64,000 nucleotides of DNA from Guillardia theta CCMP2712 (Eukaryota; Protista; Cryptophyta). The stretch covers positions 46,107 through 110,106 of the forward strand of contig NW_005434638.1 in the NCBI RefSeq assembly GCF_000315625.1. The letters are read 5' to 3'. The notes beneath the pieces were generated by a model. It worked only from the letters and a program-made list of their open reading frames with translations. It ran no database searches and was not told the DNA's origin. The translations under genes were made by a program, and so were the position numbers. Of the stretch, positions 1-64,000 are shown one piece after another. Position 1 is the first letter of the stretch. Each line of letters opens with the position of its first letter.

Positions 1-47
1 CTCCTCCTCCTCCCGCTATGACGTTTTTCCCTCTCATCGCTTACTCA

Positions 48-920
48 GGTTGGTCTCGGAGGCAACCAGCTCGTCCATCCTGGCATCGAGCAACTCGCCT
101 ACACGCTCGAGCTCTCCATCTACAGGTCTAGAGCTGCTTACTGCCCTCCCCTCCCTCCCCTTGCTTGTTCCATCCTCCTCTTCCTTTTGCTACTCCTCCT
201 CTTCCTCCTCTTTCTCCTCCTCTTGCTCCTGTTTCTTCTTCTCCCCTCGCCCGCCCCTCCCTTCTCTCCTCCTCCTCCTCCTCCTCCTTCCATTCTCCCT
301 CCCCTTCCACTTGCTTCCACTAACTTACGCTATATCTCTACAGAATCGTCGTGTCCTACTACCTCGACATCCCTGATCTTCTCGGCAACGCAGGTTCTTC
401 CCAGCCCGCAGCTCCCCCCCTCCCCCTACCTCCGAAGGAACTTCGTCAGAGTTGTTGGCTGCTTTACAAGCAGTCTCCATCCTCCTCTCTCTCCCCTTCC
501 CTCCCCTCCTCTCTTCCATCCTCCTTTCTCCTCTCTCCTTCACTTTGCTCCCCTCTTCTCTCGATGCCCTTGTCTCCCCTCTCATCACTGTTTTCTCGCC
601 TCAGGATCGGAATGCTCCTCCTGGATCGTGTGGAGCGAAACTCCAAAAAAAGCATGGAAGGAGCTCTACCTTCCAAGGTCTCCACCACCACCACCATCTT
701 CTCCTCGTCCACCACCACCACCATCTCCTCCTCCTCCTCCTCCTCCTCCTCCTCCTCCTCCACCACCACCACCACCTCCTCCTCCTCCTCCTACTCCTCC
801 TCCTCCTCCTCCCTCTTCCCCCTCTCATCTCCCAGCTCGTGCTCACGGCTTTGCAGGCTGCAAACTTTCCTGGCATTCAAGTCGGGCATTCTGCCAGTAG
901 GAGAGGCAACCATGACATAA
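48..920 (+). CDS. 3' exons of a multi-exon gene entering from the left edge; possible LRR fragment
   Basis: Short exon-like blocks lie between pyrimidine-rich tracts ending in CAG. The first reads GLGGNQLVHPGIEQLAYTLE (LRR-like). Frames are not resolved. Confidence 0.3.
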
Positions 921-1013
921 GAAGAGTGCAAGCAAAAAGACAATCACAGCTTCAAATCATAACTAATGTTACCATCACTCCTCCTCCTTCCTCTTTCTGC
1001 CTCCTTCCTCTTC

Positions 1014-2273
1014 CTACAAGCACATCAAGGTCCTGTGGCGCGAGCAGAAGCACTTCTTTCCTTCATCCCTCCTCGTCTTCACCCTCACACTGCATCCTTC
1101 AGGGTGGACGCAGCGGAACCCGAGCAAGCTCTCGTGGCAGCTCCACTTGTGCCGCTTGCAGAAGATAGGAGGCCCTCCAGCAGGACCGAAGGAAGGATGC
1201 TTCCTGCATCCCTCCCGCTGGCACCTGCTCACGTGCACCAGGTCCACCTCCCCTGGTCGTGCGTGCTGCCTGCAGTGCAACAGAATCTTCGTCCTGCCTC
1301 CTACTCCTCCTCCTCCTCCTCCTCCTCCTCCACATCCACCTCCACCACCTCCTCCTCCTGCATCCCCCCGTTTCAGTGGAAGAAGAGTCTCTTCAATCTT
1401 CTCACTGTCCCGATAAAGGTGCAGATCAGGGCCGAAGCAAGCATGCTGTGGGCATTCAAGGCATCAACCTACCAGCAGAAGCAGCTTCTCCTCCTGCGTC
1501 CCGCCTCCTCCTCCTCCTTCCCTCTGCTGTCCGTCACCTTCCCCCTTCCTCATCGAGGCACAACTGACACAGAGAAGGTCGTTCCATGTCCTCTCGCTCC
1601 TTGAGAACCTGCCGAAGGCAACGGGACGATCATGGCAGTGCTCGCAGCGTCGCTCCTGCCAAGGACTGGAACTCCTCTCCTCCCCATGTAGGAAGTCAGC
1701 CCAACCCTTCCATCCCTCCTCCTTGTACGCGTGGTTGGGGTTGTAGGGGATAGACGACGGTCTCTCCTGCCAACTCCAGAACTCCACTCTCCTCCTGTAC
1801 CCTTGCCTCCGGACGATCTCCCGAGCTGTGTGGAAGTCCAGCCTCTTCCTGCTCCTCGACCGCGACCTCCCTTGGAACATGCTCACGTTGAGCGCCTCAT
1901 CGGAGGAGCAGTCTGAGAAGATAAAGTTCTTGCTGTCCTGCATCAGCGTCTTGGAGGCGATCTCCTGCCAGCCGCACCGGGAGGACTGGGAGTCGGCAGA
2001 CTCCAAGAGCTGGATGCCCCCACTCTTCCTCCCCTCGCTCATCTCCACCGTGTCTTCCTGCTCGGTCGGAGACTTTGCTCCTTCACATGAGCAGAAGGAA
2101 GACGAGCTATGCTGATCGCCAGAGAAGGGCAAGTGACCAGTCAGGAGCATGCTTGATCCGCTCAGTCGCAGAACCCCCCGTGCTTCGCTCGATTGGTTGA
2201 TGTCCACAGAGAGGAGGAGAATAAGGATGAGACTGGAGAAAAATTGCATCCTCGACAGAAGTCTCCCTACCAT
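1014..2273 (-). CDS. Protein with signal-like N-terminus, integrase-repeat-like unit (INT_rpt) and EsV-1-7-type Cys/His repeats
   Basis: ORF 2273-1464 contains LDFHTAREIVRRQGY...IPYNPNHAYKEEGWKGWADFL. ORF 1280-1014 contains RCQREGCRKHPSFGPAGGPPIFCKRHK and RCVHPEGC...FCSRH. The splice join between them is not fully resolved. Confidence 0.55.
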
Positions 2274-3718
2274 CGCATCTCTTCAGAGCCGAGTCATGCA
2301 TTCCATTCCTGTACCACCAGCCGTCAGATGGCTCGCTACCAAGTCTCAACTCAGCCGTTTCTTCCAGTTGAAGTTGAACTCCAGCCTGAACTCCTACACT
2401 TCTTGTCACTAACTAATGAATCGCTAAACACTCCTAAGCGTCCTTCCTTCCTCCTCCTCCTCCTCCCCTTCCTCCCCCTACATCACTGCTTCCTTGGAGG
2501 CCGCCATTTGACGGTTTTAACCGTAAGGGAAAACAGTATGAGGGGGTGGGGCCGTGATCAGATGGACCCCTACACACTCTCCAAGTGCGTGCATGCTGGT
2601 ATCTTGGTGGGTAAAAGCATGGAATTACAGGGGTACTTAAGGATATGGGGTAGTGACAGTGCTGAAATATAGGGTAGGGTAGGCTAGGGTGTTCCCTTTG
2701 TTTGTGGGGGTCCTTTCATGAGCGGAGCCTCCCGGCGGGCCCGGAGGTGGCCGATCGGACTCCGGGAAATGGTCCGGGCCCCGGGGCCCGGGACCGTCCG
2801 GGAGACTCGAAGAGGCGGCCGGGCCGCCGGGTTTCTAAGGCTGATCACGATGGTCACTCAGTACTATGATGATATCATTCGGTACCACAAGTTTTACTCA
2901 TCATGCAGCCTGTCAGTAGTCTCTCACTATATCCGCAGAAGTTTCCAAAAGACCTCTTTTCATGGTTTCTACAGGAGCCTGGAGTCCGTGAGACACGAGT
3001 GGGCTAGTACTGACGGGGGTCTGAAAGCTGGGGAAGTAGGGGGTTACCCTTCAAATCTGGTCCATGAAGGGGTGATTGAGCAGAGGATGAAGGGGGTAGT
3101 CGAATTGATTGAGACAGAGCAGGGGGGTTAAAGCTACCAAAGGAGTCGTGATAGCAGAACTACCCACCGTCTCCGAGGACAGAAGCTGATATTCGAGCAG
3201 TACCCCCCATATAAGCATGAATTTTGGCTGGAAATGAGGGGCTTCATGAGTACCCCCACCCACTATTTTAATCCGCCCGCGGGGGGACATAGAGGACCGA
3301 GTTACCCTTTCTCCTTGGAACCCTCTAAAACCTTTTAAATTCAATAGTGTAATTATATAAAGTTTACAATATTTTATGATATCTTTGCAACCTTCCCGAA
3401 GTTAAGTATAAAATACATAATCTATATAAAAATCGAAGCCATATTTCCTTCATTATGGGTAAATACATATAATTTCAAATAATTATATATAATATCTTCA
3501 TAACAGTTAGGGACCCCTTCGGGGCCAAAAGGGAAGATAAACCCCTTACCGACCACCCTCATCAATGACCCCACCGCGCTTTGACTGTTGGACTAACTAC
3601 CTAGGGGTCATACCATGGACCCCTGAGATCCCTTTAGTACCGGTTAATTAGACTCAATAGACCCCATAATTTAAATAGGAAGATCAAAGTTACACAACTG
3701 TACCGGTGCTTGACTTCC

Positions 3719-6700
3719 ATGACCCATGACCTCGAAGTCCAGTACCCCACCCCTATGTTCCGCCTACAGGAACTACTCTCGGCGATCATGGCGGAGGAGG
3801 GGACGTTCTTGGTGGAGCGCTCCAGCGCTGCCCATACTTCAGACCTTCCCCGTCCCCCCTGCCCTCTCCCTCCTCCTCTTCCTCCTCATCCAGACTCCTC
3901 CGAGAGTTCCCACTCGCTCCGCCTCTCCATCTCCTCCCTTCTTCCCCAATCACAACTGACGCCCTCTCATGAACCAAGTCACATCGCACACCCATCTCCA
4001 CCTACTTTGTCAGACGATGCTGAGCCTCCCGCCGTGTCCTATCACTCACTTCCTCTTCCTCACTCCCTCCCTCACTCGCATCGTTTGGTCCCAGTCGGCT
4101 CGTCTTCGACACCATCACCTCCCTCTTCTGCTCCTTCCCTCTCACCTCTCGGCCCTGGCGATCATAGCTCGTCATTCGCGTCCAACCATGAGGGGAACGG
4201 CGCTGGCGCACTTCCAAGGTCACCGCAGGGAGCTAGCAGTGAGGACTTGTTTGAACGAAGACAATGGAGGCAGAGGTTGAAGGTCAGCACAGACCTGGTA
4301 CAGGACGTGGAGGAAGAGCTGATGGGGAGGACGAGACGTCCGTCGATCTCGACACACATCAACGATGATGATCTTGCTGCGAGCCCCACATCACGATCAG
4401 CATCAAATAGACAAGGTGGAGGCAAGAGCCCTCAACACGGTGTGTTCAGCAGGAGGTCGACGCTCATAGAAAGCTTCCGGAACTCTAAGGACCTGGCCAC
4501 GATCCCTTCCTTGGACCTTCCGGCAGACTGGGAGCAGGAGTTCAGAGAGTCTCTCTACAGGCCGACGATGCTGCGGATCTGCTCCGTCATCGCCACCCCC
4601 ACCTTCCTGTTTATGTTCCTCTTCAGCATCTACTCTGACGACTCGATCCCCGGGAGCGAGACCCTTCACATGGTGACCTACCTTCCGTTCCTCGTCTCTT
4701 GCATCTGGTGTGCCGTCACTGCAGTCCTTGTCTTCCTCGAGCCGGCGCAGGGGTTCTGTCTCAGACACTACTCCGCCCTCGTCATCAGCTTCTCCCTCAA
4801 CCTGTACCTCAGCTTCATAGTACCTGACGCCATCAAGGAATATAGGCGTACCCTCTATGGCGATGACCGTGCGGAGTACGTGACGTGGCAGATAGACTAC
4901 TCCACCTTCCCTCCCACTCGCAACTGCACGGACAGCAGGCCGTCGCAGACGATGACTTTCTGGCACGACTTCCATGCTATTGGCTGCAACAACATGGTGA
5001 TGGGGGGCGACAACTTTTGCCTCTATGTCACTGTCCTCCTGGACCCGCTGGTGTTCCACTTGAACCACAAGGATGTTGTCATCCAGACCTGCCTGATGAC
5101 TATCATCTTCATCGTGGGCGCCTTGGCGACCGGATCGCATCACTCCCTTCTCATGACGCTGTCGGTGTTCCACCTTGTCGTGGGGCTGTCGATCGCCGTC
5201 ATCTGCCGCGCTCAGAGGAAGAGCGAGACGGAGCAGTTCGTCATCGCAAAGTACACCAAAGTCTCCTCGGATCAGAGCAGGAGCATCGTGCACACGCTGG
5301 TGCCTCCCGATGTTGCGTCGAAGCTTGCCTTCCATGACAAGAAGACGTTCCTGGGCACTACCATCCCTCAATGTATCGTAATGTTCTGCTCGCTGGAGCC
5401 ACGGGAGCTCCTGAAAGCCTCTCCTACCTTCGAGATCTTCAACCTGATGGACGACGTCTTCAAGGTCTTCGACCATCTAGTCTCCATGAGCGGCATGTAC
5501 AAGTATCAGCATGTTGGCGACTGGTACATCATCACCTGCCCCCGGGCCGCCAACCCCTTTGCGGAGCAGGAGCAGAGGAAACCTTACCCGCACGACTACG
5601 TGACGTCGATGGTGCAGCTAGCGAGTTGCTTGCAGCTGGCGTGCAAGGGGTATGACTACAAGGGGACGCAGCTCAGTCTCAAGGTAGGCGTCCACTTCGG
5701 ATCCGCCGCAGGGGCAGTGATCGGGGTCCACCGATCCTTCTACTGCGTGTACGGGGACACGATCAACACCACAGCTCGCATGTGCAAGTATGCAGGAGAC
5801 GATGAGATCGCATGCTCGAAGCAGTTCGCGGACAAGGTGGCGGAGGACGGGGGGAAGGACATACTCTCCTCGTCCAAGGGCTCGCTGTACATCAAGGGGA
5901 AGGGGGAGATGGAGGTGTTCCGCCTGGAGGTGGCACAGAAGGAGGAGGACAGGAGAGAGTCGATGCATGGCTTGTTGAGAGCGGAGTCGAGGAGTCGATT
6001 CAGCTCTGTAGGCTCGGACTCGTCGAGCATCGTGGAGCCGCTGCTGAGGGTGAAGTTGCAGGAACTGAGCAAGGAGGGGAGGGTCCTGGTCAAGAGCAGC
6101 AAGTTTGCGCTCAACAGGTTCGAGACTGAGTTCGTGGACGCCAAGACCGAGAAAGTCTTCCTCCAGGACTGCACCTACAACCACCGCATGATCATGTCGG
6201 CAGGGGTTCTGGTTCACTTTCTGGCCGTGCTGTGCCAATGGCAGTCGGTAAACTTCCCGGAGGCGAGCTACACGCTTGAGGGAGATGAGGGCAAGGTGGG
6301 GACGGACACTGTCTTCCTCCTCCTGACCATCCACCTCGGCGTTGTCTTCGTGTGCAGCATTGCCTCAATCATCTGCTTCTTCAGCTCGGACTACATGGGG
6401 TTGAGGCAGAGGTCACATCTTGCCTTCGTGAAGATCGTCTTCAACGCCTGCTCGCTCGCCGCCAACTTTTACATCGCCATGGACGGCTGGCTGATCCTCT
6501 TCAGCACCGTCTTCGTCGCCATCCACTCCATGGCAAGCGGCATCGGGTTCAAGCACAACGTGCTCGTGTCGGCCGTCGCCTTCTTCCTGTCTGTACCCTA
6601 CATCCTGTCGGAGGAGCAGAAGTCGGAGAGGATAGAGATCATCGTCGAGATCGTTCTTACCGTCCTTGTCTCTGTCTTTGTGTCCCGCATCATCGACAAG

Positions 6701-7684
6701 AGCGAGCGGCTGCGGTGGAGACTCTACAAGCTCTTCCAGGTTGAGTTCAGGAGACTGAGGCTGATCCTCGTCGACCTGCTCCCCGACGACATCGCAGAGA
6801 AGATGATCCACGATAACATGAACTTTGACGTCACGAGCAGGAGGGCGGTTGTCCTCCAGCTCGACATCTGCAACTTCACCGCCATGTCGCAGACCATGAG
6901 CGCGCTGCACGTAGCGACGATGGTGCACTCCATCTTCTCCGCCTTCGACTCCTCCGTGGAGAGGCTGGACCTCTTCAAGATGGACACGATAGGAGACGCG
7001 TACATCGTCGCTGCCTGGCTGCCCGAAACTCCCGATTGGCATGAAGATCGCAACAGCAAGAAGATCTGCCGCAAGGTTCTGATGCTAGCAAGGGACATGA
7101 TCACGGCCATGGAAGAGCACAGGACGCTGACGGGGCTCGAGGTCAACTGCAGGATCGGAATCTCCGTGGGAAAGTTCGCGTGCGGGCTGATAGGAAGGGT
7201 GCAATCTCGATTTCACGTGATGGGGAGGGCTATGGGGGAGGTAGAGCACCTGGAGCAGAAGTGTGTTATCAACGGCATCCATGTCAGTGACAAGTTCCTG
7301 CGAGGACTGGGCCTCGATATCCTCAGGAGCAGTGAGACGAAGGAGCAAGGAGGGAGCCCCGGCGAGAGGGGGGAGGAGGATGGCGCGAGTCCGGAGGAGG
7401 TGAGGATGGAAGTGAAGGAGGACGAGGAGGAGGAGAGCGAGCAGGGGACGTGCAAGGAGGGAGAAAACCCCTCGGAGACCTCCGCCTCCTCGTTGCAAGA
7501 GCGCGTTGCCGGTTGTATGCCCTTGCACTGGAAGCTGACCAAGACCTTCACGTACGGGGAAGACAACAAAAAGGCGGAGGAGGAGCTTGACAGAGATTTC
7601 CGACCGACGTGCTCAGACGAGTCGGGGCTTCATATAGAGGATGAGACCATGCATGCGAGCTTCGTCTTTGAGCTTGTCGATTAG
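3719..7684 (+). CDS. Intronless membrane-bound class III nucleotide cyclase (TM-cyclase-TM-cyclase), probably a guanylyl cyclase
   Basis: About 1320 aa with two multi-TM blocks. Catalytic motifs KYQHVGDWY, KVGVHFG, YCVYGDTINTTARM and IKGKGEM in domain 1; LQLDICNFT, KMDTIGDAY and RIGISVG in domain 2. Confidence 0.93.
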   Translation: MTHDLEVQYPTPMFRLQELLSAIMAEEGTFLVERSSAAHTSDLPRPPCPLPPPLPPHPDSSESSHSLRLSISSLLPQSQLTPSHEPSHIAHPSPPTLSDDAEPPAVSYHSLPLPHSLPHSHRLVPVGSSSTPSPPSSAPSLSPLGPGDHSSSFASNHEGNGAGALPRSPQGASSEDLFERRQWRQRLKVSTDLVQDVEEELMGRTRRPSISTHINDDDLAASPTSRSASNRQGGGKSPQHGVFSRRSTLIESFRNSKDLATIPSLDLPADWEQEFRESLYRPTMLRICSVIATPTFLFMFLFSIYSDDSIPGSETLHMVTYLPFLVSCIWCAVTAVLVFLEPAQGFCLRHYSALVISFSLNLYLSFIVPDAIKEYRRTLYGDDRAEYVTWQIDYSTFPPTRNCTDSRPSQTMTFWHDFHAIGCNNMVMGGDNFCLYVTVLLDPLVFHLNHKDVVIQTCLMTIIFIVGALATGSHHSLLMTLSVFHLVVGLSIAVICRAQRKSETEQFVIAKYTKVSSDQSRSIVHTLVPPDVASKLAFHDKKTFLGTTIPQCIVMFCSLEPRELLKASPTFEIFNLMDDVFKVFDHLVSMSGMYKYQHVGDWYIITCPRAANPFAEQEQRKPYPHDYVTSMVQLASCLQLACKGYDYKGTQLSLKVGVHFGSAAGAVIGVHRSFYCVYGDTINTTARMCKYAGDDEIACSKQFADKVAEDGGKDILSSSKGSLYIKGKGEMEVFRLEVAQKEEDRRESMHGLLRAESRSRFSSVGSDSSSIVEPLLRVKLQELSKEGRVLVKSSKFALNRFETEFVDAKTEKVFLQDCTYNHRMIMSAGVLVHFLAVLCQWQSVNFPEASYTLEGDEGKVGTDTVFLLLTIHLGVVFVCSIASIICFFSSDYMGLRQRSHLAFVKIVFNACSLAANFYIAMDGWLILFSTVFVAIHSMASGIGFKHNVLVSAVAFFLSVPYILSEEQKSERIEIIVEIVLTVLVSVFVSRIIDKSERLRWRLYKLFQVEFRRLRLILVDLLPDDIAEKMIHDNMNFDVTSRRAVVLQLDICNFTAMSQTMSALHVATMVHSIFSAFDSSVERLDLFKMDTIGDAYIVAAWLPETPDWHEDRNSKKICRKVLMLARDMITAMEEHRTLTGLEVNCRIGISVGKFACGLIGRVQSRFHVMGRAMGEVEHLEQKCVINGIHVSDKFLRGLGLDILRSSETKEQGGSPGERGEEDGASPEEVRMEVKEDEEEESEQGTCKEGENPSETSASSLQERVAGCMPLHWKLTKTFTYGEDNKKAEEELDRDFRPTCSDESGLHIEDETMHASFVFELVD

Positions 7685-8152
7685 AAGGGGTGGGGCACTT
7701 GTTTAGATTGTAGAGTAGTTACACAATGAAATGTTTTTAGTTGCCAAATATCTTCTGTTTTGTTCGGATTCATTGGTCGGCCATATTCCGACAAAAAAAG
7801 CTGAAGAGAAAACACAAAGACAAACTGATATGTCAGTTTTCAACACACTACAATTATACACACGCGCGCACACACAGAGTGCTCCTCCTGTTTCATGCAC
7901 TGCTTCCGCTGATGAAGATGGAGTAGCGACAAAGAGGAGGAGGTAGGAGGAGAATGGGGAGAGCAACGAGAATGGGGGATGTAGAAGGGAGGGAGGAGGC
8001 AAGGAAATCGAGGGAGGATGGAGTGCTAGGGGGACCTTGGGATCGAGTCAAACTCCTGACTGTCAACGATGAAGGTCAGAAAACAAACAGAAAAAGTACA
8101 ACAAAGCATGAGAAACGGAAAGAGGAGAAAAGGGAAATGAGACCGGAAGATA

Positions 8153-8388
8153 TCTTCATCATCACCACCACCATCATCATGAGCACCACAATCATCATCA
8201 TCATCACCACCACCACCACCACCACCACCACCACCACCACCACCACCACCACCACCACCATCATCATCGTCATCATCATCATCGTCGTCGTTGTCATCAT
8301 CATCGTCATGCTCATCATCATCATCACCACCACCACCTCCTCCATCACCATCACCATCACCATCACCATCACCATCACCATCACCATC
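8153..8388. repeat. Compound (CAC)n/(CAT)n/(CACCAT)n microsatellite
   Basis: Directly visible, between the convergent cyclase and Yippee genes. Confidence 0.95.
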
Positions 8389-8460
8389 AAGGTCAAAGAT
8401 GCAACATCAGCACCGCAGATCGCACCATGGACACACACAAGGGACATGCAGCATGCGGCA

Positions 8461-8722
8461 TTACTCGATCGGAAGGCTCCATTCCTCCCTCGTCATCCTC
8501 GCCTTCTCCAGCACGGACTTCCCCTCCTTGTACTTCTGGCTCTGCTCGAAAGCCTCCTCGTACTTCCACCCGAGGTATTCGTCGCAGCAGTTGCAGTAGA
8601 TGTCTTGCACCTGCCATCCGCCCTCAGTCCTCTTGTTCTCTTCCTCCTCCGAGAGAGCGAGAGAGAAGGGGGTGCTGGGGAGGGGAGGGAGGGCAGAGAG
8701 ATCAACAAGTACCAGAATATCA

Positions 8723-8782
<60 letters not shown>

Positions 8783-9054
8783 CTAGGGCAAAGACGGGAC
8801 AGCGTCGCCTACACAGGGGGGCAGGATGCTTCTCCTTCCTCTCGTCTCTTCACCTTGTGTAGCCCAGTGGTCAGTACTCGGTCCTCCGTCGGCCCAAAGT
8901 TGATGTTGACAACTGTGTTGAACAGATACGCCCTCCCAGTGCGCCCTTGGAAGGACTTGGACACGATGTCTTCATAGTTTGTCAAGTGGGTTCGACAGTT
9001 GGAGCATGCGTAGATCTTGCTCCCTGCGAGGAACTTACGGTGGATTCTTCCCAT
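8461..9054 (-). CDS. YPEL: Yippee-like (YPEL) zinc-binding protein; exons 9054-8854 and 8610-8461
   Basis: [10 protein letters not shown]...[14 protein letters not shown]...LTTGLHK|[31 protein letters not shown]. The GT-AG intron contains a (CAG)n tract at about 8727-8781. Confidence 0.95.
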
Positions 9055-10348
9055 GTTTCCGGCTGTTGCAGCACAAACTAGAGCCGCTGGAAATGCTCTG
9101 CATTCAAAGTCAGTGTGAAACGAGAAGAGGCAGGTGGGGAGGGGGGAGAGGATGACAGAAATGGTTCACAGGATGAGATCAAAGAGAGCTGTGAGTCGCT
9201 CGACTCCTCGGGGATCAGGACAGGACTGAAGCATGTAAAATCACAAACTGTAGGCGAGGCCGACAAACAGTCCTATCATCGCAACAAAGTGGTGGGGGGA
9301 TGGCAGTTGGAAACTCTCAACGTCCTTAAGTTGTTGAGAGGTGAGAGCAGGTGTGAGGCATGAAATGGTTCAGTCGTGATGCAAAGCCTTGCTGCTTAGG
9401 TGCCGGTGCAAGTATTGTAGCTGCTAGAAGGCAAGCAAGCAAGGTCGGGCAAGAACTGAGTTCGCCAAGGAGGGAGATGACTGGAAGGAGGAGCAGGAAC
9501 GAGCAGGTGACTTTCTCACTAGACAGGTAAGGGCAGTGAGGGAGGCAGAGGCGAGGGAGGGTGGAAGAGTCGAGGGAGGGAGGGAGGAGGAGGAGGAGGA
9601 GATGGGGAGGGGTTGGTTGGGGTTGAATTTCCTTCAACCCTTTAGGGATCCCTTGAGCCATGTGGGGTAGGGTGAGCAAGTGGTAGGATTTGTGAGGGTG
9701 GGGTGATGTCAAATGACCGGTAGAAATGCTAATTTCACTACTGAATATGATTCAAATTACAGGGTAGGGTACAACTTCATAGGGTAGCAATCAATTCAAA
9801 TATATTGTGGGATGGGGGTAGTAAACAATGGGTGGCATCTTGCTACATCCGGGGGTAGGGTAGTCTCACCCGCACTCCATTACCCTCTAATTATGGGAAA
9901 TATTGTTGGTATTTGGTGGGTGGGGGTCATCAAAATCGCTGCAACTACGGGTAGGAGTGAATTCCAGTGTGAAGGTCAGGACGCTGAGTGGTAGGGGTAG
10001 TAAGTCTAGAAATGAGGGGTCATTGGCATATTTGAGTACCCCTGGTTTGTAGTCAATTCACAGAATTAGAGTAGGTGGGGTCAGCCGTTCAAGGAATAGC
10101 GACCGACCGCATCCCCGCATTGACCGTGCTTGTCATGTCCAGGCCTGCCTCAGATGTGTCGGCCCGGAAGGCCCGGCCGGGTCCGGCGTTTACCATCATT
10201 GTCACTGAGAGTTTCTGATCAGGTCCGCCTCAGCCCCCGGCACATGATGCTCTATAACGGAAGGTCTCTCCCATGTAACGGTCCATCATAACGTTTTAAC
10301 GGTTATGTGTTTTTTTTTCCTCGGGCACGAGCGCGTGAGAGCGAAAGC

Positions 10349-10386
10349 ATGGTAAGTGAACGTGCGGGCATGCGGTGATGGCGGGG

Positions 10387-10422
<36 letters not shown>

Positions 10423-11614
10423 ATCTTGAAGAGAGACAGTTGGAGGGTGAGAGGAATGGAAGATGGCAGCAGGTAGAATAATAGAATCCTCATACTTGTT
10501 GATGTTTCCGAGCTGATGTATGCAGAGTACAGTGGTGAGATGGGTGTTGGCAGCAAGTGAGTGATGGATCAGAGAATGAAGAAGGGTGATTTTGATACAA
10601 GTCATCGAGATCTAGCAGGGGTAAGGAGAATGAATCCTGTGAGAAGAGAACGGTCCAGACTGGCACATCATTCTGAACAAGTAATGAAACATGCGAGTTG
10701 AGAACGAGATGTCTGTTGTTGAGGATAGAAAGGAAGAGCGAGAGCAGTGTATGAGAATGTAAGGATAGAAGCCATTTGTTTGGTGGGTCTGTTATTTGTA
10801 TGGTGATATTGTTGTTTGTTGAAAATGATCTGTGATGTACCATCTACGTGGCGGAAGTAAGAACTCTGTCAAGTAGTCAGGCACGCAGGAGGGAAGTGGA
10901 GAGTAGTTGGCAGTGCTCAATATTGGAGAACAGTTGGGAGAGCAAGAGAAGGGTATGTTCCAGTTGTGACGTGGGAATTCTCATTATGTCAAAAGATGTT
11001 TCGTGTGTGAATTCGCTCCCTCGGTCTGCATGGCTCCTGTGTTGAGTTGTAGTCTCTAATGATGTTGGTGTCTGTGGAGGAGATGTACACATGCTCTGTG
11101 CCTTGTGGCAGGAGGATCTCTCTTTCATACCTGACGCTCTTCCGTGCAGTCTCTTACCATCAAGGACGGTGGAGACTTCCAGCACATCTTGCGTATCTTG
11201 GGTACGAACATCGATGGGAAGCAGAAGGTCATGTACGCCATGACCTCTGTCAAGGGTATCGGTCGCCGTTTCTCCAACATCGTCTGCAAGAAGGCTGACG
11301 TCGACATGGACAAGCGTGCCGGCGAGCTCACGCAGAAGGAGATGGACGACCTGGTGACTGTGATCCAAGTCCCCCACGAGTTCAAGATCCCCGCCTGGAT
11401 GCTCAACAGGAGAAAGGACTTCAAGGACGGCAAGACCTCCCAGCTCTCCTCCAACCAGATCGACCAGAAGATGCGTGACGACCTTGAGCGCCTCAAGAAG
11501 ATCAAGAACCACAGGGGACTCAGGCACTACTGGGGCCTCCGCGTTCGCGGTCAGCACACCAAGACCACTGGCCGCCGCGGCAAGACCGTCGGTGTGTCGA
11601 AGAAGAAGGGATAA
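10349..11614 (+). CDS. RPS18: 40S ribosomal protein S18 (uS13); ATG-only first coding exon, intron 10352-11149, exon 11150-11614
   Basis: [14 protein letters not shown]...[37 protein letters not shown]|GTAAGT donor at 10349, CAG acceptor at 11149, pyrimidine run upstream. The start exon is inferred. Confidence 0.97.
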
Positions 11615-11756
11615 ACTTAACGCTCCATGTACGAACCTTGATGAAATCTATGATCGCATCCGACCAACCTGTCCCATGTTGTGTGCGCACTTGTCTTCTT
11701 GTCATGGTGGGAGGGAGGGGGAAAGGAGGAGGGAGAGTGGGACCGACGGGTTTATT

Positions 11757-12143
11757 TCATCCTCTCCTCTTACTCAAGCGCCATGAATCCTTCTCCTCAA
11801 AGCGGTTGTAGAGCGGCTCGATCTTCTCTTGCCTCTTCCTCTTGGAAAGCTTGGTGGGGTCGCCCGCCCGGTAGTATCTGCGATTAATCAGTCCCAGCAC
11901 TGCAGTCCAGCCTCTCCTTGTCTTTGCGCCCTCCACCCTTCTTCCCCCTTCTCCTCTTTCTCCCTTCTACAACTCCCTTCTCCTCGACGTCGCATGCACC
12001 TCCTCCGTCTCACCTTGGCGCCACCTCGACCAGCCACTTGGCCTCGATCTGAATGATGTTGCGCATGTACTGCGAGCAAGTGAGCAATTGAAGGAAGAGA
12101 AGATGAGGATAGATCAGAAGGAAATGAAAAGAACTTGTGAATG

Positions 12144-12184
<41 letters not shown>

Positions 12185-15100
12185 AAGGAGTAGGAGCAGC
12201 ACCTCTTTGGTGGTGGTGACCAGCTCGTGGTAAATGACCATCTCCGGGTTCTTGTTGAAAAGGGCGGAGGAGGGATGGANNNNNNNNNNNNNNNNNNNNN
12301 NNNNNNNNNNNNNNNNNNNNNNNNNNNNNNNNNNNNNNNNNNNNNNNNNNNNNNNNNNNNNNNNNNNNNNNNNNNNNNNGCTCACCGTCATGGTTGTCAT
12401 CGTGCACACGAGCAGAGACACGAGAAAACGAGTGGAGGAGTGGGGAAGGGGAAGGGGGAAGGGGGAGGAGGAGGAGGAGGAGGAGGAAAGGATACCTCCT
12501 GCGGATCCTTCTTGGCTGCATGATGGAAGAAGCCGCTGACGATGGCTTTACGGACTTTGTTCCAGTTCTTGCCAGCGCTGACGATGTCGAGCTTGTGACG
12601 ATCCATGATCTGCAGGATCTGCTTGCGCACGTCCTGAGCTCGACGAAGGGAGCGAGCGTGCAGGAAGTTTTCGTAGCACCAGGGGTTACTGAACTTGTTT
12701 CTCTTCCAGGCCTCGTAGACATTGAGTAGCATCAGGTGATCTCCTTCCGGGCAGTAGAACTTGGACTTCTTCTGGTCTGCCTCCGCCGCCTTGTCCTTGG
12801 GGCGGTAGAAGAGCGTCTCCACCGAGAGCATGGCGACAATGGTCAGGATCTCCTCGGCGCAGGAGAGGTCGACGGCTGCGAGGAGGATCTGCAGGGGGGG
12901 CGAGTGAGTTGCAAGAGGAAAGAAAAGCACTAACGGTCACCTTGGACAGCGTTGGATCCAGGGGAAACTCCGCCATCCTCCTTCCAAGGCGGGTCAGCAG
13001 CCCTTCCTCGTCTAAGGCTCCAAGGGCGTATAGAGTCTCCATAGCGTGGACGAGGGTCTGGATAGGAGGAGGATCCATGAAGTCGAAGTGTATGATGTCG
13101 TTAATACCCATTGCCTGTCAAACTGATCAAACCCCGCCGCAAGATTGAGAAAGCAGGGCGAAATGCAAGACAGCCATCAGGGACTCGCGGGAGGGGGAGG
13201 GGAAAACTCAAAAACAGTCAAGAGGAGGGTCAGAAGCAACACAGAGAGGACTGTGCGAGCAGCAAGCAAGGGAGAGCCGATAGTCAGAGCAAGGAGTCGA
13301 AGGGTTACCTTGAGCTGTAGGACGGTATTGCCGAGGTTGGCTCGCTGGATCTCAGGGACAGACATCGGCATCATCTCTGACTTGAACGCGTTCTCAGTGT
13401 AGAGACGGTAGCACTTTCCCGGCCCCGTCCTGCCTGCTCGCCCTGCCCTCTGCTTTGCCGAGGCCTGTGAGATGGGGGCGACGACGAGGGCGTCGACTCC
13501 AGTCTTGGGGTTGAAGACTTTCTGCTTGGCGAAGCCGGGATCAACAACGTAGAAGATGCCGTCTATGGTGAGAGAGGCCTCGGCGATGTTGGTGGCAACG
13601 ATGACCTTGCGCTCTCCGATGGGGGTGGGATCGAAGATTCTTGTCTGCATCTCACTGGGGAGCGTCGAGTAGACGGGGAAGATGTTGAGCTTGGGGGCGA
13701 GCTTTCCCAGGGACTTCATGCGCTCGAAGAGAATTTGGCAGGCCGTGTCAATCTCCTCCTGACCCGTGAGGAAGAGCAGAATGTCACCTGGAGGTTCTGC
13801 AAGGTGAATTTGCATGACAGTGATAAGGGCAGCGTCAAGGTAGTCAGACTCGGGGGCCTTGGTGTACAGGACCTCGACGGGGAAGGTTCGACCAGGGACC
13901 GTGAAGACGGGGCACTTATTGAAGTACTCGGAGTACTTCTCGGCCTCCATGGTGGCTGACGTGACGATGAGCTTGAGCGACGGCCTCTTCATCGCAGCCT
14001 TTTTCATTAAAGAGAAGAGCACGTCGGTATGAATCGTCCGTTCGTGCGCCTCGTCCAGCATAATCACGCTGTAGCCCGACACCTCCGTATCGATCAAGCA
14101 CTCACGGAGGAGCATACCGTCTGTCATGTACTTGATCACGGTCTCAGGGGACGTGCAATCTTCGAAACGGATGGTGTAGCCGACCTCCTGGCCCAACCTG
14201 CACCCGAACTCCTCGGCCACGCGCTTGGAGACTGACATGGCTGCAACACGACGAGGCTGTGTGATGCCAATCTTCCCCCTGGTGGTATAACCAGCTTCTG
14301 CCAGATATTGCGGCATCTGTGTCGTCTTTCCTGACCCGGTCTCTCCAATGACAATCAGGATCTGGTGGTCCTTCATTGACTGCAAGAACGCATCGCGGAA
14401 GTGGAAGATGGGAAGTGACTCCCGCTGCTGCTTGATCGTCTGGTTGGTCTGCCTGTACCCCGTTGACGTTCCTCCTCCTCCCATCGTCTGCGATCTCCAC
14501 TCCTCAATCTCTGGAGGAGCAGCACCAATACCTGCCAACTCCTGGGAAAGCATTCGTTCTCCCGGGGCTGCGAGAGGGTCAGCCCAGGTCCTCCCGAGAT
14601 CTTTTGGAGCTGACTCCATGAGCGCTCGCTGCTGCTGCTCACGAAGCTCTCTCCTCTCCTTAGCGAGGGCTGACTGCGTCAAGGCAGCTCTCTGAAGGGA
14701 ACCATCAGGGTTCTTGACGACCTTGATTGGGGAGAGGTTCAGACTCATCCTCGTTTGCCCCTTCAAGAACTCTGGCTCGTCATCGTTCAACTCAATCTCG
14801 AGCTCTTCCCCTTCCTCCTCCTTCCCATGCGCCAGCAGCCCCGTCTCTTCATCGTACGTCGGGTACTCCTCCACGCTGAGCACGCCGGAAGCAATCAGCT
14901 GTTGCGCCTCCCACAGATCCGGGGACGCCAGCCTCTTGGTCACCCTCCTCGGGCCAGCATCGCGGTCCTCAGCGTGAATGGGTACACCAGACACGTTCTC
15001 TTCGATCGGCTTGGAAGGATTGGACCTCTGGTTCTGCGTCATGGAGGTCATCGGAGCGAGATCTCGCCCAGTGGTTTGATCGACGTCCCTCATGGTCAGC

Positions 15101-15951
15101 GACATCTTGTTGTCCGTCATGGACAGGACCTTGACCCACACCTGGTTGTCGACGTCAGGGTGCTCAACGCAGAAAGGAACACAAAGTTTCTCACCGCATC
15201 GCCACGTCTGAAGGCGTCCTTCCCGCTGATGATACGGCCTTTCCCTGCGATCTGCGAGATATGTAGGAGTCCTTCCTTGCGCCCGAACTGATCTAACTGT
15301 ACAAAAACACCAAAGTCCATCGTGTTTGACACTCGCCCCCGGTAAACAGCATATATCTGTGGTTCTGACGGTCGAGGCGGAGGAGGATTTCCTCTTCGTC
15401 CGTCCCTATCATACCTATCATCACGGTATCTATCATCGTAGTCTCTAGAATCTCTTCTCTTGTAACTATCCCTTCCCCGCGACCGCGACCGCGACCGCGA
15501 GCGTTCCCTCGTTCGCTCCTTGTCCTCGTTCTTTGCCTTGTCGGGTCGCTCTTTCGGGGGAGACGGCGAAAAGCGGACTGGTGCTGTGTCAGGGATCGCG
15601 AGGCCGGGAAACTTTTCCTGTTTGGCCGAGGTGTCCCCCGTACTTCCATTGGTGCTCGTCGTAGTCACCTTCTTCTTGGGCTTCATGCGCAGTATGAGGG
15701 AGTAGAGACTCGAAACAAACGAGTCCGGGAACTCAGCTCCATTCTCCTCCAACGCCCTCTGGAACTTCTGCAGGTCGCTGTTCTCCTCCGCCAGGTTGAT
15801 GATGAACTCCGCCAGTGTCTTGTCCCCCACCCCGACATGATTCTCGAGCTCAGTACAGACCTGTGCAAGTCGTCAGCGAGCGCATACTCCTGCCTCCAAG
15901 TCCCTCTGTCGTCACCTTGGAAACCAAGGACAGGTACTGGAGCTTTTCCAT
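11757..15951 (-). CDS. DHX8: Pre-mRNA splicing DEAH-box helicase PRP22/DHX8 (multi-exon, spans an N gap)
   Basis: N-terminus [12 protein letters not shown]|VCTELENH, an S1 domain, motifs [20 protein letters not shown] and QRAGRAGR, and C-terminus [28 protein letters not shown]. Confidence 0.97.
12280..12379. other. Assembly gap (100 N)
   Basis: N run. Confidence 1.
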
Positions 15952-17432
15952 GACCACGGTCGTAGAACAGGACTCCTCCTGCCGCCTGAGGTCAATCATA
16001 ACAGCAACAACGCATTCAGCCATGAGAAGATTTTAACGAGATCTCAAGATATCAAGCATGGGACAAGCAGAGAGAGGAGACACTGGAGAACTAGCGAGTG
16101 AACCAAATGAGCATTGCAGAATAAAGAACGAGGATGGTAATGGCTGAGCGGCAGGTAGCCATGGTGAGTTGAGGTCAATCCCTGGAACACATTTCTAGAT
16201 TGAAATAATCGCATAGTGAGGAAGAACAATATCGCTGTTCACGCGCTGAGACTGAGACTAGAGAATAAACACAACTCAACAATGTGATGTGAACGAGGGG
16301 AAGGGATAAAAAACAAGTTCTCCGATCCGAGGGAGACAGAGGGAGAGGAGGAGCAGGGAGGGAGGGACCGAGACTCTCATCGTGTGATCCTGCTCATAAG
16401 TGAGGTGGTAAGACTTGATCGCCATGGGCGGCGACAGCGAGTACGGGATAGCATGTGCGCGCATTGCGCTGCAGTGGCAGGGTCCGGGGGAAGGGAATAG
16501 GAAGAAGGGGTGAGGTAGTATCACCCACCCCTTCCATATCAGCGATATATGGTAGAAATTGGGGGTATTTCGAAACTCAGGATGGGATGAAGTAGGGTAG
16601 GGTAATAAATGATTTAGCTGAATTGGTAAAATTTCAGGAGTGTCTTCAGCCAATGAACCAAACATGGTAACCTCCACCCTCTTGATAGATCACCCCACCT
16701 ACACTTTCCCACCATATTTGAGTCAAATAGACTAGATTATGGGGGTGCTTCTTATACCCCTACCTCCCATTGAATTGAGCTTCAAATTTGTCCAAACAAT
16801 TGACACTATCCTACCCTACACGTATTTTTGGGTAGACACCGGGTACTAGCTAATGAAAATGTACATGATAGTACCGGTTGTCATAGTACCCCCACCACTC
16901 CACATTCCTTTGCCCGATGTCCTCCCATGTTTGTTTCTTGTTCGCCAAAGTATGGCAGGCGGTGGGAGAGCGCAGAGGCAGAGACGAAGGAGGGGAGAGA
17001 GGAGATGCAAAGGGATGCAGGAAGGTGATGGGGGGGGGGAGGAGGAAAGGGAAGTGTGGGAGTAGACCTGAAATATAGGAAAGGAAGAAAAAATGAAAGG
17101 AATTGATAAGTGCACAAGGTTGAATGGGCCAGACAGATAGCGGAGAGGCAGAGCTAAAGGAGGAGATGGAGGAGAGGGACTGGGACACTTGAATTAGGCC
17201 GGGATGGCGGGGAGAGTTGTAGCAAGAGGCCTCGGTAAAGGCGACATTGCCGGGGCAACATGAAAACGAGGAGAGAGGGAGTTTCAGTCCCTTAGGAAGC
17301 GACGAACTTGAGGAGTTGGCAATGAATGAATGAGTTGCATTGATGAGAAACCCATAGCATTGGAATTTTACCCTTCGCGCGGCTCCCTCCTCCTGAGACT
17401 AGTGCAGGTCTGTGATTGTGGGTGGATGGGAG

Positions 17433-19519
17433 ATGTGCGCCAAACACGAGATGGTCAACGAGATGGTCTCGCGCTTGAACTGTGGCGAACATCTGTCGGA
17501 AGTGAAGATGCCAGGTGCGAACCAGCCAGAGGTTGGCATGCAGACTTCCCTGACTGCTCAAGGCAGGTTGTCTCATCGGGAAGACGGGGATAGCGCAAGT
17601 CGCTACCGCGATCCAGTCCAACCCTCACGTGCGCTACGTTGATCTGTCGAGCAATGGGCTGAATGAGTATGGCGCCACTCAAATCTCACAGGTTTGAAGT
17701 TTGACCCAGCTGTGTTGCTGCTGCAGCTGACAGCTGCCGACAGTTCCTCCGGGTCACCAACAGCCTCCGCTCTCTTTCGTTGGACGGTGAAGTCCCAGCA
17801 TGAGAGGTCTGGAATCTGTTCTTAGCTGATGTTGTATTGGACAGATAACTCTATCAAGACTGCTGGCGCCGAGGAGCTCAGCAAAGCGATCGAAACTAAC
17901 AGCAACCTGCACATCCTGCACCTGAGCTGCAACAGGATCGAAGATGCTGGTTGTAGGATGATTGCGCTTGCCCTGCGCAACAACAACTCCATCCATTCAC
18001 TGTATCTGGACAACAACAATGCTGGGGACGAGTTCGGGAAGGATATGGGCGTCACTCTGACGATGAACAGCACACTGAGGTTCCTCGACTTGTCGGACAA
18101 CGACATCAAAGCGACCGGCGCCATGGCACTTGCCAAGGCTCTTCAAAACAACTCGGTGGTGACGTCGATGAACATCAGCAGAAACAACATTGCAAACGAG
18201 GGTGCGACGGAGATCGCGCGCATGCTGCTGACCAACACGAGCTTGCAGCAGCTGCGCATGTCGTGGAACACTATCAATGATGGCGGAGCCCATGAGCTTG
18301 CGAAAGTGCTTTCAGAGAACAGCACTCTCAGGCTGTTTGACATCGCGGACAACCGGGTCAGCAGCGTAGGAGCTACAGAGCTCGCCAAGGCGCTGCGGGT
18401 AAACAACTCGATCACAGCCTTGCACCTGTCGGGGAACGGCATCGCAGGTCCTGGAGCGCAAGAGGTTGCGGCCGCGTTGCATGTGAACAAGAGTCTACAG
18501 GAGCTCTATCTTGCTTGGAACTGTATTGTAGAACATGGGGCTAAGGCACTGGCAGACGCTCTCTGCGAGAACACAACACTGACAACCCTGGACATGGGGG
18601 CCAACGGGATCGGGAAGGAGGGAGCGTCGCACATCGCGCGTGCCCTGACGCAAAACACAACTCTCAAGGTGCTGCACCTGCACGGCAACGTGCTGAAGGA
18701 GGAAGGGCCGAAGCAGATCGCCAAGGCGCTCCAGACCAACAAATTCTTGGAGTTCCTCGACCTCGATGGGAACGAGATAGGAGTGAACAACATCAAGGAG
18801 CTGGCAGAGTCCGTCAAGATCAACTGCTCGCTCCAGACCCTGAAGCTTGCAAGGAACAAAATCAACGACATTGGGGCATGGGAGCTAGCAGAGGCGCTGA
18901 AAATCAACCGCTCGCTCACGAAGCTGGACCTGACGAGGAACAACGTGGAAGAGACAGGGGCGACCGGGCTCAACGATTGCTTGCACATCAACAACACTCT
19001 GAGGGAGCTCCATCTGTCTTACAACAAGATTAAGGAGACCGGTGCCATGTCCATTGCACAGGCCATCAATGTAAATACGACACTCCACACTCTCCTAATT
19101 GCAGACAACGACATCCCGGATGCCGGGGCCATGAAGATCGCAGAGGCGCTCGCGGCCAACAGCACTATCCACACCCTGGACCTGCTGGGCAACACAATAT
19201 CCAAGAAGGTGGAGGAGCTGCTGGACCAGATCATGAGGAACACCAGCGCTTACGTCACCATCCCCACGGAGTTCCAGGTGAGGAGATTCGTCCTGCTGGG
19301 GGCCTGCTGAGAGATGCCATGCAGGTCGCCCTGTGCATGGGGTTGCATCCCAGGTTAGGAGCCGACCCCGACTGCTGCATCCGGATACTTGACGAGTCAC
19401 TGGTGATGATGGTACGGCCCGCTGCTGGAGTGATGGTGAGCTTTACTGACCCTCCTGCCTCTTGCTCTCAGGTGATTGAATGCTCGACGGTGGCCGCTCC
19501 TAGGAACTTCCAGTTCTGA
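17433..19519 (+). CDS. Ribonuclease-inhibitor/NLRC3-type LRR protein with short C-terminal MGLHxRLG motif (about 6 exons)
   Basis: Roughly 17-19 28-aa repeats (LxxLxLxxNxIxxxGAxxLAxAL). GT-AG introns join the 5' exons from 17433 and the 3' exons to TGA at 19519. Confidence 0.9.
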
Positions 19520-20352
19520 AGGCCCCGGCGGTCGGAGCCCGCATCCCGGACCCCGGACAATTCACATCCGGGTCATACTATGATAGTCTGCAACATTCCA
19601 TGGGGACTCAGGCCGAGTTGGCGTAGACGGCGGTTGGATATACGGTTATGTAGTATGATTAATACATGATGATCATCATTTTGTTGAAAGATGACTAAGT
19701 TGAAGGCCGGGCCGCGGTGCTCAGCTGCTAGCCTCAGTGCGTTCTGCTAGTGGCAGGTTCAGTAGACTCGATGATTCCTCTGGTCGTGACGGATCGCATG
19801 CCAGCCGTGCCAGTCAGATAGCACCGAGTTAACAAAACTCTCCCGGTGTAAATCACGATTTTTCGAGGCGGCCATGTAGTGACGGTGGGACGAAGAGGGG
19901 CCTTCCTAGCCCGGCCTTGTTAAGGTCCTCTCATGTCTGGATGCTCAGTGGGTTTCACATCCTAGCATACAGTCTATATCTCATGTGCTCCTCAATTCTC
20001 GTTTCGTGTGCATTAAACTGGCTCGGTCTTGAGCAAAAAGTGCACAAGTCTAACACTGTGACAAACTTGTGCTCCGTCAGGTCGCCATCCTGTCCTGAGC
20101 TCCTAGCGTCAGAACAGCCGTACTGGAGGAAGTCCCCGCAGTTGAACTTGAAAAATCAGCCGCGCCATCATCGGATCCGTTTCCGGCTCAGTGACTGAGG
20201 CTCCCGGCGCGGGGCCGCGGCCCGCCCGGGGCCCAAACCCAGTGAGGCGGACTTGAGATTCATCACACCCACCCAATCAGAGAGGACTAAAAAGTACGTG
20301 GAGGGTAGGGGTAGGGCTGAGTGTTGTCGCCAGAAATAGATCGCAGGGCGGC

Positions 20353-23022
20353 ATGGGCAAGAAGGGAGCCGCGGGTGGAAGCGGTGAAGGTGGAGGAGGA
20401 AGAGGAGGAGGAGGAGGAGGAGGAGGAGGAGGAGGAGGTCGGGGATTGAATTCGGTTCTTGGAGAGGACGTGCCTGTTTCTGTGTCGTCCTACGGCTCCA
20501 ACGACCAGGCTGTACCCATGCTTCGCAGCGCTGACCTCAGGAACGAACCGCTGCCGCATCATGTGACCTCCTACATTCGACGCGGTTCCTCGACCAGGTC
20601 GGCGAGACTCGCACGATCCGCCATGGTGGCCTCAAGCATTATGTTGGGGATATTGGCGATCACACTCTTTGTGGGCCCCAAGCACGAGAGGCAGGTGTCG
20701 CGGTCTACTACGAAACTCTTCCATACGGTGCTATCAGGTCGGAATATGTATGAGCCCCCTCCGAAAGCTGGCAAGCTATCTGAAGCTTCATCTCCTTCTG
20801 GCATCTCCGGAAAGAACGCCCTGCCGCAAACTCTGCAGGAAGAGTCTTCGGAAGGAGCCACTGAGGAGGGGGCAGAGGGTGGGACGACGAAAGAGAAGAA
20901 GGAACGGGAGGAGGAGGAGGGAGAGAGCGAGCTGGACGAAGAGAGGGAGATCGAAGTCAAGTTGCGGTGGGGTTTCGCTTTCGTTACGCTGATCATCTCC
21001 TTCTCTGTCCTGTTCGAGTATGCGGTGGACTTTATTCGCGAGAGGGTACCGGAGCTCTTGCAGGAGGTGGTGGACGCCCTACTGGAGGAGCTGACCACCC
21101 TTGGGTTCTTGGGCTTCCTCTTCTTCTTGTTCACCGTCCCTGTGGAGGGGGAGGAGAGCCTGCTGGGCATCGCCTCCGTCTACTCCTTGCACGAGCCCAG
21201 TGCGCTCCAGGAGCTGTTCGAGGGCCTGCACTACCTGGTGTTCTTCATCTCGCTGTCCTTCATCCTGAGCACCATCGGAGGTCTGTGGTCCTTCCAGCTG
21301 ACCAGCAACAAGCAGTGGGCAGACTTTGAGACCCTGGGCAGCAAAGTGTTCGAGGAAAACTCACTTCTGGACATCGAGCCGAACGATGCGAACCATGGCG
21401 CCTCGCTCATGGCCGAGTGGAAGAAGCCCCTCGACGTGCAGAGGGCGGAGTACTTGAGGATCCGGACAAGGTTCATCATCGAGGCGAAGGAGCCTGAGCT
21501 TGAGCCTGACTTCGACTTCCATGAGTACCTTCAGAGGAGGGTTGCTGAGCAGTTCTCTAAGATGATCAAGATCTCCCCTGTGGACTGGCTATGCACCTGG
21601 CTGCTCCTGGTCATCTTCTTCGGAGTGGTGGAGGAGGGGATCACGTCGAACAACCTGCTGGTGTTCTACTGGTTCCTGCTCTTTATCATCGTCGCCCTGT
21701 GCCTCCTCTTGCAGTGCAAGATGGTCTGGATCCGGCAGCAACTGATCCCCCGCCTCCCCAGCGAGATGCAGAGCTCTGCAAAGTTTTCGAAGAAACTGGT
21801 GATTGCACCAGTCATGCTGGATCAGAGCACCTTCAAGAAGAGCAAGGAGTTCTCCCTCTCCTTCCTTCTCAAGTACGTCCCATCAACACTGGTCACTCTC
21901 GTCAAGGCGATAGTCCACCAGCGACCACCCAACAAGCATGAGAGGCTGTTCTGGGGTGTGGCCAAGGGGCCGGAAATCACTTCCCACGCCATCCGGTTAT
22001 GCATGTTCTGGACCATCATCTCCCTTGCGATGTTGTTGTCCCATCATATGCCAGGGATCGTCAAGAGCGGAGAGGACCTGACGGGGTACAGGATCTTTGG
22101 GCACCTGATGTTCGCCACCTTGGTGCTGATTCACATCATTGCGATCCCGATCAACTACGTCAGCGCCAAGATCTTCACCATGTGCTTCTCCATCGAGATG
22201 TTCGCGGACAAGGAGATGATCGAGAAGATCGTGAGGGAGCAGAAGTATGCCAGGTGCCAGAAGGCTATCGACATGCTCTTCATGCTCCACTTCTACATGC
22301 AGCAGGCAAAGTGGCTGAAGCAGCAGGCGGAGGAGGCAGAGAAGGGAGTGTCGCAGAGCCCGGGGACGTACACTGGGCAGATGTTCGTGCCATCCAACGA
22401 GGAGGAGCAGAAGGCACTGGCGGAGCTTGAGGAGCTCTTTAACCACTTCGACCAAGACGGCAGCGGGGAGTTGTCGACGGCGGAGGTGGGAGAGTTGCTG
22501 GGAACGATGGGAACGAACCTGATGCCGGAGGAGCTGGAGAAGCTGGTGAAGCTGATGGACAAGGATGGGTCGGGAGAGATCTCGCTGGACGAGCTGGCGT
22601 CAGTGATGCTGTCGAAGAGGCAGATGACCAACAAAAACATCAAGCTGACCGAGGTAGGAGAGGAGCTGTTCGCCATGTTCGACAAGGACGGGAAGGGAGA
22701 GATATCGCTGGATGAGATGATCGAGACATTCGAGTCGATCGGGAAGAACTGGGACATGGACGACGTGGTGTCCTTCTTCGAGCTCATCGACCTCGATGGA
22801 AGCAAGAGCATCAACAAGCAAGAATTCTTTGCGGTAAGATGGATCCTCCTCCTCCTCCTCCTCCTCTTTCTCCTCCTCCTCCTCCTCCTCCTCCTCCTCC
22901 TCCCCACCTTTTTTCGGCATTTACTCCACTTTGCGTCCTCGCTCTTTTCTACACTTTCTAGTCTTCCCGCCCATAATGTTTGCTTGCAGTTCATCGAAGA
23001 CGTGGAACGGATGACCAAGTAA
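20353..23022 (+). CDS. MLO-like multi-TM protein fused to a four-EF-hand calmodulin-like domain; probable in-frame intron 22834-22989
   Basis: MLO-like motifs LEELTTLGFLG, LHYLVF, EYLRIRTRFI, FDFHEYL...ISPVDW and LFW. EF loops DQDGSGELSTAE, DKDGSGEISLDE, DKDGKGEISLDE and DLDGSKSINKQE. Confidence 0.85.
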   Translation: MGKKGAAGGSGEGGGGRGGGGGGGGGGGGRGLNSVLGEDVPVSVSSYGSNDQAVPMLRSADLRNEPLPHHVTSYIRRGSSTRSARLARSAMVASSIMLGILAITLFVGPKHERQVSRSTTKLFHTVLSGRNMYEPPPKAGKLSEASSPSGISGKNALPQTLQEESSEGATEEGAEGGTTKEKKEREEEEGESELDEEREIEVKLRWGFAFVTLIISFSVLFEYAVDFIRERVPELLQEVVDALLEELTTLGFLGFLFFLFTVPVEGEESLLGIASVYSLHEPSALQELFEGLHYLVFFISLSFILSTIGGLWSFQLTSNKQWADFETLGSKVFEENSLLDIEPNDANHGASLMAEWKKPLDVQRAEYLRIRTRFIIEAKEPELEPDFDFHEYLQRRVAEQFSKMIKISPVDWLCTWLLLVIFFGVVEEGITSNNLLVFYWFLLFIIVALCLLLQCKMVWIRQQLIPRLPSEMQSSAKFSKKLVIAPVMLDQSTFKKSKEFSLSFLLKYVPSTLVTLVKAIVHQRPPNKHERLFWGVAKGPEITSHAIRLCMFWTIISLAMLLSHHMPGIVKSGEDLTGYRIFGHLMFATLVLIHIIAIPINYVSAKIFTMCFSIEMFADKEMIEKIVREQKYARCQKAIDMLFMLHFYMQQAKWLKQQAEEAEKGVSQSPGTYTGQMFVPSNEEEQKALAELEELFNHFDQDGSGELSTAEVGELLGTMGTNLMPEELEKLVKLMDKDGSGEISLDELASVMLSKRQMTNKNIKLTEVGEELFAMFDKDGKGEISLDEMIETFESIGKNWDMDDVVSFFELIDLDGSKSINKQEFFAVRWILLLLLLLFLLLLLLLLLLLPTFFRHLLHFASSLFSTLSSLPAHNVCLQFIEDVERMTK

Positions 23023-23129
23023 CGGTCCACAGCGTGTTCAATTATTCTTTCCTCTCTCAGTCTCTAATTATTGTTTCTCTACCCTCCCCCATTTCTAATA
23101 TTTACAACTGAATTAAACATGTAATCTCC

Positions 23130-25178
23130 TTAGAAGGGCGGGAAATGCGCTTTATACCAGACGAAGATCTTGCGCTGCAGCGGTTCGACGATGGCAAGGA
23201 AGAAGGAGAAGGAAGGATTGGCGTGCTGCATTAAATGTCAATGTATGATGCTACGAAAGACCATGACGATGATGAGGGTGTTGTCGTCCTTGTTTGATGA
23301 TTACGATGACGACGAGGATGTTGGCTGTGGTTGTGGTTATGATATTGGTTGATGATGATGATCATGATGATGATGATGATGATATAGTTGTGGTTGTGGT
23401 TGATGTTGTTGTTGAACATGATGATGTACTGTTGGTAGTGATGGTGTTACCGAGGGGAAGAGCTCGAAGTCTGCGTCGACTTTTGTGATCTGCAGGATAG
23501 TCATACAACGGAGGAGGAGGGGAAAGACAACAAGATAGGGGATGGAAGTCACTTGCAGCTTGTGCGTCTGACTCTTCGAAACTTTTACCTTCCATGTTGT
23601 CAGGCAAGAAGTCGAAAGATAAATCTCCTCCTCCTCCTCCTCCTCCTCCTCCTCCTCCTCCTCCTCCTCCTCCTCCTCCTCCTCCTCCTCCTTGTGTTGC
23701 AGCTCTCCACTTCCTCATTCCCTCTGCCCCCCGTCCTCGTCCTTCCCGTACTTGCTCTATCCTACCCTCCGCCCGTCTCTCCTACCAGATCTTTGTACAT
23801 GTCCTTGGTAACATCCATGTACGCGTCAATGCTGTCTTCGAACTGACACGTTCCTCCTCCAACCACTAGTGCCTTGAAGATATGGAAGATCAGCTCCTTC
23901 CTCTCTTCTTCTGAGAACTCCTGCGAACGCTTCTCAACCCTGTACGAGAGGACGACGAAGAGGAAGACGAGGACAAGGGGAAGGAGGATCAACCTCGTAG
24001 TGGTCACTCTCTTCCTGTACCAGCAGCTTGTGTAGCTCGTCGGAGAGAACAAGGTCGTCGACAAACTCGTCGAAACATTTCACAAGAGCTCCGTTCTCCC
24101 GCACAACAGGAGGGTCCTCTGTGCAAGAAGAAGTCACGAAAGATCTGATAGCATCAGCTAGCACTACTAAACTATGAGAGCACTGAAAAAATCAAAAACT
24201 CATGCTCCCTTCCTCCCGCCCTGCCACCTCCTCACCTTCACAGCTCTTTCTTCCCTCTCATCTCCTTCTTCCTTCGCTCGTCTCCTCTCCTCTCCCCTCC
24301 CCTCGTCTCCCCTCCCCTCCCCTCGTCTCCCCTCCCCTCCCCTCCCCTCCCCTCCCCTCGGTCTCTCACCAATCTGCATCAGCTTGTCAAAGAACTCCAT
24401 GTTGGTCACACTGCTGGCCAGCTCCTCCACCTCGACCCTCCTGACCGGCCCAACTCTTCTCCACGAGTCTCTGCCGGAGGAAACGCTGAGAGAGCTTTGC
24501 ACCTTCACACGAGATGTGATGAGTTGACAGGACAGGACAGGACAGGAAAGAGGACAGGACAGGACAGGACAGGACAGGACAGAGGACAGGACAGGACAGA
24601 GGACAGAGGACAGGACAGGACAGAGGACAGGACAGAGGACAGGACAGGACAAAAAGTTGGTGTTTTTCTACCGTCTTTGAAGCAAAAAAATCTCTGAAGA
24701 AGACTTGAGACTGGTGCTTGGAGAAGAACTCGTCGAAGCTGAAGGCTCGCAGGTACGAACAGTCCTCAAACCCCCACTTGGTCCAGAGCTCCTGCAATGC
24801 CTGTTGACTGAAGGGAGGGAGGGAGGGAGGGAGGGATGGGGTGGGGAGGGAGGGAGGGAGAGAGAGAGAGATAGAGAGATAGAGAGATAGAGAGATAGAG
24901 AGATCGANNNNNNNNNNNNNNNNNNNNNNNNNNNNNNNNNNNNNNNNNNNNNNNNNNNNNNNNNNNNNNNNNNNNNNNNNNNNNNNNNNNNNNNNNNNNN
25001 NNNNNNNAGTCAAGGGAGATAGGGTGGAGAGGGAGAGAGGGGAGGGAGGGAGGAGGTAAGGACTGCTAACCTTCTTCTTCGGATCGTTGAGGATTTGAGG
25101 CTTGAAATCCACCTCCTCAAACTGGAAACTCCCTGAAGTCTCTTCCTCCACCTGATCGCTGGAGATGTGCATGGCCAT
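23130..25178 (-). CDS. CFAP300: Cilia/flagella dynein-arm assembly factor CFAP300 (C11orf70), multi-exon
   Basis: LWTKWG...AFSFDEFF...FFRDFF; MEFFDKL; VVRENGALVKCFDEF...SDELHKLL; FSEEERKELIFHIFKALVVGGGTCQFEDSIDAYMDVTKDMYKDLV; final exon ...IVEPLQRKIFVWYKAHFPPF*. Confidence 0.85.
24527..24650. repeat. (GGACA)n/(GGACAGA)n microsatellite in a CFAP300 intron
   Basis: Directly visible. Confidence 0.95.
24908..25007. other. Assembly gap (100 N)
   Basis: N run. Confidence 1.
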
Positions 25179-25489
25179 GATTCCTCTCTAAGGATAGGAC
25201 CTGCTGACACTGGGCAGGCAAAACTTCAGCATGCTCACAGGGCAAGTGTGGTGAACCCTGTCCCTCCCGCTCCTCCTGCTCCTCCTGCTTCTCCTGCTCC
25301 TCCTGCTCCCCCTGCTCCCCCTGCTCCCCCTGCTCCCCCCGCTCCTCCACCTCCTTCCGAAATGCGTTGGAACTTTTCGCAAGGTGAACACTGGATCACC
25401 CTACCCTACTTCATACAATTTCCTTTAGAAGTATTTTCGAGGCAAACACGGGGTAGGGTCTCTAGACGAAGGAACTGTTCCTTCTGTCG

Positions 25490-26459
25490 ATGTCCCAAAT
25501 CCTCCTCCTCCTCCTCCTCCTCCCCGCCTCCTCCCTCACCTTCTCCGTTCCCGCTACCTCCTCTCTCTCCCTCGCTCGCTCCTCTCCCTTCCTCTCCCCT
25601 GCTTGTTCCCCTCGAAGTCCTGTAGGCCTTCCCCGCTCCTCTGTACACGTTCGCACAAGGCTTCCATCTCCTCTGTCCCTGTCTGCCATGGCGACCGAGG
25701 CCGAGCTCGTGAAACAAGTTTGGTCCGACGCCAAGACCATCGCAGTCGTAGGAGCGACGAACAAGGAGACCATGCCCGTCTATGGCGTCATGAAGTTTCT
25801 GCAAGCTGAGGTGACCTCCCCTACCATCCTTCCCTACCATCCTTCCCTAGTATCCTCCCATCTGCTGCTTTCTTCCCCTCCCCATCCCCTCTCATCCCAT
25901 CCCATCCCATCCCATCCGCTCCACACCTTCTACCCTCTCCTCCTCTCAACTCTCCCTCTGTCCACCCAGATCTGCTCCCCTCTCAAGCTCTCTCCCCTCC
26001 TCTCCTCTACCATGTCTCATGCACTATCCTCGTAGGGCTACCGCTGCATCCCGGTCAATCCGGGGGCTGCTCAACGCGGCGAGGAGGTGATGGGACAGAA
26101 GACGTACGCGAGTGTCAGCGACATAGAGGAGCATGTCGACATCGTTGACATCTTCTTGCGCTCCGACAGGTAGCCAGTCACCCGGTCCAGCTCCTTCTTG
26201 TCCTGCTCCCCCCCACCCCCTCCTCCCCTGCTGCCGCCACCTCCTCCTCCTCCCCAGCTGACATCCAGCTTGCAGGATCGCTCCCGTGTTCGAGGACGCG
26301 GTGAAAAAGGGGGTGAAGACGATCTGGACGCAGATCGGGGTGGAGGACGAGGAGGCCGCGGCAGCGGCGAGAGGCCGCGGCGTCAACGTCATCATGAACC
26401 GATGCCCGGCGATCGACATCCCGTCCATGGCGATCCCCACCCCAAGGAGCCGCATGTGA
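25490..26459 (+). CDS. YccU-like CoA-binding protein with bipartite plastid-targeting presequence (3 exons)
   Basis: KTIAVVGATNK...VMKFLQAE|GYRCIPVNP...VDIVDIFLRSDR|IAPVFEDAVKKGVKTIWTQIG...VIMNRCPAID. Signal peptide ends SLT-F, followed by an S/R-rich transit peptide. Confidence 0.9.
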
Positions 26460-26527
26460 GCGACAGGAGGAGGAGGAGGAGGAGGAATGTATGGAGCAAG
26501 GTGCACAAGCATTCTAAAACTTCATTG

Positions 26528-27271
26528 CTACTTCAGCCTCTCTACTCCTTTCCCCTTCCCTCGTTCCCTTCCTGTCTCGTAAAACTTCCCCGAGGCCAGC
26601 AGGGGATGCTCGAGCCGGTGCGCGTGCGCGAGCTCCTGCAGGAGAGAGCTGGCGAGGAGGGGATGGAGCTGGAACAAGATCCGCTTGCACCGGGCGGCGT
26701 CGGTCTTGAGCTGATCCAGCATCGTCCACTCCTGCGGGAGCCTCTTGTGGAGCAGCAACGATGACTTGTCGAGCTCCTCCCGCAGCACGTCCATCCTCTT
26801 GCCCCCCTCCCTCCTCCAGCGGTTCCAGTTCGTCACCTGACCTCCTTCTCCTCCTCTCCCTCCTCCCCCTGCCTCTCCTCCGCTTCCTCCTCCTCCATCT
26901 GCTCCTCCTCCTCCTGCATCTCCTTCCAGCTTCCCAGCCTCCAACATGGCGATCGCCGACTTCATCCGCTGAAAATGCTGCAAGCACAGGATCCTATCCT
27001 CCTCCTCCTCCTCCCGCTCCTTCTTCGCATCTAGCCCCTTCTCCCTCCTCCTCCCTCCTCCTACCCCCCTGCCCCTGAGGAAGAGCAGCCTGGTATTCAG
27101 CTCATGGCAGACTCGCTCCTCCTCCCATCGAGCATGCCGGCCCTCGCAGGTCAGCTCGAATCTCACCCTCCCCTCCGGCATGATGCCGTTGTGAAGGAGT
27201 TTCTCTGCCTCGCGGCTCCTCGTGAGCACAAGTGGGATATGACGTTGCTCGCCAGCTAGAAACAAGTGAGT

Positions 27272-27315
<44 letters not shown>

Positions 27316-30300
27316 AGAGGACGAGGAGAAAGATGAGAAACATCAGGAGGGGGAAGGAGGAGGAGGGATAGGAGGGAGAGGACGAGGACGGAGGAGGATG
27401 AGGCAAAGGATGAGAACGATCAAGAAGAAATTCAGGAGGAGGGGGAGGAGGAGGAGGAGCTAAATACCTGACAGATGCCCGAGGTCGATCCTCACTCGCC
27501 TCCCTCCCTCCTCCTCGCAGGAGAACCCGAGCGGCATACCCGAGCAAGATACCATCAGCGCCGCCTCCTCCGTCGAGACGGTCAACGAGACGTTGCATGC
27601 TCTGACATGCATCATCCTTCTCCACACGCTCCTCACCGCCTGCTCCGCCTGCTCTCCTCCTTGGACGACCTGCCGCAGTCCTCCGGTGAGCAGGGCAAGC
27701 TCCTCCATGCTGGACAGGAAGTCGATGGGCTCGTTGGCGTCGCTGACGCGGGGAAGGGAGACGATGGGCCACAGCTGTGTGGAGCCGCGAAGGAGGAGGT
27801 TCTCGCGGAGAGGAGGGGAGGAGAGGAGCATGTGAGAAGACGGGGGGGAGTCGCCGTGGTTGACTCCGGTGAGCAGGAGGATCCATCGGACGGGGCAGGA
27901 GGAGGAGGAGGAGGAGGAGGAGGAGGGAGGGAGGGTGAGATAGTCTTCTGCTGCAGGAGGATTGAGAATTCTGAAGGCTTCCATGATGGCTTGAGCGAGA
28001 GGAGAGGAGGACCGTCCTTGCCCCTTCCTCCTTGCACGGTCGATGGCCTTGACCAGCTGACCGAGTAGCTGAGACTTGTTGGTCCCGCTGGCCTGCGGGG
28101 AAGTGAGAGAAGAGATGGGATGATGAGTGGTCACTGGCTAGGGCAGGAGAAGGAAGACGGGAGGGGAGAGGAGAGGAGGAGAGGCAGAGGATGTGGCGAG
28201 AAAGGAGAGGGTAGCGAAGAAGGGGGAGAGGAAGAGGAAGAGGAGGGGAGAGTAGAGCGGAGGAGGGGAAAGGGGGGAGGGGAGGGGAGCAAGAAAGGGG
28301 GCAAGTGGGAGGTAGGCAGGCCATGCGAGGCACACAAAGGGCAGGAAAAGAAGCCGGGGGAGCGCAGTGGGGAGGAGGATGAGCTGGAGCAGGGGAACAG
28401 GATCGCTCTATCACCTGCATCGGGAGGATGTGAACCCTAGAGGCATCGGAGGAAGAGATGATTCCGATCGCGTGTTCCTCTTCTATCTCCTCCACCAGCT
28501 CCTCGCTCAGCCGCTCCAGCGCGTCCAACGCGTCCCCGGAGAAGCTCCAGTCAATGACGATGATCACAGCGACGGAAAGGGAGCGAGGAGGGAGAGGAGG
28601 AGGAGGTTGCCTGCTGATCCCGACGCAGGCGCACACGCATACGTCTCCTCCCTCCTCCAGGGTGTGCGCGACCCGAAGGCTGACTGACTTGCTGCTGCCT
28701 CTTGCACCACAAGACGGCAGCCCTCCCCTTGCCTTCCCCTCCTCCTCCTCCGCCTCCTCCTCCAGCTCGATCTGAGGAGGATGAAGCTCGTGGTAGACTC
28801 GGATGGTCTCGGAGAGGACCTGAGGCGCTAGGGAAATCTCCTCCTCCGCCTCCTCCTCCTCCAGCTCCACGAGGGGAGGGAGCAGCTGCCCACTGCCCGC
28901 CGAGAAATCCTGGAAGGAGGAGGCAAGAGCATGTCGTAGCCTCGAGCCCTTCCTTCCCTTCCCCTTCCCCTTCCTCCCCGTCCTCTTGCTCTGCTCATCC
29001 TTCTCGTCCTCGTCCTCGTCCTCGTCCTCTCCCTCCTCCCGACTGAGAGATATCGCTGGATTCCGCCACGCTGCCCCGCTCGTCACCTCTACCCAGGACC
29101 GCAGAGGATACTCTTCCTCTCGCTCGCTCCTCCTCCACATGGCGACGCTGCCGACCAACCCCTCCCGTAGGTACTGCAAGGACCAGACCTGCATCCTGCT
29201 GTCGAAGGAGAGCACCGACCCTCCTCCTCTCCTGTCGTACAGCGGAGGGCCGAGGGCGCACCTCCTCCTGTACTGACCCAGAACGCTAGGATGGAACATG
29301 CTCTGACCGGACAGAACCAGCTCTCTCGGAAACCTGTCGGGGTCTGCTGGGAGGGAGCTGGCGGAGATTGAGCTGAGAGACTCTGCAAGGAACACCGTCT
29401 CCTCCTCCTCCTCCTGCGATGGGAGTGAGGGACTGGTCGATTGGCTAGTTCCCTGCGCACTCCCGAGCTCCTCCGCAGCCCTCTCATCCTCCACGTTCTC
29501 GCGTTTTGGCAGCAAGTTTCTTCCGCTGGCAAGTTGTTGGACGAGCCGACGATGTGCTTGATCGGATCGCTTCCTCTCCTCCTCCTCCTCGTTCACAACC
29601 TCTTCCTCCTTCTCCTCCTCCTGCCCCTCCTCTGCCAGCACCAGCAGCTTCGTCGCCAATCCTTGAGCAGTGCAAGGGGAAACTGACATGTTAAGAGAGG
29701 AAACAGGAGTAGAAGAAAGGGAGAGCGCCGTCCTCCCTGCCCTTTCTGATGCTCTTCTCGATCTCCCCCTCTCCTCCTCCTCCTCCTCCTCCTTCCTCTG
29801 CCCCTCCTGCTCCTGCCCCTGCTGTTCCTCCTCGTTGAAACAGAGAGCGTCGGCCCAACTTCTTGACAGTTTCCCACCACTTGAAGCGGCAGACATTTCT
29901 GACTGCAGGTCCTCCGACCTTGCCTGTTGATCGTTTTCCTCCCTCTCCCTCTCCCTCTCCCTCTCCCTCTCCCTCTCATCCTCTCCCTCGTCCTCCTGCT
30001 CCTCTTTCATAACTTTCTCTTCCTTGTCTTTTGTTCTTCTCTCAGCCTCGGGATCCAAACTTTCATCCTCCACAACCGCCTTCCCTTCTCCTTCCTGGCC
30101 ATGTCCGATGAACAAATCAGTGCTGACTGACATCTCGGAGCATCTTTTTTCGCCTCTTTCCCTTCTTGCTGACTTCTCCTCCTCATCCTCCGCTTTCTCT
30201 TCTTTCCCATTTTCTCGCAAATTTCTCGGAATCGTCGGTGGGTCACTTTCCACCTCCGGCAGCCGGACGATGACATTGGGAGTTTGGGCATCCCTGCCAA

Positions 30301-32358
30301 TCTTGATCTGTACTTTTGGATTTGTCTCATGAAATTCCGATATGGGAGAGTAGAAGTCTTCCCCGGAGGACGAAATTGACCGTGCATCACGTTCCGCATC
30401 AGAGGCAACGGGGCGAGGAATCGAGTTGTCATCCCGTAGAAACGAGGAGGAGGAGAGAAACGAAGAGGACAAGAAGGAGGCGGAGGAGGCGGAGGAGGCG
30501 GAGGAGGCTGAGGAGGAGGGCTCAACAGACTTCTTTGACAGGATGTCGTCCTTCCTTCCCACCATGGAGTACAAGTCATCAAAGAAACCATCGGGTGACT
30601 CCGACTGTCTGTCTTCCTCCTCGTGAAAGCTCTTGAACACTCGCTCAAGCGCCCTGGTCCTTGCTTCCAGAGTCAACATCTTCCTCCCCTCCGCCTCGTC
30701 CTCTGACCCTTCCGCTGCTCCTCCTCCTCGCCCCTTGTCAGCTCCTCTAGACCGCAGGGACGGCAGCAGGCGAACGATCTGAGTGATAGCATCCACACGT
30801 TCCTCCTCCCTTTCCTCTTCCTCCTGTTCCTCCCCCTGCCCTCTTGGACCCGCCGAGTCTGCAACAGGATCACCTGTCTCCCTTGTCCCTTGTTCTCCTC
30901 CTCCTCCTCTGCTTCGCCCCCCAAGGTCCCCCTCCCCCTTCGCTCGCCCTTCGTGACCTCGGTTGGCGTCCGCCCTGCTGTCTCCTGCTCCTTCCCGTCC
31001 CCCTCCTCCTCCACCTCCTCCCGAACTTTCTCCACTTCCTCTCCTGTCGAGCTTCAAAATCCCTCGCTGTCCTCTGATGACTTTCATACTCCCCTCGGCG
31101 TCTGAGACTATTCCAACCTTGACTCCACCTGATGCTCCTGCTGCTGCTACTGCCGCTGCCGCTGATACCAATTCTGATCCCCCTCCTCCTCCTCCTCCTC
31201 CTCCTCCTCCTCCTCCTCCTCCCCTTCCCCTCGTCCTTCTTTCCTCGGGCTCTGTTCTTCCGAATTTCTTCTCATTCCCGTCCTCTTGATTTCTTCTTGA
31301 CTTCGTTTGATTTTCACTCCGCTCTCTGCTCCACCACCACCTCCTCCTCCTCCTCCTCCTCCACTTTCGTCGCTCCTCATGCTCCCCCGCACATTTCTCA
31401 CGACCTCTGTGCTCGCCGATGGGTTTGTGACTGGTCCGACACTGAGGCTTCCTTCTGCTCTGCCTCCTGCTCCAACACTAGCAACTCCTCCGCCCCTGCC
31501 TCCTCCTCCCAATCCTCCTCCTCCGCCTCCTCGGGACTGTAGTTCTGCATGGCCGCTCAAACTGCTTTGTCCTCGCATCTCTTCATCCGCAATTTCGTGG
31601 TCCTCCTTCAGCCCTTGCCTTCTGTCGTCGTACCTCCCCAACCTTGCGATACATCCATTCGGTCTCCCAACGTTCTCCGTTCCATCTACGTCTCCATTGA
31701 CTGGCATCGTCCTTTCTCGACCTTCTCCAGGGGACTTCAGCACTCGCCCAGCACTTGCCCATCTCGCCTTCTCTGCGTCGACCACGGTATCCATGCTCCC
31801 TCCTGCTCTCTCGACGCTGCTCTGTCCAGTATGGTTGCCCACAGCTACCTTTTGGTTCGTCGGAGCCTCCTCGTTCGCATGCGTCCTGGTGTCGAACAGC
31901 TTTTCTCGATCTCGTCTCAACTTGAGCGCTTCTCGTAGCACTCTGCTCACATGCCGATCTCTGTTCTTGTCGATCCCGAGCACGTCACTCACTCTCAGTC
32001 TCTGCGGGCAGTACAGCTCTTCCTGTTGTGCGACTGCAAACCTGAACTCCCTCTCGTTCCGAAGTTTCAGCGCATCTCCCAGCAGGGAGCCAGCAGGTGG
32101 TCGATGCTCCTGCTGCTGCATGTGGTCCTTCTCACCTGGCATTCTCGCATGACGTGAACTGGAATCAGAAACTTTGGAAGATGATTCGGAGGAAGTCGGG
32201 GAGAGGATGAAAGGCAGACGAGAATCATGGCTCCACCATCCTGCTGCTCTCTTCTTCTCCTCCTCCTCCATGTCCTTGTCCTTGTCCTTGTCCCCCTCTT
32301 CACCCTCCCGCATCTCGCGGCACAAATTTGCCATTCGCCTTGCCTCCCCCGCAACCAT
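26528..32358 (-). CDS. Large low-complexity acidic protein with a degenerate vWA-like domain
   Basis: Long ORFs 32394-31147 and 31171-26528. vWA-like segments VIIVIDWSFS, IGIISS, LAQAIMEAFRIL, WILLLTG and MEELALLTGG are split by CT-rich introns. Confidence 0.5.
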
Positions 32359-32720
32359 GTTGACCCGTGGGGCCCACATCCCCGCAGTGACCAAAATTTA
32401 ACGGCAACTTCCTGGGTAAAGTTCAGTCCTGGGAACTTCCGGGCAACCGTTGAACCGTACTGTACGGAGTCTACCGTACTAGCGGCCTCCGCCGATGCCA
32501 TGACACCCCGGTGCGGCATGGGCCTCGGGCCGCCGGCGGGGCGGCCGCGACTGACTCTGAGGTAGCCGGCACCGTGCCACGGTGTTTAATGGGACTCAGT
32601 GTCAGTGCCAGTGTGATCGGACCGGCCGGGCGGTCATAACGCACTCACTGCGCCTGTGCGTTCAGCGGCGAGTACGGTCATGGCTCTGCTCAGTTACGGC
32701 CGGGCGGAGGCGACGCCGGC

Positions 32721-32762
32721 CCCCCCAGCTGACGGCACTGCCCCCCAGCTGACGGCACTGCC
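32721..32762. repeat. Perfect 20-nt tandem duplication CCCCCCAGCTGACGGCACTG x2
   Basis: Directly visible in a divergent intergenic region. Confidence 0.9.
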
Positions 32763-32919
32763 AGTAAGCAGCCCGGTAATACGACGGTAGTCCGTTACTA
32801 ATGTAACGTCATGAAAGTTTACGTAGCAACATGAAAGTTGACTTCTAAGATTCATTAATAGATAAACGCCACGAATCTATCTACCTCCTGACGCCCTGCA
32901 TGAACGGAGAGAGGCTTTC

Positions 32920-33971
32920 GTGCGTAGACCCTCCCTTCAGGACGACTGCCCCGTCTTCCTTGACCTTGCCTCCCACCATAACATCCTCATGCCTAAGGAC
33001 ATCGACCGCTGCGGATCCTTCGCCATCCCTCGATCCTCCCTCATCTTCGGTGACGTCCTAGGTGAGGGATCCTGCGGGGAGGTCAGGAGCGCCCTCTACA
33101 ACGGCAGGCAGGTCGCCGTCAAGACCCTTTGCTCCAAGCTCGACGCCCGGTCCAAGGAGGCCAAGGACCTGCTCAAGGAGATCGGCATGATGAGCCACGC
33201 TTTCCGGCACAAGAACGTGATAGAGTTCTTCGGCATCTACGAGCACGACGGGCTGCCGTGGCTGGTGATGGAGCTGATGCCGGGGGGAGCCTGGAGCAGT
33301 ACTACGAGGCCAAGAAGAAGTCACGACGGGACGGGCGCTGGCGGCCCAAGACGAGGAGGGCAGTGTCGTGGGTGGAGGACATCCTGAGCGCGCTGGCGTA
33401 CCTGCACTCACAGAAGCCGCCGGTGATCCACCGAGACATCAAGCCAGCCAACATGCTGCTGACGGGGGACGGGAGGACGGTGAAGATCGGGGACTTCGGG
33501 CTCAGCCGCATGGGTCCGCTGAGCCCGGCCAAGGCGCCGCTGACACCGGGAGGAGGCAGGGGGTCTTGCGGCTCCTTGTGGGATGAGTCGCCCATGTCGA
33601 CGGAGCTGACAGGCATAACGGGGACTTACCGGTACATGGCGCCAGAAATCTTCCGGGGAGAGGGTCAGTACACGGCGGCGGTGGACGTGTACTCTTTCTC
33701 GCTGGTGATGTGGTACATCTTCGCCGGGGAGCATCCCTTCTGCAACACCGACGGTATTTCTGTAGCCAGCATGGCAGCCAAGTACAACTTCCGTCCGGCA
33801 GTGCTGAGCGAACGGACGATGCCGAGGGAGCTACAGGTGATGATGAGGCGATCATGGGCGGAGGAAGGGAAGGATAGGCCGGGGGCAGCGGAGCTTCTAG
33901 AAGAGATCGCGAGATGGCGAGGTAGGTGGGGTGGGTGCATGAGAGTTGGTACAGTTCTCCAATGGGGATGA
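32920..33971 (+). pseudogene. Tyrosine-kinase-like (TKL) protein kinase with a frameshift in a G run at about 33282-33287 (pseudogene or sequencing indel)
   Basis: GEGSCGEV, VAVK and LVMELMPGG lie in one frame; SLEQYY, HRDIKPAN, DFG, GTYRYMAPE and DVYSF lie in the next. Inserting one G restores the frame. Confidence 0.8.
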
Positions 33972-34224
33972 TGCTTTGCAAGTAAAAAGGTCTTAAGTTA
34001 TCGGTCACATCCCATGCTAGTCTGAGACAGGCCCTGCCGCCTCCAGTGATGCCAACTTGAGTGGTCGACGAACTCCTGGCGGCCCCAGCCTGCTGGAGGC
34101 GGCAGTCACGTCAGAAGCCTTAACTGGCCGGGCATCATGCCCGGCCGCCAATTGACCCGGCGCCTCACCCCCAGCCTGGCTCATCCCCGCTCAGTCCCAC
34201 CTCGCTGCTGGGTAGGTCGGGATC

Positions 34225-37216
34225 ATGGCAGATATGACGGTATGCGCGCGATGCGGGGCGAGGGTGACGACGACGAACATGGAGCTACACATGTTGCGAT
34301 GTCCAGGTGAACTGTCTATGCCGCCTCCCTCTTCCTTCTCCGCTTACTCTCCCTCTCCCTCTCCCTTGTCTTCTTCGCCTCTCTTCCTCTTTCCTTTCCT
34401 CTTCTTCGTTCTCCCTCCATCCCCCTCTCTGTGTCCTGAACGTCCTGTCCTCCCCTCCCCTCCAGCGTCCTTGCTCCTACTCTCATACCCCTGTCCCCTC
34501 GCTTGCTCCTTGCCGGTTCTCTCCGACGTTCCGCTTCCTCAAGTTTGTGGATGTTTGACTGAGTTTGTGGACAGGGCCACGTAGGGGAGCTGGGTGCCAG
34601 ACAGGGTTGTCTGCACATGCTACAAACAGTAGAGGAGACGCAGAAATGTACAACGAGGAGGAGTGCCTGCGGCAGGCGCTGGACCTCTCCATGCACGATG
34701 CACATCAGCCATCGGCATCGGAGTACCAGTTCCAGTATGAGTTTGACCATGGCGATTGGAGGGCTTTTGATTCGCCGCAGAACGCGATCCTAGAGGTTTG
34801 AAGGCTTGGAGAGGACATGTCGCACTGATTCAAACTCTCGCTCTCTCCTCTTCCTCCCTCAGAGGGCCTCTCCTTCTCCACCGTCCAACCTCAATAACCA
34901 TCCATTGCTCCATGTTTTCCTCCCCTTCCCTCCTCCCCCCTGACAGACCACCTACGTCCTACCGCACAGTCTTTCCCTCTTCCTCTTCATCCTTCTTCAT
35001 CTTCCAGCTGTTTCTTGTCCCTGACGTGCCACCACAGGAGGCGATGAGCAGCGGACTTCCCGGAGCACACATTCAAATCGGTACAAACAACACTCCGGTC
35101 CGATCTCAAACCTCTCTGACTCTGTTCCTCTCCTCCCCAAGGTCACAACATATACGAGATCATCTTCCAAGACGGCATCCAGCGGAACATGCAGAGCGGG
35201 ACAGTCCGTCGGGTGAGATGGTGAGACTGGTCAGGACTCCCTTTTCTGTCTCCTCCTCATACGACTGCAGGCGTCCGCTGGGATCAGCACGGTGGCTTCC
35301 GGTCGCCGAGGGGGAGGGGGAGGAGACGCGTCACCAAGCGCAATGTCATGCATGCACAGTGAGCTGCGTCCTCCTCCCCCCTCGCCCTCCGCTGACGATG
35401 ATCCTTGAGTTCTTAAACCCAGCGAGCGCCCGAGCATGCGGCATGTGCGGGACAGTCATCTGCAACGAGACGTGAGCGAGCTTGCATGTCATGGCTGGAC
35501 CTGAGGAGGCTGACGCTGTGCTGTAGTCATGGCGAGCTGTCGGAGGAGGCAGGCATGTACGTCTCCGGCTCTCCTGATGCGAGCTTCATGCTGGGCGGAG
35601 CTGCTCTAGGAGCAGCGGTGGGGGGATTGATCTCGTACGCTAGGAGGCAGGATGTCACGACAGGTGGGCATGCTTGTCTGCTGCTGTCAGCCTTGCTGTT
35701 CGTCTTCCTCCCTCCCCCTTCGTCCTGCCGTCTCTCCTCCTCCTAGTTCTACTCTCGCCAGTTCCAGTGTGTCCTTGTACGAACTGATCTTTGACTCCTC
35801 TACCCTCCTCTCTACTGCAGCCTGCTGCTTATACATCATCTTTTATTCCTGCTCTTGCTGCTCTTGCTGCTCTTGCTCAGCCTCAGCCTCTGGGCGCTTC
35901 CTCTCCCTCGATGCCTCCTGCTCAGCCTTTCTCCTCCTCCTCCTTCTCCTCATCATCATAATCATCATCATCATCTATCATGAACATATCATCATCATTG
36001 TCATTGTTTCTTTTCCTCAACTCGTTGTGATTGCCCCAGGTCTACTCCAAGGAGCCTCAGCTGGCATCATCGGAGGTTCCCTAGCGCAGGTCAACTCGAC
36101 GTCTTCCCTCCTCCTCCTCCTCCTCCTCCTCCTCCTCCTCCCCTTCCTTCTCGTGACGCGCCGATGTGCAGGCGGCTGCGATGACTTTCAGCAACGAGGC
36201 AGCGCGGCAAGGGTGAGACGCTTCCTAAGATCGAGGAGCAGCAGCTCATGGCAGCAGCAGACTCGTCTCCTCCGCCTCCTCCTCCTCCTCGCACAGGGTA
36301 CAGACGAGCGCGATCCCGACGCACAGGTACGAGTGGGAGGGGAGAGGAGGTAGGGAGGGAAGGAGAGCGAGAGGAAGGGGGGGCGGGGGGGCGGGGGAGA
36401 GGGAGGGAGGGAGGAGGTGGGACGAGCGGATGGGATGGGATGGATGAGAATTGGGCAGGTTGGCTGGAAATGAGCATGAGAAGATGGGAGAGTGTGTGAT
36501 CTGCCTGCAAAACTTTTCTAGAGGTGCAAAGTTGACATGAGCTCCTGCTGCTGCTGCATCCTCCTCCTCCTCCTCCTCCTCCTCCTCCTCCTCCTTTTGC
36601 TTCCCCTCTGGCTCATTCCCGTCTTCGTCCCTTCCCTCGTGCTCCTCCTTCTTCTAGTGACCTTCTTCTCCTCCTCCATCCTGCTTCTCGTTCTGCTCCT
36701 CCTGCTACTCACTGTCCAGCAGGGGATGTTGTCAAACGGCTACCATGTCTGCACTCGTTTCACGGTGAGGAGAGCAGGAGTGAAGGATCAACTCGATGCG
36801 ATGAGAGCGCTGCCATGTTCTGATACACCATCAACCTCGTATCGCAGCTTGTGTTGTTGTCGTTCTTGTCGATTTGTCTCCTTCCGCCATTGCAGGGTTC
36901 TATATGCTCCTGAAGCCGCGTTGCACGTTGACTTTGGGTCCCATGTTGACTTTGTACTTGAAGTTCTTCTTGTGCCCGACGTTGACTTTGTATTTCATGT
37001 TGACTCTGTATGTGGCGTTGGTTTTGTGTTTGTGTTGGACTTTGACTTTGGGTGCCACGTTGACTTTGGGTGCCACGTTGACTTTGGGTGCCACGTTGAC
37101 TTTGGGTGCCACATTGACTTTGGGTGTCAGAGTCGTGCATCGACATCTGGCTCAAGAAGGGGTCGCACGTCTGCCCCATCTGCAAGACCGACATCTCCAA
37201 CTTCTTCTCCGGCTGA
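34225..37216 (+). CDS. Multi-exon RING-H2 E3 ligase with N-terminal C2HC finger, UIM, WWE, RanBP2/NZF finger and Gly-zipper segment
   Basis: CARC...ELHMLRC; EEECLRQALDLSM; FQYEFDHGDWRAFD...YEIIFQDGIQRNMQSGTVRR; CHACT|FLNPASARACGMC; CVICLQNF|RLPCLHSFH|SCIDIWLKKGSHVCPICK...*. Confidence 0.8.
36925..37127. repeat. 18-nt minisatellite (GTTGACTTTGGGTGCCAC), about 11 increasingly degenerate copies, intronic
   Basis: Directly visible inside the last intron of the RING gene. Confidence 0.9.
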
Positions 37217-37419
37217 GAGAGAGCAGCGAGAGACTTCCGCTGTTTCCCCTCCTCCTCCTCCTCCTCCTCCTCCTCCTCCTCCTCCTCCTCCTCTTCCTCT
37301 CTCCCTCCTTCCTCCAACCCCCCCCCCTCCCTCGTTCTCCCTCCTCCTCTTTACTCCCTCCTTCTCCTCTTCCTGTCCAGCGTCATCGTCCTCGTCCTCG
37401 TCCTCCTCGTCTTCATCCG

Positions 37420-37669
37420 CCTCAACAGATGGTTCACTATTTACATCTAGATACTGCGATATTCTCTTCGTTCCTGTTCTCAACGCCTGTTCCCTCCTCC
37501 GACAAGCTTCTCTCCTCCTCCTGCACTTCCCGCGTCACCGCTACCAAGCTCTCGCTGCCGCTGGATGCTTCTCTCCTTCAGCCGCTGCATCAACTCGTAG
37601 CATTGGTTCGCTTTCGCCGTGAGGTCCTGCCCAGCGACAGAGATGAGGGATGGGGTGGGGGGAAGGGGA

Positions 37670-37718
<49 letters not shown>

Positions 37719-39870
37719 AGAAGAGGAGCAGGAGGCGGCGGTCTGTCGATGATACGCTATCAAGGGAAGACGGAGGAGGGTGAGCATGAACATGGGCGAG
37801 GGGGAGGCAGAGGGAGAGGGAAGGAGAGCAGGAGTGCAGGACCTTCTCCTTCGCTTCTTCCCAGCTGTTCACCAGCTGCTGCTGCGAAGGAGGGGGAGGA
37901 TGGTTCCTCTTGCTGAGCACTTTCTCGAGCCCCCCCAGCTGAGGGCGAGTAAAAAAACGATTTCTCAGCTTGTAGTCACCTCGGTCATGGTCGATGTGAA
38001 CTTGCCCAGCTGGACTTCGGAGACGGTGTCATGTCCGTCGAAGTGGGCGTGAAGGTGCCTGGAAGCAGGTTAGAGAGGAGGGGGGGAGGAAGGAGAAAGA
38101 GGAGAGGAGAGGAGAGGAGTGGAGGAGAGAAGAGGAGGAGAGAAGAGGAGGAGAGAAGAGGGGAGGTGGACGGGAGGACTGACTCTGACGCAAGTTCAGT
38201 GAACGCCTGGACAGAAATGTCGAGACCATGTTGGCTGAGAGCGCTAAGAGGAAGGGGAGGGTGAGATCGTAGAAGAGGAAACAAACGTCTCACCTGGTGA
38301 TGTGGGAGATGGTCGGGGAGGAGATGAGAGAAAGAAAGCTTTTTGCTTGAGATCGCAATGATCTGATTTGATTGTGACGGTGGCGCAAAATTTTCTCTTG
38401 TCATGACAACTTTTCCTTACATGTCATCGCAAGGGTACCCAAACTTCAACGTCGCTACAAACGCCTCAGCCTGTTGGGCAGAGGAATGTAAGTGGTGAGG
38501 AGAAGGGGATCGAGGAGGTGGGACAGGAGAAAGGAGATGTAATTCACCTTCCTCCCTTCATCCATCTCATTGTATATTGACCTAGATCATCGTCATCATC
38601 GCCATCGTCAGCATCATGATCATCAACTTCATCATCATCATCATCACCAACAACAACAATCGTCGTCGTCATCGTCATCATCATCATCATCGTCATCATC
38701 GTCGTCTTCGTCGTCGTCGTCGTCGTCGTCATCATCATCATCATCATCATCATCAATAACAACAACATCAACATCAACATCATCACATCATCGTCTGCAT
38801 GCTGCTCGTATCACTCACTTCTCTCCAAACTTGTCCAACATTCGATGCTCGAGCGGCGTCACCTGGCGATACGCTTTCTCCTGCTCCCTCCTCACTGTCG
38901 CCTTCCTGCATCGCGAGGAGAGTCACGGGGGAATCGGAAGATGAGACGGGGATGTGCAAGGGAGACATGGGCGACAGGGGAGGGAAAGGAAGGGAAGGGA
39001 AGGGAAGAGAAAGGAAGAGGAGGGAAGGGAAGGGAAGGGAAGGGAAGGGAAGGGAAGGGAAGGGAAGGGAAGGGGAGGGAAGGGGAGGGAAGGGGAGGGG
39101 AAGGATGTGGAGGGGTGGAGCGTCAGTGAGATGGAGGAGGAGGCAGCAGGGAGTTCAGGCCATTGAAGACAATCTGTCCTGACTTCTGTCCTGACTTCTA
39201 TCCTGACTTCTGTCCTGACTTACCTGCGCGACTTGCTCGTGTTTCTCCAGCTTTTCTGTATCTTCCTCAATGACAGCAGCTCGAACTTTTAGCCGCATCG
39301 TCAGGTGCATCAGCCGATCGACCTCCTCCCTCCTCCCTCACATCATTGTAGATTGCATTCTCGTACTCAGGCTGATGGAACTTTGACTTTGCAACCTGCA
39401 AGTCAAGCATGTCATTCCACAGCCGGATGTAAGCATCCTGCTCTTGCTGCTGCTGCTGCTGCTGCTCCTCCTCCTCCTCCTCCTCCTCCTCCCCCTCCTC
39501 CTCTCGTTATCATCATCATCATTTTCATCACTATCATCATCATCGTCATTAGCCAGCAGCAGCAGCGGCATACCTTGTTCTCGACAGTCCACCCTGAAGT
39601 CTCCAGCTCTTGTATCTATATCATCTATCACTTGCAGGCATGTCAATGCCGTCAGTTCACCGAAAAATGTCCGAACTGCCCGTTTACAAACTTCTTATTC
39701 CTCTTGCCGGGTTGTTGCTTTGAAACGATGGCAATGACATCTGCAGGCACAACTCAACTCTAATGTCGCTATCAGCTTGACATCTAACGAACAGACATAC
39801 CATCGTTCGGATCGTCTCTCTTCACCATCAACCTTCCAATGACTACTCGTCAACGATTTTGATTCCTCTC
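37420..39870 (-). CDS. Multi-exon hypothetical coiled-coil protein (boundaries uncertain)
   Basis: Exon-like pieces LKVRAAVIEEDTEKLEKHEQVAQ, LVNSWEEAKEKV and DLTAKANQCYELMQRLKE lie between purine-rich (plus-strand) intron tracts. Confidence 0.35.
38981..39102. repeat. (GGAAG)n pentanucleotide microsatellite
   Basis: Directly visible. Confidence 0.95.
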
Positions 39871-40065
39871 TCCCTCTCTCCTTCCCTCTCTCCGTCTTCT
39901 CTCCCTCTCTTCCTCGATCTTCTCTCCTTCTCTCTCTCCCTCCTTCCATCCCTCCTCTCTCCCTCTCTCTCTCTCTCTCACTCTTCCCCCCCCCGCCCCC
40001 TCCATTCACAATCTTCCTCGCACCGATAGCTCATCGGCTTGTTCGCAAACCCGCTAGCTTTCAAG

Positions 40066-40478
40066 ATGATCCGCCAGTTGCCGTCAAAAGGCATCGCAAC
40101 GAGCTCGGGTGGACTTTTGACAGTGACACCAAACTCAGCCTCCCCGGCCAGGTTCCTTGCAAACTTCTGTCAATCCTTCCTTCCTCCCTTTCATCCTCCT
40201 CGTCCTCGTCCTCGACCTCGGTCTCATTCTCCCCCTCCTCCTGTTCCTCCCCCCCCCCCTCCCCCTCAGACTCTGACCCTCCTGCCGAGCAGGCCAGGGA
40301 CCGGGAGGACCACAAGTACAAGATCCTGATCATGACGGACGAGATCCTAATGTCCTACGGTCGCTTCCACACTGAGACCGAAGGCATTGAAGGGTTCTCC
40401 AACTACAACGACCTCAAGGCCCGGGGCCCGCACGGCATCATGGGCGTCCCGGCCAGTGTCGGGAATCACGGACCTCCG
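40066..40478 (+). CDS. Hypothetical protein, 5' exons, truncated by the gap
   Basis: MIRQLPSKGIATSSGG... then exon ARDREDHKYKILIMTDEILMSYGRFHTETEG...NHGPP|gtgag, with coding-like codon use. Confidence 0.35.
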
Positions 40479-40565
40479 GTGAGTTCAGGATGGAAGCTTG
40501 AGAGGCGGAGGAGAAGGGCAGGAGGAGGAGGATGGAAGAAGACTGAAGAGGGGAATGATGAGGGG

Positions 40566-40665
40566 NNNNNNNNNNNNNNNNNNNNNNNNNNNNNNNNNNN
40601 NNNNNNNNNNNNNNNNNNNNNNNNNNNNNNNNNNNNNNNNNNNNNNNNNNNNNNNNNNNNNNNNN
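40566..40665. other. Assembly gap (100 N)
   Basis: N run. Confidence 1.
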
Positions 40666-40925
40666 CCCAAAATTCAGCCCCCCCGGCCCGGGTCCTTTGC
40701 AAATTTTTGCAAATCCTTCTTTCTCCCTTTAACCCCCTTGGTCCTGGCCCTGGCCCGGGTTTGGGTTTTGGGCCTGGTCTTTTTCCCCCCCCCCCCCCCC
40801 CCCCCCCTTCTTTCATTAGCACTTCCCTTCTGCTCCTGCTCCTCTGCCCTCCGTTCTCTCTGTCCGCGTGGTAGCCATCCCCTTGCCTTCCTTTCTTTTC
40901 CCCTCACCTCTCCTCTTCCCATACA

Positions 40926-41069
40926 TCCTGTCCTGTCCTGTCCTGTCCTGTCCTGTCCTGTCCTGTCCTGTCCTGTCCTGTCCTGTCCTGTCCTGTCCTG
41001 TCCTGTCCTGTCCTGTCCTGTCCTGTCCTGTCCTGTCCTGTCCTGTCCTGTCCTGTCCTGTCCTGTCCT
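40926..41069. repeat. Perfect (TCCTG)n pentanucleotide array, about 28 copies
   Basis: Directly visible; reverse complement of the GGACA array at 24527. Confidence 0.97.
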
Positions 41070-41085
41070 CTCCGGCATCACTTAC

Positions 41086-42156
41086 CTGACGCGGGTAGAC
41101 TCCACCTCGACGTGGTGCCTTGTGAAGAGAGCATGGAGCGGGAGCTGGAGGGAGAAAGGAAAGATGCCCACTAGCTCAGACAGTCGAGAAAACGTTTCAA
41201 GGCTCTTCTCCCTTGCCTCGAACGAGCCCTGTGCAGCTAGTGAGAGCCTGTCGGACGGCAAGTTCCTGCTCCCATCTCACCATCTTCACGTTCACTTCAA
41301 GGTCTGTGGCGGCACCGTTCTCCTCGATCCATCGTAACCTGAGTTGTTCGCACTCCCTCGCCAACGACTCCCTCTCCTCCTGCTCCTCAGTATCCTTGGA
41401 CGACCCCCTCTCCTCTTCCTCCTCTTCCTCCTCTTCCTCCTCTTCCTCCTCATCCGACTCTCTGGTCAAGCTGACTGAACCGCAGGTCCCTTCAACCATT
41501 ACGGTGAACGAACTCCAGGTCGGCTCCACCTGAAACTCCAAGACAGCCTCCCGTCCACACGGGACTGAACAAGAACGTCACACACCTACCTCCCTCCTCT
41601 CGAACAGACCTGAGTCATCGATGGCATCAAACCCGAAGAAACTTGAACCCCTCCCAATCTATCAGAACACATGAGTTTATCGTATGACCAGAGCGGCAAA
41701 GGCAGGGGGGAGATATGTTCGGAAATCCAAGCTTCAAGGCGGAGTTTCACCTTGAATAGCTTCACAACTGGACTCTCAGGAGTTTTCTCAGGTTTCGATG
41801 TTGATGTTGTTGCATCTTCGCTCTTCAAAGGGGCAATTGTCTTGACCAACCCTCCCTTTCCTGATCAGCGGACAATCAAACCCGGCACATCCATTTTGAA
41901 TGGTTCAAGTTCGTGTACGGCATGGAAGTCACGAGTTGACTAACAGGATCCGACGATGACTGGGTGTTTCAGATCCACCGCAAGGCAGTTTCTACTTGTC
42001 TTACACTGCACCTGAACCATCGATCGGACTAACCGGAAAGTACTGATAAGTAGTACTAACAAGCGCTAGACTAACATCTGCTTCAAGAATGATCGCCATG
42101 TCCCTCATCTCACCGCAGAGATTCTCAGCCTCCCGCCATCGCAGCTCCTTCGCCAT
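41086..42156 (-). CDS. Multi-exon hypothetical protein
   Basis: ORF pieces MAKELRWREAENL..., VKLFKVKLRLEAWISE and EFQVEPTWSSFTVMVEG...; GTAAGT donor near 41085. No family recognised. Confidence 0.35.
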
Positions 42157-42569
42157 CGGGCCTGTCGGAGAGCCTGATGATGACAGTTGTTTGACCGTCG
42201 GACAAGCAGTTTGACAAGCCGTTTGAAAGGTCACGAGGAGGGATGAGGGCAAATACCCTCTTTTACCCCCTCTGACCGAGTAGATACGAGGCCGCGAACT
42301 GAGGATCGCCAGTCCTTGCCCCTTTCTCCTCTCCCTCCTCCTCTCCATCCTCACTCCCTCCTCACCTCCCTCCTCACTCCCTCTTTGCCTCCTCCTCCTC
42401 CTCTCCCTCCTCCTCTCCCTCCTCCTCTCCCTCCTCCTCTCCCTCCTCATCCTTCTCCTCTCCCTCTTCTGAATCTCCAATCTCCTACCCCTTCTTCCCT
42501 TCGTACCTGTATCCTCTCTCCTACAACATTCCAAGTTTTGCGAAATAGTGCACGACCACGATCTTGACG

Positions 42570-43508
42570 ATGAAGTCAACAATCACAACAGCTGCTCTGT
42601 TCGCCATGATGTGCACTTCAGGCGCAATGGTTCCAAACTCCATTCCGGCATTGCAGACCTGGATTTCTTCCAACGGAGGTTCCATCCATCCCTCTGTGTG
42701 TGCCAAGCAAGCTGGAGACATGCAAGGAGTCGGCCTCTTTGTCAAGGAAGGGAAGAGTGTGAGGAGAGGAGAAGTAATGGTGTCGATTCCGCCCAAGCTT
42801 CACCTGAGCTACGAGAAAGTCGTCGGAAAGGATCTCAACACTCTGATAGACAAAGAAGTTCCTGCTGAGAAATGGGATGTCAAGCTTGCACTGGTGAGAA
42901 TCTTCACATCTCTTGTCTTCTGCTTTCTTGTTCTTTCCTCTTTTTACTTCCTCGCATCTCAACAGCATTGTTGATCTCGTTCTCAGGCACTCCTAAGCGT
43001 AGCATCGTCTGCGAGCGCAGCAGAGGGCCAGCAGTGGGGACCTTACCTTGAAAGCTTGCCGCAGACCTTGAACAACCTGCCTATCTTCTACAAGGGAGCG
43101 GCTCTGAAGGAAAAGGAGGAAACCTACCCCGGAATCTCATCTGAAGTCGTTGGACGTGCGGCGCTGCTGAAAACCGTATCGAGCTCTCTCGCCAACGCTC
43201 ACGCGTGCTTGGAAGGTCTCAGTGTGCGGAGGTTGGCATGGGCATACGGCATAGCAACTTCCCGGTCTGTGAGGCTGGACAAAAAGCGAGATGGCCTGCT
43301 CCTTCCCTTCGTGGACTTTGCCAACCACGATTTCGAGCCAAATGCGCAGATAAGGAGGAGCGGAAGTTCGTCTCCAAGTGCTGAGTTGGTCGCCCAGCGA
43401 GATTTGTCGGCTTCTGAGCAGATAACGATCTGCTACGGCAACTTGGGTAATCAAGAGCTTCTCCTCAACTATGGCTTCGAGATCACAGGGAACAAGTTCG
43501 ACAAGTGA
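42570..43508 (+). CDS. SET-domain lysine methyltransferase, Rubisco-LSMT/SETD3-like, with signal peptide (intron about 42894-42987)
   Basis: GVGLFV, WGPYLESLP, WAYGIATSRS, LLPFVDFANHD and ITICYGNLGNQELLLNYGF. Confidence 0.9.
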
Positions 43509-43845
43509 AGATGCACTGCCAGCTAAACGATACTGTCACTTACTAGGGCCTGATCAGTAAAATCGGACGGTACTACGTCAGTAGAGTATAGCACAGACCG
43601 CAGCAGTGACCGTTCCGAAGTGGGGACGCTGAGGCAGTCTAGTCATGGTCATAATGGCGCTTGGTCTCACGATGCCACGCCGGTCGGATCGCCAGGGCCC
43701 GGGCCCGGCGGGTTCCGCATAGTCCGACCGTCGGCGAGCGCGGCCCGGCCGCACTGAGCCGCCGTTCCACTGCCGGCCACTGTCACTGAGTCAGAGATCC
43801 CAATAAAATGAGTAAAAACGGAAATACGCCTAAGGGACAGAGGCC

Positions 43846-44820
43846 ATGCTCACCAAGATCCCAGCGTTCTGCGCCATGGCGCTCAGCACCGTCTGCGCCT
43901 TCTCGCCCGTTCCTCCCTCGTCCTTGTCTTCCATCCGCCAGCTCTCTTCCATCTCTCGTCAGACGTGTGTTCACAAGCATTGTGGATGGGGGCGTGAACG
44001 CTGACAGAGGTAACTTCCAGATGCGCGGTGGCCGCATCGAGGATGCAGTCTCCTTCCGCAGGGAACGGCGATGTCCTGGATCGCAGAGCTATGCTCAGGA
44101 ACGGAGTTTCCACCGTGTTTGCTGCTGGCTTTGCATCCGATGCCTTTGCTGCTGGCAAGGGAGACTGGGCAAAGCACAGTGGACCGTAAGGACATGAATG
44201 TTTGCGCATTGCTCCTTTCCCTCTCCTAACTCAGATGCTGGCTCAGATTCTCCGACAGCGAGTTCGAGGGATTTTCTCAGACTCCCTCTGGTCTCAAGTA
44301 CAAGGACATCGAGGTCGGACAGGGTCCTCAGCCCAACGCTGGTCAGAAGATCAAGGCGCACTGTACGCGATTGCAGGGCATCGGGTCGTAGTCTGACGTC
44401 ATCCTGTCTCATCGCAGACTCGGGATATCTGCTTTCAAACGGAAATAAGTTTGACTCCAGCTATGACCGCGGTCAGCCCCTGCCGTTCAATGTTGGTGTC
44501 GGCCAGGTGATCAAGGGATGGGACGAGGGACTCTTGTCCATGAAGGTTGGCGGCAAGAGGATCCTTTTGATCCCCTCCGAGCTTGCTTACGGGAAGCGCA
44601 ACGTTGCCAACGGCTTGATTCCTCCCAACTCGGTAACTTGATCGAGATGTCTCGCTCTCATAATCACTTCGCTCTCATCATCATCACTGGACGATCACTT
44701 CTCTTATCGACGTGCTTGCCTCCTTTTTTCTCTTCAACACGTGGATGTGGCTGGTCCATTGACTTGATTTTGTCGCAGGTGCTGGTCTTCTACGTCGAAT
44801 TGGTTTCTTTGGCGGCCTAA
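43846..44820 (+). CDS. FKBP: FKBP-type peptidyl-prolyl isomerase, thylakoid lumen (tripartite presequence)
   Basis: Signal peptide VCA-FS, transit peptide, twin-arginine DRRAML...AFA-A. Core motifs TPSGLKYKDIEVGQG, KFDSSYDRGQP, VIKGWDEG, IPSELAYG and IPPNS|VLVFYVEL. Confidence 0.93.
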
Positions 44821-44899
44821 GTGCAGAGCTCCTTCAAGAAGCTGCGGAACGTGTATCGTAAACCCCCTTGTACGCATTCTTCAATGCGAGATGAATCAA

Positions 44900-45529
44900 A
44901 AGATTGAGTGAAGAACATGACCTCTACCATGTCTGCATGATGAGAACATCTTTGCACGATCAGAGAATCTGTTTTGTGCTACAGGGTATACTGCCCAGGC
45001 CGAAAACACGTCTTTGCTCGATCGAGCATGGACAGTCGGCGAAGCAGTGGTACTTCTTGACTCATGTAGTACACACATATGCTCTCCACCCCTCTAAGTC
45101 TCAAATAGCGATCACCCAATTCATGACATGTAGCTTTATCTGATGAAGAAGAATAAATCAACGCTATCAACGATCTCAGGTGCTGGTCTTCAGCAATTCA
45201 TGGCCGGTATCAACGATTCTTCGGTGGAAAATCCTATCCTATAATGGCAGTTTCCCCTTTGCCTAATTCACTTTCTTTTTGTGACCTCTTTCAGATCTGA
45301 TCATGGCCTCTACATATGGTCAAACTTAGCAAGGCCATTACACCGGACTGTCAAACCGCTTCCTGTTTGCCTTATACAGGTCCAGTTGCTGCAGCATTCT
45401 AACACGTTTCAAGGAGGCATGGAACCGCGATGTCCTTTCTTCTGCAGCACTTTCACCTCTCCTCCGCATGTACCATATCACTGTCAACAGACATATAGCG
45501 GCTGCTCCGATCCATACTGACGCCTCCAT
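44900..45529 (-). CDS. Small protein with N-terminal TM anchor (3' extent uncertain)
   Basis: MEASVWIGAAAICLLTVIWYMRRRG: a hydrophobic helix followed by a basic cluster. Confidence 0.3.
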
Positions 45530-46269
45530 CCGCCATCTCAGTGCGCAAGTGTGTACCGGACCGCCGGTAGACCAGAGATTGAATAAAAGTCAGTCTCCTG
45601 GCACCCGGAGGAGGAATTGACTCCGAGCCGAGGGCGGCCCGGACGGGACATGACCCCACCACATCAACATACCAGGAAAGTGAGGTATTAGAAGGGGTGG
45701 GTGGCCCGTTGCCCGGCCATTCGGACTCTGGAGGAAAAATGGGGGTGTGAAGAGATACAAGGGGATCTCAACGAGGGCGTAGGACTTCATAGGCCCCGGT
45801 CCTATTGGAGGTAATAGTGAATACGGAAGCATGTGAAGATCGAGGGGTCCTGCGGGATGCGTTGACGGTAGTGGTTGGGGGTAGGGGTCCGATTGACCGT
45901 TACTGGAACTATTGCCAGGAGGGCTCGAGTTTTGACGGTCACGCCACTGACATTCGCGTTCATGTTTCGGGGGTGGGGTGGTCTGCCATATAAAGCTGGG
46001 TCAATGTGAGCCTATCGGGGGCCACTAAGGTGTGGCTTGAGGGGAGGTAGGGGTACTACTAGGCTAGTAGTAGGCAGCTGAAACTTGGGTACTTCGAAAG
46101 GCAAACTTCTTTTCACAGGTACTCGGAAATAGGGGGTAGGGTACCCAAGGTGAGTAAAGGTAGGGGTACGTTTCTGCGATCGGACTGTCAGGGTGGTAGG
46201 GGTAGTAAAAATTCGGTATAAAACTCTTTCTAGGGTCCCCAACAAACCAGAGGGTTCACTGCTACCCGA

Positions 46270-47083
46270 ATGGGGGCGCCTGCGTCCAAGATGGCGGGAG
46301 AGCTATCAGTATGCTGCGAGAAGCAGGAGGGGTTGGGGAGAATATCATCGTACGACCAGGTGAGGGAAGATGATGAGCGTTGCTGCCTGATGGAGCAAGA
46401 GACGATGGGATTTGAGAACAAGCATTGAAACGAGTCTTATAGCTCTCTAAAGCAGCAGAGCCTGTTTGTTGGAATTTGGCTGTAAACGTATTTTGCGCCC
46501 AGCCGTGTGCAGAATGTGACCGCCAGACGCAACTCTGTTGTTTTTCTGTGTCAAGCTTGAAACATGAATCGTTGTGCGCGTAGTGAGTCTGATAACAAAC
46601 TCACCATCATTTGTGGTGCAGGAAGAGAGCGAGTCGCCGCTGCATCGGATAGAAGAGGAAGATGATGGTTGTGCTATCGTCTTGACAAAGCGGAATCGAT
46701 CACAAGAACCAGAATTTTCCTGCAAATTGTTGTCCAGAGCGACGGGTCATAGAACAACCTCCACCTCCACCATCCCTTACCATCCGAAAACGATGCTTGA
46801 ACCAAATCTTGAAAAGGCAAAGAATACCCGGCCAGCATCAGCGTATTCAATCGATGTTGAAAATTTTGATAGAGGACAATCTCTATCCGTGATAAGTAAC
46901 ATCGACAGATCTCTTTACCCTGCAAGAATTGATCTGCATGGTCGAACAACTCCAAACAAAAATTGCTCCTTCTACTTCCAGAACTCAAGAGTCCCTTTAA
47001 CTAAGTGTAATACGCATACCCTTGGAAAGTATGCAGAAAAGGTCCAAGGCGTGAATGCTGATGTTTCAGGCCTGCTCATGTGA
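46270..47083 (+). CDS. Hypothetical protein, possibly N-acylated
   Basis: MGAPASKMAGELSVCC...DQ|gtgag first exon and downstream ORF 46574-47083. No family recognised. Confidence 0.3.
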
Positions 47084-47766
47084 CATTTTGTTACCCCAAC
47101 TTCGCCAATGCTACTTCAATGGCAGGAAGGGAATTTTCCTCCCCTCCGAGGGTTTTTCCGAAATAGTCATCCTCTATCAAGAAATAAAGATTGTAAATTC
47201 TTTGAATTCCTTTATACTTTGATCCGTGGCTTGCTCAGTGCCGGCCCGGTAGATCACACAGTGTGGCAGTCCCGAGTCCAATTCATCATGAGTCATCGGT
47301 TGCAAACGCCGCAATCCAATCAGTCAGTCACGAGGATAATCAGGAGAATCGAGGACCGGGAGGCTTGACGGGCCGGGCCGCCTTGACTTGCCAAAAGAGA
47401 ACAGACACAGGCTTGTCGAGAACCAACCCTCGATGATCCGATCCGAGGCTGCCAGGATCGGATCATCGGATGCGCTTACAAGTTGGATCACAGGCTGCCC
47501 TAGTAAGTCGTCACTGTCGGATGCAGCTTGCGCGGCGCCTGGCCCGGCAAGAGTCGGCCCGGCCCCGGCCGGCCGGGCCCTTCCCGATCCCGGACTGAGG
47601 CGGGGCCTCAGCAAGTTTTTGTTTCCTTTACAGCCTTTTTTTGTTTGTGGTTTGCCCGACGGGGCCGGCCCATGGCAACAGGAGGAAGGTAGCAAGGGTC
47701 CTCCTTATGCTCACCTTAGAGTCTTGAAGACCTTGTACCTCTCTGCTTCTACATGATCCCAAGAGG

Positions 47767-48493
47767 ATGAGCAAGTTGGATGCTTTGCTGTTTCTTCACT
47801 TGTCTCTGCTGTTTCCAGCAACGACAGCGTTCAGCATCTCGCAGAGGTGCCTGCCCTTGATAGTTGACGGGTTTTCGCCCTTTCAGAGACATGCCGGAAT
47901 GCGCAATAGGTGTTGCAAAGTTTTCACAAGGATGTCTAATTCGGTCAAGAGCACAGAGCAAGATCATTACAAAGTGTTGGGAGTCTCGCCCAAGGCAAAT
48001 CAGAAGGAGATCAGGGAAGCCTTCATCAAAGGAGCAAAGCGCTTTCACCCGGATGTCACCCAAGACCAGTCTTCACTCGAGAAGTGACAGAAACGATTGT
48101 GCATTTGTGCCCTTGTCCTCACCTGATCACGTCAGGTTCAAGGAGATCGCCATTGCCTACGAGGTTCTGTCGGACGACAGGTCAAAGGCCTTGTATGATA
48201 CACAGAGGAGGTACACGGGAAGTGCCGCTCCACGGCAAGGCATGCCGACTCCCGGGCCTCCAAGAGAAGAGGAGAAGATGACTCCGACTCGACAGAAGGT
48301 AAGGGATGCTTACGTGGCAAGACTCGACCACCTCCACTAAGTGGCAATGCAGGCACTCGCACTCTTTACGTTTGCATTGGTGTGATGAATGTGTTGATTC
48401 TCAATCCTGTTTATTGACATGTCTTTCAAGCTGTTCGGATTCTACAGGAGTATCATCGGGATGATGTTTCCACCAAAACGTCGAAGGAAATAA
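47767..48493 (+). CDS. DnaJ (J-domain) protein with bipartite plastid presequence and C-terminal TM
   Basis: Signal peptide ATTA-FS; DHYKVLGVS...RFHPD...|FKEIAIAYEVLSD; hydrophobic tail. Confidence 0.88.
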
Positions 48494-48583
48494 ACAATCT
48501 CGGCTGAACACACGACGTCAAGGACTAGTCGTTGATGACCCTATTTCCCTGGTTGGTTTCGTTGTAGATCACTTTCCTCGTTC

Positions 48584-49920
48584 TCAGACTCCAGGCTCAG
48601 CTAGGATAAAGTCATCTTTCTTTCCAGCTTCCTTCTGCTGCTTCTCCACTTGTCGCTTGATCTTGTTGCCATATGTGCTGTGTTGTCCACGGATATCGTC
48701 CTCACCGTAGATGTCTAGATTTTGAAGATCAGAGCTTTCAATTGCAATCATGCCGATTACCTTTGATCCTTGCTCCGAGCCCAAGTTGTCGCAGGAGAGG
48801 AATCTCAATAACAAACTTCTTTTCACCTTTCTGATCATGCACCGAAGTTTCGGCATAAGCTGCTCCGACCTTCAGAGGAATCGTCAGCGACTTCTGCTTG
48901 CCCGCTTCACAGTCACTCATATCCACACCTCGTTCACTCCTGCAAGCGTGGGAGGTCCCGCGAAGAGTTCCTTCTTCTGCGTATGATGGATCCCTCTGGC
49001 TTTCTCTTCCCTTGTCCTCTGAAACAGACTCTTGTATGAACCATAGCCCGTCAGCAGACCATCTCCAGAAACTGCAGCCTGCTCTACAGCGGTCGCCTCC
49101 TCTCGTGTCATCTGCACGCTTAACTTCAGTCTAGCTGCTCGTGAACCTGGTAACACAGTAACCGGTAATTTCAGGAAAGCCCTCAGCATTGGCTCCCTGA
49201 CGAAGTCCTTCTCCTCCACGAGCATCTTCATGTAGTCCTGCAGCGCGGCTGTCCGAGCCTTGACGAGCGAAGGGCTCATCTTCCCAAAAAGCTTTTCTCA
49301 GGGAACTGGAGGGAGCCGTCAGGGAACGAGCCCGGTCCGATCTCCGGGAGAGCCGCCTCACCTCAGGCAGTCTCGATTCTTCCACCCCCAAGGACTTGAG
49401 GTAATCGGTGAAGAGGGAATCGAACGCATGGAATTGGCTGGGAAGAGGGTAAGCCTGTCAGCTGCAGCCAAGGGCAGGTAGCGGGCCCTCCGTTGCCCAC
49501 CTGAATCGCTTCTTCATCTTCCATCGTTTCTCGTTCCTTCCCACCACTGCCGATGAGAGTCAAGCTCATGAAACATGCCTCCACAAACATGCGCTACCGA
49601 AATTATACAGAGTGTATTCGCCAGTCAATCCAGGCCCCAATCCTCCAAGCTCCGGCTCAGCCCTGACCTCCTCGGCTTCTTCGAAGAAAACAATGATCTT
49701 CTCTTCAACCTCTTCGCCATCTACAGTGTCTGTCGTAGGGATCTGGGAGAGCCACTCCTCCCTCTTCTGCTTGATTGCCTCCTCGTCGACACGAGCCCAG
49801 CTGCAAAGCAAACTTCCGTTACATGAGACCCCCGACAGGGTTGGGGCAAGGCAGCGGAATCAATCTTTGAGTATGCCATATCGTTCCTATGCTCAGATTC
49901 TTGCTTTGTTGGGCTCGCAT
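48584..49920 (-). CDS. PX (phox homology) domain protein, multi-exon
   Basis: SQFHAFDSLF...PEKKLFGKMSPSLVKARTAALQDYMKMLV...MLRAFLKL. Start uncertain. Confidence 0.55.
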
Positions 49921-51245
49921 GCAATGCGCAATCCCTCTCTCACTTCCCATCCCTGTCGCTCCAAAGCTGACTCATGCAAAAAAAACGACTTCTGTTTTCA
50001 CCAACAACGACCCTCATGGCACGTCATGGTGTATCGCTCATCGATTAGAACAAGTACATTCTAATTTTTTTGTGTATCGCCCACACCATTTCCTTAACAC
50101 TGCCAACCTTTCCTTCCGTAACCTGTACTGTTCAATGCCACGTCCTTGTACTCGGTTCATTTCATTTCTCACAATGTGCTACATAATCGTGTTCACACCT
50201 CTCTATCATCTGCACTCCTCCTTCCTCAGTTCGCCTCCCCCTCATCATCCTCTTTCCCCTCCTACTCCTCCTCCTCCTCCTCCTCCTCCTCCTCACCTCT
50301 TCGGCGTAATTGCTTGTAGGATTCCGTCCAGCATGGCAGGATAGCAGAACAAGCTTACCACCCCACCTACATTTTGTACCCCTACCCCCCCTTCTTCGAT
50401 TCACTTTACCTTTACATTACACCGGTAATTGCACTACCCCACCTTACTTTCACCCAACCTCCACTAATAGATTTTCCTGCCCAAAATTCGTCCACCACCC
50501 GTCAATATTCCTCAATTCACCCCACCCCTATATTTACATATGATGGGTATTATTTACACCCCTAGTATGGATACCCCCACCCCCAAGTTTCAATACCACC
50601 CCACCCCTCGATCCGACTTTGGCGTTTACCAAAGAGAGGGTCCAAGGAGATACGATCTGTGAGTGATACATGGAAATGTATAGTAATAGATGGACAATGG
50701 GGTGGTAAATCAAAACAGTGGCGGTGGGGTGGGGGGTGATTAAAGATTGGTCCTGAATTTTGAAATTTTATTTATGAAAGTATTAATCTGAAACTATATT
50801 TGAAACTGGAGATAGGGAGGGTGAGACTCGAAGGGCACGTGAAGCTATGCAGAAAGGAATTTCACAGGACCCCGTAGATGGTGAGGATGGGAGAGTAGGG
50901 AGAAGAAGGCGAGGGAGAGGAGGGAGGAGAAGGAACAGTAGGGAGGAGAAGACAAAGATGAAGAGGAGGATGAAGAGCACGATAGATTGTAGAGGAAGAG
51001 GAATCGAGGACGCTGATGGTGGGGTCGAGGGGAGCAATGGCCAGGGATAGATACAGTTGTTGACTCTGCAGCAGCCAGCTGGACAGTGGGAGGATCATGG
51101 AAAGATAGAGTTTGTGTGAGAAAAGAGATACGAGGATATTCAAGCAGGAGCTAGACTTGATTTTCGATTGCTGATAGTGGCTCCTTTGTTTTTCCTATTC
51201 CTCTTTTAGCCATTACGCTCGTCCTGATTTTTTCGGTGTTGTCAG

Positions 51246-51986
51246 ATGAGTGTAGCCAAGAAGAGCAAGGGAAAGCGAGCAATGCAGGAAGATGAACCCC
51301 AAGAACTGGAGGATCACAAGGTCAGAGACAAGAAGAAACCGAAGACCAAAAAAAGCCCAGCAAACTTCGGGGAGGCTTTGCGGAACGTCTTGAATCAAAA
51401 GGTCCCGAACAATTCTATCACTCCTATCCTTGCTGGAGCGAAGCAGAACAAAGAGCTGAAGGAACGATTGAAAGAGGAGAAAGAGCTGAAAGAAAATCAG
51501 ACTCTTAGCGTAGCCAAGAAGAAGTGGTTCTCAAAGGAGCATGTCATGCCGAACGATGCAGATCTGAATCACGAAAAGCTCCTACATAAGCTCGCAACAA
51601 AAGGAGTTGTAAAGCTGTTCAATGCTATCCAGGAACAACAAAGGAAGCGAGTAGAAGAGAGCAATGCTGAGAAGAAGAATGCAAAGTCAGACAAGGTCTC
51701 AAAGAAAGAATTCCTTGATATGCTGAAATCGGGAGGGAAGAGCCAAGTAGAAGAAGAAGCACAAGCGGGCTCAGCGAATCAGGATATGAAGCTGGAGGAT
51801 TCTGATGGGGACGAGGATGCAAGCGGTGAAGATGCTGGAGAGGAGGAGGAGGAGGAGGAGGAGGAGGAGGAGGAGGAGGAGGAGGAGGAGGAGCAAGAAG
51901 ACGAGACGAGCGATTCAGAACAGGAGTCAGAAGAGGAGTTGGAGGATGACATTGAAGAACTTGAATCCGAGGAGGACTACGAGTAG
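51246..51986 (+). CDS. RRP15: rRNA-processing protein RRP15
   Basis: PILAG..., EKLLHKLATKGVVKLFNAIQEQQ, SKKEFLDMLK and an acidic C-terminal tail. Confidence 0.88.
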   Translation: MSVAKKSKGKRAMQEDEPQELEDHKVRDKKKPKTKKSPANFGEALRNVLNQKVPNNSITPILAGAKQNKELKERLKEEKELKENQTLSVAKKKWFSKEHVMPNDADLNHEKLLHKLATKGVVKLFNAIQEQQRKRVEESNAEKKNAKSDKVSKKEFLDMLKSGGKSQVEEEAQAGSANQDMKLEDSDGDEDASGEDAGEEEEEEEEEEEEEEEEEEQEDETSDSEQESEEELEDDIEELESEEDYE

Positions 51987-52044
51987 CGCATGTATTGATT
52001 AGTAGCCCTGGAGAATTTGTAAATGATCAGCAAAGTTACAGACT

Positions 52045-53958
52045 TCATGTTTGAAGGCCTTGACTCCTCCTGTTTTTGCCGTGCAGTTCCAAACTTTTCA
52101 TTAAACGACCATTGAAACATCGGATATGATTACAAAATTGTCTAATAATACTCCCATTCTTTTGCGATGAATATGATTGAGTGAAGTACACCCATGAATC
52201 AAATCCCCGTCGGAAAAGTCGCCATGCCACCAAAGTCCATTCCATCAATGGCTTCATAGGAATTGTCCTGTCTCCTTCCGCATCTAGCTTCGAGCTCTTT
52301 CGTTATTGCGGAGCCTTGAGTTGCGCCAGTCTGTGGGGATCAATCACTCTGAAGCAGAGGAGACAGTTGATGTCTACCTCCTCATGAGCTCGTCCTCCTC
52401 TTGCACCGGTTCGCTTTCCTTGGCGACATTCTTGCCCTGCAAACGTGTCAAACAACACCATAGCGTGCCAGGGTGCATCGATCACCGCTTGCGGCATGTT
52501 TTCTCTGAGCTCGATTTGATTCTCATCAGCAACCTGAGCAAACACATCAGAGAACTAGCCGGGAAACTGAACCACGAGGAGAAGCGATCGGACCTGTTGC
52601 AGGAGCTCCTCGATTTCACTTTGTGGCGTTGACATGGACGTGCTACACAACACAAGTCAGTTTTTCCTTGGCCTGCATCCCTCATGTATCATCTGAGGGC
52701 AAAAGCTCAACCTGCTCTGCATCGCTCCAGTGACCTGGGCGGACATGACGTCTGCGTCCTCAAAGACCTTTGGGCGACAAGCTCAGCACACGACAGATAC
52801 ATTCTACTTACAAGATGCACACCTTCTCGAATTTGTCCATGATTGCTTCAATCTTGTCCAATTTCATCGTCTGAAGCACTTTACCCATCGACTTCGTGAT
52901 CTTGGAAAGCAGACAAGTCAAGAACCGACGATTCCCAAGAGATGAGAGTGGATCTCAAGAACGTCTGGGAGAGCAGGAGATATCTAGGGTGTACCTGAGC
53001 CATGGAGCTTGTAACTTTCTGCATTTTCATCGCTGCTCCAAGTTTGCCAGCTACAGCATCCTAAGAATAAAAATCAATGGAAGACAACAATGAAGAAGGA
53101 GAATGCTTACAATGCGCGAAGACATTCTCAAGTAGTTCAAATTCTGGTTTTTCTGCATAATTGCATTTTGTGCATGGATCTCAGCTATATCATGTTTTCC
53201 TTGTTCCAGAGCCTGGGGAAGGGTCTAACTTCACAGGCAACGAGCAGCGTTGTTGCGAACCTTCTTCACTTTCTCCTTCTCCTTGATCATCTCCTTCTCC
53301 GCCTTCTTCGACTCTCGTTGCAGCTGCTTGGATACAAACTTGAGATTGAACAATTCATCTTCCAGCCCTTTCTTTGAACCACCGAACATTGCGAGTCTCC
53401 TTGAATCGAATCCTACTGTTCACCAGTGTCAAACAAAGCGCATTGACCAAGATGCAACAGATTCTTTTTTTGGCGTGACACACTTGCTATGACTTCCAGT
53501 CTTACTATCTGTATCATACGTACAACCCAACCCGAGAGCGAATCCCACATGCAACACTCCTCGCGTTCTTCGCTGTCGCCTAGTTTGTCTCGTTCCTTTC
53601 ATTCTTTCAGCCTTCCTCTCTTTCGCTCTTGTTGTCGTCATTGTTCGGTCTAGCATTTGTGTCTCGCAGTTTACTCCATCCAATCGGATCTGCTTCTTCG
53701 TAGCACTCTTAACGCATGCCGTAGTTCCCAAATCAACACCAAAACAGCTTCCATGACCTTCAACAAAGGTTTTGCTCATGGCTTGCATGTCTCTTTTTCC
53801 TGTCTATCTGTCTTCTCCTGCAACTCCCACATTTCTTCTCTGATCATATTCCTCTCTTCCTTCCTACTCCTCCTCCCTCCTCCCTCCTCTTTTCGCTCCG
53901 AGCTCTCCATGAACGCTGTAGCGTCTTCCCTAGCTACCGGCTTGACCACCCCACCCAC
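52045..53958 (-). CDS. Multi-exon hypothetical coiled-coil protein
   Basis: Charged exon-like pieces on the minus strand (KGLEDELFNLKFVSKQLQRESKKAEKEMIKEKEK); exons not resolved. Confidence 0.35.
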
Positions 53959-54148
53959 TTCCCCCTTCTAGCACTACCCTTGTGCATTAGGCTGTAGTGC
54001 GACAAAGTGATCGGTTTGCTACCGGTGTTCTTTCTTCGGTACCCCTTCTTATTACCATCAATACACCCCTTCTGAAACAAGTTTTATCTACCCCTACCAC
54101 TGCTTCGAACCCACCCCACCCCAACTGTCTAAATCGATCCAAACAAGA

Positions 54149-54208
54149 AGTATCCGCGAGTATCCGCGAGTATCCGCGAGTATCCGCTAGTATCCGCTAG
54201 TATCCGCG
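54149..54208. repeat. 10-nt tandem repeat AGTATCCGC(G/T) x6
   Basis: Directly visible about 40 nt upstream of the ATG at 54246. Confidence 0.95.
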
Positions 54209-54245
54209 ACAGAACGTTATTCCGTTACAGCGCCTCTTCGCAGTC

Positions 54246-55997
54246 ATGGCTGGCAGAGCGGTAGTCGGGGCGATGGCGATAGCGGTCTTGTTGGGCGCGG
54301 CGCTCATGCTCAGCAAGTTCGAGGAGGGAGGAAGACAGGTGCAACAAGAGTTTGAGTTTCAATCATCGTCCTTTTCCTGTTCCGCAACCAATCTTTGTGG
54401 ATGAACCCATGTTGCATATGCTTTCCTTATGGATTCAGTTGTGTAGTGATTTCTCGGATGATTCTTGTTCTTCCTCCAACGTGTGCTAACACAAGAGAGC
54501 ATTGTCTACCTCATATTTTACCTCAACTTGCTTTACGTGTAATCTTACCTTGCTCGAAATGACTTCTTCAAAGGGTGATGCGGGAAGAGTTGTACTCAAA
54601 CAGGACGCGTCAGTCAGGTTGCTTCTTATGCTTTTGCCTCCGTTTCGATGCATCTCACAAACCTTGCTCGGCAGGAGATGGATGAACACCCTCAAGGGCG
54701 CAGAATCGTTTCTTTCTGATGCAGAAAAGGGGAAGCTGCCAGCAAAGGCGATTGTGCCAGGGGAGTTCGACTCAGTTGAGAACCTCTTGAAGAGGACAAA
54801 GGAGCAGGTTCAAGAACAACTGTGCTCTTGACATGAGTGATCTCAACATGTCGCTGCAGGTGCATAGAGAGGCCACTAGGCTGCATGCCCTGGATGCACC
54901 CGAGAAACCGCCAACTCCGTAAGTCTCACCTTATGAACCATGTGGGCTCGCAGCGTATGCTGCTGGAGTATACACACAGAAAGATGCATATTCCTCTCAT
55001 CTCTTCCTCTCATCTCGTTCATCCTCACTTGCGCGTGCTAGGATCGGTGCCAAGAAGCTCGAGCTGCTGACTGGACCTGGAGAGCAGAATGCTGAGGAGG
55101 GCTTCCAGGGTACGGCGAGGAGGGATGCGCGACCTGGACAGGTAGATGTTGTTGGAGATCGCGCCCCGTGCAAGATCCGCATGCTGGCTGATGGACGTGA
55201 GCTGATGTCTGCCTCCTCAGGTCGTCCGTGAAGTGACCGACATGGTTGATCAGTACAAGGCGGAGGAGGACGAGGCTGCCAAGGTAAGTGGGGAGGGCGC
55301 TGTTGAGTTCCCAAGATCATTCGGGGATTGGCAGGAGCTTCTCCGCACGATCGCTTCCAAGATCGTCGAGGCGTTCGACAACCACGGGCTGTCCGCAGCT
55401 CAAATCGCTAGGGAGCTTACGGATTCGGATTCGGGCTCGGACGAGGGGGGCGAGTCGTCGGGTACCATGGCTGAGCGGCAGATCATGCCCCAAAAGGGGC
55501 AGATGCTGACAAGCGGGGTAACGTCGGACACCATCCTGGGCCGAGAGACGCCAGACGTCGGCGTTGCTGACTGCACTGACCTGCCGGGACTGCCCAAGTC
55601 GTCCAAGTTCTGCCTGGAAGGGCGACCATGGTCGAAGCTTCCCGGGATGAACTCGGCGATGACCTCCGGAGACATGCGGGCCAAGATCAAGGAGCTGAAG
55701 GAGCAGGCGAGACGGAACATGGGGCTCCCCAACGCGAACAAGGTGGACCAGGAGGAGCTGTCGAAGCTCCAGGACATCGTGAAGAGCACAAAGAAGGCGC
55801 TCAACGAGCAGGAGAGCAAGCTCAAGGAGATTCGAGATGAGAAGCACAAGGCTTTGCAGGATCTTGACGAGCAGAAGAAAGTGATTACCATGGCGAAAGA
55901 CGCCAGGAAACAGCGCCTGGCGTGGAGGGCCATGGACGATGGGATGACCAGGGCGTACAAGGAAGCAGGATTTAAGTTGCCGCTCTCAGGTGATTGA
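54246..55997 (+). CDS. Multi-exon protein with N-terminal signal/anchor and C-terminal coiled coil
   Basis: MAGRAVVGAMAIAVLLGAALMLSK first exon; terminal ORF 55233-55997 with heptad-rich end. Confidence 0.5.
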
Positions 55998-56234
55998 CTT
56001 GAATGGCGATGATGTTTGTCTTACATTGCACTTGCTCAGCGGGTTTTGACAAGAAGTGAGGGAGAATTCTGGGGGTTTGAGCAGGGGGGAAGTTATTTTT
56101 ATCTTGATTTTCAACGAAATTCACATGTAAGAACTGAAGGGTTCAGCCCCTGGAGTCTGAGAACAAACATCGACGGGACTCCCGCAGCTCCAACAGCTCC
56201 AACGCCCTCATCCTTCCAGGATTTTGCCTGCACT

Positions 56235-58800
56235 TCATAGTGAGAGGCTCGGTCGTGCTAGCAGCTCGACTTTACCTTGTGCCTCAAGGCAGACAGAAAG
56301 ATTCTTTACGCTGGTCAGCGTGTCCGGGTGGCTCTCCCCCAGCTTCACCCGCCTCTTCTCCGCGCACTCTCTGAACAGCTCCTCCGCCTCCTCGTACTTC
56401 CCCTCGTTGAAGCAGAGGGACCCCAAGTTGCTCATGCTCGTCAGGGTGTCGGGGTGATCCTCTCCCAGCTTGACTCGCCGCAGCTGCAGACACTGGCGGT
56501 AGAGAGGCTCCGCATCCTCGTACTTGCGCTGCATCTTGTACAGGCCTGCAAGGTTGCTCATGCTGGTGAGGGTGTCAGGATGGTCAGCTCCGAGCTTGCT
56601 GAGGAAGAGTTGGAAGCACTCGACGTACAGGCCCTCGGCCTCCTCGTACTTGCCCTGGCTCTTGTACACCCCCGCAAGGTTGCTCATGCTCGTGGGAGTA
56701 CCTGGGTGATCGATCCCCAGCTTCTCCCGCCTTCTCTCAAGGCAGAGGACGTACAAGGGCTCCGCCAACTCGTACTTGCCCTGACTGTAGTAGAGGCCCG
56801 CAAGGTTGTTGAGGCTCGTCAGGGTGTCGGGGTGATCCTCTCCCAGCTGACTTCGAAGTCTCTCCACGCAGAGGAGGAAGAGTGGCTCTGCCTGCTCGTA
56901 CTTGCGCTGCATCTTGTAGAGCCCTGCCAAGTTGCTCATGCTGGTGAGGGTGTCAGGATGGTCCTCTCCCAAGCTCGCCCGCCGCTTCTCCAGACACTCC
57001 AGCCAAAGAGCCTCTGCCTCCTCGCTCCTCCCTTGGCTCCTGCACAGGGCCGCCAAGTTGTTGACGCTGGTCAGCGTGTCCGGGTGGCTCTCCCCCAGCT
57101 TCACCCGCCTCTTCTCCGCGCACTCTCTGAACAGCTCCTCCGCCTCCTCGTACTTCCCCTCGTTGAAGCAGAGGGACCCCAAGTTGCTCATGCTCGTCAG
57201 GGTGTCGGGGTGATCCTCTCCCAGCTTGACTCGCCGCAGCTGCAGACACTGGCGGTAGAGAGGCTCCGCATCCTCGTATCGCCCCTGATGGAAGTAGAGG
57301 CCTGCAAGGTTGCTCATGCTGGTGAGGGTGTCAGGATGGTCAGCTCCTTGCCTGTCCTTGACCTTGCCGATGCAGTCCAGGTACAGGCCCTCGGCCTCCT
57401 CGTACTTGCCCTGGCTCTTGTACACCCCCGCAAGGTTGCTCATGCTCGTCAGGGCCTCCGGGTGATCCGCCCCGAGGCAACTTTGCAACTTGGCAAGACA
57501 CTGGGTGTACAGGAGCTCTGCCTGCTGATACCTCCCCTGGCTCTTGTAGAGCCCCGCCAGGTTGCTCATACCGGACACCGTGCCGAGGTGATCAGCTCCA
57601 AGATTTCTCCGCTGCCTCTCCAGACACTCGACGTAGAGAGGCTCCGCCAGCTCGTACTTGCCCTGACTGCAGTAGAGGCTAGCAAGCTTCATCCTGCCCC
57701 ACAAGTCGTCGTCCTCGTCTTGATGGCTGACAAGTGCCTGGCGCTCAGCAGCGGCAGTGAACCAATCGCGCATGGAGGAGAGGACGAGAGCGTTGAGATG
57801 ATCAAACCCTCCAGCTTCTCTGATCACCGCGAAGATCCTCTCCTTGTCTTCCCTCTTGAACGCCTCGCTGTTCTCCACATCCACCTGCCCGAGCATCCCC
57901 AGGTAGGTATCGATCGACAGCTCGGACCAGAACTTCTTCGCCTCCGTCTCGCTCATGGCGACGCTGAACCGGCTGCGCGTCCTTGCCGTCTGGAACAGCT
58001 CAAACAGGCACCAAGCTCGAGTCAGAGGGATAGGGTTGTTCCAAGGGGAAAGGATCATTACAGTATGCCCGAAATCCCTAATCGCCTCCGCAAACGTCGT
58101 GCTCCACCACTCGAACGGCAAGTTCGGGGCCCCGTGCTGGTTGTTGCTGAAGAGGTCGAACCAGATGACGGTGCTGCTGCCCTTGAAGTGAGACTCTATC
58201 GCGCTCACGACATCAAGGAAGTTGTACTTCCAGGCATGCGAGATAAACACCTGCGCCCTGCTCACCCCCGCATGCCCCTCCATCTGCAGCAGCTGGCAGT
58301 AGGAGACCCCTCCGTGTGCTGCGGTGAACTTCATGAGGTACTTCTCGCACACGTCAGTCGTGGTGAGGCCTGACAGAGCTGCTTGCCCCCCACACTTCTC
58401 CACGAACTCCCTGAAGACTTCCAGCGTCACTCCTTCCTTGGGGAACGGCAGAGACCCTGAAGGAGGAAGGGAGGTTAGCTTGCTAGGTCTACTCAAGGAG
58501 GCGTGCCTTGATCTTTGCTCGCAGTTGCGTCTGCCGATGCCCCGGCAGTTTTCGTCTCTGCTCTGCTTGGCACGTCGATCTCTGCAGTGAACCACCAAAC
58601 AGTCACTCAGCAGTGGTAACTCCTTCGCAGCCTCGACCAGCACCTGCTGAACGGCCAGCCCGGAGCGTGGGAGGAGCGGAGGCTGGTCCCGAAGGAGCAG
58701 TAAGGTGGGGCGAGGTCTTCATGGGCTCGGACGCTTCCCTCCTTAGGCTGAGGTCCTCTGCTAGTGGGGATGTTGGGGTAGACGAAACACATCCTCCCAT
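56235..58800 (-). CDS. HET/TIR-like domain plus 11.5 KLC-type 42-aa TPR repeats, N-terminal MGGC acylation motif
   Basis: VFISHAW, IWFDLFSNNQH and LTRAWCLFEL; repeats HPDTLTSMSNLAxLYxxQGKYEEAE. Introns 58643-58582 (GT-AG) and 58506-58457 (GC-AG) link MGGCVSS in frame. Confidence 0.9.
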
Positions 58801-59110
58801 CGATCATGCAGTGACGTGCTCGGGCTTTTATCCTGCTCCTCTCCTCTCCTCGCTCCTCTCCTCTTCCGTCCTCCTCTTCCGTCCTCCTCTCCTCTCCTCT
58901 CCCCCCTCCCCTCTCCAGTCCCTCACAGATTCCCGATTCTGGAGCCAACGGCCCTAGAAAAATGTCACAGGTATCAACATTACATTTTATACCCTTTATA
59001 CAATTTTACACGCCTGTTTGATTTTGATTATCCGATTTTGAAGGACCCCTACCCCCATCTTTGGTATCGCTGTAGAGGGGAAGATTTGATGTCGAAGGAG
59101 GAAGCGACAG

Positions 59111-59174
59111 CTCTGAACGACATCTGATCTAACTCTGAACGACATCTGATCTAACTCTGAACGACATCTGATCT
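59111..59174. repeat. 22-nt tandem repeat CTCTGAACGACATCTGATCTAA x3
   Basis: Directly visible. Confidence 0.95.
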
Positions 59175-59257
59175 TGATGCTGCATCATTGATTTGTTCAA
59201 CTATGGCGAAATAAGAGACAGGAGACTTCAAAGGTGCAGTCATGGTCAGATTTGAAA

Positions 59258-60429
59258 ATGTGTCAAACTGTTCAGAGAACTTCAAAGATGATGCTGGAAG
59301 GTGAGGATTGCAGACATGGAGACGATGAAGCTAATCTTTGGGTTTGTAAAGGCCTTGTCCAAGACATCACGCGTTGTCAGGGAAGTTGCAGGAGGTTCAG
59401 CGAAGAGAGGCTTGTTTAATACGGCAACTTGCTGAGTTGCAGGAGAAAAATCAAGTCTTGACGTCAAGGTTGGAAGCAACGTCCTCTACGTTGCGGAGGG
59501 CATTGGAAGAACGAGACGAAGCGCTGGTTCAGAAGAGGAAGGAGGTGTTTTGCAGGCAGCAGCTTGAGAAGCAAATGCAAGATCTCATAGTCAACAAGAA
59601 CCCGGTCAAGGAAGAAACAAAAGGCACACACGAGCAAGACAAGACGAGTCAGAAAGACTTCAAAGTGTTGGAGGCTCTGAACTCCATGGCAAGGTCCCTT
59701 CAAGGCTTTCAAAGTATCCTTGCAGACGCGCTAGTTCAGGGGGGTAGCACGCCCCCCAACTCCCAGGAGATGCAAGACAGGCTATCAGAACCATGTTCAA
59801 CCATGGAGAACTCCTTGCTGCAACTTTGCAGACATCTGCATGTCTCGGAGGAAGAGAGTGAAGATAAGAGTCCCAAGACAGGCAAGAACAAGCAGATGAC
59901 AGTGAGGTCAAGAAATCCCTCAGATGAACGTCCTCTTTCCTTGCATCAGCCACCTGACGCTGCTCGCCATGGAGCCCAATCCCAGTCATTGCACACGATA
60001 GGGACGCAGACCCAGGACTTCAGTGAGGATACAGATGTCTGTAACGGGGGAGGAGGAGCCCCGAACAGACCGCAGGGACGGGCTATGTTGTCTGCTGCTG
60101 TGAGTTGGAAACTTGGGATACCGCCCCTTGTGCTGATATCTTCAACCACGCAGAGGAGGAGGCAACAGGACAAGCTGACACAGACCAAGTCAGTCGAGAG
60201 TTCTAGTGATACAAGCTCCTCCTCCTCCTCGGAAGGTCTCCGTGGACACGTCAGGACTGCCGCATCCCTGCTGCCGATCTCTGACTATGACTTCCGCCAG
60301 GTGCACGACGTTCTGAAACAGAAGCCGGAGATCTTGAGGAGCAGGACCTTATCCAGGGCACCTGACCCGAAGTCTAAAGCTGTTCCCACGACATGCCCAG
60401 CTGCCAAAGAGCTGCCGCGAACAAAGTAG
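59258..60429 (+). CDS. Hypothetical coiled-coil protein (may continue by splicing to about 60825)
   Basis: 351-aa ORF with N-terminal heptads; phase-compatible upstream exon ending GAAG|gtgag. Confidence 0.5.
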
Positions 60430-61684
60430 GTTTTCAAGAAGAGATTCTTCTGCTTTCGTTGTAGTTGTTGCGCCTGAAGCAGTTTGTTCCTCGTTGCCGT
60501 CGTGATGTGCTCAGCCCGGCCTCTTGATTGCCTTGTTGACAGGAAGCTTTCGGAGGGAATGATCTTGTCACGGTCAGCCGGATTGAAGTTTCTCGACCAG
60601 GAGATGGAGGTGAGGAGGAGGAGGACACAGAAGGATCGCGCGTTTGTCTGCCATGCCGAGTTCAATCATTATGTCACCATGACGACCCTCTCCTTCTCAT
60701 GCTGCTCACTCTCCTGCCGCAGGAGTTGCAACAATCCCTCGAGCGAGCAGCAAGCTTGCTCAACTGACAGTGTCGCCGAAGGCTCCGATGATGATCGGGC
60801 AGTGATGTCTATGAAAGTTCAATAGTAAATCGCCCTGTGAACTGACTGTGGGGCCGGTAGAGACTCCCCGAAGCCTGGGCCAGTCAGTCCTGCCACTGCC
60901 CTGGGTCCGGCCCGGGTACGGTACGGTCCAACAACATTCGTGGTTACCGCTTGAGTCCTAGTAGAGGGTCTCGAGTCTTAGGGTTCCTACTCACCCTAGG
61001 ACCTCCACCCCCACCCAACGGAATTTTTTTTGAAATTCTGTGTGACAAGACCCCCACCCCTGGTACCCCCACCCCCTATTTGTAGCTAAACTCTACAAGT
61101 ACCCCTTCATTTCCCATGGTATACCGTTGGATAAATGTTGGTACCCCTACTAAGGTATGGGTAATCCTGGTGTATGGACCCCTACCAACCCACCCCCTCT
61201 GGCCGAAAGAGACCTTCGGAAGTCGAAATGCCCGCCCGTAGAGCGATGCAGGGGAAGGGAGGGAGGGGGAGGGCAGGAGAGGGGAGGAGAGGGGAAGGGA
61301 AACGGCAACAATATCCAGGATATGAAGAGAAGAAGGATAGAAAGTAAGAGGTGAGGAGGAAGGAGAGGAAAGAGGATGGGTAGAGAACCACATTCAGAAG
61401 ATTTGCACGTTGAGAGTTTGGAGATGCCGAGTACACAGCAGACAGCACGACTGTGCTGATGCAATGATGCATGTAGATGTCAAGAGGACGATGTGAACAG
61501 AACTTCTCACTCGTGGTGAAAGAGAATGTGCCGTTGGAATTTCAAACCGTGTAGAGTGCGAGACATGAAATGAAATAGACAAGTCAGACAAGCAGTGAGG
61601 AATTGTGCCTTGACGTCTCAACTAACTGAGTCGTGAATACGCCCAAACTTTTCAATCATCACAAACTAACTTGTCGCTGTTCAG

Positions 61685-63525
61685 ATGCGGAAGTCGTTAG
61701 CCCCTGTTTCAGCGAGTTCGTTGAACTCGCGCACCTCGCTCGCACCTCGCGCGTCGCTAGCGCCTGGCAAGGCAAGTCTCGGGAGACAGTCAACCCTTGG
61801 AGGCTTCGGCACGCGCAAGAGCTCGATAGGAGGACGGCAGTCCATGGCCCCGGGGGGGCGGCGCTCAACCCTTGCAGCAGGTGGGCCCTCGAAGCAGATG
61901 GACGACCCGAGGAACGTGAAAGACAAGGCTTTCATCAATGCGGCGAAGCATCGCCTCATCGAGTTCCTTGTCGAGAACAACTACGACCGCCAGATCAGTC
62001 TCAAGCAGTTGGATGCTCCCACGACCAAGGATTACCTTCACATCCTCATGTTCCTGTACAATAAGATCGATCCCAAGTTTCAGCTGAGCCAGAACATTGC
62101 GGAGGATGTTCCAGCCATGTTCAGACGTCTGCGATATCCTTTCAACGTGAGCAAGAGCCACCTTCAAGCTGTCGGCTCTCCGCATGCCTGGCCCTCGCTC
62201 CTCGCCTCTCTCGTGTGGATCGTTGAGCTGCTCCAGTATGAGAAGCAAGTAGAAATCGCAATGATGGAGGACCCTGAATCCGAGAACCCTGACAAGATGT
62301 TCTTCGACTACCTGGCAAAGGCCTATGACTCGTTCTTGCAAGGCAGCGACAACGATGAGTACATCGAGCAGGAGCTGGCACAGGCCTTCAACGCTAAGAA
62401 TGAAGCAACACAGGAGGAAGTCGATCGTCTCAACACAGCAAACAGGAAAATGGAGGAGGAGATAGAAGAGCTCTCAGAGTCCAAGCTTGAGGAGCTTCAG
62501 ACGAAGCGCTCCCTGCTCCAGAAGGATCTGGAGAAGTTCAAGCTGCTCATCACGAACCTCGAGAAGCATCTCGTGGATGTGGAGAAGAAGACTACAGAGA
62601 TCAAAGAGGACGCAGCGGCCAAGGAAGCAGAGCTGAAGGCGACAGAGGCCGAGAAGGCGCACTTGCAGGAGGTTGTCGGACAACAGGAGACGAAAGCTAT
62701 CGATGCCCAGAGGATCGCAGCGGAGAGAGGTCGATTGCAGGACGACCTCAGGAAGACGGCAGCGGAGAAGGAGAGTCTTCAGAACAACATCTACAACGCT
62801 GAGATCTCCTTGGCTAACAAGCAGGCAGAGATCGAGAAACAGATCCAAGAGTACAACCGCATGGCGACTGAGATGAAGATTGTTCCGTCCACAGCAAAGC
62901 ATGCCAACGGCATCTCCTTTGACATCCCGGTGGCGTCTAGAGGAAACGGCGTCGACCAGCTCATCGCGTTGGGAGGAAAGTCGAGCCTCAAGCAGGACCT
63001 CGTCAACCTGCGCGACTCCTTCCTGGAGAAGGCGCAGGAGGTTCATTCGCAGCGGATGGAGAGCGAGGAGAAGGTGCGGGACATGCAGATGCAGGTGGAG
63101 GAGAAGAAGGAGGAGATCGCGAACCTGGAGGAGGACTGCCGCACCAAGGAGCAGCTGCTGGTGAGGGACAAGGAGCTGCTCGAGATGGAGCTGAAGAACA
63201 CAGCGACTGAGGTCCAGGCTTTGGAGGAGATGGTTGCCAGCGGGATGAGCATGGGAAAAGCTCGGCTCGTCGCCGCTAAGAAGAAGGTGGAGGAGCTCCA
63301 GCGAGAGTTCAAGGAGGTCCAGAGCGGGTATCAGAGGAGACGAGCAGCTCGCAGCGACTCGCTCATGGCGCTGTGCTCGCTTGCCGCCCAGCACAAGCTG
63401 AACGTACAGGTTTACCCTGACCCTTCCCATCTTGCGTTTGCTGACGAGTGTTGTTACGGCAGGAGAGGCTTCAGGAGCTTGAGAGCAGGTGCCTGAGCCT
63501 GCAGAACCAGATCGCAACTTCATGA
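61685..63525 (+). CDS. NDC80: Kinetochore protein NDC80/HEC1 (intron 63410-63462)
   Basis: Basic S/R-rich tail; DPRNVKDKAF...PTTKDY...IDP...LRYPFNVSKSHLQAVGSPHAWPSLLASLVW; long coiled coil. Confidence 0.95.
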
Positions 63526-64000
63526 GAGAGGGGGGGCGAGTAACACTGTTGAGCATGACAACTCTAAGAATACTGTGGATTAATGAAATGACTAACTCGG
63601 CTCGATGGGGCCCATTGGGAGCTCAGAGAAGATTCAGGACGATGCCAATGCCGATAGTCAACCCGTCCTGCATGCCCGAGTTGAGAGGAGAAGGAGAAAG
63701 AGGGGAAAAGAACCTCTCGGAGGACGAAGCGTCCGAGTTGAGAGAAGTCCTTGTATGTCTCTGCGATGAGTCAGATGAGCAGGCAATGAACAATATTCAT
63801 GGTCACTCACCGACACAGATTTCTGAGGAGAACTCCAGCCTTAGGACGGCAGATTGACCCCGTCGAACAAACGGACGTTTGACCTCTCCGAGCTGAACGA
63901 TGAGGATGAGAAGCACGAGAGAAACGGAGAGACGGATAGATCACGAGGAGGGGAGGGGAGTGCGATAGAGGAAAGGGAGGAAAAGTAGAAGAGGGAGGGA

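Follow-up and report, generated by a model that had tools for sequence, protein, structure and literature searches.

A putative TIR-like domain fused directly to TPRs in Guillardia theta and a large family of protist proteins

Introduction

In bacteria, plants and animals alike, TIR domains play a central part in immunity and cell death, and very little is known of the defences of protists and algae against viruses and parasites. An ORF of Guillardia theta CCMP2712, located within a 64-kb window (the whole stretch of DNA analysed, 64,000 nucleotides of contig NW_005434638.1, positions 46,107 to 110,106 of the forward strand), raises the question of whether a TIR-related effector has been joined to a repeat sensor in this lineage, and what such a protein would do. 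The original prediction, made from the DNA alone, described the product as a candidate algal immune receptor in which a TIR/HET-like domain is fused directly to TPRs. Here we describe the gene, its predicted product and the family to which it belongs, and weigh the explanations that may account for them.

Gene structure and domain organization

The main ORF occupies positions 56235-58643 of the minus strand (802 codons) and encodes a 250-residue N-terminal domain (ORF residues 63-312; hereafter the N-domain) that adjoins the first of a series of TPRs directly. Three short motifs, VFISHAW (58230-58250), WFD (58155-58163) and TRAWCLFEL (57996-58022), all on the minus strand, are present where the original prediction had placed them. 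Its further claim, of a direct fusion between effector domain and TPRs lacking any NACHT or NB-ARC domain, is borne out by Pfam: the best 25 of 34 Pfam matches of the ORF protein and the first 25 of the 43 Pfam families listed for 65 relatives include no P-loop NTPase family, and precomputed Pfam annotation of 120 full-length relatives shows neither NACHT nor NB-ARC. Because the N-domain runs directly into the first TPR, the protein also has no space for an NTPase domain.

Position 58800, the outer end coordinate of the original prediction, is the ATG of a short upstream ORF that begins MGGCVSS and is read in a frame different from that of the main ORF, so that only an intron could connect the two; in the main frame, no ATG occurs 5' of a conserved FPKEGV block. 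As read from the sequence, a predicted exon 1 of 52 codons plus one nucleotide (58644-58800, minus strand), with an inferred boundary, would be followed by a sense intron of 187 nt (58457-58643, minus strand). This is the best candidate from reading by eye and enumeration of GT..AG pairs: it has the donor CAG/GTGCTG, an acceptor composed of a pyrimidine tract and then CAG, and a length of 1 mod 3, as required to pass from the frame of the ATG to the main frame. Its coordinates are provisional, because many other GT..AG pairs also preserve the frame, and no splice joint for any of these pairs was found in any read or contig, the raw RNA run giving almost no cover. An assembly frameshift was considered in place of an intron; a DNA contig from run X1, which is possibly the assembly's own data, agrees with the window over 57420-58870.

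With its exon junction as predicted, the MGGCVSS start fits the consensus for N-myristoylation (Gly2, Ser6). Modification of Gly2 is predicted on this basis, and Cys4 could provide a site for palmitoylation. Similar starts occur in about a third of those relatives that begin with Met, since 76 of 238 begin MG and 70 of 238 fit MGxxx[STAGCN]. The gene product would then comprise a predicted N-terminal lipid anchor, the 250-residue TIR-like module and eleven TPRs, and is probably anchored at a membrane.

The 5' part of the gene is overlapped by a spliced antisense transcript. Joints in contigs of run X2 define a plus-strand region (58338-59043) containing three GT..AG introns, at 58338-58416, 58474-58524 and 58971-59043, with splice dinucleotides examined on each strand; if the first of these (79 nt) were assigned to the sense mRNA, conserved codons would be lost and the frame shifted. 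Splice junctions in the contig runs were on the plus (antisense) strand only, accompanied by a repeat-collapse joint of 378 nt, and sense-strand expression was not seen in these contigs or in the scant raw RNA reads. Antisense transcription, the N-myristoylation start and the 65-residue helical cap described below went unmentioned in the original prediction.

The TPR array

From about residue 313 to its C-terminus the protein consists of eleven TPR units of the kinesin-light-chain/NPHP3 type, each of 42 residues or 126 nt (56238-57707, minus strand), identified by Pfam, Tandem Repeats Finder and a repeat search and followed directly by the stop codon (56235-56237, minus strand). An array of TPRs beyond the N-domain had been expected from the DNA alone; the 11.5 units then counted become eleven. 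Pfam matches include TPR_10 (E 4e-135, in 11 stretches), TPR_12 (E 2.4e-134) and TPR_NPHP3 (E 1.3e-65), and a profile of the family matches KLC1/2 in PDB at E about 1e-48.

At the DNA level the eleven units lie in exact 126-nt register, and segments distant from each other are nearly identical. Two 221-nt segments six units apart (56302-56522 and 57058-57278) are 99% identical, and identity between 56617-56689 and 57373-57445 is 96%. These near-identical segments represent repeat turnover. The units differ from one another chiefly at unit positions 17-21 and 29-41.

The kinesin-light-chain type of these repeats is among the features that would suit a quite different reading of the protein, as a non-catalytic membrane scaffold or adaptor, in which the TIR-like domain would act in assembly only (compare MyD88 and TIRAP) while the TPRs bind cargo or partners, in trafficking or at a flagellar or ciliary membrane. 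A myristoylated start that is predicted as a family trait would fit equally well. Nephrocystin-3 (NPHP3) has the same type of TPR, and the vertebrate protein combines it with an N-myristoylated start; NPHP3 differs in that its start is separated from its TPRs by a coiled coil and a P-loop NTPase region, the Guillardia protein having no NTPase.

Structure and conservation of the N-domain

The N-domain is divisible into two parts. Its first 65 residues (ORF residues 63-128; 58260-58457, minus strand) are delineated by alignment A5 and AlphaFold as a family-specific helical cap, in which FPKxGV, CGG, LTTTDVC, KPxT and SYC are conserved. Folded alone, the cap is modelled by AlphaFold as four helices (pLDDT 92.8), for which no fold match was found in PDB (Foldseek E 7.7; VIA-align Z <=2.5). 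The second part (ORF residues 128-305; 57729-58262, minus strand) is predicted, from AlphaFold, hhalign and structure searches, to form a TIR-like alpha/beta core of flavodoxin-like fold with C-terminal helices.

In a large protein family, conservation is highest at the three motifs noted above, and 65 diverse representatives all share F, H, W, R, W, C and E. VFISHAW represents the betaA strand; its F, H and A are invariant in alignment A2, with S and W at least 90% conserved, and its F, H and W are invariant in alignment A4. It aligns to VFISHAS of bacterial TIRs in hhalign and to IFISHAW of PDB 3h16. WFD opens the block IWFDLFSNNQH, corresponding to betaB and the following loop, which hhalign pairs with the VWYDEFS of TIRs, leaving a gap in the subsequent loop; the NNQH and WW residues after WFD are specific to this protist family. 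TRAWCLFEL covers the end of betaC and the start of alphaC and contains Glu215 (codon 57999-58001) within W211-C-L-F-E215 (W-x-x-x-E). This residue is invariant in the 65 representatives, at least 90% conserved in 117 members, and aligned to the invariant Glu of a bona fide TIR alignment (A3); we take its position to be that of the TIR catalytic Glu at the start of alphaC. Because the NNQH...WW block replaces the BB-loop region, the active site may differ from those of known TIRs.

Relationship to the TIR superfamily

No Pfam family matched the 250-residue N-domain above threshold, and direct searches with it of Pfam, NCBIfam and PDB gave sub-threshold matches only, those from NCBIfam having the appearance of noise. 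TIR_2 matched the ORF protein at E 0.019-0.039 (15.9 bits, against a gathering cut-off of 28) and gave sub-threshold matches to 48 of the 117 family members scanned (best E 0.0012), SEFIR occurring in five of the 117; the curated score of a family in the Pfam TIR clan (STIR: TIR, TIR_2, SEFIR, ThsB_TIR) was reached by none of them. Sixteen PADLOC families were matched, including ThsB, bSEFIR and PycTIR in few members and PDC-S66 in 28. The sole or best sequence match in PDB was 3h16, deposited as "TIR protein"; a trimmed family alignment was used for this search, the untrimmed one being swamped by kinesin light chains. A language-model atlas, limited to named clusters, gave a score of 0.77 and no Pfam family.

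Profile-profile comparison by hhalign of A2 with A3, which consists of six bacterial TIRs (Pfam TIR_2 E about 1e-21) and one ThsB_TIR protein, gave a probability of 83.7% and an E-value of 8e-6 over 132 aligned columns. The betaA, betaB and betaC/alphaC blocks were matched in order, with Glu on Glu, and the value obtained with the real profiles (42.5) compares with 19 for reversed profiles and 9-17 for 20 column-shuffled profiles. Since the most conserved blocks of the family align in order to those of TIRs and the controls fall far lower, the likeness of the motifs goes beyond chance.

The AlphaFold model of the N-domain (pLDDT 93.5, pTM 0.90) pointed in the same direction. Its top Foldseek matches were TIRs, with probability up to 0.96 at an E-value of only 5e-3. 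In an unbiased VIA-align scan of 48,161 PDB chains, almost all of the top 27 were TIR, ThsB, SEFIR, DprA or nucleoside deoxyribosyltransferase. Over the structure searches as a whole, the best matches comprised the TIRs of SARM1 (Z 6.8-7.2), RPP1, RUN1, RPS4, MyD88, SpbK and ThsB, together with SEFIR and nucleoside deoxyribosyltransferases. The alignments spanned 111-138 residues (model residues 66-243) with rmsd 2.9-4.5 and Z 5-7.2, scores that VIA-align itself rates as middling and that possibly reflect merely a common arrangement.

The likeness might be convergent or artefactual, the N-domain being an unrelated Rossmann-like fold with short motifs shared by chance, in which case TIRs would offer no guide to its function. 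All direct HMM matches fall under curated thresholds, Foldseek gave no match at E <= 1e-3, Z remained <8, and the hhalign probability was 84% and not >95%. Nevertheless, Pfam, PADLOC, the PDB sequence search, profile-profile comparison with controls, Foldseek and the structural scan converge on the TIR superfamily, and independent methods yield the same three-motif register ending at the TIR Glu, so that we consider a spurious likeness very improbable. Profiles and the predicted fold together support assignment of the N-domain as a putative divergent member of the TIR superfamily. The TIR part of the original motif reading was sustained in this form, short of any Pfam TIR threshold, and its HET part was not. 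IWFDLFSNNQ and RAWCLFE resemble, we presume, blocks of HET domains; the HET model (PF06985) was not reported for the ORF protein and is missing from the 25 families that head a list of 66, compiled for the 117 members at E <= 10; those 25 include every family matched by two or more members.

The fold comparisons bear equally on whether the N-domain could be a housekeeping nucleotide or nucleoside enzyme, such as a nucleoside 2-deoxyribosyltransferase or a SLOG/LOG-like protein, which its TPRs and lipid anchor would localise only and which would have no role in conflict or cell death. Deoxyribosyltransferases equal TIRs in fold score (1f8x, Z 6.3; 6evs, Z 6.2-6.3), and high conservation of the N-domain would be in keeping with such an enzyme. 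Sequence profiles, on the other hand, favour TIR_2, SEFIR and ThsB; neither the first 25 of 66 Pfam families nor the 16 PADLOC families include a deoxyribosyltransferase or LOG family; the hhalign register is that of the three TIR blocks; and near-identical, shuffled TPR units and variable extra domains (see below) are unlike a fixed metabolic enzyme. We judge this explanation improbable.

Distribution of the family

A search with the domain retrieved at least 9,461 clusters, each with its representative, at 50% identity (E <= 1e-3). The architecture of domain followed by TPRs is recorded in oomycetes, haptophytes, green algae and diatoms, and the brown alga Ectocarpus provides a named match; an "algal" receptor, as first proposed, is therefore too narrow a description, the same architecture occurring in oomycetes. 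TPR_12 was present in 61 of 65 sampled relatives. Some members carry extra domains (PH, MIT, UQ_con, HNOB or methyltransferases), and tandem copies of the domain occur. Public annotation names members of the family only as "TPR repeat protein". No paralogue was found within the 64-kb window, and a scan of viral contigs yielded no relatives, so that nothing points to a viral origin or to viral decoys.

Across distant phyla the N-domain is 40-60% identical. Such strong conservation would be expected equally of the scaffold or adaptor introduced above, and the adaptor TIRs of MyD88, TIRAP and TRIF match the model at similar Z. Against a purely structural role, the invariant or nearly invariant residues (H, D, N, N, Q, H, R, E) are of a polar, catalytic type, including the Glu, which to our knowledge is generally absent from animal adaptor TIRs; moreover, 9,461 clusters and tandem domain copies would be unusual for a single structural function. 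A non-catalytic scaffold is in our assessment rather unlikely, with more in its favour than a housekeeping enzyme.

Comparison with known systems

The Guillardia domain has in common with bacterial TIR_2 domains (3h16 or DUF1883-TIR type) the FISHA of betaA, V/I-W-[FY]-D of betaB, and a hydrophobic betaC ending in SP and followed by W-x-x-x-E-L. It differs in its additional 65-residue helical cap, in the NNQH...WW that stands for the BB loop and in its extra C-terminal helices, and further in being sub-threshold in Pfam, eukaryotic and fused to TPRs. SARM1, whose TIR ranks with the best matches of the structure searches, offers a parallel in which a helical-repeat sensor controls a TIR domain without a STAND NTPase. 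Its arrangement (ARM-SAM-TIR) is distinct: the order is reversed, the TIR being C-terminal; SAM provides for oligomerisation; the repeats are ARM and not TPR; and the protein is targeted to mitochondria and not myristoylated.

An N-terminal TIR or TIR-like HET effector with a conserved Glu, together with TPRs at the C-terminus, is likewise found in plant TNP/XTNX proteins (TIR-NBARC-TPR) and in fungal NLRs of the HET-NBD-TPR/WD40 type (PMC9153377, PMC10197012, PMC4986451), and fungal NLRs also contain highly similar repeat units (PMC4986451). Both groups possess a central nucleotide-binding domain, whereas the Guillardia protein does not. In the bacterial anti-phage system BcTir/BcTpr, a TIR-type NAD+-processing module acts with a TPR protein; these are two genes of an operon, and NAD+ cleavage is assigned to the TPR protein (preprint 10.1101/2023.05.26.542521). 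The Guillardia protein, by comparison, is a single eukaryotic polypeptide with a predicted lipid anchor.

Discussion

The best explanation that we can offer, which in our estimate is about evenly balanced between right and wrong, is that the gene encodes a membrane-anchored, NTPase-free sensor-effector whose TIR-like domain would cleave a nucleotide. TIR NADases require the alphaC Glu, and those studied are active only through self-association (PMC9153377, PMC10197012). In the likeliest mechanism, the TPR solenoid might bind a peptide or protein ligand, or might restrain the enzyme domain; ligand binding, or clustering at the membrane, could then bring TIR-like domains together, and the composite active site so formed would cleave NAD(P)+ or a related nucleotide, leading to its depletion or to a signal. 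NAD+ cleavage, activation driven by oligomerisation, and any immune, antiviral, non-self or cell-death role are inferences. The N-domain is more conserved across phyla than typical fast-evolving immune effectors, an observation that counts against this explanation, as do the failure to find a paralogue in the 64-kb window or a relative in viral contigs, the sub-threshold Pfam matches and the middling fold scores.

More tentatively still, and as a possibility that we consider less likely than not, the family may constitute the main TIR-type class of innate-immune or cell-death receptors in microbial eukaryotes, represented in stramenopiles, haptophytes, green algae and Guillardia. Its members would be lipid-anchored and NTPase-free, with a sensor of shuffling TPRs and a TIR/HET-related, nucleotide-cleaving domain having its own NNQH/WW residues and cap. 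If such a class exists it would have been overlooked because public annotation gives all members the name "TPR repeat protein".

For annotation, many entries so named contain at their N-terminus a highly conserved domain that has gone unrecognised and merits a family model of its own. This domain might also help to connect the HET domains of fungi with TIRs. Should the proteins prove to be active enzymes, they would add to TIR biology a new receptor layout, in which a TIR-like domain, lipid anchor and TPR sensor occur together and a nucleotide-binding switch is missing, and would provide a testable way into the immunity of ecologically important plankton and oomycete pathogens.

Gene structure and predicted start

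The 802-codon minus-strand ORF at 56235..58643 encodes the motifs VFISHAW (58230-58250), WFD (58155-58163) and TRAWCLFEL (57996-58022), all on the same strand, followed by eleven 42-residue TPR units extending from residue ~313 to the end of the ORF. Its Pfam matches include TPR_10 (E 4e-135), TPR_12 (E 2.4e-134) and TPR_NPHP3 (E 1.3e-65); NACHT, NB-ARC and other P-loop families are absent from the matches listed (best 25 of 34), and the N-terminal domain (N-domain, residues 63-312) adjoins the first TPR directly. The original observation of these three motifs ahead of TPRs, with no intervening NACHT or NB-ARC, is thereby borne out. A non-catalytic scaffold in the style of NPHP3 or KLC is a rather unlikely alternative reading of the protein.

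No ATG lies in the main frame upstream of the conserved block FPKEGV. An ATG at 58800 starts a short ORF (MGGCVSS...) in a different frame, so that joining the two requires an intron of length 1 mod 3. Sequence reading and enumeration gave as best-looking candidate a 187-nt minus-strand intron whose donor (CAG/GTGCTG) lies at 58643 and whose acceptor, at 58457, follows a pyrimidine tract; further donor/acceptor pairs are also possible. A sense-strand junction was not found in the contig runs, and the one raw RNA run has almost no cover at the predicted exon junction. The predicted MGGCVSS start is independently supported by its relatives: 76 of 238 Met-starting family proteins begin MG, 70 of the 238 fit the N-myristoylation pattern MGxxx[STAGCN], and the consensus of 65 representatives likewise begins MG. 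Just upstream of the predicted ATG is a CT-rich microsatellite (58831-58922; units of 3-13 nt), over which the depth of the DNA run spikes; farther upstream, a 22-nt unit is repeated perfectly in tandem (2.9 copies; 59111-59174).

Resemblance to TIR domains

Direct HMM comparison of the protein with TIR_2 gave E 0.019-0.039, below threshold; among 117 aligned family members, Pfam TIR_2 matched 48 and SEFIR five, again sub-threshold. Judged by sequence, such matches are weak yet mutually consistent. The PADLOC models ThsB, bSEFIR and PycTIR match a few members, and 28 are matched by PDC-S66, a candidate defence gene. In PDB sequence searches the only or best match was 3h16, a chain deposited under the title 'TIR protein'; its E value was 0.29 for the single-sequence query and 0.01 when the family profile was used. 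An alignment of bona fide bacterial TIRs served for a stricter comparison: seeded from the 3h16 fragment, it was extended to plasmid-borne proteins annotated TIR or DUF1883, and a Pfam check of its members gave six with TIR_2 at E ~1e-21 and one with ThsB_TIR. Comparison of the family alignment with this TIR alignment by hhalign yielded a probability of 83.7% and E 8e-6 over 132 aligned columns, placing the family's VFISHAW on VFISHAS, IWFDLFS on VWYDEFS, TVMILSPW on GLVVLSPA and RAWCLFEL on KGWTNYEL; the last of these sets the family glutamate (Glu215) on the invariant glutamate of the TIR set. The real pair scored 42.5, against 19 for reversed profiles and 9-17 for twenty column-shuffled profiles, and a TIR resemblance arising by chance is considered very unlikely.

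IWFDLFSNNQ and RAWCLFE may resemble the second and third HET blocks, which we treat as a lead. Among the best 25 of 66 Pfam families for the 117 members, HET does not appear. Fungal HET domains are remotely similar to TIRs, including a functionally important glutamate (PMC9153377, PMC10197012, both citing PMC4986451).

AlphaFold2 with the family alignment produced a confident model of the N-domain (pLDDT 93.5, pTM 0.90). Foldseek against the PDB returned nothing at E <= 1e-3, its top rows being mostly TIRs (SNC1, RPP1, SPARTA, SARM1, AbTir; probability up to 0.96). VIA-align on that list gave SARM1 (rmsd 2.9 over 111 residues; list maximum Z 7.2) and RPP1 (Z 7.1, rmsd 4.5 over 138 residues), values that are middling by the tool's own warning. 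SARM1 also ranked first (Z 6.8) in an unbiased scan of 48,161 chains, where ranks 2-27 were almost all TIR, ThsB, SEFIR, DprA or nucleoside deoxyribosyltransferase, and unrelated GTPases appeared only under Z 4.7. What counts in this modelled evidence is the uniformity of the match list and its accord with the sequence register, rather than Z. We regard it as quite unlikely that the protein is a housekeeping nucleoside or nucleotide enzyme. Modelled alone, the first 65 residues of the N-domain form four helices (pLDDT 92.8), a cap that matched no known fold in Foldseek and VIA-align searches.

Distribution and architectures of the family

Residues 63-312, used as query in a word-based search, retrieved 169 proteins of 137-437 residues (E down to 8e-82), the N-domain lacking Pfam annotation and many carrying TPR_10 or TPR_12. 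Profile search of 1.84 billion representatives returned 9,461 proteins at E <= 1e-3, 5,675 at <= 1e-10 and 2,027 at <= 1e-30; by these sequence criteria the N-domain represents a large unannotated family. TPR_12 occurs in 61 of 65 sampled members and PH, MIT or UQ_con in a few, with no NTPase among the families listed (best 25 of 43). The relatives noted (P0121, P0130, P0199, P0223) include polypeptides with two or three N-domain copies, and others in which PH, MIT, ubiquitin-conjugating, HNOB, DUF285 or methyltransferase domains replace or join the TPRs. Full-length relatives, one of them from Ectocarpus fasciculatus, bear only such names as 'tetratricopeptide (TPR) repeat protein' or 'hypothetical protein'. 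Atlas clusters of the same fold (TM ~0.9) have records from Oomycota, Haptophyta and Chlorophyta and include fusions to DUF285, methyltransferases and HNOB; a sequence-feature search added Bacillariophyta. Many protists therefore share the architecture, which is not peculiar to this alga; 'algal', the first description of the candidate receptor, is too narrow, as the records from Oomycota show.

TIR-plus-repeat proteins are already known in SARM1, plant TNPs, fungal HET-NLRs and bacterial Tir/Tpr (10.1101/2023.05.26.542521). Uncharacterised TIR clades restricted to eukaryotes are mapped in a 2026 preprint, whose main text mentions neither TPRs, haptophytes nor cryptophytes (10.64898/2026.04.30.722052). 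Literature searches directed at TIR-TPR proteins in protists yielded no description of this family. With its own cap and loop, direct TPR fusion and predicted myristoylation, it appears to be a distinct branch of the TIR superfamily.

Repeat variation and overlapping transcripts

The eleven TPR units keep an exact 126-nt register, and variation between them is concentrated at unit positions 17-21 and 29-41. Segments 56302-56522 and 57058-57278, six units apart, are 99% identical, and 56617-56689 and 57373-57445 are 96% identical. One RNA-type contig lacks exactly three units (378 nt), and at 56549 and 57142 contigs of three runs (X1, DNA; X2, probably RNA; X4) pass from the array to other TPR-like sequence. 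Together these point to collapse, a copy-number difference, or a second locus with near-identical units; the departures themselves suggest a second locus or haplotype with such units. On the minus strand the departing sequence resembles a first-TPR junction and a divergent TPR unit.

Three plus-strand segments with GT..AG bounds, 58338-58416 (79 nt), 58474-58524 (51 nt) and 58971-59043 (73 nt), are missing from X2 contigs, which indicates that a spliced transcript runs antisense to the gene in its 5' part; the first is also present unspliced. The plus-strand ORF 59374-60429 may have this transcript as a long 5' UTR. At the other end, splicing appears to join a plus-strand coiled-coil ORF (55233-55997) to 56035, where seven raw RNA reads and a contig terminate; the contig's loose letters (...TACAAGGAAGCAGGATTTAAGTTGCCGCT) match the end of the ORF. 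The last exon or 3' UTR of this ORF reaches at least 56470, so that it and the minus-strand gene (stop codon 56235-56237) overlap at the latter's 3' end. Three runs of exactly 100 N (12280-12379, 24908-25007, 40566-40665) are assembly gaps, and the window is therefore scaffolded sequence.

Possible function

Because the N-domain is strongly conserved across phyla, we keep the claim of an immune role modest. Beyond the architecture, homology and conservation documented here, we infer activity, activation and biological role, giving about an even chance to a lipid-anchored sensor-effector with TIR-type, Glu-dependent nucleotide cleavage and no NTPase switch. Such a protein would sit at the membrane by its predicted lipid anchor, its TPRs would bind ligand or hold the enzyme domain in check, and clustering would switch on the nucleotide-cleaving site.
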